From NCBI RefSeq assembly GCF_056746865.1, contig NZ_CM163382.1: a DNA stretch of 64,000 nucleotides, one strand, 5' to 3'. This document shows, in pieces, positions 1 to 64,000 of the stretch. The position numbers and the translations under genes are program-made. The notes under the pieces were generated by a model. That model did not search any database, was not told the origin of the DNA, and was given only the letters and a program-made list of their open reading frames with translations. How positions within the stretch are numbered: position 1 is the first letter of the stretch; every line of letters begins with the position of its first letter.

Positions 1-28
1 GCGGTAATACCACCGCCCGCTTGCTGAA

Positions 29-1075
29 TTAACGTCCTGCTTTCAGCTTCTGATAATACTCTTCATAAATGCTGCTGGCTGCGCCAACGTCATTCTGCCA
101 TTCACCATTTTTAATGGTTTCAGCATCCGGGTAGAGCGTTTTATCGTTCGCCACTTCCGGACTTAACAGCTTACGCGCCGCAAGGTTTGGCGTTGGATAA
201 CCGATAGTTTCAGCAACCTGTTTTGCCACATCCGGGCGCAGCAGGAAGTTGATCAATTTCAGCGCGCCTTCTTTGTTTTTGGCATTTGCTGGGATCGCCA
301 GGCTGTCCATCCAGAAAATGCCGCCTTCTTTCGGCCACACCACATCAATTGGCGTACCCGCCTGGCGTGCAACGAAAGCAGAACCGTTCCAGATCATGCC
401 GAGGTTAACTTCGCCTTCCATATACGGGTTCGCCGGGTTATCGGAGTTAAACGCCGCGACGTTTGGCATCAGTTTTTTCAGCTCGTTGTATGCAGCTTCA
501 ATCTCTTTCGGATCGGTGGTGTTACCGGAGTAGCCCAGCTTACGCAGCGCCATCTGGAACACTTCACGGGCATCGTCGGTCAGCAGCAGGCTGCCTTTGT
601 ACTCAGGCTTCCACAGATCGGCCCAGCTGGTAACGGATTTGGGATCCACCGCATCACCATTAACACCAATCGCCGTCGCACCCCAGATATACGGAATGGA
701 GTAGTCGTTATTCGGGTCAAACGGCTTATTGAGCATGTCTGGATCGAGGTTGCTGAAATTGCTTAACTTCGACTTGTCGATCTTCTGGATCATCCCTTGT
801 TTACGCATTTTATCGACGTAATAGGTTGAAGGAACCACCAGGTCATAGGCACCGTCTTTGTACGTTTTCAGCTTGGCATACATGGTTTCGTTCGACTCGT
901 AAGTCGAATAGATAACCTTAATACCGGTTTCTTTGGTGAACTGTTCAAGCAGTCCTGGTGGCACGTACTCGGTCCAGTTGTAAAAATACAGCGTGTTGTT
1001 GTCATCGGCGTGAGCGGCGCTCATGCCCAGTGCCAGAGCACCCGCCGCGAGCAGGTGGCGTGACCATTTTTTCAT
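29..1075 (-). CDS. potD: Spermidine/putrescine ABC transporter periplasmic binding protein
   Basis: 348-aa ORF with N-terminal signal peptide (MKKWSRHLLAAGALALGMSAAHA); recognised as PotD; last gene of the pot operon. Confidence 0.92.
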   Translation of the reverse strand: MKKWSRHLLAAGALALGMSAAHADDNNTLYFYNWTEYVPPGLLEQFTKETGIKVIYSTYESNETMYAKLKTYKDGAYDLVVPSTYYVDKMRKQGMIQKIDKSKLSNFSNLDPDMLNKPFDPNNDYSIPYIWGATAIGVNGDAVDPKSVTSWADLWKPEYKGSLLLTDDAREVFQMALRKLGYSGNTTDPKEIEAAYNELKKLMPNVAAFNSDNPANPYMEGEVNLGMIWNGSAFVARQAGTPIDVVWPKEGGIFWMDSLAIPANAKNKEGALKLINFLLRPDVAKQVAETIGYPTPNLAARKLLSPEVANDKTLYPDAETIKNGEWQNDVGAASSIYEEYYQKLKAGR

Positions 1076-1866
1076 TTAACGTCCCCTGTGTTACCTTTCG
1101 TTTTATCACGAGCAATAAGCTGGCTGGCAATTACCATCACCAGCGACAGCACCAGTAATATGGTTGCCAGCGCGTTAACTTCCGGCGATACGCCGACTTT
1201 GACCATCGAATAAATTTTTAACGGCAGAATTTCATAGCTTGGTCCGGTGACGAACGAAGAAACTACTACATCGTCCATCGACAGGGTAAAGCTTAACACC
1301 CAGCCCGCCGCTACCGCTGGCATTGCCAGTGGCAGAATGATTTTTCGCAGAATGGTAAATTCGCTGGCACCGAGATCTTTCGCCGCTTCCAGCATTCGCA
1401 CGTCAAAACCTTTCAGGCGCGAATACACTGTCACCACCACAAATGGCAGGCAGAAGGTGATATGCGAGAACAGCAGCGACCAGAAGCCAAGCTGAATACC
1501 CAGCAGCATAAACAGCACCAGCAGAGAAATCGCCATCACAATATCTGGCGACATCATCACCACAAACAGCATTCCGCTAACGAATGGCTTACCGCGAAAG
1601 CGATAACGGTACAGCGCAACTGCAGTCAGTGAACCGATAAGCGTAGCAAACGTCGCTGAAAACACCGCCATCGTCAATGAATGCTGAGCTGCCTGCAACA
1701 GACTGTCGTTGTTCATCAGCAGGCTATACCATTTAGTGGTAAAACCCTGCCAGTTGATGCCAAAGCGCGAGCTGTTAAAGGAGTTCACAATCAAAATAAT
1801 GATTGGGATATACAGGTACGCGTAGATAGCGGTCATAAAACCGCCGCGAAGCAGTCGACCGATCAT
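1072..1866 (-). CDS. potC: Spermidine/putrescine ABC transporter permease
   Basis: 264-aa polytopic membrane ORF; stop overlaps potD start; RBS GAAGGTGG upstream of the ATG. Confidence 0.92.
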   Translation of the reverse strand: MIGRLLRGGFMTAIYAYLYIPIIILIVNSFNSSRFGINWQGFTTKWYSLLMNNDSLLQAAQHSLTMAVFSATFATLIGSLTAVALYRYRFRGKPFVSGMLFVVMMSPDIVMAISLLVLFMLLGIQLGFWSLLFSHITFCLPFVVVTVYSRLKGFDVRMLEAAKDLGASEFTILRKIILPLAMPAVAAGWVLSFTLSMDDVVVSSFVTGPSYEILPLKIYSMVKVGVSPEVNALATILLVLSLVMVIASQLIARDKTKGNTGDVK

Positions 1867-1874
1867 TCGAGTTC

Positions 1875-1887
1875 CACCTTCTTATTC
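1875..1887. other. Prophage attachment site core, int-proximal (attL); 13-bp CACCTTCTTATTC
   Basis: Exact 13-bp direct repeat of 44579..44591; lies between the potC start and the integrase gene. Confidence 0.6.
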
Positions 1888-2032
1888 ATAAGGCGGGACA
1901 CTTTCAGGATTTTGAATTTATTCAATTTTTCCCTTTCTCCAAAATCTCTCCAAAACGTTTCCCCAAAACTAGGCCACGCATTTTACAACACTTTTTTCCT
2001 GAGATGGTGACGGATATTCCATATGGTGTTTG

Positions 2033-3151
2033 TCAAATAACCAACTTAACCCATTCCTGACCTCGAGTATCGTTATAGCGATCGGTGGTTGCCTGGACTT
2101 TATGTCCTAGTAATGTTTTTGTATCGATACCCTGTGCACGGTACAGCCGTTCTGATAGAGAGCGTTGTTCATGAAATGTTGGCGGAGTTTTTCCTGCTGG
2201 TGGAATTATCCCAGCCAGATCCCGTGCTTTGGCAAAGTAGTCGCTCAGGTTGTCTTTACTCATCGGCTTCGGTTGTTTCTGGTGCCGACTATGGATTAGA
2301 TATGGACTTAATATTCTGTCTCGGCACCCATCAATAACTTCTTTTAACGTTATCCCAATGGCATCACAGCGTAGTGTAAGCGGTAACGCCAGACGCATTC
2401 CGGTTTTTCCCTGGGTGATATGCAAGTGTTCGTTCCACACATCTGAAAAACGCATGTGGCAAATGTCATCACGGCGCTGACCAGTAACAATCGCAAGAAG
2501 CATTGCGTTACGGATAAAGTGTTTTTCAGGCGTTGCATTGTAAATTTTTTGCCAGTCTTCCATGGTGAGCCTGGCTCTGGTTACTTTAGGGATCGGTTTA
2601 CGGGTAGCCTCCGGAGGATTCCATCCAGGAGGAACTTCCCCTGCATGCTGTGCTTCTTTATAAATATCAACCCATAATCCACGATTTACTCTCGCTGTGC
2701 TGACCATGTCTTTATCCAGCCACTCATCCAGTATTAATGCAAAGTCTCTTACTTCCAGTTCTTTCAATGGGTGGTTTCCCAGACGGGAAACCAGGTATGC
2801 AGCCATTCGAGTTTTTTCTTTGTGAGTTGTAGCTGCAATATCTCCATTTTTCAGTCGCGTGTTCTGTATTTTCAGATATCGATCAACCCATGCCTTTAAT
2901 CTGATACCCCGACGTTTTGTTGCTGACGGACTTTCATCAATTTTGCGCATGAAATATTCAGCTTCTGCTGCAGCTATTCGCTGATTGGCTGTGGAAGCGA
3001 TTTTTTCTGCCTTACCTTTGTCTGTTCCGAGTCCGTGAAATTTTCCAGTCACAGGATTTTTATACTGGTAGTAAACTCTGCCAGTTCTGCGATCAAACTT
3101 TTCGTAAAGACCGGCTACGTCAGTGCTGTTTTTTCGTGGCCTCGGTGACAT
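2033..3151 (-). CDS. int: Phage tyrosine integrase (lambda Int family)
   Basis: 372 aa; C-terminal LLGHKVQATTDRYNDTRGQEWVKL resembles the lambda Int catalytic tail; adjacent to att core. Confidence 0.9.
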   Translation of the reverse strand: MSPRPRKNSTDVAGLYEKFDRRTGRVYYQYKNPVTGKFHGLGTDKGKAEKIASTANQRIAAAEAEYFMRKIDESPSATKRRGIRLKAWVDRYLKIQNTRLKNGDIAATTHKEKTRMAAYLVSRLGNHPLKELEVRDFALILDEWLDKDMVSTARVNRGLWVDIYKEAQHAGEVPPGWNPPEATRKPIPKVTRARLTMEDWQKIYNATPEKHFIRNAMLLAIVTGQRRDDICHMRFSDVWNEHLHITQGKTGMRLALPLTLRCDAIGITLKEVIDGCRDRILSPYLIHSRHQKQPKPMSKDNLSDYFAKARDLAGIIPPAGKTPPTFHEQRSLSERLYRAQGIDTKTLLGHKVQATTDRYNDTRGQEWVKLVI

Positions 3152-3389
3152 GAGTTAAAATCTCCTTCAGTGCATCATCATCGCCAGTATGAATTTCCGG
3201 CGCAATTCCCGTTTCACCAGGCCCAACAAATACTGCTCGGCGATCTATCAGCCAACGCCCACGAATTTTTTGTGGTCTTGGAACGATGTATCCTAGTTTT
3301 CCGTATTTCACCAGGGTAGTGTTTGTTATTGGGAGACTGAACCGTTTTGGTTTCCACTCGTCGAGCGTTATCAGGTACTGTTCGCTCAT
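3120..3389 (-). CDS. xis: Excisionase (Xis-like)
   Basis: Small basic ORF directly upstream of int and overlapping it; GGAG 8 nt before the ATG at 3389 (track ORF extends to a GTG at 3398). Confidence 0.65.
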   Translation of the reverse strand: MSEQYLITLDEWKPKRFSLPITNTTLVKYGKLGYIVPRPQKIRGRWLIDRRAVFVGPGETGIAPEIHTGDDDALKEILTHVTEATKKQH

Positions 3390-3450
3390 GGCTATCACTC
3401 CGGAACGCGCCAGTTGCAGAATATCAACGACAACTGGCGACGGTTGAACA

Positions 3451-5889
3451 TTAAAAATCAGCCTGACTCGGGATCAGTTTTTGCCAGATAACTGAAACGT
3501 ATTTTGCCTGGTAACGGGCGTCATCAAGTGCATTATGGCGCTCACCTTCGAATGGAATAGCCGTTCTGGCATCGAAGTCTATGGCTTTCCCCAGCTCAAC
3601 GATTGTGCGTACATCTCGATCGTTGTAGTAACGCCACGGGCAGGGGATCCCCTGCCGTTCGTATGAACGGCGCAAAATCGTGTTGTCGAAGTTGGCTCCA
3701 TTTCCCCAGACCTGAACAAAAAATTCACCGGAGTTTTCGTCGATAAATTCCCGCAATTGTAACAGTGCATCATCTAACGGGATTTCATCGGTCATAATGG
3801 CAGATTGCGCTTCGCGTGATTGCTTAAGCCACCATTTAATGGTGTCCCGATCAATGACCCCGCCAGCAGTTTCCAGATCGATAGTCTTACTAAATTCCGG
3901 TCCCATATCTCCGGTTTGCGGATCGAAAAATATTGCACCTATTGAGATGATCGGGGCATCAGGATTTTTTCCCATGGTTTCAAGGTCGATCATTAGATGG
4001 TCACACGTCCTGCTGGTGGATGTGATAACGTGATGACCGTTCACCGTAATTAAGGGATCTGCCGTCTCGCCAGTTTCACTATCGCTGGCGTGATCCTGAG
4101 CGCTGCCAGCATTCTCCTTGTGTGGATGTTCAGCGCCTTCCATTTCCTTCGGATCATTTTCCTGAACTTCAACCTGATTCTCTTCATCGAATGTTTCCTG
4201 GTATGTTGCGTCGCCCATCACCGCGCCACAATCAGGGCAGTTGCCGCCGCCGGTCTGACCGCAGGCGGTGCAGATCTTTTCCGGTTCCTGTTGCACTACT
4301 GGTTCAGGTTGTTTCGTTTCTGGCTCGTTTTGTAACGCATTTGGGCTGTTTTGTTCCGCTTTCTGGTCGTTCTGTTCCGATTCTTGCTGGTTCTGGTTTA
4401 CAGAATCGCGGGTTTCAATCCCCTTTACCCATTTCGGATCATTCGGGTCGCTAATCCCTGCAACAAATTCTCCGCGAGAGGCAGCAAGCAACTTATCGGC
4501 GTCAGGCTGGCTGATATTGGCTGCCTGCATAATTTTGTTTACTTCGTCAGCGGTAACTTTTACCTGTGACTTGTCATCCAGCGGCTGCGGGTCCTGATGA
4601 TGTTCAACTGTATCCGCTGCCATTGTTTCAGCCGTTGCCTGTTCATCTGCCATTGCGCCAGATGGTTGCGGGTTATCTTCATCATTTTTTTCTTCTTCTG
4701 TTTTGCACTCAGCAGCCAGTCCGCCGTTAATTTCTTCCAGGATATCTTTTTCCGGTGTATGCCGGGCAGCCATGAGCGTTTCAGCTGTGGGATTCTCGTG
4801 ATCAGTTTCTGTCAGGTTGGCATTGATATACCCCTGAAGGCGCCCCGGGTAGTGATAAAACTCAGGGTGGGCGCTTCGGATAAGTGCAAAAATAGCTGCG
4901 CGGGAATAGTCCAGGATACCAGGGGTTGCGCGAAGTGCTGCGGACCATTCCCTGAACGGACTTTCTTTTTTCAGGACGATTTCTTTTGCGCGACGATAAA
5001 CGCTGCCCGGAATTTCATAAATATTAAAATCCATCGGAAGTGTGGCTGCTGCAATCTCCACATCCAGCGCATCGAAGGTGTGTACTAAATTCGGATTGCG
5101 ATCGGTTTTGTTCCCGCCACCGGCATTTGCACCGGAAGCCGTACGGGTGATACGCGAAACACGATTTCCTTTCATCCACTCTTTTGTCAGCAGACCCCGA
5201 TCAGTGTAATCAGCGTCCAGGTATGCCTCGAAAAAAGCAGTTATCAGTCCCAGGTCTGAATTACCGGGATTAGGGAAAACTTTGTCAGTGTCGCGTACCA
5301 GTTTGTGAAGGTCGCGAATCTCCAGCGGGTCGAGCAGCTTTGTTTTGTGAGAAATGGCCAGGGCAGTAACAGCCGGCAGTTCTTCCGCCCGTGCTATATG
5401 TAATGCCTGAAGTTCTTCCCGTGCAACGTGCGTTACTGGTTTTTCGCTGCTGTGTTGCGCAAGCCAGCGAATGGGCAGCTCCTGACCAGAAACCGGCAGG
5501 AGCATATTCTCCTCAATCTCCGTCATGTCTTCGCCGTTGACGTTGGTATTGTCAGTACTGGCTGGTTTCTCCTGCACGGAGGGAGAGGGCGCGATAAATA
5601 CCATTGTAATGCCATCTTCCCCGCCTTTTTCGTATCGGTTGCAGAATTCGGTATCAAACACGCCTTCAGGTGGAAGGTCATTCACAACGGGTAAATGGAC
5701 GCGAACGGGTTTTTTAAAGTCGTCTTCATCATAATCGTTGTCATCCATTGCGGTAATGCAGCGGGAGATGGCAACAGATAATTTTTTTGCTGTAGTCCAG
5801 TAAAAACCACCTTTAATTCCCAGACGTTTTCTGACTTTGTCATTTTTTGCTTCGCAATATAGCGCAAATTCTTCTTTATCAGTGCTCAT
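3451..5889 (-). CDS. Large prophage exonuclease-like protein (DEDDh-type 3'-5' exonuclease C-terminal domain, acidic linker, Cys4 zinc ribbon)
   Basis: 812 aa; C-terminal motifs [23 protein letters not shown] resemble DnaQ-like Exo I/II/III; CTACG...CPDCG zinc ribbon; position equivalent to recE/exo in lambdoid early-left operons. Confidence 0.6.
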
Positions 5890-5981
5890 TGATAAACCTC
5901 ATTACAGATTTAAGGGTGAACAAATCCCTGCCATTGCTGGCATTTTTAATCCGTTGGTATGGTGTTAATATGGCTGGAGGG

Positions 5982-6170
5982 TTATCCAGCCGGTGTTTCG
6001 TTATTCAGGTACAGCGATACTTTTTTTACCGGGAGGCATTCACCAGAAATTTTTTGCTCGTCTCTTGCCTGGAGGCAGGATTCTTTACTGGCATAAATTC
6101 CGGTAATCACATTCTGTGATTCACCCGTTATAAGAAAAACCGTCATCATCAGTGCAAATGCTGAAGTCAT
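5982..6170 (-). CDS. ydfD: YdfD-like small protein
   Basis: 62-aa ORF immediately downstream of dicB-like gene, as in the Qin dicB operon; N-terminal hydrophobic stretch. Confidence 0.45.
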   Translation of the reverse strand: MTSAFALMMTVFLITGESQNVITGIYASKESCLQARDEQKISGECLPVKKVSLYLNNETPAG

Positions 6171-6355
6171 TGACGCTCTCCGAAAATACCAAGTTCAAGA
6201 AGAGCAATTCGGGAAAGTATGGAATTATCATTGAGCAGATAAGGCTCATATTTCCTCATATTAATGGCATCTTCAGTAAACTCCCGGTTACTGAGCAGAA
6301 CACCAATATCAAAACAACCTTCAGACGTATTAACGTTTGGTAATAACGTTTCCAT
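6167..6355 (-). CDS. dicB: DicB-like cell-division inhibitor
   Basis: 62 aa, METLLPNVNTSEGCFDIGV...FTEDAIN closely matches the DicB N-terminus as recalled; sits downstream of a DicF-like sRNA. Confidence 0.75.
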   Translation of the reverse strand: METLLPNVNTSEGCFDIGVLLSNREFTEDAINMRKYEPYLLNDNSILSRIALLELGIFGERQ

Positions 6356-6532
6356 TATCGCGTCCTCAACAATGAATTTTGTGATGCAGTGCCTGGTGCC
6401 TCCAGGTGACGTTAACCAGTTAACAATTAACGCCGGGTTAGTTGATGCTCGTTACGCCAGTAAAAGACCGCCTTACTGCTTTAACTGTTCCGCGTGCGCA
6501 TAGCCGCATTCACCGCATCACAAAATTCACTT

Positions 6533-6590
6533 TAAAAAGGGCGGCAGAGCAGTCACGGAGTAAAACTGATACCGCCAAACGTCACCAGAA
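6533..6590 (-). ncRNA. dicF: DicF small RNA (ftsZ-targeting sRNA) with intrinsic terminator
   Basis: Minus-strand sequence TTTCTGGTGACGTTTGGCGGTATCAGTTTTACTCCGTGACTGCTCTGCCGCCCTTTTT matches DicF as recalled; GC hairpin plus T-run; conserved position upstream of dicB. Confidence 0.75.
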
Positions 6591-6895
6591 AATTGATAAC
6601 AGAGGGCGTTGCAGCGGGGTTGTCACTTAAGCGTATGGTCAACCTGACAACCCGGTGTCCTCAACGGGGAAGGAATAACCCCGTCATACTTACCGCCGCG
6701 CCATTTCGCGGAGTGTCACAACCGGAAGCGCACGGTCGACGAAAATTTAACGACAGGCTATCTATGAACCAGCTACCTCGCCGTGCGCTTTCGCGTTATG
6801 GTCTGACTTTTCATGGAAATATCCTTTCAGTAAACTGTCAGTGCCGGATTCTTATCCGTGTCCGGCGCACGCACTCTACCTCACCTGTGAATAAA

Positions 6896-7270
6896 TTAAT
6901 GATTAATTGATATTTTGTTGTTTGATTCAACTTTCCCATCGGATGTGTGATGCTTTAAATCACAGGAATTAATACTGCTTGCTGTAAAATGATTTTCAAG
7001 GGGAGCTATTCGAATCCCTTTCTTTTTCATTAACAAGCCAAATCCTTTATTAATGATGTCCATTAATTCCAGAAAGTATTTTTCATGTAAATCCTGGTTA
7101 TCAGAGAGCTGCTTCTCTTCGTACAGCCCGATAAAGGCTCGGCGTACGTTACCGGATATATTGTCGATGGTTTCTTTTTCTACGGTACTCAGGTCAAGAG
7201 TCGCCAGTTGAGAGCGAACCACATTCGCTGCCATTTCCTGGAATGGCATTGGTAAATCTTTAAATTCCAT
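6896..7270 (-). CDS. Hypothetical protein, 124 aa
   Basis: ORF in the early-left operon between ydfC-like gene and dicF; no recognisable motif. Confidence 0.4.
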   Translation of the reverse strand: MEFKDLPMPFQEMAANVVRSQLATLDLSTVEKETIDNISGNVRRAFIGLYEEKQLSDNQDLHEKYFLELMDIINKGFGLLMKKKGIRIAPLENHFTASSINSCDLKHHTSDGKVESNNKISINH

Positions 7271-7292
7271 TATTAGCCTCGTTGGTTAGCTA

Positions 7293-7511
7293 TTAACGCG
7301 GGTATGTAATCATTCTGGCAATGCTTAATGCCGCTGCTTTTTCCAGCCTGGTGATATCCTGCTCCAGAGCGGACAGATTTTCAGCCTGCTTAGCCCTGGC
7401 TTCATTGGCCCATTTCAGGTCCTGCGCAGCCTTAATTTTCTGGTGTATCCACTCATAAAGTTCATCATCGGTATAGTCTGGCGCGATGATGACGGGTTCT
7501 CGTTTCTGCAT
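7293..7511 (-). CDS. ydfC: YdfC-like protein
   Basis: 72 aa; operon position after ydfA/ydfB homologues as in Qin. Confidence 0.5.
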   Translation of the reverse strand: MQKREPVIIAPDYTDDELYEWIHQKIKAAQDLKWANEARAKQAENLSALEQDITRLEKAAALSIARMITYPR

Positions 7512-7540
7512 ACTGATTCCTCGCGGTGCTGTTTCGCTTA

Positions 7541-7669
7541 TCAGCCGTTAGATTTTGCCGAACTGGAAAGCGCCTGTTTAAACTCACTGAAGCTGAGGGC
7601 TTCTTCGCCTTCGGCAAGGCCTTCGAAGTATTCTTCGTAAGCCTTTTCCATGATTGTGTTGAAATCCAT
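7541..7669 (-). CDS. ydfB: YdfB-like small protein (42 aa)
   Basis: Minus-strand ORF MDFNTIMEKAYEEYFEGLAEGEEALSFSEFKQALSSSAKSNG found by manual translation; below the 60-aa track cutoff. Confidence 0.5.
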   Translation of the reverse strand: MDFNTIMEKAYEEYFEGLAEGEEALSFSEFKQALSSSAKSNG

Positions 7670-7670
7670 A

Positions 7671-7826
7671 TCACTCACCTGAGTTTCTTTCCAGCCAGCG
7701 ACGGGCACCATTTTCGGTTTTAAACGTTTTGCTTTTGGTATACGTCATCGCGGTGAACGTACCGTCCTGGTTGGGGAACACGCCACATACCAGAGATTCG
7801 CTGTTGCCAAGATCGATAGTATCCAT
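7671..7826 (-). CDS. ydfA: YdfA-like small protein (51 aa)
   Basis: Internal Met of track ORF 7671..7907 (MDTIDLGNSESLV...); GAGG RBS upstream; first gene of the leftward early operon. Confidence 0.5.
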   Translation of the reverse strand: MDTIDLGNSESLVCGVFPNQDGTFTAMTYTKSKTFKTENGARRWLERNSGE

Positions 7827-8070
7827 GCTGACCTCATTTCCCCTTAACGCCGGGGTAGCGGAACAAAAACCTGCTGCATAGTTATTAAAGTTGAACCCTG
7901 CCGTCATGTTCTTACGCCTCGGGCTGGCTACTTAACCCCTGACCACTGCCGGGTAACTCGAAGTATTTCCCTGCGTTCTGTGGGGCGGGGTGGGTTGGTA
8001 TGTTGTTAATGTAACAAGAGTTACCTTTCGAGTCAATACAATGTTGCAAAAGGTACATTTGAGGGCATAA

Positions 8071-8095
8071 AAAACCCGCAATGAATGCGGGTTCT
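8071..8095 (-). terminator. Intrinsic terminator downstream of repressor gene
   Basis: Hairpin ACCCGCA-ttca-TGCGGGT followed by T-run on the minus strand, immediately 3' of cI stop. Confidence 0.5.
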
Positions 8096-8098
8096 GAC

Positions 8099-8872
8099 TC
8101 AGTCTAAGTATTGATGTATTTGTGAAACTTTACCTTTAATGGTGTAACCACCATTCAGTTCGATGGGTTTGTAAAGCGGATTCAGTGACAACAAATAGAT
8201 GTTTGGTCCGTCAATCGCAACTTTTTTTAGTGTTACGTTTGGCGTTCCTTCCAATTGGATTAAGATTATTTTTCCCACCAGTTCTCTAATGTTACTTGAG
8301 CATGGTGTGATCAGCACGGTAGATCCGTCGGGGATGGTTGGGAGGCCGTTAGAGTTTGTCATCGCATCTCCCTCAACATGCAATAAAAAAGAGTTTTCAG
8401 CGGTTTTTGTCATGACATCAACCCAGTTATTAATACCAGGAATCTTGGTTACTGGACAACTCATATCCCAATAACCAGCCTGTTCCCACGTTAAAACGGG
8501 CAACCGGGCGATGTTGTCACTAATGTAAGGGTACTGATTCAGACGCAGATCATCGGTTTTATCGTGACAGTCCTTTCCATAAAGAATCCATTCAGGAGAT
8601 TTGGAAAGCAATTTTGACAGTAGATACAAATTCTCACCGTCAGGTTTTGAAGAGCCATTTTCCCATTTTGTTACGGATACACGAGATATGCCGATTGCTT
8701 TCGCAACCTGCTGTTGGGTTAATCCAACGTCTTTTCGACGATTCCGAATACGTTCGCTGATAGTGTTTTTCATGTAACCAATGTTACTACCAAGTGATGT
8801 TGCTATGGTTGACATTGTTATGTAACTATTGTTACCCTTCTGCTCGAAATAACAGGAGAGTTTTATGTTCAA
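8099..8872 (-). CDS. cI: CI-like phage repressor (XRE HTH plus S24 LexA-like peptidase domain)
   Basis: HTH region GLTQQQVAKAIGISRVSVTKWENG; C-terminal S24-like region; divergent from cro-like gene; likely true start at ATG 8815 (MSTIATSLG). Confidence 0.85.
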   Translation of the reverse strand: MNIKLSCYFEQKGNNSYITMSTIATSLGSNIGYMKNTISERIRNRRKDVGLTQQQVAKAIGISRVSVTKWENGSSKPDGENLYLLSKLLSKSPEWILYGKDCHDKTDDLRLNQYPYISDNIARLPVLTWEQAGYWDMSCPVTKIPGINNWVDVMTKTAENSFLLHVEGDAMTNSNGLPTIPDGSTVLITPCSSNIRELVGKIILIQLEGTPNVTLKKVAIDGPNIYLLSLNPLYKPIELNGGYTIKGKVSQIHQYLD

Positions 8873-9080
8873 AGATGATGTTCTGCGCTATTTCAAAAAA
8901 AAGCGACTAGTAGCTGAGGCTCTTGGAATTTCACATGTGGCTGTTGTGCGGTGGAAAGCAGTTATTCCCAAACTTCGCGCAATGGAACTGGATGAAATTA
9001 CTAACGGTGAATTGAAATACAACCCAGAACTTTACAAGAAGCAGGATAGCACCTCGAACGAAGGAAAGAATGATTCATGA
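8865..9080 (+). CDS. cro: Cro-like HTH regulator
   Basis: 71 aa, LVAEALGISHVAVVRWK HTH; strong RBS AGGAGAG; divergent from cI. Confidence 0.7.
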   Translation: MFKDDVLRYFKKKRLVAEALGISHVAVVRWKAVIPKLRAMELDEITNGELKYNPELYKKQDSTSNEGKNDS

Positions 9081-9502
9081 AAATCAAGCATGAACACATC
9101 CGCATGGCGATGAATGTCTGGGCGCATCCGGACGGCGAAAAAGTACCGGCTGCGAAAATTACCAAAGCGTATTTCGAGCTGGGAATGACGTTCCCGGAAC
9201 TGTATGACGACAGCCATCCGGAAGCCCTGGCCCGTAATACCCAGAAAATTTTCCGTTGGCTGGATAAAGACACCCCTGATGCTGTTGAAAAAATGCAGGC
9301 TCTGTTACCGGCGATCGAAAAGGCGATGCCGCCTTTGCTGGTGGCCCGTATGCGCAGCCACAGTTCTGAATATTACCGTGAGATCGTCGAACGGAGGGAT
9401 CGGCTGGTGAAGGATGTCGATGATTTTGTTGCGTCAGCGGTTGTTTTGTATGACCAGATGAATCGCGGCGGCCCGGCAGGGAATGCTGTGGTGATGCACT
9501 AA
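9077..9502 (+). CDS. YdaT-like protein (CII-position regulator/toxin family)
   Basis: 141 aa starting MKIKHEHI, as Rac YdaT; ATGA overlap with cro stop. Confidence 0.55.
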   Translation: MKIKHEHIRMAMNVWAHPDGEKVPAAKITKAYFELGMTFPELYDDSHPEALARNTQKIFRWLDKDTPDAVEKMQALLPAIEKAMPPLLVARMRSHSSEYYREIVERRDRLVKDVDDFVASAVVLYDQMNRGGPAGNAVVMH

Positions 9503-9509
9503 AAGCACG

Positions 9510-10487
9510 GTGTTCGGGGGTTTTATGAGCAGCAAGCTTCATGGTCTTGTCTGGGAAGGGTGCGCCTTCACCGGCATGATCTTATCCAGGGTGGCGGTTA
9601 TGGCCCGTCTTGCAGACTACAGCAATGACGAGGGCGTGTCATGGCCTGCCATTGAAACTATCCGGCGTCAGATCGGTGCAAGAAGTGAATCCACAGTGAA
9701 ATCGGCTATTGCAGAACTGGCGAAAGAGGGCTGGCTGACGAAGGAAGAGCGTAAGGTCGGTGGGCGTAATGTAAGCAATATCTATCGGCTTAATGTGGAA
9801 AAACTCGAAGCAGCTGCGGCGGCGGCGCGTGAGTCATATAAACCGAAAAGAAAAATTAGCCCGGCAAAAAATGACCCGTTAACAGTTGACCCGTCAAATA
9901 TTGACCCCTCAACGGTTGACCCGTCAAATTTTGATGGATCAACTGTTGATAAAAAACTGCCGATTAGGGGGGCGATGATTGACCCCGATCCGTCAGTATT
10001 AAAACCTGATCCGTCAGATAAAAGATCTTCTTGTCCGGACGCTTCGCAACCGGACCCGCAGACGGCTGAACAGGATTTTTTAACCCGACACCCTGACGCG
10101 GTTGTGTTCAGTGCGAAAAAACGCCAGTGGGGAAGTCAGGAAGATTTGGTGTGCGCACAGTGGATCTGGGGACGAATCGTGAGTCTTTACGAGCAGGCGG
10201 CCAGCGATGATGGCGAGATCACTAGACCGAAAGAACCCAACTGGACAGCATGGGCCAATGACGTTCGCACAATGCGGATGCTGGATGGCAGAACTCACAG
10301 ACAAATTTGTGAAATGTTTGGGCGTCTCCAGCGGGATTCGTTCTGGGTAAAAAACATCATGAGTCCGGCAAAACTCCGGGAAAAATGGGATGAACTGGTT
10401 ATCCGCCTGGGGCGTTCGCCTGCGCAGCGTTGCGTGAATCACATTTCTGAACCGGACACTGAAATACCGCCGGGATTCAGGGGGTGA
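9510..10487 (+). CDS. Replication initiation protein (lambda O functional analogue, YdaU-like)
   Basis: N-terminal winged-helix-like region; internal DNA iterons; immediately upstream of DnaC-like loader; start may be ATG 9525. Confidence 0.6.
   Translation: MFGGFMSSKLHGLVWEGCAFTGMILSRVAVMARLADYSNDEGVSWPAIETIRRQIGARSESTVKSAIAELAKEGWLTKEERKVGGRNVSNIYRLNVEKLEAAAAAARESYKPKRKISPAKNDPLTVDPSNIDPSTVDPSNFDGSTVDKKLPIRGAMIDPDPSVLKPDPSDKRSSCPDASQPDPQTAEQDFLTRHPDAVVFSAKKRQWGSQEDLVCAQWIWGRIVSLYEQAASDDGEITRPKEPNWTAWANDVRTMRMLDGRTHRQICEMFGRLQRDSFWVKNIMSPAKLREKWDELVIRLGRSPAQRCVNHISEPDTEIPPGFRG
9880..10020. repeat. Iteron cluster (candidate phage origin) inside the replication initiator gene
   Basis: Repeated TTGACCCGTCAAAT / TTGACCCCTCAACGG / TGACCCCGATCCGTCAG units, encoding DPSN/DPST peptide repeats. 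Confidence 0.5.
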
Positions 10488-10493
10488 CGTGTC

Positions 10494-11240
10494 ATGAAAA
10501 ACATTGCGGCAGTTGGGGTTCTTGAACGTATTCGCAGACTTGCACCACAGGGGTCGGTTCCACCGTACCGGACGGTGGAGGAGTGGCGGGAATGGCAACT
10601 TGCTGAAGGACGAAAACGCAGCGAGGAGATTAACCGCCAGAATCGCCAGTTGCGGGTGGAAAAAATCCTGAATCGTTCGGGCATCCAGCCTCTGCACAGC
10701 AAATGCTCGTTTGCAAATTATCAGGTGCAGAACGACGGGCAAAAATACGCGCTGAGCCAGGCCAAATCCATAGCTGACGAACTGATGACCGGGTGCACGA
10801 ATTTTGTGTTCAGCGGTAAAACCGGCACCGGGAAAAATCACCTTGCAGCGGCGATGGGCAACCGGCTGATGGTGAAGGGGCGCAGCGTGATTATCGTCAC
10901 CGTGTCTGACGTCATGAGCGTGTTGCATGACAGCTACGACAACGGCAAATCCGGGGAAAAATTTTTACAGGAGCTTTGCGGGGTTGATTTGCTGGTCCTG
11001 GATGAAATAGGCGTTCAGCGGGAGACGAAAAACGAGCAGGTGGTATTGCACCAGATAATTGATCGCCGGACAGCATCACTGTGCAGTGTCGGGATGTTAA
11101 CAAACCTGAATCATGCCGCAATGAGTACGCTTCTTGGTGAGAGGATTATGGACCGCATGACCATGAACGGTGGTCGATGGGTGACGTTTAACTGGGATAG
11201 CTGGCGTCCAAATGTCAGCAATATGAGGGTTGTGAAGTAA
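10494..11240 (+). CDS. DnaC-like helicase loader (IstB-like AAA+ ATPase)
   Basis: Walker A GKTGTGKNHLAAA and Walker B LLVLDEIG. Confidence 0.85.
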   Translation: MKNIAAVGVLERIRRLAPQGSVPPYRTVEEWREWQLAEGRKRSEEINRQNRQLRVEKILNRSGIQPLHSKCSFANYQVQNDGQKYALSQAKSIADELMTGCTNFVFSGKTGTGKNHLAAAMGNRLMVKGRSVIIVTVSDVMSVLHDSYDNGKSGEKFLQELCGVDLLVLDEIGVQRETKNEQVVLHQIIDRRTASLCSVGMLTNLNHAAMSTLLGERIMDRMTMNGGRWVTFNWDSWRPNVSNMRVVK

Positions 11241-11261
11241 TTTTGTCCGGAGGAAATTTTA

Positions 11262-12032
11262 ATGGAAACCGTATCTGACGCACTGAAAGCACTGAAAAAA
11301 GCCTCTTCACATGTGGTGGCAGCTCGCCTTGGAATCAGTCGTGAAGAGGCTGTCAACGAGCTGTGGGAACTCAAAAGAAATGGCGTCGTTGATAAAACTG
11401 GTCACACCTGGTTTCTGGCTGGCGAAGGTGAATCCCGGGTAACCGAAGAGCGGCCAGTAAAATCTGAAGCACAGGATATGCTGACCGGGGAGGTCGAACA
11501 AAAAGTTACCGCAGACATGATGATTGAGTTTATCGGTCAGGATGGGGCTAAAACGTGTGAGGAACTGGCGGGTAAGTTCGGTGTCAGTACTCGCAAGGTT
11601 GCTTCCACGCTGGCGGTGGTAACCGCAACGGGGCGGCTGGCACGCGTTAATCAGAACGGTAAATTTCGTTACTGCATGCCGGGCGATAATTTACCAGCAG
11701 AGCCGAAAGCCGCGCTGGTAACGGAAAGTGATGGTAAGGCCTTTCCTCAGCCAGCAGGTGCTGCGTTACCAGGCCGGGAAGCCGCAACACAGGAAGAAAT
11801 TAAAACAGAAACTGTGGCGGACATTGTGCAGTCGTTGCCATCGTTTACCGAAACGCAAGCAGATGAGCTGATTTTTCCGTCCCTGCGCAGGGCAAACCTG
11901 GCGCTGCGCAGGGCGAAAAGTGATGTTCAGAAGTGGGAGCGAGTCTGCGCCGCGCTGCGGGAGCTGAACAAGCACCGGGATATTGTTCGACAGATTACTG
12001 ATTCTTCCCGCCGTGTTGTATCGGAAAAGTGA
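11262..12032 (+). CDS. Hypothetical protein with two winged-helix-like repeats
   Basis: 256 aa; internal repeats AARLGISREEAVNELWELKRNGVV and LAGKFGVSTRKVASTLAVVTATGRLARV. Confidence 0.5.
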   Translation: METVSDALKALKKASSHVVAARLGISREEAVNELWELKRNGVVDKTGHTWFLAGEGESRVTEERPVKSEAQDMLTGEVEQKVTADMMIEFIGQDGAKTCEELAGKFGVSTRKVASTLAVVTATGRLARVNQNGKFRYCMPGDNLPAEPKAALVTESDGKAFPQPAGAALPGREAATQEEIKTETVADIVQSLPSFTETQADELIFPSLRRANLALRRAKSDVQKWERVCAALRELNKHRDIVRQITDSSRRVVSEK

Positions 12033-12047
12033 TTGCCGGAGGCGCTT

Positions 12048-12470
12048 ATGGCAAAAGTATTTACACAAGAAGAGCGGGAAAAAATTAAAGGGCAGGTTGT
12101 TGAACTTGTACGTCTGAGCGGTCGCGAGACGTTGCGGCAACTGGAAGCCAAGACAGGTGCGACAAGATATCTGATGAGTGTTCTCGCCAGAGAGCTGGTT
12201 GCCAGTGGCGATGTATACAACTCTGGTTACGGGTTATTCCCGTCTGAACAGGCGCGTAAGGACTGGCAAAACGCCCGCAAAAAACTCTCAAGGGCAAATC
12301 TGAAGAAACCATCTGTGGTTGATCCTGACCTTATCTGGCCATTACCAGACGGCGAAATACGCCGCTACGACAGGCGTCAAAACATAATCTGTAGCGAGTG
12401 CCGGAAGAGCGAAGCTATGCAGCGTGTACTGGCTTTCTATCAGGGTAATTTTCAGAAGGTGCTGTTGTGA
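12048..12470 (+). CDS. Hypothetical protein, putative wHTH
   Basis: ATG at 12048 with GGAGG RBS (track ORF starts at an upstream TTG, 12033). Confidence 0.5.
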   Translation: MAKVFTQEEREKIKGQVVELVRLSGRETLRQLEAKTGATRYLMSVLARELVASGDVYNSGYGLFPSEQARKDWQNARKKLSRANLKKPSVVDPDLIWPLPDGEIRRYDRRQNIICSECRKSEAMQRVLAFYQGNFQKVLL

Positions 12471-12575
12471 GCCAAATTAACAATCGGAACTTCGTGAAGA
12501 GAAAGCATAATCCAAATCTGAATAATTAAGTTCAGCACTGTAAATAAAATTTAATCCTTAACTGGAGGTATATCT

Positions 12576-12686
12576 ATGTCAAATACACAGAAAATTATTA
12601 ACACTGAAAAATATAACGAGTGGGTGAAAAATTCTCTGAGCAGATTTTTAAAATTACTGGCGACGAGAATGTGGCAAAAAATGAAT
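12576..12686 (+). CDS. Small basic protein (36 aa), hypothetical
   Basis: Manual translation MSNTQKIINTEKYNEWVKNSLSRFLKLLATRMWQKMN; GGAGG RBS 8 nt upstream; below track cutoff. Confidence 0.3.
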
Positions 12687-12819
12687 TAGAACCGTGGACA
12701 CCTGAAGGAAACGCACCAAATTATTGCTGGTGGGAGGTTGATCCGGTTGATGCTGCAAATGAAGCCATGAGTTACCACAACGATTAATGTCGGGAGGCCG
12801 CCCGAAAGGGCGGTAAGAA

Positions 12820-13038
12820 ATGACTACATTATTCAGAAAAGAATATCCGCAAAAAAGTAGGGCGACAGAATTTTTGTTTCTCATTCTGTTTATCGTATTG
12901 ATGATACCGATATCCCCTCTAATTTTTGTCTGGGCAATCGGGAAAATAATTGAGCCAGTTTCTGAATTGTATAACGACGTGGTGTGGGCGTCATTCAACA
13001 CACTGCACAATAAAATTAATCCGTATAAGGAAAACTGA
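12820..13038 (+). CDS. Small membrane protein, hypothetical
   Basis: 72 aa with one long hydrophobic segment; start preceded by GGAGG and a GNRA hairpin. Confidence 0.4.
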   Translation: MTTLFRKEYPQKSRATEFLFLILFIVLMIPISPLIFVWAIGKIIEPVSELYNDVVWASFNTLHNKINPYKEN

Positions 13039-13039
13039 T

Positions 13040-13243
13040 ATGGCAACTTTGACAAAAAAAGAACGGGCATGGTTGAACGAATTACAGGAAGTTCTTGATC
13101 GCTGTCCATCACCGAAAAAATTGGCTTTTACACCATTGGCGATAAAAGCATTTACCTGTATGACCTACGCCGCATGGATGAAATCATGGAGGCTCTTGAT
13201 AATCGTTCGTCGATGGATTGGTGTGTTGCTGTTCATGATATGA
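13040..13243 (+). CDS. Hypothetical small protein (67 aa)
   Basis: ATG overlapping the previous stop (TGATATG); internal Met of track ORF 12950..13243. Confidence 0.35.
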   Translation: MATLTKKERAWLNELQEVLDRCPSPKKLAFTPLAIKAFTCMTYAAWMKSWRLLIIVRRWIGVLLFMI

Positions 13244-13433
13244 ATGCAGGGTTTGATGAAAAGATTTTGTTCCCCTCATCAGTTGAAAGCACTGCGGGTT
13301 AAGGAGTAACACATGACCACTATTACCAAAGAACGTATTGAATTGTTCATTAAATTTTCAGGAGGCGGTACTGTGAGTGAAATTAGCTATCAGGCTTCAA
13401 TTACCGCTGGCATTCGCATCAAAGGAGAGGAGC

Positions 13434-13790
13434 ATGGAAATAAAACCAGAGGATGAGTTAAGCAATATCGTTTTATTTCCGGTAAAAGAGGATGACCCTC
13501 GTAATCAGGTTAATTTTCTTTATGAGCCATCGGAAAGACCATATTGTCATCACGCCTCTGTCCGGGTTGACGAAAAAGAGCGTCAGGTCCGCTGTAAAAT
13601 CTGCGGTGCAGTTGTGGAACCATTTGACTGGATGCTCTCTGTGGCGAAAAGAGAAACCAGACTGGCAGATGATGTAAGGCTCTTGCGTCAGGAGGAGCGG
13701 GAAAGGCGAAAAAATATAGAAAAGCTAATTCAGATTGAGCGTAACGCGAAAGCGCGGATACGCAGGGCGACAAAATCCAGAACTGAATAA
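13434..13790 (+). CDS. Hypothetical zinc-ribbon protein
   Basis: Start MEIKPEDE after AAAGGAGAGGAG RBS; CHH...CKICG motif; basic C-terminus. Confidence 0.45.
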   Translation: MEIKPEDELSNIVLFPVKEDDPRNQVNFLYEPSERPYCHHASVRVDEKERQVRCKICGAVVEPFDWMLSVAKRETRLADDVRLLRQEERERRKNIEKLIQIERNAKARIRRATKSRTE

Positions 13791-13883
13791 TTAAATTTAG
13801 CTCTGTTAAAAATTTAATCCTTAACCGGAGGGATTTCTGCACCCTCAGAACATCAGGAGGCCGCCCGAAAGGGCGGTAGTTAA

Positions 13884-14066
13884 ATGCGAAAGTTTAAAAT
13901 AATTATTGAAACGGGAATAGCCGGTGGAGATTTCGAGGATGAATTCGAAGTGGATGATGATGCGACGCCTGATGAAATACATGACGAAGCAAAAGATATT
14001 TTCTTTAACTACTGCAATTACTCATATCACGAAATAAAAGACGAAGAGGAAGAACAAAATGGCTGA
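13884..14066 (+). CDS. Small acidic protein, hypothetical
   Basis: 60 aa, highly acidic; start preceded by the second GGAGG/GNRA-hairpin module. Confidence 0.4.
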   Translation: MRKFKIIIETGIAGGDFEDEFEVDDDATPDEIHDEAKDIFFNYCNYSYHEIKDEEEEQNG

Positions 14067-14235
14067 TTTTGGTTCAACTAAATACAACGTCGGTTTTGAA
14101 GAATGGCATGAACTGTTAATGGACTATGCAGAGTTACGTGGTGGCAGTGCTGCTGATGCTGAAGCATGGCGTGATGATTATGAAGCAGGAAAAACTCCGG
14201 TCGAAGCATATTGTGATGAGTGGGGCGATGAATGA
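14059..14235 (+). CDS. Small acidic protein (58 aa), hypothetical
   Basis: Manual translation MADFGSTKYNVGFEEWHELLMDYAELRGG...; overlaps previous stop. Confidence 0.3.
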   Translation: MADFGSTKYNVGFEEWHELLMDYAELRGGSAADAEAWRDDYEAGKTPVEAYCDEWGDE

Positions 14236-14717
14236 GCGAGGTTAATTATCAGGAAGGGCATGAAACGGCGGGGCAAGCAAAAACAGTGGCATGGCGATAT
14301 CGCTACGTGAAAAAAAGGCGTTACGGACTTTCAGGGGAAGTAGTGGTCTGGTGACTGGAAATATGTACCGAAAAAAGAGGATTGTAACGACAGGCCGAAC
14401 TATGAAATTCAGGCCTTATTCACTGCCCCGCCAGTCCCGGTTACATCAGAAGAACTGGTTAAAGCTGTGCACTTTTATGAACAACTAAAATGCGAAAATC
14501 CACCAGCATCCGGAAACCTGATTACAGATTCCCAGATAAGGCAATGAGCTACCTGGCGCAGAACGGGCTGATAAGTATGGGGAATGTTTTACGATGAATA
14601 TTTAGACTAAAGAGTTTGTAACGCTATGTAAGTGATTTTTTCTGGTTTAGATATTTATATGTCCGGCTAAATTGAGGTGTGTTTAAATGTTATTGCACAT
14701 TGATTGTAGGGGGAATA

Positions 14718-14897
14718 ATGAAAAACGCATTGCAGTTTTTGTTTGTTGCGTTCTGGTTGTTCGCATCATGTATGCCCATCATCTTCACAGCAAGGTATAT
14801 GGAAAAAGTTGATGTTTTGATATTAATGTTTGGACATATAAATGCCCTTTTTTTAGGGGTGTTCATGGCGGTCATGTGCATTGAATACTGGCGGTAA
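14718..14897 (+). CDS. Small hydrophobic membrane protein, hypothetical
   Basis: Internal Met MKNALQFLFVAFWLF...; AT-rich surroundings. Confidence 0.3.
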   Translation: MKNALQFLFVAFWLFASCMPIIFTARYMEKVDVLILMFGHINALFLGVFMAVMCIEYWR

Positions 14898-15155
14898 ATA
14901 CAGCGAACGCCATTGGTTTAGTTGGATATTTACTGTGCCGGACAAAAACGGTTTGCGGGGAAATCTTAGTTAAGTAGAATGACTGCGGGTGCTTGAGGCT
15001 ATCTGTCTCAGGCATGAACACCAAAAGGCAGATAGAGAAAAGCCCCAGTTAACATTACGCGTCCTGCAAGACGCTTAACATTAATCTGAGGCCATATCTA
15101 TGCGACACATAGAGATTAGCCTCTTACGGACCGAAAGGTCAAGGAGAAGCAGGCT

Positions 15156-15311
15156 ATGAAGCAGCAAAAGGCGATGTTAATCGCCCTGATCGTCATCTGT
15201 TTAACCGTCATAGTGACGGCACTGGTAACGAGGAAAGACCTCTGCGAGGTACGAATCCGAACCGGCCAGACGGAGGTCGCTGTCTTCACAGCTTACGAAC
15301 CTGAGGAGTAA
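15156..15311 (+). CDS. hok: Hok/Gef-family type I toxin
   Basis: 51 aa MKQQKAMLIALIVICLTVIVTALVTRKDLCEVRIRTGQTEVAVFTAYEPEE, Hok-like TM helix plus CE(I/V)R motif; AAGGAG RBS; short overlapping upstream leader ORF (mok-like). Confidence 0.85.
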   Translation: MKQQKAMLIALIVICLTVIVTALVTRKDLCEVRIRTGQTEVAVFTAYEPEE

Positions 15312-15380
15312 GAGACCAGGCGAGGGGGAAATCCCTCGCCACCTCTGATGAGTCAGGCATCCTCAACGCACCCGCACTTA

Positions 15381-15407
15381 ACCCGCTTCGGCGGGTTTTG
15401 TTTTTTC
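15381..15407 (+). terminator. Intrinsic terminator after hok
   Basis: ACCCGC-ttcg-GCGGGT hairpin followed by TTTGTTTTTT. Confidence 0.6.
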
Positions 15408-15478
15408 CTGGCATTCTGGTTTACAATTCGCACGTCAGCCTGAACACCTGACACCTGCTGCGCCAGTAGAGAAAACAG

Positions 15479-15751
15479 ATGGCGCACAAAACCAAATTTC
15501 ACAATTCTGATACCGACCTTGCCATCCGGCATGGGCGGCGTTCACACGCATTTAAAACCGACTGGTACCAACACCCACCATGTACTGAAGAACAGGCCGA
15601 ATGGCTAATTCATAACTACCGCAGACGCGGATACGAGATTAAGAAAGCCCTCAGCCTCGATTATCGTCACTGGATAATCTATGTCAGGCTCCCTTATTCC
15701 GAACGCTCACCGCGCCCATCCCGCACATTCCAGCAACGCATCTGGAGGTAA
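15479..15751 (+). CDS. Hypothetical protein (90 aa), overlaps the DUF968 gene out of frame
   Basis: ORF overlapping 15681..16802 by 71 nt in another frame. Confidence 0.3.
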   Translation: MAHKTKFHNSDTDLAIRHGRRSHAFKTDWYQHPPCTEEQAEWLIHNYRRRGYEIKKALSLDYRHWIIYVRLPYSERSPRPSRTFQQRIWR

Positions 15752-16802
15752 CGTGCGGATATTACTTCGACCTGTTCTGGTACCGGAACTCGGGCTGGTG
15801 GTCCTTAGGCCGGGCCGTGAATCCATGCCGGTATTCCACAATACCCGGGTACTGGTGGAGCCTGAACCGAAAAGCATGCACGGTCTGCCGTCCGGAGTCG
15901 TCCCTGCCGTTCGCCAGCCGCTGGCGGAGGATAAATCATTTCTGCCATTTTTCAGCGATGAGCGGGTGATTCGTGCTGCTGGCGGCGCTGGGGCACTGTC
16001 TGACTGGCTGTTGCGTCATGTCAAATCCTGCCAGTGGCCTCATGGTGACTATCATCACAGTGAAATCGTCATACATCGTTACGGTACCGGCGCGATGGTG
16101 TTGTGCTGGCACTGCGACAACCAGTTGCGCGACCAGACCTCCGAATCACTCGGGCAACTTGCTCATCAAAACCTGTCAGCATGGATGATTGACGTCATAC
16201 GCCATGCAATGAATGGCACGCAGGAGCGGGAATTGTCGCTGGCTGAATTATCCTGGTGGGCGGTCCGCAATCAGGTGGCGGACGCGCTACCGGAAGTGGT
16301 ATTACGTCGTTCGCTGGGGTTGCGTGCGGAAAAAATCCGCTCAATGTACCGTGAAAGCGACATCGTACCGGGAGAGCAGACCGCCACCAGCATACTGAAA
16401 CAGCGCACAAAAAATATTGCGCCGCTGCCTCACGCCCACCAGCAACAGAACCCACCACAGGAAAAGACGGTGGTCAGCATTGCCGTTGATCCTGAGTCTC
16501 CGGAATCTTTCATGAAACGACCTAAACGTCGCCGCTGGGTTAACGAGAAATACAAACGCTGGGTGAAGACACAGCCGTGTGCGTGTTGTGGTAAGCCAGC
16601 CGACGATCCCCATCACCTGATTGGTCATGGTCAGGGCGGAATGGGGACAAAATCTCACGATATTTTCACGCTACCGCTGTGTCGGGAGCATCACAACGAG
16701 CTTCATGCGGATCCTCTGGCGTTCGAACAAAAGCATGGTTCTCAGGTTGATTTAATTTTTCGTTTTCTTGATCACGCCTTTGCAACTGGCGTGCTTGGGT
16801 AA
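15681..16802 (+). CDS. DUF968-like protein (Cys/His-rich C-terminal domain)
   Basis: C-terminal CACCGK...HHLIGHGQGGMGTKSHD...CREHHNELH region typical of prophage DUF968/YdfU-like proteins; start uncertain (alternative ATG 15825). Confidence 0.55.
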   Translation: MSGSLIPNAHRAHPAHSSNASGGNVRILLRPVLVPELGLVVLRPGRESMPVFHNTRVLVEPEPKSMHGLPSGVVPAVRQPLAEDKSFLPFFSDERVIRAAGGAGALSDWLLRHVKSCQWPHGDYHHSEIVIHRYGTGAMVLCWHCDNQLRDQTSESLGQLAHQNLSAWMIDVIRHAMNGTQERELSLAELSWWAVRNQVADALPEVVLRRSLGLRAEKIRSMYRESDIVPGEQTATSILKQRTKNIAPLPHAHQQQNPPQEKTVVSIAVDPESPESFMKRPKRRRWVNEKYKRWVKTQPCACCGKPADDPHHLIGHGQGGMGTKSHDIFTLPLCREHHNELHADPLAFEQKHGSQVDLIFRFLDHAFATGVLG

Positions 16803-16814
16803 AAGAGGTGACTG

Positions 16815-17174
16815 ATGCTCATAGATTTGGTTTTACCTTACCCGCCGACGGTGAACACTTACTGGCGACGCCGTGGCAGCACATATTTTATTTCGGAGGA
16901 GGGAAAGCGTTATCGCCGGGCTGTGGCGCTTATTGTTCGCCAGCAGCGGCTGAAATTAAGCCTGTCCGGAAGGCTGGCGATAAAGGTGATTGCAGAGCCA
17001 CCGGATAAGCGTCGTCGCGACCTGGACAATATCCTGAAAGCACCGCTGGATGCGCTGACGCATGCGGGAGTGTTAATGGACGATGAGCAGTTTGATGAAA
17101 TCAATATTGTACGTGGTCAGCCAGTATCTGGTGGACGGCTGGGTGTGAAGATTTACAAAATTGAGAGTGAGTGA
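16815..17174 (+). CDS. rusA: Holliday junction resolvase RusA
   Basis: 119 aa; LPYPPTVNTYWRRRG and RRRDLDN motifs match RusA. Confidence 0.9.
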   Translation: MLIDLVLPYPPTVNTYWRRRGSTYFISEEGKRYRRAVALIVRQQRLKLSLSGRLAIKVIAEPPDKRRRDLDNILKAPLDALTHAGVLMDDEQFDEINIVRGQPVSGGRLGVKIYKIESE

Positions 17175-17737
17175 GCGTAAATATGATATATCCGGAAATT
17201 ACAGGCAAAAGCGGCGAGCATTTACGTCTAAAAACGCTGGAAGCAGTCTGGATCCAGGGGAAATTACGGATGTGGGGGCGGTGGCCGTATATTGGCGGCG
17301 GTAAGACGGGAAATATGTTCAACCAATTACTGACCTCTAAAAAGCTGACAAAAACGGCAATTAACGAGGCGCTCCGGAGGATGAAAAAAGCTGGTCTGGA
17401 CAAACCTGAACTTGAGGCTTTTTTGCGGGATATGATCAACGGCAATCAAAAAAGCTGGCTGGCACATTGTACCGATTCAGAGGCGTTAATAATCGACAGG
17501 GTTATTGGTGAAGTCCTGGCAGGCTATCCCGGGCTGCTCAATGTCCTGAGTCAGCGTTATGTGGGGCGGGGGATGACTAAGCGCAAAATGGCTGAACTGC
17601 TGAATGATGCACACCCGGAATGGAGTTTAAGAACCTGTGAAAGACGCATTGAGCATTGGCTAAAGGTGGCAGAATTTATTTTGTACAAACCAATGGTTAT
17701 GGCTTTTGGTATAGAGAAAAAAGTTATTGCTTTTTGA
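17171..17737 (+). CDS. Q: Late antitermination protein Q (lambdoid Q-like)
   Basis: 188 aa directly after rusA and followed by a strong intrinsic terminator (tR'-like). Confidence 0.65.
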   Translation: MSVNMIYPEITGKSGEHLRLKTLEAVWIQGKLRMWGRWPYIGGGKTGNMFNQLLTSKKLTKTAINEALRRMKKAGLDKPELEAFLRDMINGNQKSWLAHCTDSEALIIDRVIGEVLAGYPGLLNVLSQRYVGRGMTKRKMAELLNDAHPEWSLRTCERRIEHWLKVAEFILYKPMVMAFGIEKKVIAF

Positions 17738-17814
17738 CGTAAAAACTGCTTCAATTCCGGTACGCTTCGCAAAGCTGTACCACGAGGCGAATAGCAGACA
17801 TGGACATTTGAAAG

Positions 17815-17839
17815 AGCCCGCTTTTTGCGGGTTTTTTTA
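17815..17839 (+). terminator. tR'-like intrinsic terminator downstream of Q
   Basis: GCCCGC-ttttt-GCGGG hairpin followed by TTTTTTT. Confidence 0.65.
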
Positions 17840-17961
17840 TGCCTGAAAAACGGCACAGAACATTAAACGCGCTGGTGGTTGCGAATACCGGTCTTTCAGC
17901 TTGCTGGCTTTTCCGACAAGAGTTATTGGTATGTTACGTTAACCAGAAAAGGGAAAAAGAC

Positions 17962-18159
17962 ATGCTAAAACAGCAGGATATGACCGAAACCGCCAGAGTG
18001 GTGTTTAATGAGTTAAGCGTCACCGAACCGGCGACAGTCGGGGAGATTGCACAGAATACTTACCTTTCACGCGAACGCTGCCAGTTAATACTGACCCAGC
18101 TTGTTATGGCGGGTCTGGCAGACTATCAGTTTGGTTGTTACAGACACCTTCAGTCCTGA
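17962..18159 (+). CDS. Hypothetical small wHTH-like protein
   Basis: Internal Met MLKQQDMTETARV...; motif TVGEIAQNTYLSRERCQLILTQL; followed by hairpin plus T-run at 18147..18173. Confidence 0.35.
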   Translation: MLKQQDMTETARVVFNELSVTEPATVGEIAQNTYLSRERCQLILTQLVMAGLADYQFGCYRHLQS

Positions 18160-18295
18160 AGGCTTTTTTATTTGTGGTAAATGGGCGGCTGGTGGGTGTG
18201 GTGGTAGACTGGCCCCCTGAATCTCCAGACAACCAATATCACTTATTTAAGTGATAGTCTTAATACTAGTTTTTAGACTAGTCATTGGAGAACAG

Positions 18296-18661
18296 ATGAT
18301 TGATGTCTTAGGGCCGGAGAAACGCAGACGGCGTACCACACAGGAAAAGATCGCAATTGTTCAGCAGAGCTTTGAACCGGGGATGACGGTCTCCCTCGTT
18401 GCCCGGCAACATGGTGTAGCAGCCAGCCAGTTATTTCTCTGGCGTAAGCAATACCAGGAAGGAAGTCTTACTGCTGTCGCCGCCGGAGAACAGGTTGTTC
18501 CTGCCTCTGAACTTGCTGCCGCCATGAAGCAGATTAAAGAACTCCAGCGCCTGCTCGGCAAGAAAACGATGGAAAATGAACTCCTCAAAGAAGCCGTTGA
18601 ATATGGACGGGCAAAAAAGTGGATAGCGCACGCGCCCTTATTGCCCGGGGATGGGGAGTAA
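18296..18661 (+). CDS. insC: IS2 transposase OrfA (InsC)
   Basis: [40 protein letters not shown]... matches InsC. Confidence 0.9.
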
Positions 18662-19524
18662 GCTTAGTCAGCCGTTGTCTCCGGGTGTCGCGTGCGCAGT
18701 TGCACGTCATTCTCAGACGAACCGATGACTGGATGGATGGCCGCCGCAGTCGTCACACTGATGATACGGATGTGCTTCTCCGTATACACCATGTTATCGG
18801 AGAGCTGCCCACGTATGGTTATCGTCGGGTATGGGCGCTGCTTCGCAGACAGGCAGAACTTGATGGTATGCCTGCGATCAATGCCAAACGTGTTTACCGG
18901 ATCATGCGCCAGAATGCGCTGTTGCTTGAGCGAAAACCTGCTGTACCGCCATCGAAACGGGCACATACAGGCAGAGTGGCAGTGAAAGAAAGTAATCAGC
19001 GATGGTGCTCTGACGGGTTCGAGTTCCGCTGTGATAACGGAGAAAAACTGCGAGTCACGTTCGCGCAGGACTGCTGTGACCGTGAGGCACTGCACTGGGC
19101 GGTCACTACGGGCGGCTTCAACAGTGAAACAGTACAGGACGTCATGCTGGGAGCGGTGGAACGCCGCTTCGGCAACGAGCTTCCGGCGTCTCCAGTAGAG
19201 TGGCTGACGGATAATGGTTCATGCTACCGGGCTAATGAAACACGGCAGTTTGCCCGGATGTTGGGGCTTGAACCGAAGAGCACGGCGGTGCGGAGTCCGG
19301 AGAGTAACGGCATAGCAGAGAGCTTCGTGAAAACGATAAAGCGTGACTACATCAGTGTCATGCCCAAACCAGACGGGTTAACGGCAGCAAAGAACCTTGC
19401 AGAGGCGTTCGAGCATTATAACGAATGGCATCCGCATAGTGCACTGGGTTATCGCTCGCCACGGGAATATCTACGGCAGCAAGCCAGTAATGGGTTAAGT
19501 GATAACAGGTGTCTGGAAATATAG
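18619..19524 (+). CDS. insD: IS2 transposase OrfB (InsD), DDE domain
   Basis: 301-aa ORF overlapping orfA in -1 frame, typical IS3-family frameshift arrangement. Confidence 0.9.
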
Positions 19525-19879
19525 GGGCAAATCCAGGTGGTTGTTGCTTTCCCGTTGCTGAAAAAGAAAACGCCAGACTGTTAGCCGGGTATCAGTTATC
19601 TGGAGAAATTTTTAAATACCTCACAATTCAGGCGGTTGACTGTTGTCTGGTTTGCGGGGAGTTTGTTAAAAGAAACTGGCATGGTGAATCCCCCTGTGCG
19701 GAGGGGCAATCAGCAACTGGTGTTTTGTCACCGACCCTTATCCTTTCTGTGCGGGTTCAGGTGCTGATACTGAACTCACCGGGAGGCACCCGGCATCATG
19801 CAATGGCACATAGCGCCACTCTCCAGCCCCTCTCCGGAGGGGCTGTTTATATTGATTTTGTCAGATGTGAGTAAACTCC

Positions 19880-20215
19880 TTATGGACTTTGTTGTTTTAG
19901 TCCATAAGGACATATTTGCAGAGTGCAACGGTTATTAAAGCATTCATTCAATACGTTATCTGTATTTGTAGGACATTCCTGGCTGTTTTTGATTAAATTC
20001 CAGAATGTTTTATTGAATGGTACTACGTTGTAAATGGTTAAAGGTAGCACTTTGTTATTGAGCATGATACCTGTGTGAGTCAGTGTAAATATACTTTCAG
20101 GAGGTAAGAAAGCATCCGATTGATACCAGATTATTAATTTTATTTTACTCCATATGACTGAAAAAGATATTCCGCATGATGGCTGGATAACTGTATCAAT
20201 CACAATCCACTTCAT
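19880..20215 (-). CDS. IraM-like anti-adaptor protein paralogue (prophage-borne)
   Basis: 111 aa, [22 protein letters not shown]...ICPYGLK; alignable over full length with the chromosomal iraM at 57426..57749; AT-rich. Confidence 0.7.
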
Positions 20216-20460
20216 TTAGTTTCCTTGTTTATGTCTTGCTGGTGATGTTCTGAAAAGTATAAATGATATTTTTGAATGTAAACCATAGAGCAGAATTATT
20301 TTTCTGATGTTGTTTATTGTTTATTTAAATGCAGGGTGGTTTATATCTCGTCTTGTAGTTTATCCATGCATATCTGCTTGATGATGAGGTTTTTATTTAA
20401 GGTATGGTTTTGTGTTTTTTCTGTATTACATGTCAGGTATTTTAAAGAATTATTTTTCAG

Positions 20461-22437
20461 ATGGTGGAAAGAACCATGGCATTTAAACACTATGATGTTG
20501 TCAGGGCGGCATCGCCGTCAGACCTTGCGAAACGACTGACACAAAAACTGAAGGAGGGGTGGCAGCCATTTGGCAGTCCGGTGGCCATCACGCCTTATAC
20601 CCTGATGCAGGCCATTGCGGCGGAAGGTGATGTCACCACACCTGTGGTGGTGAAGCCGTCGGATGGAGAAGGCGCAGTTATCAGCACCACCAGCAACCCG
20701 GAGTATTACTTTGTTGTTGCCCTGGCCGGGCAGTCAAACGGTATGGCGTATGGTGAAGGGCTTCCGCTGCCGGAGACATATGACCGTCCGGACCCGCGTA
20801 TTAAACAGCTGGCGCGTCGCAGCACTGTCACGCCGGGTGGTGCGTCCTGTAACTACAATGACATTATTCCTGCGGACCACTGCCTGCATGATGTTCAGGA
20901 TTTGAGTAAGTTTTCACACCCGAAAGCCAGCGCAGCTCAGTATGGATGCGTGGGGCAGGGATTACATATCGCGAAGAAATTGTTGCCGTTTATTCCGGCG
21001 AATGCCGGTATTCTTCTGGTTCCGTGCTGCCGTGGTGGTTCTGCATTTTTGGCGGGCGATGAAGGTACCTTCAGCGAATCCACCGGCGCAAGCGAGACCT
21101 CGGCACGCTGGGGTGTAGATAAGCCACTGTACAAGGACCTGCTTACCCGTACTCAGGCCGCACTGAAGGCCAACCCTAAAAATATTCTGCTTGCAGTGGT
21201 CTGGATGCAGGGCGAGTTTGATTTGAAACAGGGTGCATACGCCACTCAGCCGGGGCTGTTTGATTCCATGGTGGAAAAATATCGTTCTGACCTGTCGGAA
21301 TTCGGAGGTCAGTGTCTCGGGGGCTCTCCGTCATCAGTTCCCTGGATTTGTGGCGACACGACCTACTACTGGAAGCAGACTTATTCTTCGCAATACGATG
21401 CGGTGTATGGTGCATACAAGACGAAATCCGCAAAAAAAATCTTCTTTGTGCCGTTTATGACGGATGAAAACGGGCGAAATGTGGGTACCAACGAGCCGTC
21501 AGAAGATCCGGATGTTGCGGATATTGGGTATTACGGAGCCGGTGGTCGAACGGACGCCAAAACCTGGACGACGGCTGACCGTAAAACGCATTTTGGATCA
21601 TGGGCACGTCGTGGGATTATTTCCGACCGTCTGGCAACGGCGATTCTTGTGCATGCCGGGAGAAACGCTGAATTCATTACCGGAAAACAGCCTGATACGG
21701 TGAAGCCCACCGGACCTTCCGGTGAAGGTACGGAGAGAGAGCCGGGAGCCCCGGTCAGTAACCGAACCCTGATGAGTCTGCTGGCGTCCGGCGAAGACCT
21801 GGCATCACAGGGCTGGCGCTATTATCACAAACCGGCGAGCGGAGACAATGTTAACAAAAACATTGCTGAAGCGGTGGTCAGTGATGCGGGGGCTACGGGA
21901 GGTAAGGCCCTGCAACTGAATAAACCGGAAAACCACATCTGGTTTCTGGAGCATGATGCAGCCGGACAGGGAGTGGAGTTACTGAAGAAGGGGGGACGTG
22001 TGAGCGTACGGTTTAAGTTGCCGGGTTCACTGGTGCCGAATCAGTTTGCCCTGGGCATTTACTGGCAGTTGTCGTCCCTGCCGGAGGGAGTGACGCTGGC
22101 AGAGGAAGGCAACGACATGCTGATGTCCTTCTTTCTGCAGACGGATGCGACGAACCTGAACGCGATGCACCACAAGAAGCCGAATGCGAAGCTGGAAACG
22201 TTCGGGGTCTTTGATAACGGATGGCACACACTGGCTTTTGAGTTTGCCGGAAACAACAGCATTCAGGTGACGCCGGTACTGGATGAGAAACGGGGGACGC
22301 CGTTCACACTGGTGAAATCTCCGGCATCAGGGGCGGCGGACAAACTGCAACTGACAGGCATATCAAAGGCGGCGACATATACGCTGCTGATTGACAGTGT
22401 GAAGGTGGAAGTGAACAACGCGGACATCGCGGCATGA
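20461..22437 (+). CDS. nanS-p: NanS-p-type prophage sialate O-acetylesterase (SGNH hydrolase)
   Basis: 658 aa; N-terminal MAFKHYDVV (DUF1737-like), GQSN catalytic block; typical position downstream of Q in EHEC-type lambdoid prophages; likely start ATG 20476. Confidence 0.75.
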   Translation: MVERTMAFKHYDVVRAASPSDLAKRLTQKLKEGWQPFGSPVAITPYTLMQAIAAEGDVTTPVVVKPSDGEGAVISTTSNPEYYFVVALAGQSNGMAYGEGLPLPETYDRPDPRIKQLARRSTVTPGGASCNYNDIIPADHCLHDVQDLSKFSHPKASAAQYGCVGQGLHIAKKLLPFIPANAGILLVPCCRGGSAFLAGDEGTFSESTGASETSARWGVDKPLYKDLLTRTQAALKANPKNILLAVVWMQGEFDLKQGAYATQPGLFDSMVEKYRSDLSEFGGQCLGGSPSSVPWICGDTTYYWKQTYSSQYDAVYGAYKTKSAKKIFFVPFMTDENGRNVGTNEPSEDPDVADIGYYGAGGRTDAKTWTTADRKTHFGSWARRGIISDRLATAILVHAGRNAEFITGKQPDTVKPTGPSGEGTEREPGAPVSNRTLMSLLASGEDLASQGWRYYHKPASGDNVNKNIAEAVVSDAGATGGKALQLNKPENHIWFLEHDAAGQGVELLKKGGRVSVRFKLPGSLVPNQFALGIYWQLSSLPEGVTLAEEGNDMLMSFFLQTDATNLNAMHHKKPNAKLETFGVFDNGWHTLAFEFAGNNSIQVTPVLDEKRGTPFTLVKSPASGAADKLQLTGISKAATYTLLIDSVKVEVNNADIAA

Positions 22438-22793
22438 TAAAAAAAGCCGCCAGCGGCAGGAATGGAAGCTGGCGGAGGTAATCCCAATGGAGAATGTAAA
22501 GAAAAGATGCTTTCGACATCAATCATTTCTAAATGAAAACAGTTCTCATTGTCAACCATAACGGTAAGAAATTATGACATTTATTCATCAGGTAATGCTG
22601 TACTTCTGTATGGCAGTTTGTGTTATGTATCTTCTTTCGGGTGGGTACAGGGCAGTGCGCGATTTCTGGCGCAGGCAGATTGATAAAAGGGCCGCTGAGA
22701 GAATCAGCGCCAGTCAGTCAGCCGGAAGCAAACCCGAAGATCCGCTCATTCCGTAGTCACTTTCTTGACAACACCTTTCAACGAGAAAATCCC

Positions 22794-23039
22794 ATGTCAG
22801 AAATCACATCCCTGGTCACTGCTGAGGCAGTGAAGGAAGTCCTGCGCTCTGAAGAAGTCCTGAGCGCACTGAAACAGAAACTCCGCCAGAACCTTGAGTC
22901 GCGTCTTGATGCAGAAGTGGATGCCATTCTGGATGAGCTGCTGGGCGTACCAGCGGTTCCGGAGCCGGAAGGTATCGCGGGTGACGGGAGTGCTTCAGAT
23001 GGCGGTGAACCCACACCTGACAGCGACATGATGATGTAA
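22794..23039 (+). CDS. Hypothetical acidic protein (81 aa)
   Basis: Internal Met [13 protein letters not shown]... of track ORF 22620..23039; between nanS-p and holin. Confidence 0.4.
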
Positions 23040-23115
23040 GCCTGCGCAAGGGACCATCGGTGTGTGCCGGTGGTCTTTATATTGTTGTGAGCTTCCGGAT
23101 AACGGGAGACGGGGT

Positions 23116-23331
23116 ATGTACCAGATGGAAAAAATCACAACAGGTGTGTCATACACCACGTCAGCGGTGGGAACGGGCTACTGGTTCCTGCAGTTGCTGG
23201 ACAGGGTTTCCCCGTCTCAGTGGGCGGCAATAGGCGTGCTGGGGAGTCTGCTGTTTGGGCTGCTGACGTACCTGACTAACCTGTATTTCAAAATCAAAGA
23301 GGACCGGCGTAAGGCGGCGCGGGGAGAGTAA
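23116..23331 (+). CDS. S: Holin S (lambdoid, 933W/phage-21 type)
   Basis: 71 aa [28 protein letters not shown]...; TM segments; charged C-terminus. Confidence 0.85.
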
Positions 23332-23332
23332 A

Positions 23333-24226
23333 GTGATGAATAAAAAATATGAACTGGTTGTTAAGGGGATAAATAATTACGGGGATAAGGTTACTGTTAC
23401 TGTGAAGCCGGAAGGTGACGGGCAAGCGTCGCTGTTGTTGCCAGATGTGGCGATTAGTCTTGACCGTACTGAAGGTGCCACGCTGGAGTTTTACGAAGCT
23501 GAGGCGAAAAAGCAGGCGAAGCAGTTTTTCATGGATGTTGCTGCCGGGTTATGTGAATGGAACGAACCGTTGCCGGAAAAGCGCCCCGTAATTTTAGAGG
23601 CGCAGGATGTGTTGATAACCTACAAAGGAAAGCTACCGGGAAGAATTACTTGTTCTCTGAAGATGCCGCCGTCAACACTGCGGTCAGAAAAAGATGATGT
23701 TGAATCACGTATTGAAAAACTGGAGAGCTACGTCGTTGAGCTGAATAAGAAATGGTCGATATTGGTGCCTTCTGGCGATGAAAAGCAGTTTGCTGCGTTT
23801 GACGATTATTGTCGGAAAGTGATGAGCAGAAATCTCGCAGAGTGTTTCAGTATTCATAATGATAATTTCAGTGACCCGGAATGGGAGTGTAACCGGCCAT
23901 CCTTTGTTGTATCCGGTGATGCTGGGAAAATAACCATCTCAGAAAATGGGAAAGTAACACCTCCATCGCACCAGCACAGTGAGGAGCTCATTGAATTTGC
24001 CATTGATTACCTGAAGAACAATAAAAAGCAGGGGCTGATGAAGCGCGTTGGCCGTTGCATGGGATATCTTCAGGTAGCCGCTGAGATTGAAGCGCTGGCC
24101 AGTGGTGCTGATAAGGATGCAATTGTGCGGGAGGCTCTTCTTCGTGATTTTAATACTCCACCCTTTAAAAAAGTGCCGGCTTACTGGCTTCATCCGGGGC
24201 TGACTTATCTTAAAGTGCGTATTTAG
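23333..24226 (+). CDS. Unknown 297-aa protein inserted between holin and endolysin
   Basis: ORF begins 2 nt after holin stop (GTG 23333 / ATG 23336); no TM, no signal peptide, no motif recognised. Confidence 0.6.
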   Translation: MMNKKYELVVKGINNYGDKVTVTVKPEGDGQASLLLPDVAISLDRTEGATLEFYEAEAKKQAKQFFMDVAAGLCEWNEPLPEKRPVILEAQDVLITYKGKLPGRITCSLKMPPSTLRSEKDDVESRIEKLESYVVELNKKWSILVPSGDEKQFAAFDDYCRKVMSRNLAECFSIHNDNFSDPEWECNRPSFVVSGDAGKITISENGKVTPPSHQHSEELIEFAIDYLKNNKKQGLMKRVGRCMGYLQVAAEIEALASGADKDAIVREALLRDFNTPPFKKVPAYWLHPGLTYLKVRI

Positions 24227-24262
24227 TGGGCCAGGGACAGCGGCTGAATATTTAATATATCC

Positions 24263-24796
24263 ATGAACACCAAAATCAAATACGGCCTGTCGGCTGCCGT
24301 TCTGGCGCTGATTGCCGCTGGTGCGCCTGCGCCTGACATTCTCGACCAGTTTCTGGATGAAAAGGAAGGCAACCACACCACGGCATACCGTGATGGTGCA
24401 GGTATCTGGACCATCTGCCGTGGTGCCATCATGGTGGATGGCAAACCTGTCGTTCCGGGCATGAAGTTGTCGAAGGAAAAATGCGACCAGGTTAACGCCA
24501 TTGAGCGTGATAAAGCGCTGGCGTGGGTGGAGAAAAACATCAGAGTGCCGCTGACCGAACCCCAGAAAGCGGGGATCGCGTCATTCTGTCCGTACAACAT
24601 TGGTCCCGGTAAGTGTTTCCCGTCGACGTTTTACAGACGAATTAATGCAGGTGATCGAAAAGGTGCCTGCGAAGCGATTCGCTGGTGGATTAAGGACGGT
24701 GGCAGAGACTGCCGTATTCGTTCAAACAACTGTTACGGTCAGGTATCCCGTCGTGACCAGGAGAGCGCGCTGGCGTGCTGGGGTATCGACAGATAA
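24263..24796 (+). CDS. R: Endolysin R, lysozyme with N-terminal SAR (signal-anchor-release) segment
   Basis: 177 aa; YGLSAAVLALIAAGAPAPDIL SAR segment; EGNHTTAYRDGAGIWTICRG lysozyme catalytic region. Confidence 0.9.
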   Translation: MNTKIKYGLSAAVLALIAAGAPAPDILDQFLDEKEGNHTTAYRDGAGIWTICRGAIMVDGKPVVPGMKLSKEKCDQVNAIERDKALAWVEKNIRVPLTEPQKAGIASFCPYNIGPGKCFPSTFYRRINAGDRKGACEAIRWWIKDGGRDCRIRSNNCYGQVSRRDQESALACWGIDR

Positions 24797-24919
24797 GCAG
24801 AATATTTTGCTGAAAAATGAGGAATGGCCACGCGGGCGGATAACACGAAATCCTGCGAACTGGCGAAACGTAAGTGAATAAAAGTAAAAACCCCGTTTGT
24901 TGGCACCAAGCGAGGTTTT

Positions 24920-25135
24920 GTGTTTCTGACCTTGAGTAAGGCAAGGGAGAACATGGCGAAGTGTAAACGAATTCTGTTGAGGTTGACTATGAAAAATGGC
25001 CTTGAACTGAAAGCGCCTGTAACTGATGACATCAGCAGAGCACTGGCTTTTGCCATTAAGTGGGTGGCGGTCGGTGTTGCTGTGTCCCCGATGCTGTATG
25101 GGCTGGCAAAACTGGTCATTGCGTTGAAATCGTGA
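24920..25135 (+). CDS. Hypothetical protein between R and Rz
   Basis: 71-aa ORF; C-terminal hydrophobic segment. Confidence 0.35.
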
Positions 25136-25149
25136 AGGGAGGATTAAGC

Positions 25150-25281
25150 ATGTCAGACAAACTCATAACGCTGGCGAAGATCCTCTGTGTAATTGTCGGC
25201 ATTTCATTTTCACTAATGCTGGTTGCTCTTTTTCTTTCCATGGCCTGGATGATGTTGTCTTCGTCGGGGTTGCTGGGGTGA
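25150..25281 (+). CDS. Small membrane protein (43 aa), hypothetical
   Basis: [51 protein letters not shown]. Confidence 0.3.
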
Positions 25282-25751
25282 ACATAAACCGAATGCTTTC
25301 CGCGTTTATCGTTATTCTGCTGGTGGCCTGTGGTGCGCTGTGGATGGCAACAGACCATTACCGTGATAACGCGATTACCTACAAAGCGCAGCGCGATAAC
25401 AAAGCCAGTGAACTGAAGCTGGCGAACGCAACCATTACTGATATGCAGGTGCGCCAGCGCGATGTTGCTGCGCTCGATGCAAAATACTCGAGGGAATTAG
25501 CCGATGCGAGAGCTGAAAATGAAACTCTTCGCGCTGACGTTGCCGCTGGTCGTAAGCGCCTGCGGATCAACGCCACCTGTCCAGGCTCCGTGCGTGAAGC
25601 CCCCACCACCTCCGGCGTGGATAATGCAACCGGCCCCCAACTGGCAGACACCGTTACACGGGATTATTTCACCCTCAGAGAGCGGCTGATGACGATGCAC
25701 AAGCAACTGGAAGGGGCACAGGACTATATCCGCACTCAGTGCCTGAAATAA
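25278..25751 (+). CDS. Rz: Spanin inner-membrane subunit Rz
   Basis: 157 aa; N-terminal TM; coiled-coil periplasmic region; embedded Rz1. Confidence 0.85.
25519..25689 (+). CDS. Rz1: Spanin outer-membrane lipoprotein Rz1 (embedded in Rz, +1 frame)
   Basis: [15 protein letters not shown] lipobox, proline-rich mature peptide. Confidence 0.75.
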
Positions 25752-26061
25752 GTTTTGTTGATGCGCCGTATCGTCGCTATATTCCCTCATTAACAGAGAC
25801 CGCAGCCCGACAGGGAGACTCCTCTGCGCGAGTGTGCGGGGATAATTAAAAACGATGCACACCGGGTTTTTACCGCGTTAATGATTCGCGGGTTTATCCC
25901 GGTGCGATGGTGGAAGAAACAGGAAGCTGTATTACAGAAAGTGCTACTACTGTATCCCGATGCGATGTATGTAATGTGAGTCAGATAATGGCACAGGATG
26001 TGGTGATGTGGCAGTCTGGAACACAGGATATATTGTCAGAATAAGACCCGTAGGAATAAAA

Positions 26062-26388
26062 ATGAAAAGACGCCTTTTACTACTTTTTCTGTTATCTGTC
26101 CTGGCAGTGGGATGCTCGCAGCAAAAAGCTGATGAGCCCCGGCAATTAGTGACGGTGTATCCACGATATCCGGAATATGCTGCAGCAAATTATATCAAGG
26201 GGCTGGTTGAGGTTAAGTTCGATATTGGTGCTGATGGGACTGTGACACGGATCGTTTTTCTCCGCTCAGAGCCTCATAATTTGTTTCGTGATGAAGTGGT
26301 GAAGGCCATGGCGAAATGGCGATTTGAAAAGAATCGCCCCTGTCAGGGAGTGAAGAGACAATTTATCTTTACGCCGTCACGTCCTTGA
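26062..26388 (+). CDS. Lipoprotein with TonB C-terminal-like domain
   Basis: MKRRLLLLFLLSVLAVGCSQQ lipobox; YPRYPEYAAANYIKGLVEVKFDIGADGTV resembles TonB_C. Confidence 0.55.
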   Translation: MKRRLLLLFLLSVLAVGCSQQKADEPRQLVTVYPRYPEYAAANYIKGLVEVKFDIGADGTVTRIVFLRSEPHNLFRDEVVKAMAKWRFEKNRPCQGVKRQFIFTPSRP

Positions 26389-26510
26389 TGCTTCCAGGTA
26401 GAGAGGGGCTGGACGCAGGAGAAAAATGAAAGAGCCAGCGGTTATATTTTTGTCATGGCTGACGAGGAATGATGGAAGAAGGCGTTGTATGCCACACAAC
26501 GCCTCACTGT

Positions 26511-27003
26511 TCATTTCTTCTTTTTCTCTGGTGGAACCCGATGAATAAGAGTTGCACTGGTTTCCGATGAGATGGCGATATACTCGGGCAAAGTATGCTG
26601 GCAGTTTTCCAACTGGTCAAAAATACCTGCTCTCGTCTGTTGCAATGCCTGCAGCATGCGGCGGCAATGCGCCTTGCTTTTACTAACCATCTTTCCTTCC
26701 TCTATCAGTCGCTGCGTGAACTCATCATGTAATACCAGGTAAATGCGGATGTTATCGGTTTTGGCTACGCAGCATAGTACAAAACGGACAGGGGCATCCC
26801 GGGACGGGGGAGGCGTCACATGTCCCTGTGATGGTTGTTCCGGGTAATGCACTGTGTGGGGCATAAAAATGTCCGATAATTTTACTTTCTACCGCAGTTA
26901 GTTGATTCGTTGGTCCTGGTAGCACATTGGGCGAGGATTTAAATGCCAGGCAACTGAAGGATGATGTTGCAAGGGAGATAGCGAGAATATTTCTGATTTT
27001 CAT
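26511..27003 (-). pseudogene. Possible frameshifted secreted-protein gene (two overlapping minus-strand ORFs)
   Basis: Track ORFs 26752..27072 (signal peptide MKIRNILAISLATSSFSCLA) and 26511..26864 overlap in different frames. Confidence 0.3.
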
Positions 27004-27151
27004 TTGATGATGCCTCTGTGTGAAATGACGGTAAACGACGCACTTGTGCCGGCACATAATAGCAAGCACCATAATAGATCAGATTCGATTCTTGCTGTAA
27101 GTGATAATTATTCTCGTTTTCGGGTCCTTTCCGTCGATCCAACAGGTTACG

Positions 27152-27163
27152 GGGCGGCGACCT
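27152..27163. other. cos: cosN cohesive-end site (GGGCGGCGACCT)
   Basis: ACGGGGCGGCGACCTCGCGCGTTTTCGCTATTTATGA matches lambda cos as recalled; about 220 bp upstream of Nu1. Confidence 0.7.
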
Positions 27164-27379
27164 CGCGCGTTTTCGCTATTTATGAGATTTTTTGAGGGGG
27201 TGGTTGTTGTTTAATTGTTTGGTATATCTACTTGATAAGTAAGGTGAAAATAAAATAAATACAACAACCTTACGATGTATTTTGATGTCATTAATGTGAA
27301 AAAATTCAATGATATCAAATGGTTTTGTAAAAACACATGGTTGTTGTATCGCTTTTTATCGATGACTTATGGAGAGGAG

Positions 27380-27886
27380 ATGGCCTTTTTATTGAATAAA
27401 AGTGATATGGCCTCCTCCATTGGTATCTCTGTTCAGGCATTTGATAAATGGGGCGTTCCTCCTGTTGAGCGTCGGGGTAGGGAGGTTTTTTATGACGTTA
27501 AAACTGTACTGGAGATAGATCGCGAGCGGCGACAATACAATCAGAGAACACCTGATGACGGGGGCGATCTGGAGGAAAGACTGCTTCGGGCCAGAGCTGA
27601 ACTGACAGAAGAACAGGCTGTAGCTCAAAAACTTAAAAATCAGGTAACCGAAGGTAAGCTCATCGATTCAGACTTCTGCGTTTTCGCCCTCAGCAAACTG
27701 GCGATGGCATTGTCCAGTACGCTTGATTCCATTCCGTTATCCATGCAGCGACAGTTCCCGGATTTAACGCCACGTCATATTGACCATCTGAAAACCCTTA
27801 TTGCAAAGGGCGCAAATCAGTGTGCGCGGGCGGGGGATAAATTACCGGATTTACTCGATGAATATATCAGAGCAACAACTGAATAA
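27380..27886 (+). CDS. nu1: Terminase small subunit (Nu1-like)
   Basis: Alignable with lambda Nu1 (FALSKLA...LDSIPLSMQRQFPDL); start ATG 27380 with GGAGAGGAG RBS. Confidence 0.8.
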   Translation: MAFLLNKSDMASSIGISVQAFDKWGVPPVERRGREVFYDVKTVLEIDRERRQYNQRTPDDGGDLEERLLRARAELTEEQAVAQKLKNQVTEGKLIDSDFCVFALSKLAMALSSTLDSIPLSMQRQFPDLTPRHIDHLKTLIAKGANQCARAGDKLPDLLDEYIRATTE

Positions 27887-29786
27887 TATGATGAGTGCTG
27901 TCACAACAGCATTACAGCCCCTGATAAGGGCATTGCCGGTGACGCCAGTTGAATGGGCTGATCAAAATTATTATCTGCCTAAAGAATCTTCATATGGTGA
28001 GGGAGAATGGAAAACGCTGCCGTTCCAGATCGCCATCATGAACAGTATGGGGAATGATCAGATCCGCACTGTTAATCTGATTAAATCTGCCCGTGTTGGC
28101 TATACAAAGATGTTGCTGGGAGTCGCCGGGTATTTTATTGAGCATAAATCCCGAAACAGTCTGCTTTTTCAGCCCACGGATTCTGCCGCTGAAGATTTTA
28201 TGAAGTCTCACGTGGAGGCGACGATTCGGGACGTGCCATGCCTGAAAGATCTTTCCCCGTGGCTGGGTCGTAAACATCGTGACAATACTCTCACGCTGAA
28301 ACGCTTTTCATCGGGCGTGGGCTTCTGGTGCCTGGGCGGGGCTGCCGCTAAAAACTACCGTGAAAAATCCGTGGATGTGGTCTGTTATGACGAGCTTTCC
28401 TCGTTCGAACCGGATGTTGAAAAAGAGGGTTCGCCAACCCTGCTGGGGGATAAACGTATTGAGGGCTCTGTATGGCCCAAATCCATTCGCGGCTCGACGC
28501 CTAAAATCAAAGGCTCCTGCCAGATCGAAAAAGCCGCTAACGAGTCGGCACACTTCATGCGTTTTTATGTGCCCTGTCCGCACTGTGGGGAGGAGCAGTA
28601 TCTGAAATTTGGCGATGATGCCTCGCCTTTCGGTCTTAAGTGGGAGAAGAATAAGCCAGAAAGTGTTTTCTACCTTTGTGAGCATCATGGCTGTGTGATC
28701 CATCAGTCTGAGCTTGACCAGAGTAACGGGCGGTGGATCTGTGAAAACACGGGCATGTGGACCCGTGACGGCCTGACGTTTTTCAGCGCTGCGGGTAATG
28801 AAATTCCGCCGCCGCGCTCCATCACGTTCCATATCTGGACGGCGTACAGTCCGTTCACCACCTGGGTACAGATAGTCTATGACTGGCTGGATGCACTGAA
28901 AGATCCCAACGGCCTGAAAACCTTTGTGAACACCACGCTGGGCGAGACCTGGGAAGAGGCTGTGGGCGAAAAACTCGATCACCAGGTACTGATGGATAAG
29001 GTTGTGCGTTACACGGCGGCGGTGCCTGCCCGGGTGGTTTATCTGACGGCGGGCATTGACTCGCAGCGAAACCGTTTTGAGATGTATGTCTGGGGATGGG
29101 CACCGGGAGAGGAAGCTTTTCTGGTGGATAAAATCATCATTATGGGCCGTCCCGATGAGGAAGAGACGCTGTTACGTGTGGATGCGGCGATCAACAAAAA
29201 ATACTGCCATGCAGACGGAACCGAAATGACCATTTCCCGTGTCTGCTGGGACACCGGGGGGATCGATGGTGAAATTGTCTATCAGAGGTCAAAAAAACAC
29301 GGTGTTTTCCGGGTGCTGCCGGTAAAAGGCGCATCTGTCTATGGCAAGCCGGTGATCACCATGCCGAAAACCCGCAATCAGCGGGGCGTGTATCTGTGTG
29401 AAGTGGGGACGGACACCGCAAAAGAAATTCTCTATGCCCGTATGAAAGCCGAGCCCACGCCTGCGGATGAAGCCACGTCGTATGCCATCCGTTTTCCTGA
29501 TGATCCGGAGATTTTTTCGCAGACAGAGGCGCAGCAACTGGTCGCGGAAGAGCTTGTGGAGAAGTGGGAAAAAGGAAAGATGCGTCTGCTGTGGGATAAC
29601 AAAAAGCGGCGTAACGAAGCGCTGGACTGCCTGGTGTATGCCTACGCGGCATTACGTGTGTCCGTGCAACGCTGGCAGCTTGATCTGGCTGTACTGGCAA
29701 AATCCCGGGAAGAAGAGACGACCCGGCCAACCCTTAAAGAACTGGCAGCGAAGCTGTCCGGAGGAGTGAATGGTTACAGTCGCTGA
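27858..29786 (+). CDS. A: Terminase large subunit (gpA-like)
   Basis: Extensive similarity to lambda gpA (VEWADQNYYLPKESSYGEGEWKTLPFQ, Walker A-like region, CPHCGEEQYLKFGD). Confidence 0.92.
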   Translation: MNISEQQLNNMMSAVTTALQPLIRALPVTPVEWADQNYYLPKESSYGEGEWKTLPFQIAIMNSMGNDQIRTVNLIKSARVGYTKMLLGVAGYFIEHKSRNSLLFQPTDSAAEDFMKSHVEATIRDVPCLKDLSPWLGRKHRDNTLTLKRFSSGVGFWCLGGAAAKNYREKSVDVVCYDELSSFEPDVEKEGSPTLLGDKRIEGSVWPKSIRGSTPKIKGSCQIEKAANESAHFMRFYVPCPHCGEEQYLKFGDDASPFGLKWEKNKPESVFYLCEHHGCVIHQSELDQSNGRWICENTGMWTRDGLTFFSAAGNEIPPPRSITFHIWTAYSPFTTWVQIVYDWLDALKDPNGLKTFVNTTLGETWEEAVGEKLDHQVLMDKVVRYTAAVPARVVYLTAGIDSQRNRFEMYVWGWAPGEEAFLVDKIIIMGRPDEEETLLRVDAAINKKYCHADGTEMTISRVCWDTGGIDGEIVYQRSKKHGVFRVLPVKGASVYGKPVITMPKTRNQRGVYLCEVGTDTAKEILYARMKAEPTPADEATSYAIRFPDDPEIFSQTEAQQLVAEELVEKWEKGKMRLLWDNKKRRNEALDCLVYAYAALRVSVQRWQLDLAVLAKSREEETTRPTLKELAAKLSGGVNGYSR

Positions 29787-29970
29787 ACTACAGGCGCTGC
29801 GTCAGGCGCGCCTTGATTTATTAACCGGTAAACGGGTGGTGTCTGTCCAGAAAGATGGTCGCAGAATTGAATATACGGCGGCTTCTCTGGATGAGCTTAA
29901 CCGGGCGATCAATGATGCGGAGTCGGTACTGGGGACAACCCGCCGTCGTCCGCTGGGAGTGAGGTTATGA
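29770..29970 (+). CDS. W: Head-tail joining protein gpW
   Basis: 66 aa; LTGKRVVSVQKDGRRIEYTAASLDEL matches lambda W. Confidence 0.8.
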   Translation: MVTVAELQALRQARLDLLTGKRVVSVQKDGRRIEYTAASLDELNRAINDAESVLGTTRRRPLGVRL

Positions 29971-31559
29971 AACGAACGCCTGTCCTGATTGATGTGAACG
30001 GCGTTCCGCTTCGTGAGAGTCTCAGCTACAACGGGGGCGGCGCAGGATTTGGCGGGCAAATGGCTGAGTGGTTGCCACCGGCGCAGAGTGCCGATGCGGC
30101 CCTGCTGCCCGCGTTGCGTCTGGGGAATGCCCGGGCAGATGATCTGGTGCGCAATAACGGAATAGCGGCTAATGCGGTGGCTCTGCATAAGGATCACATT
30201 GTCGGGCATATGTTTCTGATCAGCTACCGTCCGAACTGGCGCTGGCTGGGGATGCGGGAGACCGCAGCAAAAAGCTTTGTCGATGAGGTGGAGGCGGCCT
30301 GGTCGGAATACGCCGAAGGGATGTTTGGCGAGATCGACGTGGAAGGAAAACGCACGTTCACGGAATTTATCCGTGAAGGTGTGGGCGTTCATGCGTTTAA
30401 CGGCGAAATCTTTGTGCAGCCGGTCTGGGATACGGAAACCACGCAGTTATTCCGTACGCGTTTTAAAGCCGTGAGTCCGAAACGGGTGGACACGCCTGGA
30501 CACGGTATGGGGAACCGTTTTCTGCGGGCCGGTGTGGAGGTCGATCGATATGGCCGTGCCGTCGCGTACCATATTTGTGAGGATGATTTTCCGTTCTCTG
30601 GTAGTGGACGATGGGAACGGATCCCGCGTGAACTTCCCACCGGGCGTCCGGCCATGCTGCATATTTTCGAGCCGGTGGAGGACGGGCAGACCCGTGGGGC
30701 TAATCAGTTTTACAGCGTCATGGAACGGCTGAAGATGCTCGATTCCCTGCAGGCAACACAGCTTCAGTCGGCCATAGTGAAGGCGATGTATGCAGCGACG
30801 ATTGAAAGTGAACTTGATACCGAAAAGGCCTTTGAATATATCGCCGGCGCGCCACAGGAGCAGAAGGATAATCCGCTTATTAATATTCTGGAGAAGTTCT
30901 CCAGCTGGTATGACACGAATAACGTGACACTGGGCGGTGTCAAAATTCCGCACCTTTTCCCTGGTGATGATCTGAAACTACAGACTGCGCAGGATTCAGA
31001 CAATGGATTTTCGGCGCTTGAACAGGCGCTGCTGCGGTATATCGCCGCCGGTCTTGGCGTTTCCTACGAACAGTTGTCCCGTGATTACTCGAAGGTCAGT
31101 TACTCAAGTGCCCGCGCCTCCGCCAATGAGTCGTGGCGCTATTTTATGGGGCGGCGAAAATTTATTGCGGCCCGGCTGGCCACGCAGATGTTTTCCTGCT
31201 GGCTGGAAGAGGCACTTCTTCGGGGGATTATTCGTCCGCCACGGGCACGTTTTGATTTTTATCAGGCGCGATCAGCCTGGTCACGGGCAGAGTGGATTGG
31301 TGCCGGAAGAATGGCCATTGACGGGCTCAAGGAAGTCCAGGAATCAGTGATGCGCATTGAGGCCGGACTGAGCACGTATGAGAAAGAGCTGGCGCTGATG
31401 GGCGAGGATTATCAGGACATTTTCCGCCAGCAGGTCAGGGAATCTGCAGAGCGGGAAAAAGCCGGACTCTCACGTCCGGTGTGGATAGCGCAGGCGTATC
31501 AGCAGCAGATAGCGGAGAGTCGCAGGCCGGAAGAGGAGACAACACCACGTGAGACGTAA
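29967..31559 (+). CDS. B: Portal protein (gpB-like)
   Basis: 530 aa at the lambda B position; ATGA overlap with W. Confidence 0.9.
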   Translation: MKRTPVLIDVNGVPLRESLSYNGGGAGFGGQMAEWLPPAQSADAALLPALRLGNARADDLVRNNGIAANAVALHKDHIVGHMFLISYRPNWRWLGMRETAAKSFVDEVEAAWSEYAEGMFGEIDVEGKRTFTEFIREGVGVHAFNGEIFVQPVWDTETTQLFRTRFKAVSPKRVDTPGHGMGNRFLRAGVEVDRYGRAVAYHICEDDFPFSGSGRWERIPRELPTGRPAMLHIFEPVEDGQTRGANQFYSVMERLKMLDSLQATQLQSAIVKAMYAATIESELDTEKAFEYIAGAPQEQKDNPLINILEKFSSWYDTNNVTLGGVKIPHLFPGDDLKLQTAQDSDNGFSALEQALLRYIAAGLGVSYEQLSRDYSKVSYSSARASANESWRYFMGRRKFIAARLATQMFSCWLEEALLRGIIRPPRARFDFYQARSAWSRAEWIGAGRMAIDGLKEVQESVMRIEAGLSTYEKELALMGEDYQDIFRQQVRESAEREKAGLSRPVWIAQAYQQQIAESRRPEEETTPRET

Positions 31560-33054
31560 TCTTTCACACATTATTGCCGCAGCATTCAATGAACCGCTGC
31601 TTCTGGAGCCCGCCTATGCGCGGGTTTTCTTTTGCGCGCTCGGGCGCGAGATGGGGGCAGCAAGTCTTTCGGTACCACAACAGCAGGTACAGCTTGATGC
31701 TCCCGGAATGCTGGCTGAAACGGACGAGTACATGGCCGGAGGTAAACGACCGGCCCGTGTTTACCGGGTGGTGAACGGTATTGCGGTACTGCCGGTGACC
31801 GGCACGCTGGTGCACCGGCTGGGGGGGATGCGGCCATTTTCCGGAATGACTGGCTATGACGGTATTGTCGCCTGTCTTCAGCAGGCAATGGCAGATAGCC
31901 AGGTGCGGGGCATACTGCTGGACATTGACAGTCCGGGCGGGCAGGCCGCCGGCGCGTTTGACTGCGCTGACATGATTTACCGCCTCCGTCAGCAGAAGCC
32001 GGTCTGGGCACTGTGCAATGACACGGCCTGTTCTGCAGCCATGCTGCTGGCGTCGGCCTGCTCCCGACGGCTGGTTACCCAGACATCCCGTATCGGCTCC
32101 ATTGGCGTGATGATGAGCCATGTCAGCTATGCCGGTCATCTGGCGCAGGCCGGTGTGGATATTACGCTGATTTATGCCGGGGCGCACAAGGTGGATGGCA
32201 ATCAGTTTGAAGCGTTGCCGGCAGAGGTTCGCCAGGATATGCAGCAGCGGATTGATGCGGCGCACCGGATGTTTGCCGAAAAAGTGGCGATGTATACCGG
32301 GTTGTCTGTGGATGCGGTCACGGGAACAGAGGCCGCCGTTTTTGAAGGTCAGTCCGGCATTGAGGCCGGGCTGGCGGATGAATTAATCAATGCGTCGGAT
32401 GCCATCAGTGTGATGGCCACGGCGCTGAACAGTAATGTCAGAGGAGGCACTATGCCGCAATTAACTGCAACGGAAGCCGCCGTGCAGGAGAACCAGCGAG
32501 TGATGGGGATCCTGACATGCCAGGAAGCGAAAGGACGTGAACAGCTTGCCACGATGCTGGCAGGGCAACAGGGCATGAGCGTTGAACAGGCCCGGGCGAT
32601 TCTGGCCGCGGCGGCACCGCAGCAGCCGGTGGCATCCGCACAGAGTGAAGCCGATCGCATTATGGCGTGTGAAGAAGCGAACGGTCGTGAACAACTGGCA
32701 GCAACGCTGGCGGCGATGCCGGAGATGACGGTGGAAAAAGCCCGCCCGATCCTGGCTGCTTCACCGCAGGCGAATGCCGGACCATCACTCCGTGATCAGA
32801 TCATGGCACTGGATGAGGCAAAAGGGGCTGAGGCGCAGGCTGAACAGCTGGCTGCCTGCCCGGGAATGACTGTGGAGAGCGCCCGGGCTGTGCTGGCTGC
32901 GGGATCAGGTAAGGCAGAACCGGTCTCTGCATCCACAACCGCCCTGTTTGAACATTTCATGGCGAACCATTCACCGGCTGCGGTCCAGGGGGGCGTGTCA
33001 CAGGCGTCAGAAGACGGTGATGCGGACGTGAAAATGCTCATGGCCATGCCATGA
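31549..33054 (+). CDS. C: Prohead protease / scaffold (gpC with nested Nu3-like C-terminal region)
   Basis: 501 aa, ClpP/S49-like N-terminal half, Ala/Gln-rich repetitive C-terminal half. Confidence 0.88.
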   Translation: MRRNLSHIIAAAFNEPLLLEPAYARVFFCALGREMGAASLSVPQQQVQLDAPGMLAETDEYMAGGKRPARVYRVVNGIAVLPVTGTLVHRLGGMRPFSGMTGYDGIVACLQQAMADSQVRGILLDIDSPGGQAAGAFDCADMIYRLRQQKPVWALCNDTACSAAMLLASACSRRLVTQTSRIGSIGVMMSHVSYAGHLAQAGVDITLIYAGAHKVDGNQFEALPAEVRQDMQQRIDAAHRMFAEKVAMYTGLSVDAVTGTEAAVFEGQSGIEAGLADELINASDAISVMATALNSNVRGGTMPQLTATEAAVQENQRVMGILTCQEAKGREQLATMLAGQQGMSVEQARAILAAAAPQQPVASAQSEADRIMACEEANGREQLAATLAAMPEMTVEKARPILAASPQANAGPSLRDQIMALDEAKGAEAQAEQLAACPGMTVESARAVLAAGSGKAEPVSASTTALFEHFMANHSPAAVQGGVSQASEDGDADVKMLMAMP

Positions 33055-33090
33055 AGTCAGTGCTGACCATCAATATGAGGTTTTAACAAA

Positions 33091-33438
33091 ATGGTGACGA
33101 AAACCATCACTGAACAGCGTGCGGAAGTACGTATTTTTGCCGGTAATGATCCGGCTCATACCGCCACAGGCAGCAGCGGGATTTCTTCTGCAACACCGGC
33201 TCTGACGCCCCTGATGCTGGATGAAGCCACCGGGAAACTGGTGGTCTGGGATGGACAGAAAGCCGGTAGTGCGGTTGGCATACTGGTACTGCCGCTTGAA
33301 GGCACAGAGACGGTGCTGACCTATTACAAGTCGGGGACCTTTGCGACGGAGGCAATCCGCTGGCCTGACAGTGTGGATGAACACAAAAAGGCAAATGCCT
33401 TTGCCGGCACAGCCCTGAGTCACGCGGCGCTGCCGTAA
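33091..33438 (+). CDS. D: Head decoration protein gpD
   Basis: 115 aa; DPAHTATG...PLMLD...VGILV...YKSGTF similar to lambda gpD. Confidence 0.85.
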   Translation: MVTKTITEQRAEVRIFAGNDPAHTATGSSGISSATPALTPLMLDEATGKLVVWDGQKAGSAVGILVLPLEGTETVLTYYKSGTFATEAIRWPDSVDEHKKANAFAGTALSHAALP

Positions 33439-33495
33439 CACGTTATCAGGCCACCATGGCGGCCTGACTGATTTCTGAATGAAAGGAACTGATTT

Positions 33496-34416
33496 ATGGG
33501 ATTGTTTACGACCCGCCAGTTACTCGGTTATACCGAACAAAAAGTGAAATTCCGTGCGCTGTTTCTGGAGCTGTTTTTCCGCCGTACGGTGAATTTCCAC
33601 ACCGAAGAGGTGATGCTGGACAAAATTACCGGAAAAACGCCGGTGGCGGCCTATGTCTCCCCAATCGTTGAAGGAAAAGTGCTTCGCCATCGCGGTGGTG
33701 AAACCCGCGTGTTACGTCCGGGCTACGTCAAGCCCAAACACGAATTTAGCACGCCGGAGGGGGAGCGGTATATCCCTTGTGTGAATATTTCCGCGGAGCC
33801 GGAGGCGTATTTTCGTATCGCACCGGAAGACTGGCTGCGGGCAGAGATGCAGGGGGAGATTGTGGCACTGGTCCACAGTCATCCCGGTGGGCTGCCCTGG
33901 CTGAGCGAGGCTGACCGGCGGCTGCAGATAAAAAGCGCACTGCCCTGGTGGCTGGTCTGCCGGGGTGACATTCACAAATTCCGCTGTGTGCCACATCTGA
34001 CGGGACGGCGCTTTGAGCACGGGGTGACGGACTGTTACACGCTGTTCCGGGATGCTTATCATCTGGCGGGGACTGAAATGCCGGATTTTCATCGCGAGGA
34101 TGACTGGTGGCGCAACGGCCAGAACCTGTACCTGGACAACCTGGCGGAAAACGGCTTTTGCCGGGTGTCTCCGTCCTCTGCACAGGCAGGCGATGTGCTG
34201 CTGTGCTGCTTTGGATCATCGGTGCCGAATCATGCCGCCGTTTACTGTGGTGACGGCGAGCTGCTGCACCATATTCCTGAACAACTGAGTAAACGGGAGA
34301 GGTATTCCGAAAAATGGCAACGACGAACGCATTCAGTCTGGCGTCACCGCCACTGGCACGCATCCGCCTTTACGGGGATTTACAACGATTTGGCCGCCGC
34401 CTCAGCCTGTATGTGA
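33496..34416 (+). pseudogene. In-frame chimera: N-terminal ~84 aa of major capsid protein E fused to C-terminal ~220 aa of tail protein K
   Basis: Residues 1-84 align with lambda gpE N-terminus (QLL...FRRTVNF...YVSPIV...PGYVKPKHE); remainder aligns with lambda gpK (STPEGERY.PCVNIS.EPEAYFR, HSHPGG JAMM motif); junction near 33745. Confidence 0.8.
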
Positions 34417-34994
34417 ACACGGCAGCGGAAGCCATTCGCGCCCTGTCGATGCAGATGCCGGGCTTTCGCCGTCAGATGAACGAAGGCTGGTACCAGATAC
34501 GTATTGCCGGTGATGACACGGCACCGGAGGCGGTGTACGCCCGTCTTCACGAACAGCTGGGTGAGGGAACGGTCATCCATATTGTGCCGCGACTGGCCGG
34601 GGCCGGAAAGGGTGGACTGCAGATTGTGCTGGGGGCGGCAGCCATCGTGGGCTCTTTCTTCACTGCCGGTGCCTCGATGGCGTTATGGGGTACAGCCCTG
34701 AGTGCCGGCGGTTTTTCTGCCACCACGATGCTGTTTTCACTGGGGGCCAGCATGATACTGGGCGGTGTGGCCCAGATGCTGGCCCCGAAGGCAAAAACAC
34801 CGGATTACCGCGCAACGGATAACGGCAGACAGAACACGTACTTTTCCTCGCTGGATAACATGATTGCCCAGGGGAACCCGATGCCGGTGCCTTACGGGGA
34901 AATGCTGGTTGGCTCCCGCCGTATATCCCAGGACATCAGCACCCGTGATGAAGGCGGGGGCGGAAAGGTCGTGGTTATCGGGCGGCAGGGGTAA
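34314..34994 (+). CDS. I: Tail assembly protein I
   Basis: 226 aa; RLYGDLQRFGRR...QNTYFSSLDNM...GEMLVGSRRISQ similar to lambda gpI; overlaps K end as in lambda. Confidence 0.85.
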   Translation: MATTNAFSLASPPLARIRLYGDLQRFGRRLSLYVNTAAEAIRALSMQMPGFRRQMNEGWYQIRIAGDDTAPEAVYARLHEQLGEGTVIHIVPRLAGAGKGGLQIVLGAAAIVGSFFTAGASMALWGTALSAGGFSATTMLFSLGASMILGGVAQMLAPKAKTPDYRATDNGRQNTYFSSLDNMIAQGNPMPVPYGEMLVGSRRISQDISTRDEGGGGKVVVIGRQG

Positions 34995-35170
34995 AAAGAA
35001 TAAAAAAATCCCGCAGTGATCGCGGACAGGAACTGCGGGAGAGTTACGAAGATTAAGTGTAAGGAATTATTCTTATGTCACGACAAAAAAATTAACGCAG
35101 AGAAATTATACGCGCCACAGTCAGTTTGTGAAAATGTGAAGATATTCAGAATTTTTATTCAGTCATGATA

Positions 35171-35200
35171 CAGGCATCCTCCGGGGTGCCTGTTGTTTTT
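35171..35200 (+). terminator. Candidate intrinsic terminator in the I-J intergenic insert
   Basis: CAGGCA.CC-tccg-GG.TGCCTG hairpin followed by TTGTTTTTTGGG. Confidence 0.45.
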
Positions 35201-35244
35201 TGGGCATAAACAGATTCAGACATCAGACAGGAGAGGGGGAGCGA

Positions 35245-38200
35245 GTGGGTAAAGGTGGCGGTAAGGCGCACACACCGCGCGAGGCGAAGGATAATCTCAA
35301 ATCCACGCAGATGATGAGTGTGATTGATGCGATTGGTGAGGGACCGATAGAAGGTCCGGTGAAGGGACTGCAGAGTATCCTGGTGAACAAAACCCCGCTG
35401 ACGGACACGGACGGTAATCCCGTGATACACGGTGTGACCGCGGTCTGGCGTGCCGGGGAGCAGGAGCAGACACCACCGGAAGGCTTTGAGTCCTCCGGAG
35501 CTGAAACCGGACTGGGCGTGGAAGTGACGAAGGCAAAACCGGTGACGCGCACCATTACGTCCGCGAACATTGACCGCCTGCGGGTTACCTTCGGGGTGCA
35601 GTCACTGGTGCAGACCACGTCAAAGGGTGACCGTAACCCGACATCCGTCCGCCTGCTGATTCAGTTACAGCGTAACGGTAACTGGGTGACAGAAAAGGAC
35701 GTCACCATTAACGGCAAGACCACCTCACAGTTCCTGGCCTCGGTGATTCTGGATAATCTGCCTCCCCGGCCCTTTAACATCCGGATGGTCAGGGAGACGG
35801 CGGACAGCACCACGGACCAGCTGCAGAATAAGACGCTGTGGTCGTCATACACCGAAATCATCGATGTGAAACAGTGCTACCCGAACACGGCCATTGTGGG
35901 GCTGCAGGTGGATGCGGAGCAGTTCGGCGGCCAGCAGATGACGGTGAACTACCATATCCGCGGTCGCATCATCCAGGTGCCGTCAAACTATGACCCGGAA
36001 AAACGCACGTACAGTGGTATCTGGGACGGCAGCCTGAAACCGGCATACAGCAACAACCCGGCCTGGTGTCTGTGGGACATGCTGACTCACCCGCGCTACG
36101 GCATGGGAAAACGTCTGGGGGCGGCGGATGTGGACAAGTGGGCGCTGTATGCCATCGGGCAGTACTGCGACCAGACGGTCCCGGATGGTTTCGGGGGGAC
36201 CGAGCCGCGGATGACCTTTAATGCGTACCTGGCACAACAGCGTAAGGCGTGGGACGTTCTCAGTGATTTCTGCTCTGCGATGCGCTGTATGCCGGTATGG
36301 AACGGCCAGACGCTGACGTTCGTTCAGGACCGTCCGTCGGATGTGGTGTGGCCGTACACCAACAGCGATGTGGTGGTGGATGATAACGGCGTGGGTTTCC
36401 GCTACAGCTTCAGTGCCCTGAAGGACCGGCACACGGCAGTGGAGGTGAATTACACCGACCCGCAGAACGGCTGGCAGACCTCCACGGAACTGGTGGAAGA
36501 CCCGGAAGCCATACTGCGCTACGGACGCAACCTGCTGAAGATGGACGCGTTCGGCTGTACCAGCCGCGGTCAGGCCCACCGTGCCGGGCTGTGGGTGATA
36601 AAGACCGAACTGCTGGAAACGCAGACGGTGGATTTCACGCTCGGGTCACAGGGGCTGCGTCACACACCCGGTGACATCATTGAAATCTGTGATAACGACT
36701 ATGCCGGGACCATGACCGGCGGACGTGTCCTGTCCATCGATGCCGCCAGCCGTACCCTGACGCTGGACCGGGAGGTGACACTGCCGGAGACCGGCACGGC
36801 CACTGTTAATCTGATTAACGGCAGCGGTAAGCCGGCGAGCGTGGCCATCACCGCACACCCCGCGCCTGACCGGATACAGGTCAGCACCCTGCCGGATGGT
36901 GTGGAGACATACGGTGTGTGGGGACTCTCCCTGCCGTCACTGCGTCGTCGCCTGTTCTGCTGTGTCTCCATCCGGGAAAACACGGACGGCACGTTCGCCA
37001 TCACGGCGGTGCAGCACGTACCGGAAAAAGAAGCCATTGTGGATAACGGGGCCAGCTTTGAGCCGCAGTCAGGCAGCCTGAACAGCGTTATCCCACCGGC
37101 AGTGCAGCACCTGACGGTGGAGGTGAGTGCAGCTGACGGTCAGTATCTGGCACAGGCGAAATGGGACACGCCGCGGGTGGTGAAGGGTGTGCGCTTCAGT
37201 CTGCGTCTGACCAGCGGAAGCGGAGAAGACAGCCGTCTGGTGAGCACCGCCATCACCGCAGACACGGAGCACCGTTTCAGTGGTCTGCCGCTGGGGGAAT
37301 ACACCCTGACGGTGCGGGCCATTAACAGCTACGGCCAGCAGGGCGAACCTGCGACCACCACCTTCCGGATTAACGCGCCTGCAAAACCCGCCACCATTGA
37401 GCTGACGCCGGGGTATTTTCAGATAACGGCGGTCCCGCGTCTTGCGGTGTATGACCCGACGGTACAGTTTGAATTCTGGTTCTCAGAAAAACGCATCACG
37501 AACACGGCACAGGTGGAAAAATCTGCCCGTTATCTGGGGACCGGCAGTCAGTGGACTGTCCAGGGGAGCCGGATTAAGCCGGGGACGGATTTCTGGTTTT
37601 ACGTGCGAAGCGTCAACCTGGTGGGAAAATCTGCTTTTGTGGAAGCCAGCGGGCAGCCCAGCAATGATGGTGAAGGGTATCTGGAAATTTTCCGGGGGCT
37701 GATAGATGAGACGCTTCTGGGCCAGGCACTGAAAGAGCGCATTGATGCTTCAGCGCTGCGTACGGAGGTCACGCAACTGGAAGAAGACATCCGTCAGCGG
37801 ATGGACACGGATATCGCAGAAGTGACCCGGAAAATCGGGGAGGCGGAAAACAGCCTCACGCAGCTGGTTGCGAAAAAGAATGAGGACCAGACACTGGCCA
37901 TCGCGCAGGTGAGCCAGAAAGTGGACCGGGTGAGCAGTGAAATCTCACAGACTGTCAGCCAGGGGCAGTCAGAAAATGCCCGACAGATAGCACAGGTCCG
38001 CCAGTACGTGGATAAAAAAGGGAGTGAAATTACCTCGACCACGGATAAAAAACTGGGTGACCAGGCCGTGACCATACAGCAAATCCAGCGGGTTCAGTCA
38101 GACACGCGCAATGAGCTGAATGCCATGTATATGCTGAAGGTGCAGAAAACAAAAAACGGTATTCCCTATGTGGCCGGGATTGGTGCGGGGATTGAGGATG

Positions 38201-38937
38201 TTGATGGTCAGACGCTGAGCAGTATTCTGCTGCAGGCTGACCGTATCGCGATGATTACCCCGGAGAACGGCAACACCACGCCGCTGTTTGTGGCGCAGGG
38301 GAATCAGCTGTTCATGAACGACGTGTTCCTGAAGCGACTGTTTGCGGTGAGCATCACGTCATCCGGCAATCCTCCGACGTTTTCCCTGACGCCGGATGGC
38401 AGGCTGACAGCCCGCAATGCGGATATCAGTGGAGCCATCACGGCGAATACCGGCACGCTCAATAATGTCACCATTAACGAGAACTGTGTCATCAGAGGGA
38501 AACTGTCTGCAAACCAGATTGAAGGCGATCTCGTTAAAACAGTGGGTAAGGCTTTCCCTCGTGACTCCCGTGCACCGAAGCGGTGGCCATCAGGAACCAT
38601 TACCGTCAGGGTTTATGACGATCAGCCGTTTAACCGGCAGATTGTTATTCCGGCGGTGGCTTTCAGCGGTGCCAGACATGAGCGGGAGAACAGCGATACT
38701 TATTCGTCATGCCGCCTGATAGTGAAGAAAAACGGTGCTGAAATTTATAACCGTACCGCGCTGGATAATACGCTGATTTACAGTGGTGTTATTGATATGC
38801 CAGCTGGTCGCGGCCACATGACGCTGGAGTTTTCTGTATCAGCATGGTGGGTAAATGGCTGGTATCCCACAGCAAGTATCAGCGATTTGCTGGTTGTTGT
38901 GATGAAGAAAGCCACTGCAGGCATCACGATTAGCTGA
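35245..38937 (+). CDS. J: Host-specificity / central tail fibre protein J
   Basis: About 1230 aa, GTG start ([21 protein letters not shown] as lambda J); collinear with lambda J with an extra coiled-coil-like segment. Confidence 0.92.
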
Positions 38938-38957
38938 ATTTTATAACCCCAATACGG

Positions 38958-38985
38958 GCGCCAGAAATGGTGCCTTTTTTATTGC
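38958..38985 (+). terminator. Candidate intrinsic terminator between J and lom
   Basis: GGCGCC-agaaat-GGTGCC hairpin followed by TTTTTT. Confidence 0.5.
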
Positions 38986-39004
38986 AGAAAAGCGAGAGGT
39001 AATT

Positions 39005-39604
39005 ATGCGTAAAGTTTGTGCAGCCATTTTGTCCGCAGCCATCTGTCTGTCCGTATCCGGTGCGCCTGCATGGGCGTCTGAACATCAGTCCACACTGAGC
39101 GCAGGGTATCTTCATGCCCGTACGAACGCTCCCGGCAGCGATAATCTGAACGGGATTAACGTGAAATACCGTTATGAGTTTACGGACGCGCTGGGGCTGA
39201 TTACGTCCTTCAGTTATGCCAATGCTGAGGATGAGCAAAAAACGCACTACAGCGATACCCGCTGGCATGAAGATTCCGTGCGTAACCGCTGGTTCAGCGT
39301 GATGGCGGGGCCGTCTGTACGCGTGAATGAATGGTTCAGCGCGTATGCGATGGCGGGTGTGGCTTACAGCCGTGTGTCGACTTTCTCCGGGGATTATCTC
39401 CGCGTAACTGACAACAAGGGGAAAAAGCACGATGTGCTGACCGGAAGTGATGACGGTCGCCACAGCAACACGTCTCTGGCGTGGGGAGCTGGCGTGCAGT
39501 TTAACCCGACCGAATCCGTGGCCATTGATGTCGCTTATGAAGGCTCCGGCAGCGGTGACTGGCGTACCAACAGTTTCATCGTTGGTGTCGGTTATAAGTT
39601 CTGA
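39005..39604 (+). CDS. lom: Outer-membrane protein Lom (Ail/Lom family)
   Basis: 199 aa, signal peptide, beta-barrel pattern ending GVGYKF. Confidence 0.9.
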   Translation: MRKVCAAILSAAICLSVSGAPAWASEHQSTLSAGYLHARTNAPGSDNLNGINVKYRYEFTDALGLITSFSYANAEDEQKTHYSDTRWHEDSVRNRWFSVMAGPSVRVNEWFSAYAMAGVAYSRVSTFSGDYLRVTDNKGKKHDVLTGSDDGRHSNTSLAWGAGVQFNPTESVAIDVAYEGSGSGDWRTNSFIVGVGYKF

Positions 39605-39630
39605 TTAGCCAGGTAACACAGTGTTATGAC

Positions 39631-39657
39631 AGCCCGCCGGTTCAGGCGGGCTTTTTT
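39631..39657 (+). terminator. Intrinsic terminator after lom
   Basis: GCCCGCC-ggttca-GGCGGGC plus TTTTTT. Confidence 0.7.
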
Positions 39658-39662
39658 GTGGA

Positions 39663-42600
39663 GTGGATATGGCAGCAGTAAAAATCTCAGGTGTGCTGAA
39701 AGATGGCACAGGAAAACCAGTACAGAACTGCACCATTGTGCTGAAGGCCAGACGAACCAGCAGCACGGTGGTGGTGAACACGGTGGCCTCTGAAAATCCG
39801 GATGAAGCCGGACGTTACAGCATGGATGTTGAGCATGGCCAGTACAGCGTCACCCTGCTGGTTGAAGGTTTTCCGCCTTCACATGCCGGGACCATTACCG
39901 TCTATGAAGGTTCCAGACCAGGTACGCTGAATGATTTTCTCGGTGCCATGACGGAGGATGATGTCCGACCGGAGGCACTGCGCCGCTTTGAGCAGATGGT
40001 GGAAGAGGTGTCACGTAACGCCTCCGCGGTTGCACAGAATACGGCAGCCGCGAAAAAATCAGCCAGCGATACCAGTGCATCAGCCAGCGAGGCGGCAACT
40101 CATGCAACCGATGCTGCAGCCTCAGCACGTGCCGCCAGCACGTCAGCCGGACAGGCCGCGTCGTCGGCTCAGTCAGCGTCTTCCAGCGCAGGAACGGCAT
40201 CGACAAAGGCCCGTGAAGCAGCAAAAAGTGCTGCTGCTGCAGAGTCATCAAAAAGCGCGGCAGCTACCAGCGCCAGTGCCGCGAAAACGTCAGAAACGAA
40301 TGCCGCAGCATCACAAAAATCGGCAGCCACTTCTGCATCCACAGCGACCACGAAGGCGTCAGAAGCTGCCACCTCGGCACGGGGTGCGGCGGCCTCAAAA
40401 GAGGCAGCGAAATCTTCAGAAACGAATGCATCATCAAGTGCCAGTAGTGCAGCTTCCTCGGCAACGGCGGCAGGAAATTCCGCGAAGGCGGCAAAAACGT
40501 CCGAGACGAACGCTAAGTCTTCTGAAACAGCAGCGGGACAGAGCGCCTCAGCTGCGGCAGGTTCAAAAACAGCGGCTGTATTATCTGCCAGTGCCGCGTC
40601 AACAAGTGCCGGGCAGGCCTCAGCCAGTGCCACCGCCGCCGGAAAATCGGCAGAAAGCGCCGCATCATCCGCTTCAACAGCCACAACGAAGGCTGGCAAA
40701 GCCACTGAGCAAGCCACTGCAGCAGCGAGGTCTGCTTCTGCAGCAAAAACCTCTGAAACAAATGCAAAGACTTCAGCAGACAATGCTGCTTCCTCTAAGG
40801 CGGCAGCCGCATCGTCAGCCAGTTCAGCGGCGTCATCGGCATCATCTGCGTCTGCTTCAAAAGATGAGGCGACCAGACAAGCGTCAGCAGCGAAAGGTAG
40901 TGCCACGACAGCAACAACGAAAGCATCAGAGGCGGCAGGCAGTGCGACGGCTGCATCTCAGAGCAAAGTTGCTGCTGAATCCGCGGCAACGCGCGCCGAG
41001 ACAGCAGCAAAACGGGCAGAGGATATTGCATCCGCCGTGGCGCTGGAGGATGCGAGCACGACGAAAAAGGGGATAGTACAGCTCAGCAGTGCAACAAACA
41101 GCACCAGTGAAAAGCTGGCGGCAACGCCAAAGGCAGTTAAAACTGTTAAAGATAGTTCAGTTCAAAAAACTGGCGACACAATGGGAGGGCAGTTAAAAAT
41201 CAGCACGATAAATGCTCTTCGAATATTCAACCAAGCCTTTGGCCTTATTTTTAGGCGTTCCGAAGATCATCTTCATCTTATTCCGACTAATGAAGGGGAG
41301 GGGGAAAATGGAGACATCGGTTCATTAAGACCATTCTCTATAAACTTAAGATCAGGGTTGGTGTCCATCGGTAATGGACTAAAAGTTGGTGGTAGTGTTA
41401 CTGGTAATTTGACCGGAAACGCAGATACTGCGACCAAGATCAAGACAGCACGTAAGATTGGGGGCGTGGCATTTGATGGATCGGCAGATATCAACTTGCC
41501 TGGAGTCAACGCTACCGGTAATCAAAACACTACAGGTAATGCTGCGACCGCCACGAAACTTCAGGCAGCCAGAACGATTAACGGTGTGTCATTTGATGGT
41601 AGTGCAAATATCACATTGACCCCTTCAAATATTGGGGCATTGGCATTAACTGGAGGGACTCTTTCAGGTGGTTTAACTGCTGCTGGTGAGGTTATTTCAA
41701 GGTCAGCAAATGGTCTGCGTATTGCCTATGGCAACTATGGATTCTTTATCCGAAATGATGGATCAAACACATATTTTATGTTGACAGATTCGGGTAACAG
41801 TCTTGGTACGCACAATAGCTTAAGGCCGTTTATAATTAGTAACCATACTGGCAATGTTACAATTGCAACTAAATTAAACGCGAGTGGTGGTATCACTGGA
41901 TCTTTATCGGGTAATGCAAGCACAGCAACCAAATTGCAAACTGCAAGGACAATTAACGGCGTAAAATTTGACGGCTCGGCAAATATTGAAGCGTTTCCGC
42001 CAGGTGTTCCGCTGCCGTGGCCATCAGATACACCACCTGCAGGTTATGCAATCATGCAGGGGCAGACGTTTGATAAGGCAGCATATCCGAAACTGGCTAT
42101 TGCCTATCCTTCAGGTGTTATTCCAGATATGCGCGGCTGGACAATCAAGGGCAAACCCGCCAGTGGCCGGGCCGTATTGTCTCAGGAACAGGACGGCATT
42201 AAATCGCACACCCACAGCGCCAGCGCATCCAGTACGGATTTGGGGACGAAAACCACATCGTCGTTTGATTACGGCACTAAATCCACGAATAACACCGGGG
42301 CGCATACGCACAGTCTGAGTGGCTCTACGGGGTCTGCCGGTGTTCATACTCATGGTAATGGTATTCGTTGGCCAGGAGGCGGCGGTTCTGCGTTAGCATT
42401 TTATGATGGCGGTGGGTTCACTTATGTCCAGAATTCACAGTATCAAGTAAGCCCGGAGACTTCTTCCTATAGATCGTATTATCAACGTATTCAGACACAG
42501 TCAGCAGGTGCTCATACCCACTCGCTGTCTGGTACTGCAGCAAGTTCTGGCGCACATGCACATACTGTAGGTATTGGTGCGCATACGCACTCCGTTGCGA

Positions 42601-42698
42601 TTGGTTCACATGGACACACCATCACCGTTAACGCTGCGGGTAACGCGGAAAACACCGTCAAAAACATCGCATTTAACTATATTGTGAGGCTTGCATAA
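39663..42698 (+). CDS. stf: Side tail fibre protein Stf
   Basis: 1011 aa; N-terminus [23 protein letters not shown] and C-terminus ...[18 protein letters not shown] as lambda Stf; long Ala/Ser-rich repeats. Confidence 0.9.
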
Positions 42699-43282
42699 TG
42701 GCATTCAGAATGAGTGAACAACCACGGACCATAAAAATTTATAATCTGTTGTCCGGAACTAATGAATTTATTGGTGAAGGTGATGCATATATTCCGCCTC
42801 ATACAGGTCTGCCAGCAAACAGTACCGATATTGCACCGCCAGATATTCCGGCTGGCTTCGTGGCTGTTTTCAATAGTGATGAGTCATCGTGGCATCTCGT
42901 TGAAGACCATCGGGGTAAAACGGTTTATGACGTAGCGTCAGGGGACGAGTTATTTATTTCTGAACTCGGTCCGTTACCGGAAAATGTTACCTGGTTATCG
43001 CCGGAAGGGGAGTTTCAGAAGTGGAACGGCACAGCCTGGGTGAAGGATACGGAAGCAGAAAAACTGTTCCGGATCCGGGAGGCGGAAGAAACAAAAAACA
43101 ACCTGATGCAGGTAGCCAGTGAGCATATTGCGCCGCTTCAGGATGCTGCAGATCTGGAAATTGCAACGGAGGAAGAAACCTCATTGCTGGAAGCCTGGAA
43201 AAAGTATCGGGTGTTGCTGAACCGTGTTGATACATCAACTGCACCTGATATTGAGTGGCCTACGAACCCTGTCAGGGAGTAA
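42698..43282 (+). CDS. tfa: Tail fibre assembly protein Tfa
   Basis: 194 aa, [18 protein letters not shown]... as lambda Tfa. Confidence 0.9.
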
Positions 43283-43336
43283 TCATTGGGATTATGCCGC
43301 AGCACGTCTTAAGCAAGAACGTGCTGCGGTTGGATG

Positions 43337-44005
43337 CTATTTTTTCCCTGAAGCGGAAAACATTACTACAGTACCTTGAACCTTGGTTTTAACATTCTCG
43401 AAATGCTCTGAGAGTATATGTGTTAAGCCTTCTTCGGAATCTTTTGTGTTTGAAAAGATGCCTTTCTGATTGTAAATGCGCATCAGTTTTTGACCGAAGC
43501 TATTGTGCACAACTCCATCGCCAAGAATTGTGGCTCCGTATAGAGTTCCATCGTCAGTTAAGGCCTGCGCCGCATTGCGTATTACACAGCTTTTTGTAGA
43601 TATATTTCCAGGCAGGCAGTGAAGAAGGTAAAACATGGAAATGGAATCAAATTGACCATGTAACGCCGCGGGATAAGGTTCAAAAACATCATGGCTAATT
43701 TTATGTTTAATTTTTGATTCCCCAGCCCTTGTAGATGCCGCGTTCAGGCTAGCTTCGTTCAAATCCATTAAAGATATCAGACTACTCTCAGGTACGTGAG
43801 TAAGGTAAAACCCAGTTCCAACACCAATATCCAGATGGTTGTTACCTAAATGTTCCAGAAAGTGTGGAAGAAGGTGTTCCTTTGTAGGACATCCCCATGC
43901 AAGCCGATTTGATACTCCCAAAACCCACCAGTCATAAAGCTTTAGGGTAAGTGGTGTGTAAATTTTAGCCCCATCATCTGTGTTTTTTTTCATTGATTTC
44001 ACCAT
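43337..44005 (-). CDS. Class I SAM-dependent methyltransferase-like cargo protein
   Basis: 222 aa; motif-I-like LDIGVGTGFY; AT-rich relative to flanks; opposite strand to the tail genes. Confidence 0.6.
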   Translation of the reverse strand: MVKSMKKNTDDGAKIYTPLTLKLYDWWVLGVSNRLAWGCPTKEHLLPHFLEHLGNNHLDIGVGTGFYLTHVPESSLISLMDLNEASLNAASTRAGESKIKHKISHDVFEPYPAALHGQFDSISMFYLLHCLPGNISTKSCVIRNAAQALTDDGTLYGATILGDGVVHNSFGQKLMRIYNQKGIFSNTKDSEEGLTHILSEHFENVKTKVQGTVVMFSASGKK

Positions 44006-44061
44006 GTTATAGTTTTATTTGTAAATTAAATCAATTATGGCGATGAATTACAAGGGGTTAA

Positions 44062-44328
44062 ATGCTGCCGCAGCATAGCGATATTGAAATAGCCTGGTAT
44101 GCTTCGATACAGCAGGAGCCGAATGGCTGGAAGACCGTCACCACACAGTTCTACATCCAGGAATTCAGTGAGTATATTGCGCCACTGCAGGATGCTGTAG
44201 ATCTGGAAATCGCAACGGAGGAAGAAAGATCGTTGCTGGAGGCATGGAATAAATATCGGGTGTTGTTGAATCGTGTTGATACATCAACTGCACCTGATAT
44301 TGAGTGGCCGACTTCACCTGCAGAGTAA
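44062..44328 (+). pseudogene. Duplicate 3' fragment of tail fibre assembly gene (tfa remnant)
   Basis: C-terminal 53 aa nearly identical to Tfa C-terminus; DNA 44174..44310 repeats 43124..43260. Confidence 0.6.
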
Positions 44329-44560
44329 TCAACGGCGCAGGGATGATATTTTGTGCTTGAAGTGCCTCCCCGACCATTCAGATAGTCGGGGAGGGGGGAT
44401 TGGGATTATACGCAATCAGTTTTAGTTAAAGACCGAAGTTCTCGAAAAATCTTTCTCCAAAACCAGAATGCAATTGATTGATTTTGATAGGATCTATAAT
44501 GCCGTTACCTTAAACGGCAAAACCACTCAAAAACAAACCTAATGCATTGAATATAAAGGA

Positions 44561-45424
44561 TTAATCATCTAATTCGCTCACCTTCTTATTCAGCAAACGA
44601 GAAGCGCGCCAGTAAACCAGCAACATCAGGCCCATTACGATAGTCAGCGTAATGCTGGTGGCTGCACCAAACGGCCAGTCACGAATATTGAGGAACTGTA
44701 CTTTGATGACGTTACCGATCAGCAGGTTTTTCGCACCGCCCATCAGGTCGGACACATAGAACAGGCCCATCGCTGGCAGCATCACCAACAGGCATCCGGC
44801 AATAATCCCCGGCATCGTCAGTGGGATAATGATACGGATAAAGGTCTGCAACTTGCTGGCACCGAGATCGCGCGCCGCCTCCAGCAACGGCTTATCCAGT
44901 TTTTCGATACTCGAGTACAGCGGCATCACCATAAACGGCAGCAGAATGTAAACCAGACCGATAATCACCGCACTGGGTGTGAACATGATGCGAATTGGTG
45001 TATCGATAACGCCCAGCCAGAGCAAAAACTCGTTGAGATAGCCTTTGGTGCTGAGGAAAATTTTCAGCCCGTAGATACGAATCAATGAGTTGGTCCAGAA
45101 CGGAACAATCAGCAGAAACAGCAGCAGCGGACGCACCTTGTGTGGCAGCTTCGCCAGAAACCAGGCAAAAGGATAGCCCAGCACCAGGCAGGCGAGGGTG
45201 GCGATCAGCGCCATATTCAGCGAGTGCAATAGCACTTCAAAATAGAGCGGATCGAGCAGACGCGTGTAGTTATCCAGCGTAAAGACCATTTTGACGAAAC
45301 TGGCGTCGTCGCGGGTCAAAAAGCTGGTGCCAATGATCATCAGGTTGGGCAGAAAGACAAACAACACAAGCCAACCGACAATAGTGACAATCACTACATT
45401 CTGGAACTTACTTGTGTTCTTCAT
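44561..45424 (-). CDS. potB: Spermidine/putrescine ABC transporter permease PotB (3' end supplied by prophage sequence)
   Basis: Polytopic membrane ORF overlapping potA stop; C-terminal codons lie on the phage side of the att core; start may be the downstream GTG (about 45394). Confidence 0.9.
44579..44591. other. Prophage attachment site core, distal (attR); 13-bp CACCTTCTTATTC
   Basis: Exact direct repeat of 1875..1887; lies within the 3' end of potB. Confidence 0.6.
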
Positions 45425-46544
45425 CAGCCAGTACGACCTCCCAGCTTTCTACCCAATTAATGGCCATTTTTTGGTCGAGAGAGTGGTCAAAGTCAGGATC
45501 GTCTTCATTGAAGAATTCGCTGACCATCACCATCTTGCCATTTTCCAGTTCAACAACCGACTCCAGCGTCATGCCTTTGTAGTTACGCTCGCGAACGTAA
45601 CCAATCAGCCCTTCAGCGTGGTTGTCGTCGTTAATCTCTTCAACACGTAAGTCTTCCGGGCGCAGCAGAACATGCAGTTTTTGCCCCGGTTCAACGGCGA
45701 AGTTAACGTAGATATTACATTCGCGGCCTTCAACGTTGGCGCGTACGCGCTGCTCGTCGAGACGTTCGATGACAGTGGCGTTAAACATATTGATTTCGCC
45801 AATAAACCCAGCAACAAACAGGTTTTTCGGCTCTTCATAGATTTCACGCGGCGTGCCGTCTTGCTCAATGCGACCATCGCGCATCACCACAATCCTGTCC
45901 GACATGGTGAGTGCTTCTTCCTGGTCGTGAGTCACGAAGACGAATGTAATGCCAAGCTTACGCTGTAACGCTTTCAGCTCGTTCTGCATTTGCTTGCGCA
46001 GTTTGTAATCCAGCGCTGAGAGCGACTCATCCAGCAACAACAGACGAGGCTTGTTAACCACCGCGCGGGCAATGGCGACGCGTTGCTGTTGACCACCAGA
46101 GAGCTGATGCGGTTTGCGTTGAGCGAAGGTTTCCAGCTGCACCATCCGCAGGGCTTCCATCACGCGGGGCGTAATTTCAGCAGCGGGGGTTTTTTGCATG
46201 CGTAACCCAAAGGCCACATTTTCGAACACGGTCATGTGGGGGAAAAGTGCGTAGCTTTGGAAAACAGTGTTCACATAGCGGTTTTCCGCCGGAACGTGGG
46301 TGATGTCCTCGTTATCCAGCATGATGCGTCCGGAATCAACAGTTTCCAGACCTGCAATCAGGCGAAGAACGGTTGTTTTACCGCAGCCAGAAGGGCCAAG
46401 CAGCGTGAGGAACTCGCCATTGTTGATAGTCAGATCCAGCTGGGGAATGACCTCTTTACCATCAAAGCATTTGCGAATTCCCGCCAATTGCACCAGCGGT
46501 GAAAGCGAACTCGGTTGTTTATTCAATTTTTTACTCTGTCCCAT
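45408..46544 (-). CDS. potA: Spermidine/putrescine ABC transporter ATPase PotA
   Basis: 378 aa; Walker [13 protein letters not shown] signature LSGGQQQR, Walker B LLLLDE. Confidence 0.93.
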
Positions 46545-46793
46545 GTAAACGCAACGGATGGCTTACCGATGCGGGGTTTGTGGTTAACCACCTTGGTGAC
46601 TCTTAATGAGGGCGGTAATTCTACGGCAAACCGCTTGAATCGCCAATCTTTGTTGTGAATTACTGGCTTAGCTTTATATTCATTAAGGTAATGCTGATAA
46701 ATATTCCCGCTTGCAGGGGTAAAAGTGACCTGACGCAATATTTGTCTTTTCTTGCTTCTTAATAATGTTGTCACAAAAAGTGAGGGTGACTAC

Positions 46794-48020
46794 ATGGATA
46801 AACTACTTGAGCGATTTTTGAACTACGTGTCTCTGGATACCCAATCAAAGGCAGGGGTGAGACAGGTTCCCAGCACGGAAGGCCAATGGAAGTTATTGCA
46901 TCTGCTGAAAGAGCAGCTCGAAGAGATGGGGCTTATCAATGTGACCTTAAGTGAGAAGGGCACTTTGATGGCGACGTTACCGGCTAACGTCCCTGGCGAT
47001 ATCCCGGCGATTGGCTTTATTTCTCATGTGGATACCTCACCGGATTGCAGCGGCAAAAATGTGAATCCGCAAATTGTTGAAAACTATCGCGGTGGCGATA
47101 TTGCGCTGGGTATCGGCGATGAAGTTTTATCACCGGTTATGTTCCCGGTGCTGCATCAGCTACTGGGTCAGACGCTGATTACCACCGATGGTAAAACCTT
47201 GTTAGGTGCCGATGACAAAGCAGGTATTGCAGAAATCATGACCGCGCTGGCGGTATTACAACAAAAAAACATTCCGCATGGTGATATTCGCGTCGCCTTT
47301 ACCCCGGATGAAGAAGTGGGTAAAGGGGCGAAACATTTTGATGTTGACGCCTTCGATGCCCGCTGGGCTTACACCGTTGATGGTGGTGGCGTAGGCGAAC
47401 TGGAGTTTGAAAACTTCAACGCTGCGTCGGTCAATATCAAAATTGTAGGCAATAACGTTCACCCAGGCACAGCGAAAGGTGTAATGGTGAATGCGCTGTC
47501 GCTGGCGGCACGTATTCATGCGGAAGTTCCGGCGGATGAAAGCCCGGAAATGACAGAAGGCTATGAAGGTTTCTATCACCTGGCGAGCATGAAAGGCACC
47601 GTTGAACGGGCCGATATGCACTACATCATCCGTGATTTCGACCGTAAACAGTTTGAAGCGCGTAAACGTAAAATGATGGAGATCGCCAAAAAAGTGGGCA
47701 AAGGGTTACATCCTGATTGCTACATTGAATTGGTGATTGAAGACAGTTACTACAATATGCGCGAGAAAGTGGTTGAGCATCCGCATATTCTCGATATCGC
47801 CCAGCAGGCGATGCGTGACTGCGATATTGAACCGGAACTGAAACCGATCCGCGGCGGTACCGACGGCGCGCAGTTGTCGTTTATGGGATTACCGTGCCCG
47901 AACCTGTTCACTGGCGGTTACAACTATCATGGTAAGCATGAGTTTGTGACTCTGGAAGGTATGGAAAAAGCGGTGCAGGTGATCGTCCGTATTGCCGAGT
48001 TAACGGCGCAACGGAAGTAA
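46794..48020 (+). CDS. pepT: Peptidase T (tripeptide aminopeptidase)
   Basis: Start [18 protein letters not shown] (internal Met of track ORF); M20 peptidase. Confidence 0.9.
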
Positions 48021-48068
48021 GCGAAAAGGGATGCGGCATGTGATGCCGCATCCGGCTTAAATCCAAAC

Positions 48069-49190
48069 TTACCCTTCGAAGAACCAATACCCGCTATTGA
48101 CCAGCGCCGCGAGCATCGCGAGGAATGACGGATCTTCCAGCGCATCGCCAAAATTCTCCGCAGTCAGCGCAATGTTGCTGGCGAGTGCATCCAGTGCCGG
48201 ACGGTGCGGGGAATCGATCTTCTCACCATTGGTATACACGTCGTCGCCAATGCGCAATACGCGCAGACCACCCAGACGCACCAGCACTTCACCTTGTTTC
48301 AGCGCATCGTAGATTTCATCCGGCTGATAAGGCGGCTCTGGCGGCGCGATATCCAGTTCATGGCGTGACTGGGATATAAACTCGCCAAACCATTGCTTAA
48401 AGTGTTCCGGCTGGTTGATCAATTCGAGCATCATCTCACGCAGTTTATCCATCTCTTGCGGCAGAACATCCGCAGGATGAGCGCGAGGTGAAACATCAGG
48501 ATCGCTGTAGTAGTTGCCGCCCAGTTCACGTTGCAGCACATAATCGGCAAATCCGCTAATCAGTTCCCGCGTATTTGGTGCGCGAAAACCGACGGAATAG
48601 TTCATCGCATTTTCCAGCGCGTAGCCTTCATGGGGGAATCCTGGCGGAATATAAAGAATATCGCCTGGCTCCAGTTCTTCATCAATGATGGCTTCGAACG
48701 GATCGACCTGTAACAGATCCGGATGTGGGCAGTGCTGTTTCATTTGCAGCTTTTCGCCCACTCGCCAGCGACGACGTCCGGTACCCTGAATGATAAACAC
48801 GTCGTACTGATCGAGATGCGGGCCGACGCCGCCGCCAGGTACAGAAAAAGAGATCATCAGATCATCAATACGCCAGTCCGGTAGTTCACGGAACGGTCGC
48901 ATCAGCGCGGCGGTCGGCTCATGCCAGTGATTCACTGCTTGCACTAACAATGACCAGTTAGTTTCACCGAGATGATCGTAGCTTTCGAACGGACCGTGGC
49001 TGACCTGCCATTTGCCATCCTGGTGACTGACCAGTCGACTGTCGACTTCGCTTTCCATCGCCAGACCCGCCAACTCGTCTGGAGAGATCGGGTCAATAAA
49101 ATTATTAAAGCCGCGTTTTAACACCACCGGGCGTTTCTGCCAGTGACGTTCAAGAAAATCGGGCCAGTTAAGAGTGAGTTGGTATTCCAT
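48069..49190 (-). CDS. roxA: JmjC-domain ribosomal protein hydroxylase RoxA (YcfD)
   Basis: Start MEYQLTLNWPDFLERHWQKRP; cupin/JmjC-like. Confidence 0.85.
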   Translation of the reverse strand: MEYQLTLNWPDFLERHWQKRPVVLKRGFNNFIDPISPDELAGLAMESEVDSRLVSHQDGKWQVSHGPFESYDHLGETNWSLLVQAVNHWHEPTAALMRPFRELPDWRIDDLMISFSVPGGGVGPHLDQYDVFIIQGTGRRRWRVGEKLQMKQHCPHPDLLQVDPFEAIIDEELEPGDILYIPPGFPHEGYALENAMNYSVGFRAPNTRELISGFADYVLQRELGGNYYSDPDVSPRAHPADVLPQEMDKLREMMLELINQPEHFKQWFGEFISQSRHELDIAPPEPPYQPDEIYDALKQGEVLVRLGGLRVLRIGDDVYTNGEKIDSPHRPALDALASNIALTAENFGDALEDPSFLAMLAALVNSGYWFFEG

Positions 49191-49265
49191 GTTAAGCATC
49201 CACAGGCTGGTATCTGCAACCGATTATAACGGATGCTTAACGTAATGCGTGAAGTATGGACATAT

Positions 49266-50726
49266 TTATTCATCTTTCGGCGTAGAATGCTGGCGACCAA
49301 AAATCACCTCCATCCGCGCACCGCCAAGCATGCTCTCTCCGGCGACGATTTTACCCTCATATTGCTCGGTGATTTCGCGGGCTACCGCCAGCCCTACACC
49401 TTGCCCAGGGCGTAAAGTATCAACCCGTTGACCACGGTCGAAAATGACCTCTCGCTTGCTTAATGGAATACCGGGGCCATCATCCTCGACCACAATATAG
49501 AGATGCTCGTCTGTTTGCCTTGCAGATATTTCGACAAACTCGAGGCAATATTTACAGGCATTATCCAGCACGTTGCCCATCACCTCGACAAAATCGTTCT
49601 GCTCACCGACAAAGCTGATCTCTGGCGAAATATCGAGAGAGATATTGACCCCTTTGCGTTGATACACTTTGTTCAGCGCCGAGGTGAGATTGTCCAGCAG
49701 TGGGGCGACCGGATGCAGCTCGCGGCTGAGCAATGTCCCGCCGCGCATACTGGCACGATGCAGGTAGTAGCCAATTTGCTGTGAAATGCGGCTGATTTGC
49801 TCCAGCATTACCGGTTCAGCATCACTGACGCTCATCTTCTCACTACGCAGAGAACGCAGCGTACTTTGCAGCACCGCCAGTGGCGTTTTCAGACTATGGG
49901 TCAGGTCGGTGAGCGTTGTACGATATTTGTCGTAACGTTCGCGTTCACTTTTTAACAATCGGTTCAGGTTTCGTACCAGACTGGTCAGTTCTCGCGTTGT
50001 GGCTGGATTGAGCAATTCGCGGTTATGTTCTTCCAGTTCGCGGACTTCTTTTGCCAGGGCTTCGATGGGGCGTAAACTCCACCAGGCGGCGACCCACAGC
50101 AGCGGGATCACTAACAGCAGATTGGCTGAGAGCACATAGATAAACCAGCTCCAGACCATATAGGAACTTTTTAGCTCCACCGGAATGGTATCCACCACCA
50201 CAATGGTTAACTTTGGCATCCGCGATGTTGCCGGGTAGACGTTTACCGCCACCGAGTGGGTCATCTCCGCGTCGTCATCATCTTCCCGCACTTCCTGCAA
50301 CTGTTGCTGTATCGTATGATCTCCACTCAGCAAGAGGCTGGTATCGTTAACATCCGCTTCAATTTCATGAAAACCATTCGATTTCAGCCAGTCAGGCTGG
50401 ATCATCTTCATCAGCCAGGGCACGTCACGTTGCGCCCATAAAAGCTGCCCGTTCTCATCATAAATTAGCGTCATGGTGGGGCTTTGCTTGTCGATATTTT
50501 CGGGTAACTCGACATGCAACTTATTGTTTTCCCACTTCGCAAGGGTATAGAACAGATTGCTCTCGCCACGTAACAGCCGAAACGTAGTTTTATCGAAACT
50601 GACGCTATAACCGATCAGCGCGACCATTCCGTAGGCAAGCGAAAGCACCAGTACTACCGCTGCCGTTGCCAACAGAAAACGTACCCGCAGCGAGAGCGGG
50701 AAAAAAAGACGTAGTAATTTTTTCAT
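49266..50726 (-). CDS. phoQ: Sensor histidine kinase PhoQ
   Basis: 486 aa, two TM segments, H-box, HATPase domain; downstream of phoP. Confidence 0.93.
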
Positions 50727-51397
50727 CAGCGCAATTCGAACAGATAGCCCTGGCCGCGAACGGTGGTAATCACTTCTTGCGGATATTGTGCCTGAATTTT
50801 TTTGCGCAGACGTCCCATCAGTACATCAATGGTATGGCTTTCCCGCAGCTCCGCATCCGGATAGAGTTGGAGCATTAACGAATCTTTGCTCACCACTTTG
50901 CCATTATTGCGTATCAACGTTTCCATAATGGTGTATTCGAACGCGGTCAGTTTGATCACTTCGTCATTAATAGATAATTCACGGCGAGAGAGATCAACCT
51001 GAAACGGGGGTAGCGAAATGACCTGTGAAGCCAGACCGCTATTACGCCGCATTAATGCCTGCATTCGCGCCATCACCTCTTCAATATGAAATGGTTTAGT
51101 CACGTAATCATCAGCGCCAGCACTTAATACTTCGACTTTGTCCTGCCAGCTTTCACGGGCGGTTAATACCAGAATCGGCAGTGAAACATCATTGCTACGC
51201 CAGCGGCGAATCAGTGACAGACCGTCCTCGTCTGGCAATCCCAGATCGACAATCGCAATATCCGGTAAATGTTCATTGAGATAATAATCGGCTTCTTTGG
51301 CATCTTCTGCGTCATCGACCTGATGACCAGCATCCTGAATCTGAACTTTAAGGTGGTGACGTAACAACGCATTGTCTTCAACAACCAGTACGCGCAT
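50726..51397 (-). CDS. phoP: Response regulator PhoP (OmpR family)
   Basis: 223 aa [28 protein letters not shown]... Confidence 0.93.
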
Positions 51398-51457
51398 TTT
51401 TATTTCTCCCTGTCTTAATTATTAAAATAGTGTAACGCGATTATGTGGTTATGGGGG

Positions 51458-64000: not shown

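Follow-up and report, generated by a model that had tools for sequence, protein, structure and literature searches.

How does a methyltransferase gene that runs against the late tail operon of a prophage come to lie between two copies of the end of a tail fibre assembly gene, and what might its product do? The locus lies at the right end of a lambdoid prophage of 42.7 kb, which sits in the 3' end of potB within the window, as the whole 64 kb stretch of DNA that was analysed is called here. A first-pass annotation had placed at the distal end of this prophage, in AT-rich DNA, a 222-aa minus-strand ORF with a motif-I-like sequence, flanked by a repeat of the 3' end of tfa, and had suggested capture of the cassette by recombination within tfa. 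The ORF is present (Table 1) and its distal position is borne out by the 14 nt att core CACCTTCTTATTCA, which occurs twice, at 1875–1888 and 44579–44592, with the integrase ORF and potC at the left end and potB at the right, where the second core restores the 3' end of the gene. The DNA is indeed AT-rich, the methyltransferase gene having a GC content of 0.41 and the cassette's unique part (43290–44150) one of 0.417, against 0.506 for the prophage.

Upstream of the cassette, a stretch identical to stf is annotated in RefSeq as "prophage tail fiber N-terminal domain-containing protein". The product of the intact tfa matches phrog_105, "tail fiber assembly" (E 1.3e-100, residues 1–192), and is named tail fiber assembly protein in RefSeq genomes. 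A second hairpin, at about 44363–44396, is found between the tfa remnant and attR, which is about 250 bp away from the cassette. The DNA downstream of the remnant also trails the intact tfa in prophages that are free of the cassette.

Table 1. Features of the prophage and its right end in the window, and extent of homology to the window in nine other contexts
Feature	Position	Strand	Remarks
potC	1072–1866
Integrase ORF	2033–3151	-
lom/ail	39005–39604
stf, side tail fibre gene	39663–42698	+	1011 aa; upstream of cassette; from ORF list
tfa, intact tail fibre assembly gene	42698–43282	+	194 aa
Left (L) repeat copy	43106–43263	+	encodes conserved Tfa C-terminal domain
Hairpin between convergent tfa and methyltransferase genes	43296–43330
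ybcY-family class I SAM-dependent methyltransferase	43337–44005	-	222 aa as annotated
Divergent spacer, methyltransferase promoter region	44006–44061	-	56 nt
Chimeric ORF, tfaX type	44062–44328	+	88 aa
Illegitimate (microhomology) junction, phrog_3893-type gene / tfa 3' end	44149–44160	+	codon-level comparison
Right (R) repeat copy	44155–44312	+	includes 38-nt block 44272–44309
Phage DNA from tfa remnant to attR	44329–44592		~250 nt
potB	44561–45424		potA and pepT also right of prophage
Homology, phage Ayreon	43137–44148
Homology, L015 (strain 11899A_LBHALD, potB site)	from 43137		runs on rightward
Homology, L001 (UMNK88, potB site)	from 42501		left collinear, upstream stf also matching; runs on rightward
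Homology, phage ev243	43162–44286
Homology, strain A3	43166–44088
Homology, ST131	43185–44309
Homology, O157:H7	43291–44286		other cargo between tfa and gene
Homology, K-12	42844–44308
Homology, Citrobacter (L029)	43325–44148

The locus carries the ybcY-tfaX cassette, here intact, which is known, very common and already annotated. The segment 42698–44560 (1,863 bp) is 99–100% identical in many E. coli chromosomes, where RefSeq labels it in turn tail fiber assembly protein, class I SAM-dependent methyltransferase, and tail fiber assembly protein (incomplete). In prophage DLP12 of strain K-12, tfaD, ybcY (minus strand) and tfaX (b0562 and b0563 for the latter two) have the same order and orientation, and the DNA is 97% identical over the homologous region, with the same hairpin, spacer and chimeric junction. 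The K-12 ybcY is a pseudogene due to a 2-nt deletion near its start and its TfaX is ended at 61 aa by a stop codon, whereas both frames are intact in the window. The K-12 cassette is also placed differently, being in DLP12 at argU and followed by appY-ompT, whereas that of the window belongs to a full-length potB prophage and is followed by attR.

Of 5,426 complete E. coli genomes, 3,797 carry the unique part of the cassette, with up to four copies each, and 3,438 give a match to a 161-nt probe spanning the chimeric junction. That 3,438 genomes, K-12 with its DLP12 included, share this junction indicates that it arose once and then spread, and that the cassette is old and widely distributed. 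It is seen at several chromosomal sites (argU/DLP12, trpA/ompW, and potB) and in free phages. In 14 phage records, the methyltransferase is 98.6–99.5% identical at the protein level over its full length, the named phages being ev243, 2G7b, PhiR29, Kati, and Turner. The cassette is also found in viable lambdoid phages. Many copies of ybcY are truncated or are pseudogenes, as in K-12 and in variants of 130–194 aa, so that the gene is not under selection everywhere.

The second copy of the tfa 3' end had been described as a truncated remnant, and this is what it is: it lies inside the 88-aa ORF, in which the Tfa profiles phrog_105, phrog_188, phrog_136, and phrog_3792 match residues 29–87 only (E 1e-19 to 1e-22). 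The conserved C-terminal helical domain of Tfa is present, while the N-terminal fibre-binding domain is absent, residues 1–37 being non-Tfa. The ORF matches phrog_2341 over its full length and phrog_3893 on residues 3–37. Its first 37 residues share 76% identity with an intact 80-aa ORF in Citrobacter, and its N-terminal part 51% with one of 79 aa in Klebsiella phage Kp4882-3. In the Citrobacter element, it is the methyltransferase segment alone that is homologous to the window; the intact 80-aa ORF is divergent from the methyltransferase and is followed by a UmuD-like gene. Homology to the Citrobacter element and to phage Ayreon ends at the same position, 44148. A codon-level comparison of both repeat copies of the window with the Citrobacter and Klebsiella sequences places the join at the adjacent nucleotides, in frame and within a patch of microhomology, CAGGAA..AG. 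On this comparison the 88-aa ORF is evidently a chimera, its first 30–36 or so codons belonging to a small phage gene of the phrog_3893 type and its last 52 or so to tfa. RefSeq calls a frameshifted "DinI family protein" in the spacer of one genome, which was not reproduced here. A tblastn search with an intact Citrobacter DinI gave no match in 44000–44400, and the call was rejected because the plus-strand match to the 80-aa ORF explains the spacer DNA better.

The chimeric ORF could itself be functional, for example as a trimerisation domain of Tfa acting on its own to modulate or poison tail-fibre assembly in its own phage or in rivals, which would make this a two-gene cassette. The fusion is in frame and retains the conserved trimerisation domain, the exact 88-aa sequence is present on at least 1000 contigs and has its own PHROG in phrog_2341, and genomic SELEX gave a second promoter, toward tfaX, in K-12 (PMC3946193). 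This abundance is, however, explained by hitch-hiking with ybcY, and the C-terminal part varies between copies. Besides the short TfaX of K-12, that of phage ev243 has a replaced C-terminus (101 aa), phage Ayreon and strain A3 are wholly without the tfa part, and members of the cluster scatter in length from 44 to 88 aa. With the fibre-binding N-terminal domain missing as well, there is only a small chance that the ORF contributes a function of its own.

The 56 nt between the divergent genes are identical in the window and in K-12. Two minus-strand promoter matches, TTGATT (44034–44029)-17-TATAAC (44011–44006) and TTAACC-16-CATAAT (44061–44034), are present here, although such matches are at chance level in a scan of the window. 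Genomic SELEX in K-12 showed that the RpoD holoenzyme binds this spacer; TTGATT-17-TATAAC was ascribed to ybcY, and an H-NS site is marked there also (PMC3946193). Expression of ybcY in the lysogen is plausible. At the other end of the gene, the hairpin between the convergent genes is likely to be a transcription stop, judging from the folding of 43283–43350, at -28.5 kcal/mol (z = -4.2) for the plus strand and -25.4 kcal/mol (z = -4.6) for the minus strand. A consensus terminator scan did not call this hairpin, the loop of which is above the limit of the scan. A T-run stands behind the hairpin on the plus strand. A 25-nt repeat (D2) with an 11-nt core, ATTGGGATTAT, which follows both hairpins, was dismissed as being at chance level.

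The description of the gene product as methyltransferase-like can be made firmer. It has HLDIGVGTGFYL at residues 57–68, in which LDIGVGTG (residues 58–65) is the glycine-rich loop of motif I, (E/D)xGxGxG, and D59, G61, G63, and G65 stay unchanged throughout 26 homologues. Pfam matches are to Methyltransf_12/23/25/11 (best E 6e-9), and the predicted structure, built on the 26 homologues (pLDDT 89.7), has the seven-stranded alpha/beta fold with an acidic residue ending strand 2 that is characteristic of class I SAM-dependent methyltransferases. A full-length match to phrog_2132 (E 7.9e-157, residues 5–222 on 1–218 of 218), listed as "unknown function" in PHROGs, together with the tfa - ybcY(-) - tfaX synteny, places the protein in the YbcY family. 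RefSeq names this family as WP_000240999-type "class I SAM-dependent methyltransferase", and the product falls in a 90%-identity cluster of 6,589 sequences. Matches to NCBIfam are all sub-threshold (CpaM, 17 bits against a cut-off of 180; RquA, 17 against 175), and therefore no family name can be assigned from them. A sequence search of the PDB likewise gives only weak matches, to JHAMT and UbiG (E 2e-5 to 8e-4). Translation probably begins at Met5 (43993), for a protein of 218 aa, since most homologues and the PHROG profile start there; the annotated start would then be four codons too long.

Across the 26 sequences there are 60 invariant columns, including YDWWVL, HLDIGVGTGYY, DLN, HD, DSxS, YLLHCLPG, and YNxKGIFSN. 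The dN/dS of ybcY is 0.20 against the mobile allele of Citrobacter and 0.11 against that of Salmonella. These values and the invariant columns therefore argue that the gene is functional and under purifying selection.

A structure search had been recommended for placing the enzyme among the methyltransferase subfamilies, and this leads to relatives of the small-molecule type. In AFDB50, the protein is 36–47% identical to fungal enzymes of about 220 aa, among them VerB, with 36% identity and a TM score of 0.91. It is also 41% identical to a fungal protein named VrtF. The counterparts of VerB, namely DovB, AurB, and CtvB, O-methylate the hydroxyl of an alpha-pyrone (PMC12312803). The bacterial protein shares with AurB, CtvB, AstB, and DovB (VerB) membership of a family of single-domain class I methyltransferases of about 220 aa; the fungal members are in biosynthetic gene clusters with a PKS, whereas the bacterial homologues are solitary, without a cluster. 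This family is compact, with 421 clusters at 50% identity (E <= 1e-30) among 1.84 billion representatives. Homologues with 55–70% identity, from Salmonella, Enterobacter, Klebsiella, Yersinia, Erwinia, and Aeromonas, are found in other Enterobacterales as solitary (monocistronic) genes of the chromosome. Around 8 homologues from Salmonella, Enterobacter, Yersinia, Aeromonas, Klebsiella, Erwinia, and Citrobacter, of which 7 lie outside E. coli prophages, neither a conserved neighbour nor a partner in an operon was found, and the neighbourhoods therefore give no hint of a pathway. Distant members of the family bear generic source names, such as "UbiE" or "type 12".

Orphan DNA methyltransferases are frequent in phages and have the same Rossmann-like fold, and the enzyme could then be a DNA (or RNA) methyltransferase with a role in anti-restriction protection or in epigenetic control. 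Fold neighbours at similar Z do include the tRNA-modifying CmoA, Trm9, and METTL6. None of the DNA-methyltransferase families of Pfam is matched, however, direct reading of the sequence finds neither a (D/N/S)PP(Y/F/W) nor a PCQ motif, and at 222 aa the protein is without a target-recognition domain. In PADLOC there is only a marginal match to mad2 (E 0.0031, 14 bits), a generic overlap of methyltransferase domains, with no match for the 88-aa ORF. The closest relatives come from stand-alone chromosomal genes and from fungal secondary metabolism, which leaves a slim chance that nucleic acid is the substrate. The comparison of methylomes proposed earlier would probably be uninformative for ybcY and miss the point, given that its nearest relatives act on small molecules and that no DNA-methyltransferase family or motif was found.

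The nearest relatives are small-molecule O-, C-, or N-methyltransferases, and by its sequence the enzyme resembles the small-molecule O-methyltransferases and not the DNA methyltransferases. The chemistry and substrate that we infer from this are most likely the O-methylation of a small molecule in the lysogen rather than of DNA, and the target may possibly be a hydroxylated heterocycle, a pyrone or a phenol-like compound. Identity to the characterised enzymes, at 36–41%, is too low for transfer of the substrate. A literature search found no functional study of ybcY; a ybcY mutant was without effect in a screen for Hha toxicity.

The repeat that brackets the gene had been given as about 137 bp at roughly 90% identity. 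The repeat is real, with 89.8% identity in that span, and it is also longer, extending over 158 nt at 88% identity; blastn within the window aligns L with R at E = 2.9e-53. For the shorter span, the first copy stays at 43124–43260 and the second, at an offset of 1049 nt, is 44173–44309 rather than 44174–44310. The longest perfect block of the two copies is 38 nt, with 43223–43260 in L corresponding to the block in R. Residues 102–192 of Tfa match the C-terminal halves of many Tfa PHROGs, and the passage of PMC9608196 that cites North et al. 2019 describes the C-terminal domain as a conserved trimerisation module, with a fibre-binding N-terminal domain that varies. The copies differ by 12%, and at 22 codons, of which 11 differ synonymously and 11 non-synonymously, and for this reason L and R are two different alleles of tfa and not a fresh duplication.

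The suggestion of capture by recombination in tfa is right in that there is a recombination junction inside tfa, and wrong in placing the capture and duplication here. A local event, in which the tfa 3' end was duplicated in place as the methyltransferase cassette inserted into tfa, would account for direct repeats on either side of the cassette and for a junction within the tfa reading frame. It would not account for copies that have the divergence of two alleles, for a right copy joined to another gene's 5' end, or for the identical junction in 3,438 of 5,426 genomes, at several chromosomal sites, and in free phages, and it is very unlikely. It is hardly credible that the repeats are what is left of an invertible segment for tail-fibre switching (Gin/Pin/Cin) with alternative tfa genes. 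Such segments do duplicate tfa sequences, and in ST131 an inverted tfa and the remnant of a pin gene lie directly upstream of the cassette, but the copies here are direct, with no inverted repeats within 42600–44500, no invertase nearby and no recombinase ORF from stf to attR, and the DNA between them is unrelated cargo and not an alternative fibre tip.

Nine other contexts were each compared with the window for the start and end of homology. Within the left repeat are the breakpoints at 43137 (in two contexts), 43162, 43166, and 43185, and within the right repeat those at 44286 (in two), 44308, and 44309. To the left of the homology there are unrelated tail-fibre modules. To its right there is an alpha/beta hydrolase with ompT and int, IS66, a DUF4376 remnant with rha, or attR at potB. 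In phage Ayreon a scar is left, 43373–44031 having been deleted.

The sequence expected of a crossover between L and R was constructed and searched against genomes. It matches, as one uninterrupted piece at 97.8%, the potB prophages of O104:H4 2009EL-2071, TUM9757, and others, which have a single tfa and are without the methyltransferase. The tfa of these cassette-free prophages is of the L type at all diagnostic sites to 43222 and of the R type after 43261, and the crossover is therefore in the 38-nt identical block. These alleles could be the products of deletion, or they could be the ancestral recipient or partner of the crossover by which the cassette came in; either origin yields an identical hybrid, and in both cases the exchange point is in the repeat. 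Since the breakpoints and the cassette-free crossovers sit inside the repeats, and mostly in the 38-nt block, the repeats are homology arms through which the cassette can be exchanged or lost. Red-beta-dependent recombination of lambda with stf/tfa DNA of Rac at 88% identity has been measured (De Paepe et al. 2014, PMC3945230), and this system is alike in the genes, in the level of divergence, and in having crossovers between mismatches. There the exchange of lambda with Rac or Qin was measured, whereas here it is deduced from natural variants, and the homology here is limited to the C-terminal segment of about 158 nt.

In lambdoid phages, an extra gene between conserved phage genes is a moron in the sense of Hendrix and Juhala. 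The cassette is like other lambdoid morons in its deviant base composition, its own promoter and stop signal, and its position between conserved genes, opposed to the late operon, and it is likewise absent from otherwise near-identical prophages. Its place among them is indicated by the GC difference, the cassette-free alleles, the hairpin, and the SELEX promoter in the identical K-12 spacer. Unlike other lambdoid morons, it is bracketed by two copies of the segment that encodes the Tfa C-terminal domain, and these provide homology arms on both sides.

It is likely, if short of certain, that the locus is a lambdoid moron cassette with its own promoter, an old right junction, and repeats that serve as recombination arms, and that its enzyme acts in O-methylation of a small molecule. 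The anatomy, chimeric junction, spread, crossover points, fold, and purifying selection are the observations on which this reading is built, and from them an order of events may be proposed. The ancestral phage would have had tfa, the hairpin, ybcY on the minus strand, a small gene on the plus strand, and then the rest of the right arm. The AT-rich segment of about 0.83 kb (43325–44150), with a stand-alone methyltransferase under its own promoter and set against the late tail operon, comes right after a complete tfa and a hairpin, and this extra gene is dispensable for phage growth. One illegitimate (microhomology) crossover would then have joined the small divergent gene to the middle of the tfa of another phage, which would have swapped the right arm, left a harmless tfa tail of about 52 codons, and made the 88-aa chimera. 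Relaxed homologous recombination in the repeats, through host RecA or Red-beta-type recombinases of phages, may since have coupled the cassette to other tail-fibre modules on the left and to other right arms, with their cargo, att, and int, on the right. Recombination of L with R would also delete the cassette, leaving a single hybrid tfa.

As a discovery the locus has little weight, the ybcY/tfaX arrangement being annotated in thousands of genomes and in K-12. A literature search found no paper tying a methyltransferase moron to tfa. It is, however, a clean natural example of a Tfa C-terminal-domain segment as a recombination linker, and filled, empty, and scarred alleles of the ybcY cassette all exist for study. 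Prophages in about 70% of complete E. coli genomes carry ybcY, which encodes an intact, uncharacterised enzyme under purifying selection, and identification of the substrate would show what one of the most frequent prophage cargo genes in E. coli does. A speculative and rather doubtful extension is that YbcY is a lysogenic-conversion enzyme, which O-methylates, and so inactivates or alters, a pyrone- or quinolone-like or hydroxylated heterocyclic toxin, antibiotic, or signal of the gut, and that tfa repeats are general portable arms for cargo. If this is so, the benefit conferred by YbcY would explain the retention of the gene in about 70% of E. coli genomes, and cargo such as ybcY, T3SS effectors, and cdt would be swapped between the tail-fibre genes and the non-essential b-region before att.

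The prophage has inserted inside the 3' end of potB, and a 14 nt att core is present at both of its ends. The final codons and stop of potB are on the phage side of this core, which means that the end of the gene has been rebuilt by phage DNA. The original potB end, displaced, is found at attL, where it adjoins potC.

Features of the window and of the comparison loci (L-numbers) in other phages and genomes
Feature	Locus	Position	Strand
att core, 14 nt	window	1875-1888 and 44579-44592	
potB ORF	window	44561-45424	
Final potB codons and stop	window	44561-44578	
'Hypothetical protein' WP_001309429.1, 45 aa (RefSeq annotation)	window	43255-43392	+
Annotated methyltransferase start (MVKSM...)	window	43993-44005	-
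Segment missing from phage Ayreon	window	43373-44031	
Repetitive stretch of stf	window	40000-41100	
Cassette deletion scar, phage Ayreon	L010	3494-3842	
cif-cdtABC region, phage cdtI	L011	868-5583	
tfa remnant, phage cdtI	L011	3501-3689	
Cargo ORFs and tfa remnant, Stx1a_EH2115	L012	2345-4150	
Cassette region, ST131 strain 751	L014	1-4417	
Cassette region, O157:H7 MB41-1	L016	331-2544	
Cassette region, Citrobacter	L029	4307-4941, 5745-5996	

WP_001309429.1 spans the tfa stop, the hairpin between the convergent tfa and methyltransferase genes, and the 3' end of the latter, and it looks like an annotation artefact. The methyltransferase as annotated is probably four codons too long at its start. 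Met5 is the start in most of 25 homologues and in the PHROG profile, and TATAAC, the -10 hexamer assigned by genomic SELEX on the identical K-12 ybcY/tfaX spacer (PMC3946193), directly adjoins the annotated ATG. Elsewhere in the prophage, stf contains a long repetitive stretch that is rich in Ala, Ser, and Thr, with GC near 0.60 and a strong AT skew; the UMNK88 copy of stf is annotated as frameshifted.

In Citrobacter, one flank of the methyltransferase holds an intact 80-aa ORF and a UmuD-like (S24 peptidase) gene that is split, and the other flank holds dinI. This layout probably closely resembles what existed before the chimeric small ORF arose in E. coli. The Ayreon locus bears the scar of a cassette deletion. 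Still present there are the 3' tail of tfa, the hairpin, the final 36 nt of the methyltransferase gene, and the spacer along with the 5' end of the small ORF. Ayreon is a viable phage without a full tfa.

The surroundings of the cassette differ between strains. In O157:H7 MB41-1, intact tfa is separated from the methyltransferase by a stress-type cargo block (manganese catalase, two ferritin-like proteins, and a general stress protein), and an IS66 element follows the tfa remnant. In ST131 strain 751, a module for tail-fibre inversion (one tfa, a second tfa in inverted orientation, an inverted fibre tip, and a pin remnant) precedes the cassette, and another remnant, of DUF4376 type, comes after it. 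One end of this prophage, near trpA, thus carries a stack of three chaperone fragments.

Remnants of the tfa 3' end also come after other cargo. Stx1a_EH2115 has two putative cargo ORFs and then a tfa 3' remnant before attR at potB, and in phage cdtI a tfa remnant lies between cif upstream and cdtABC downstream. Tfa C-terminal fragments may be common cargo boundaries in lambdoid prophages.
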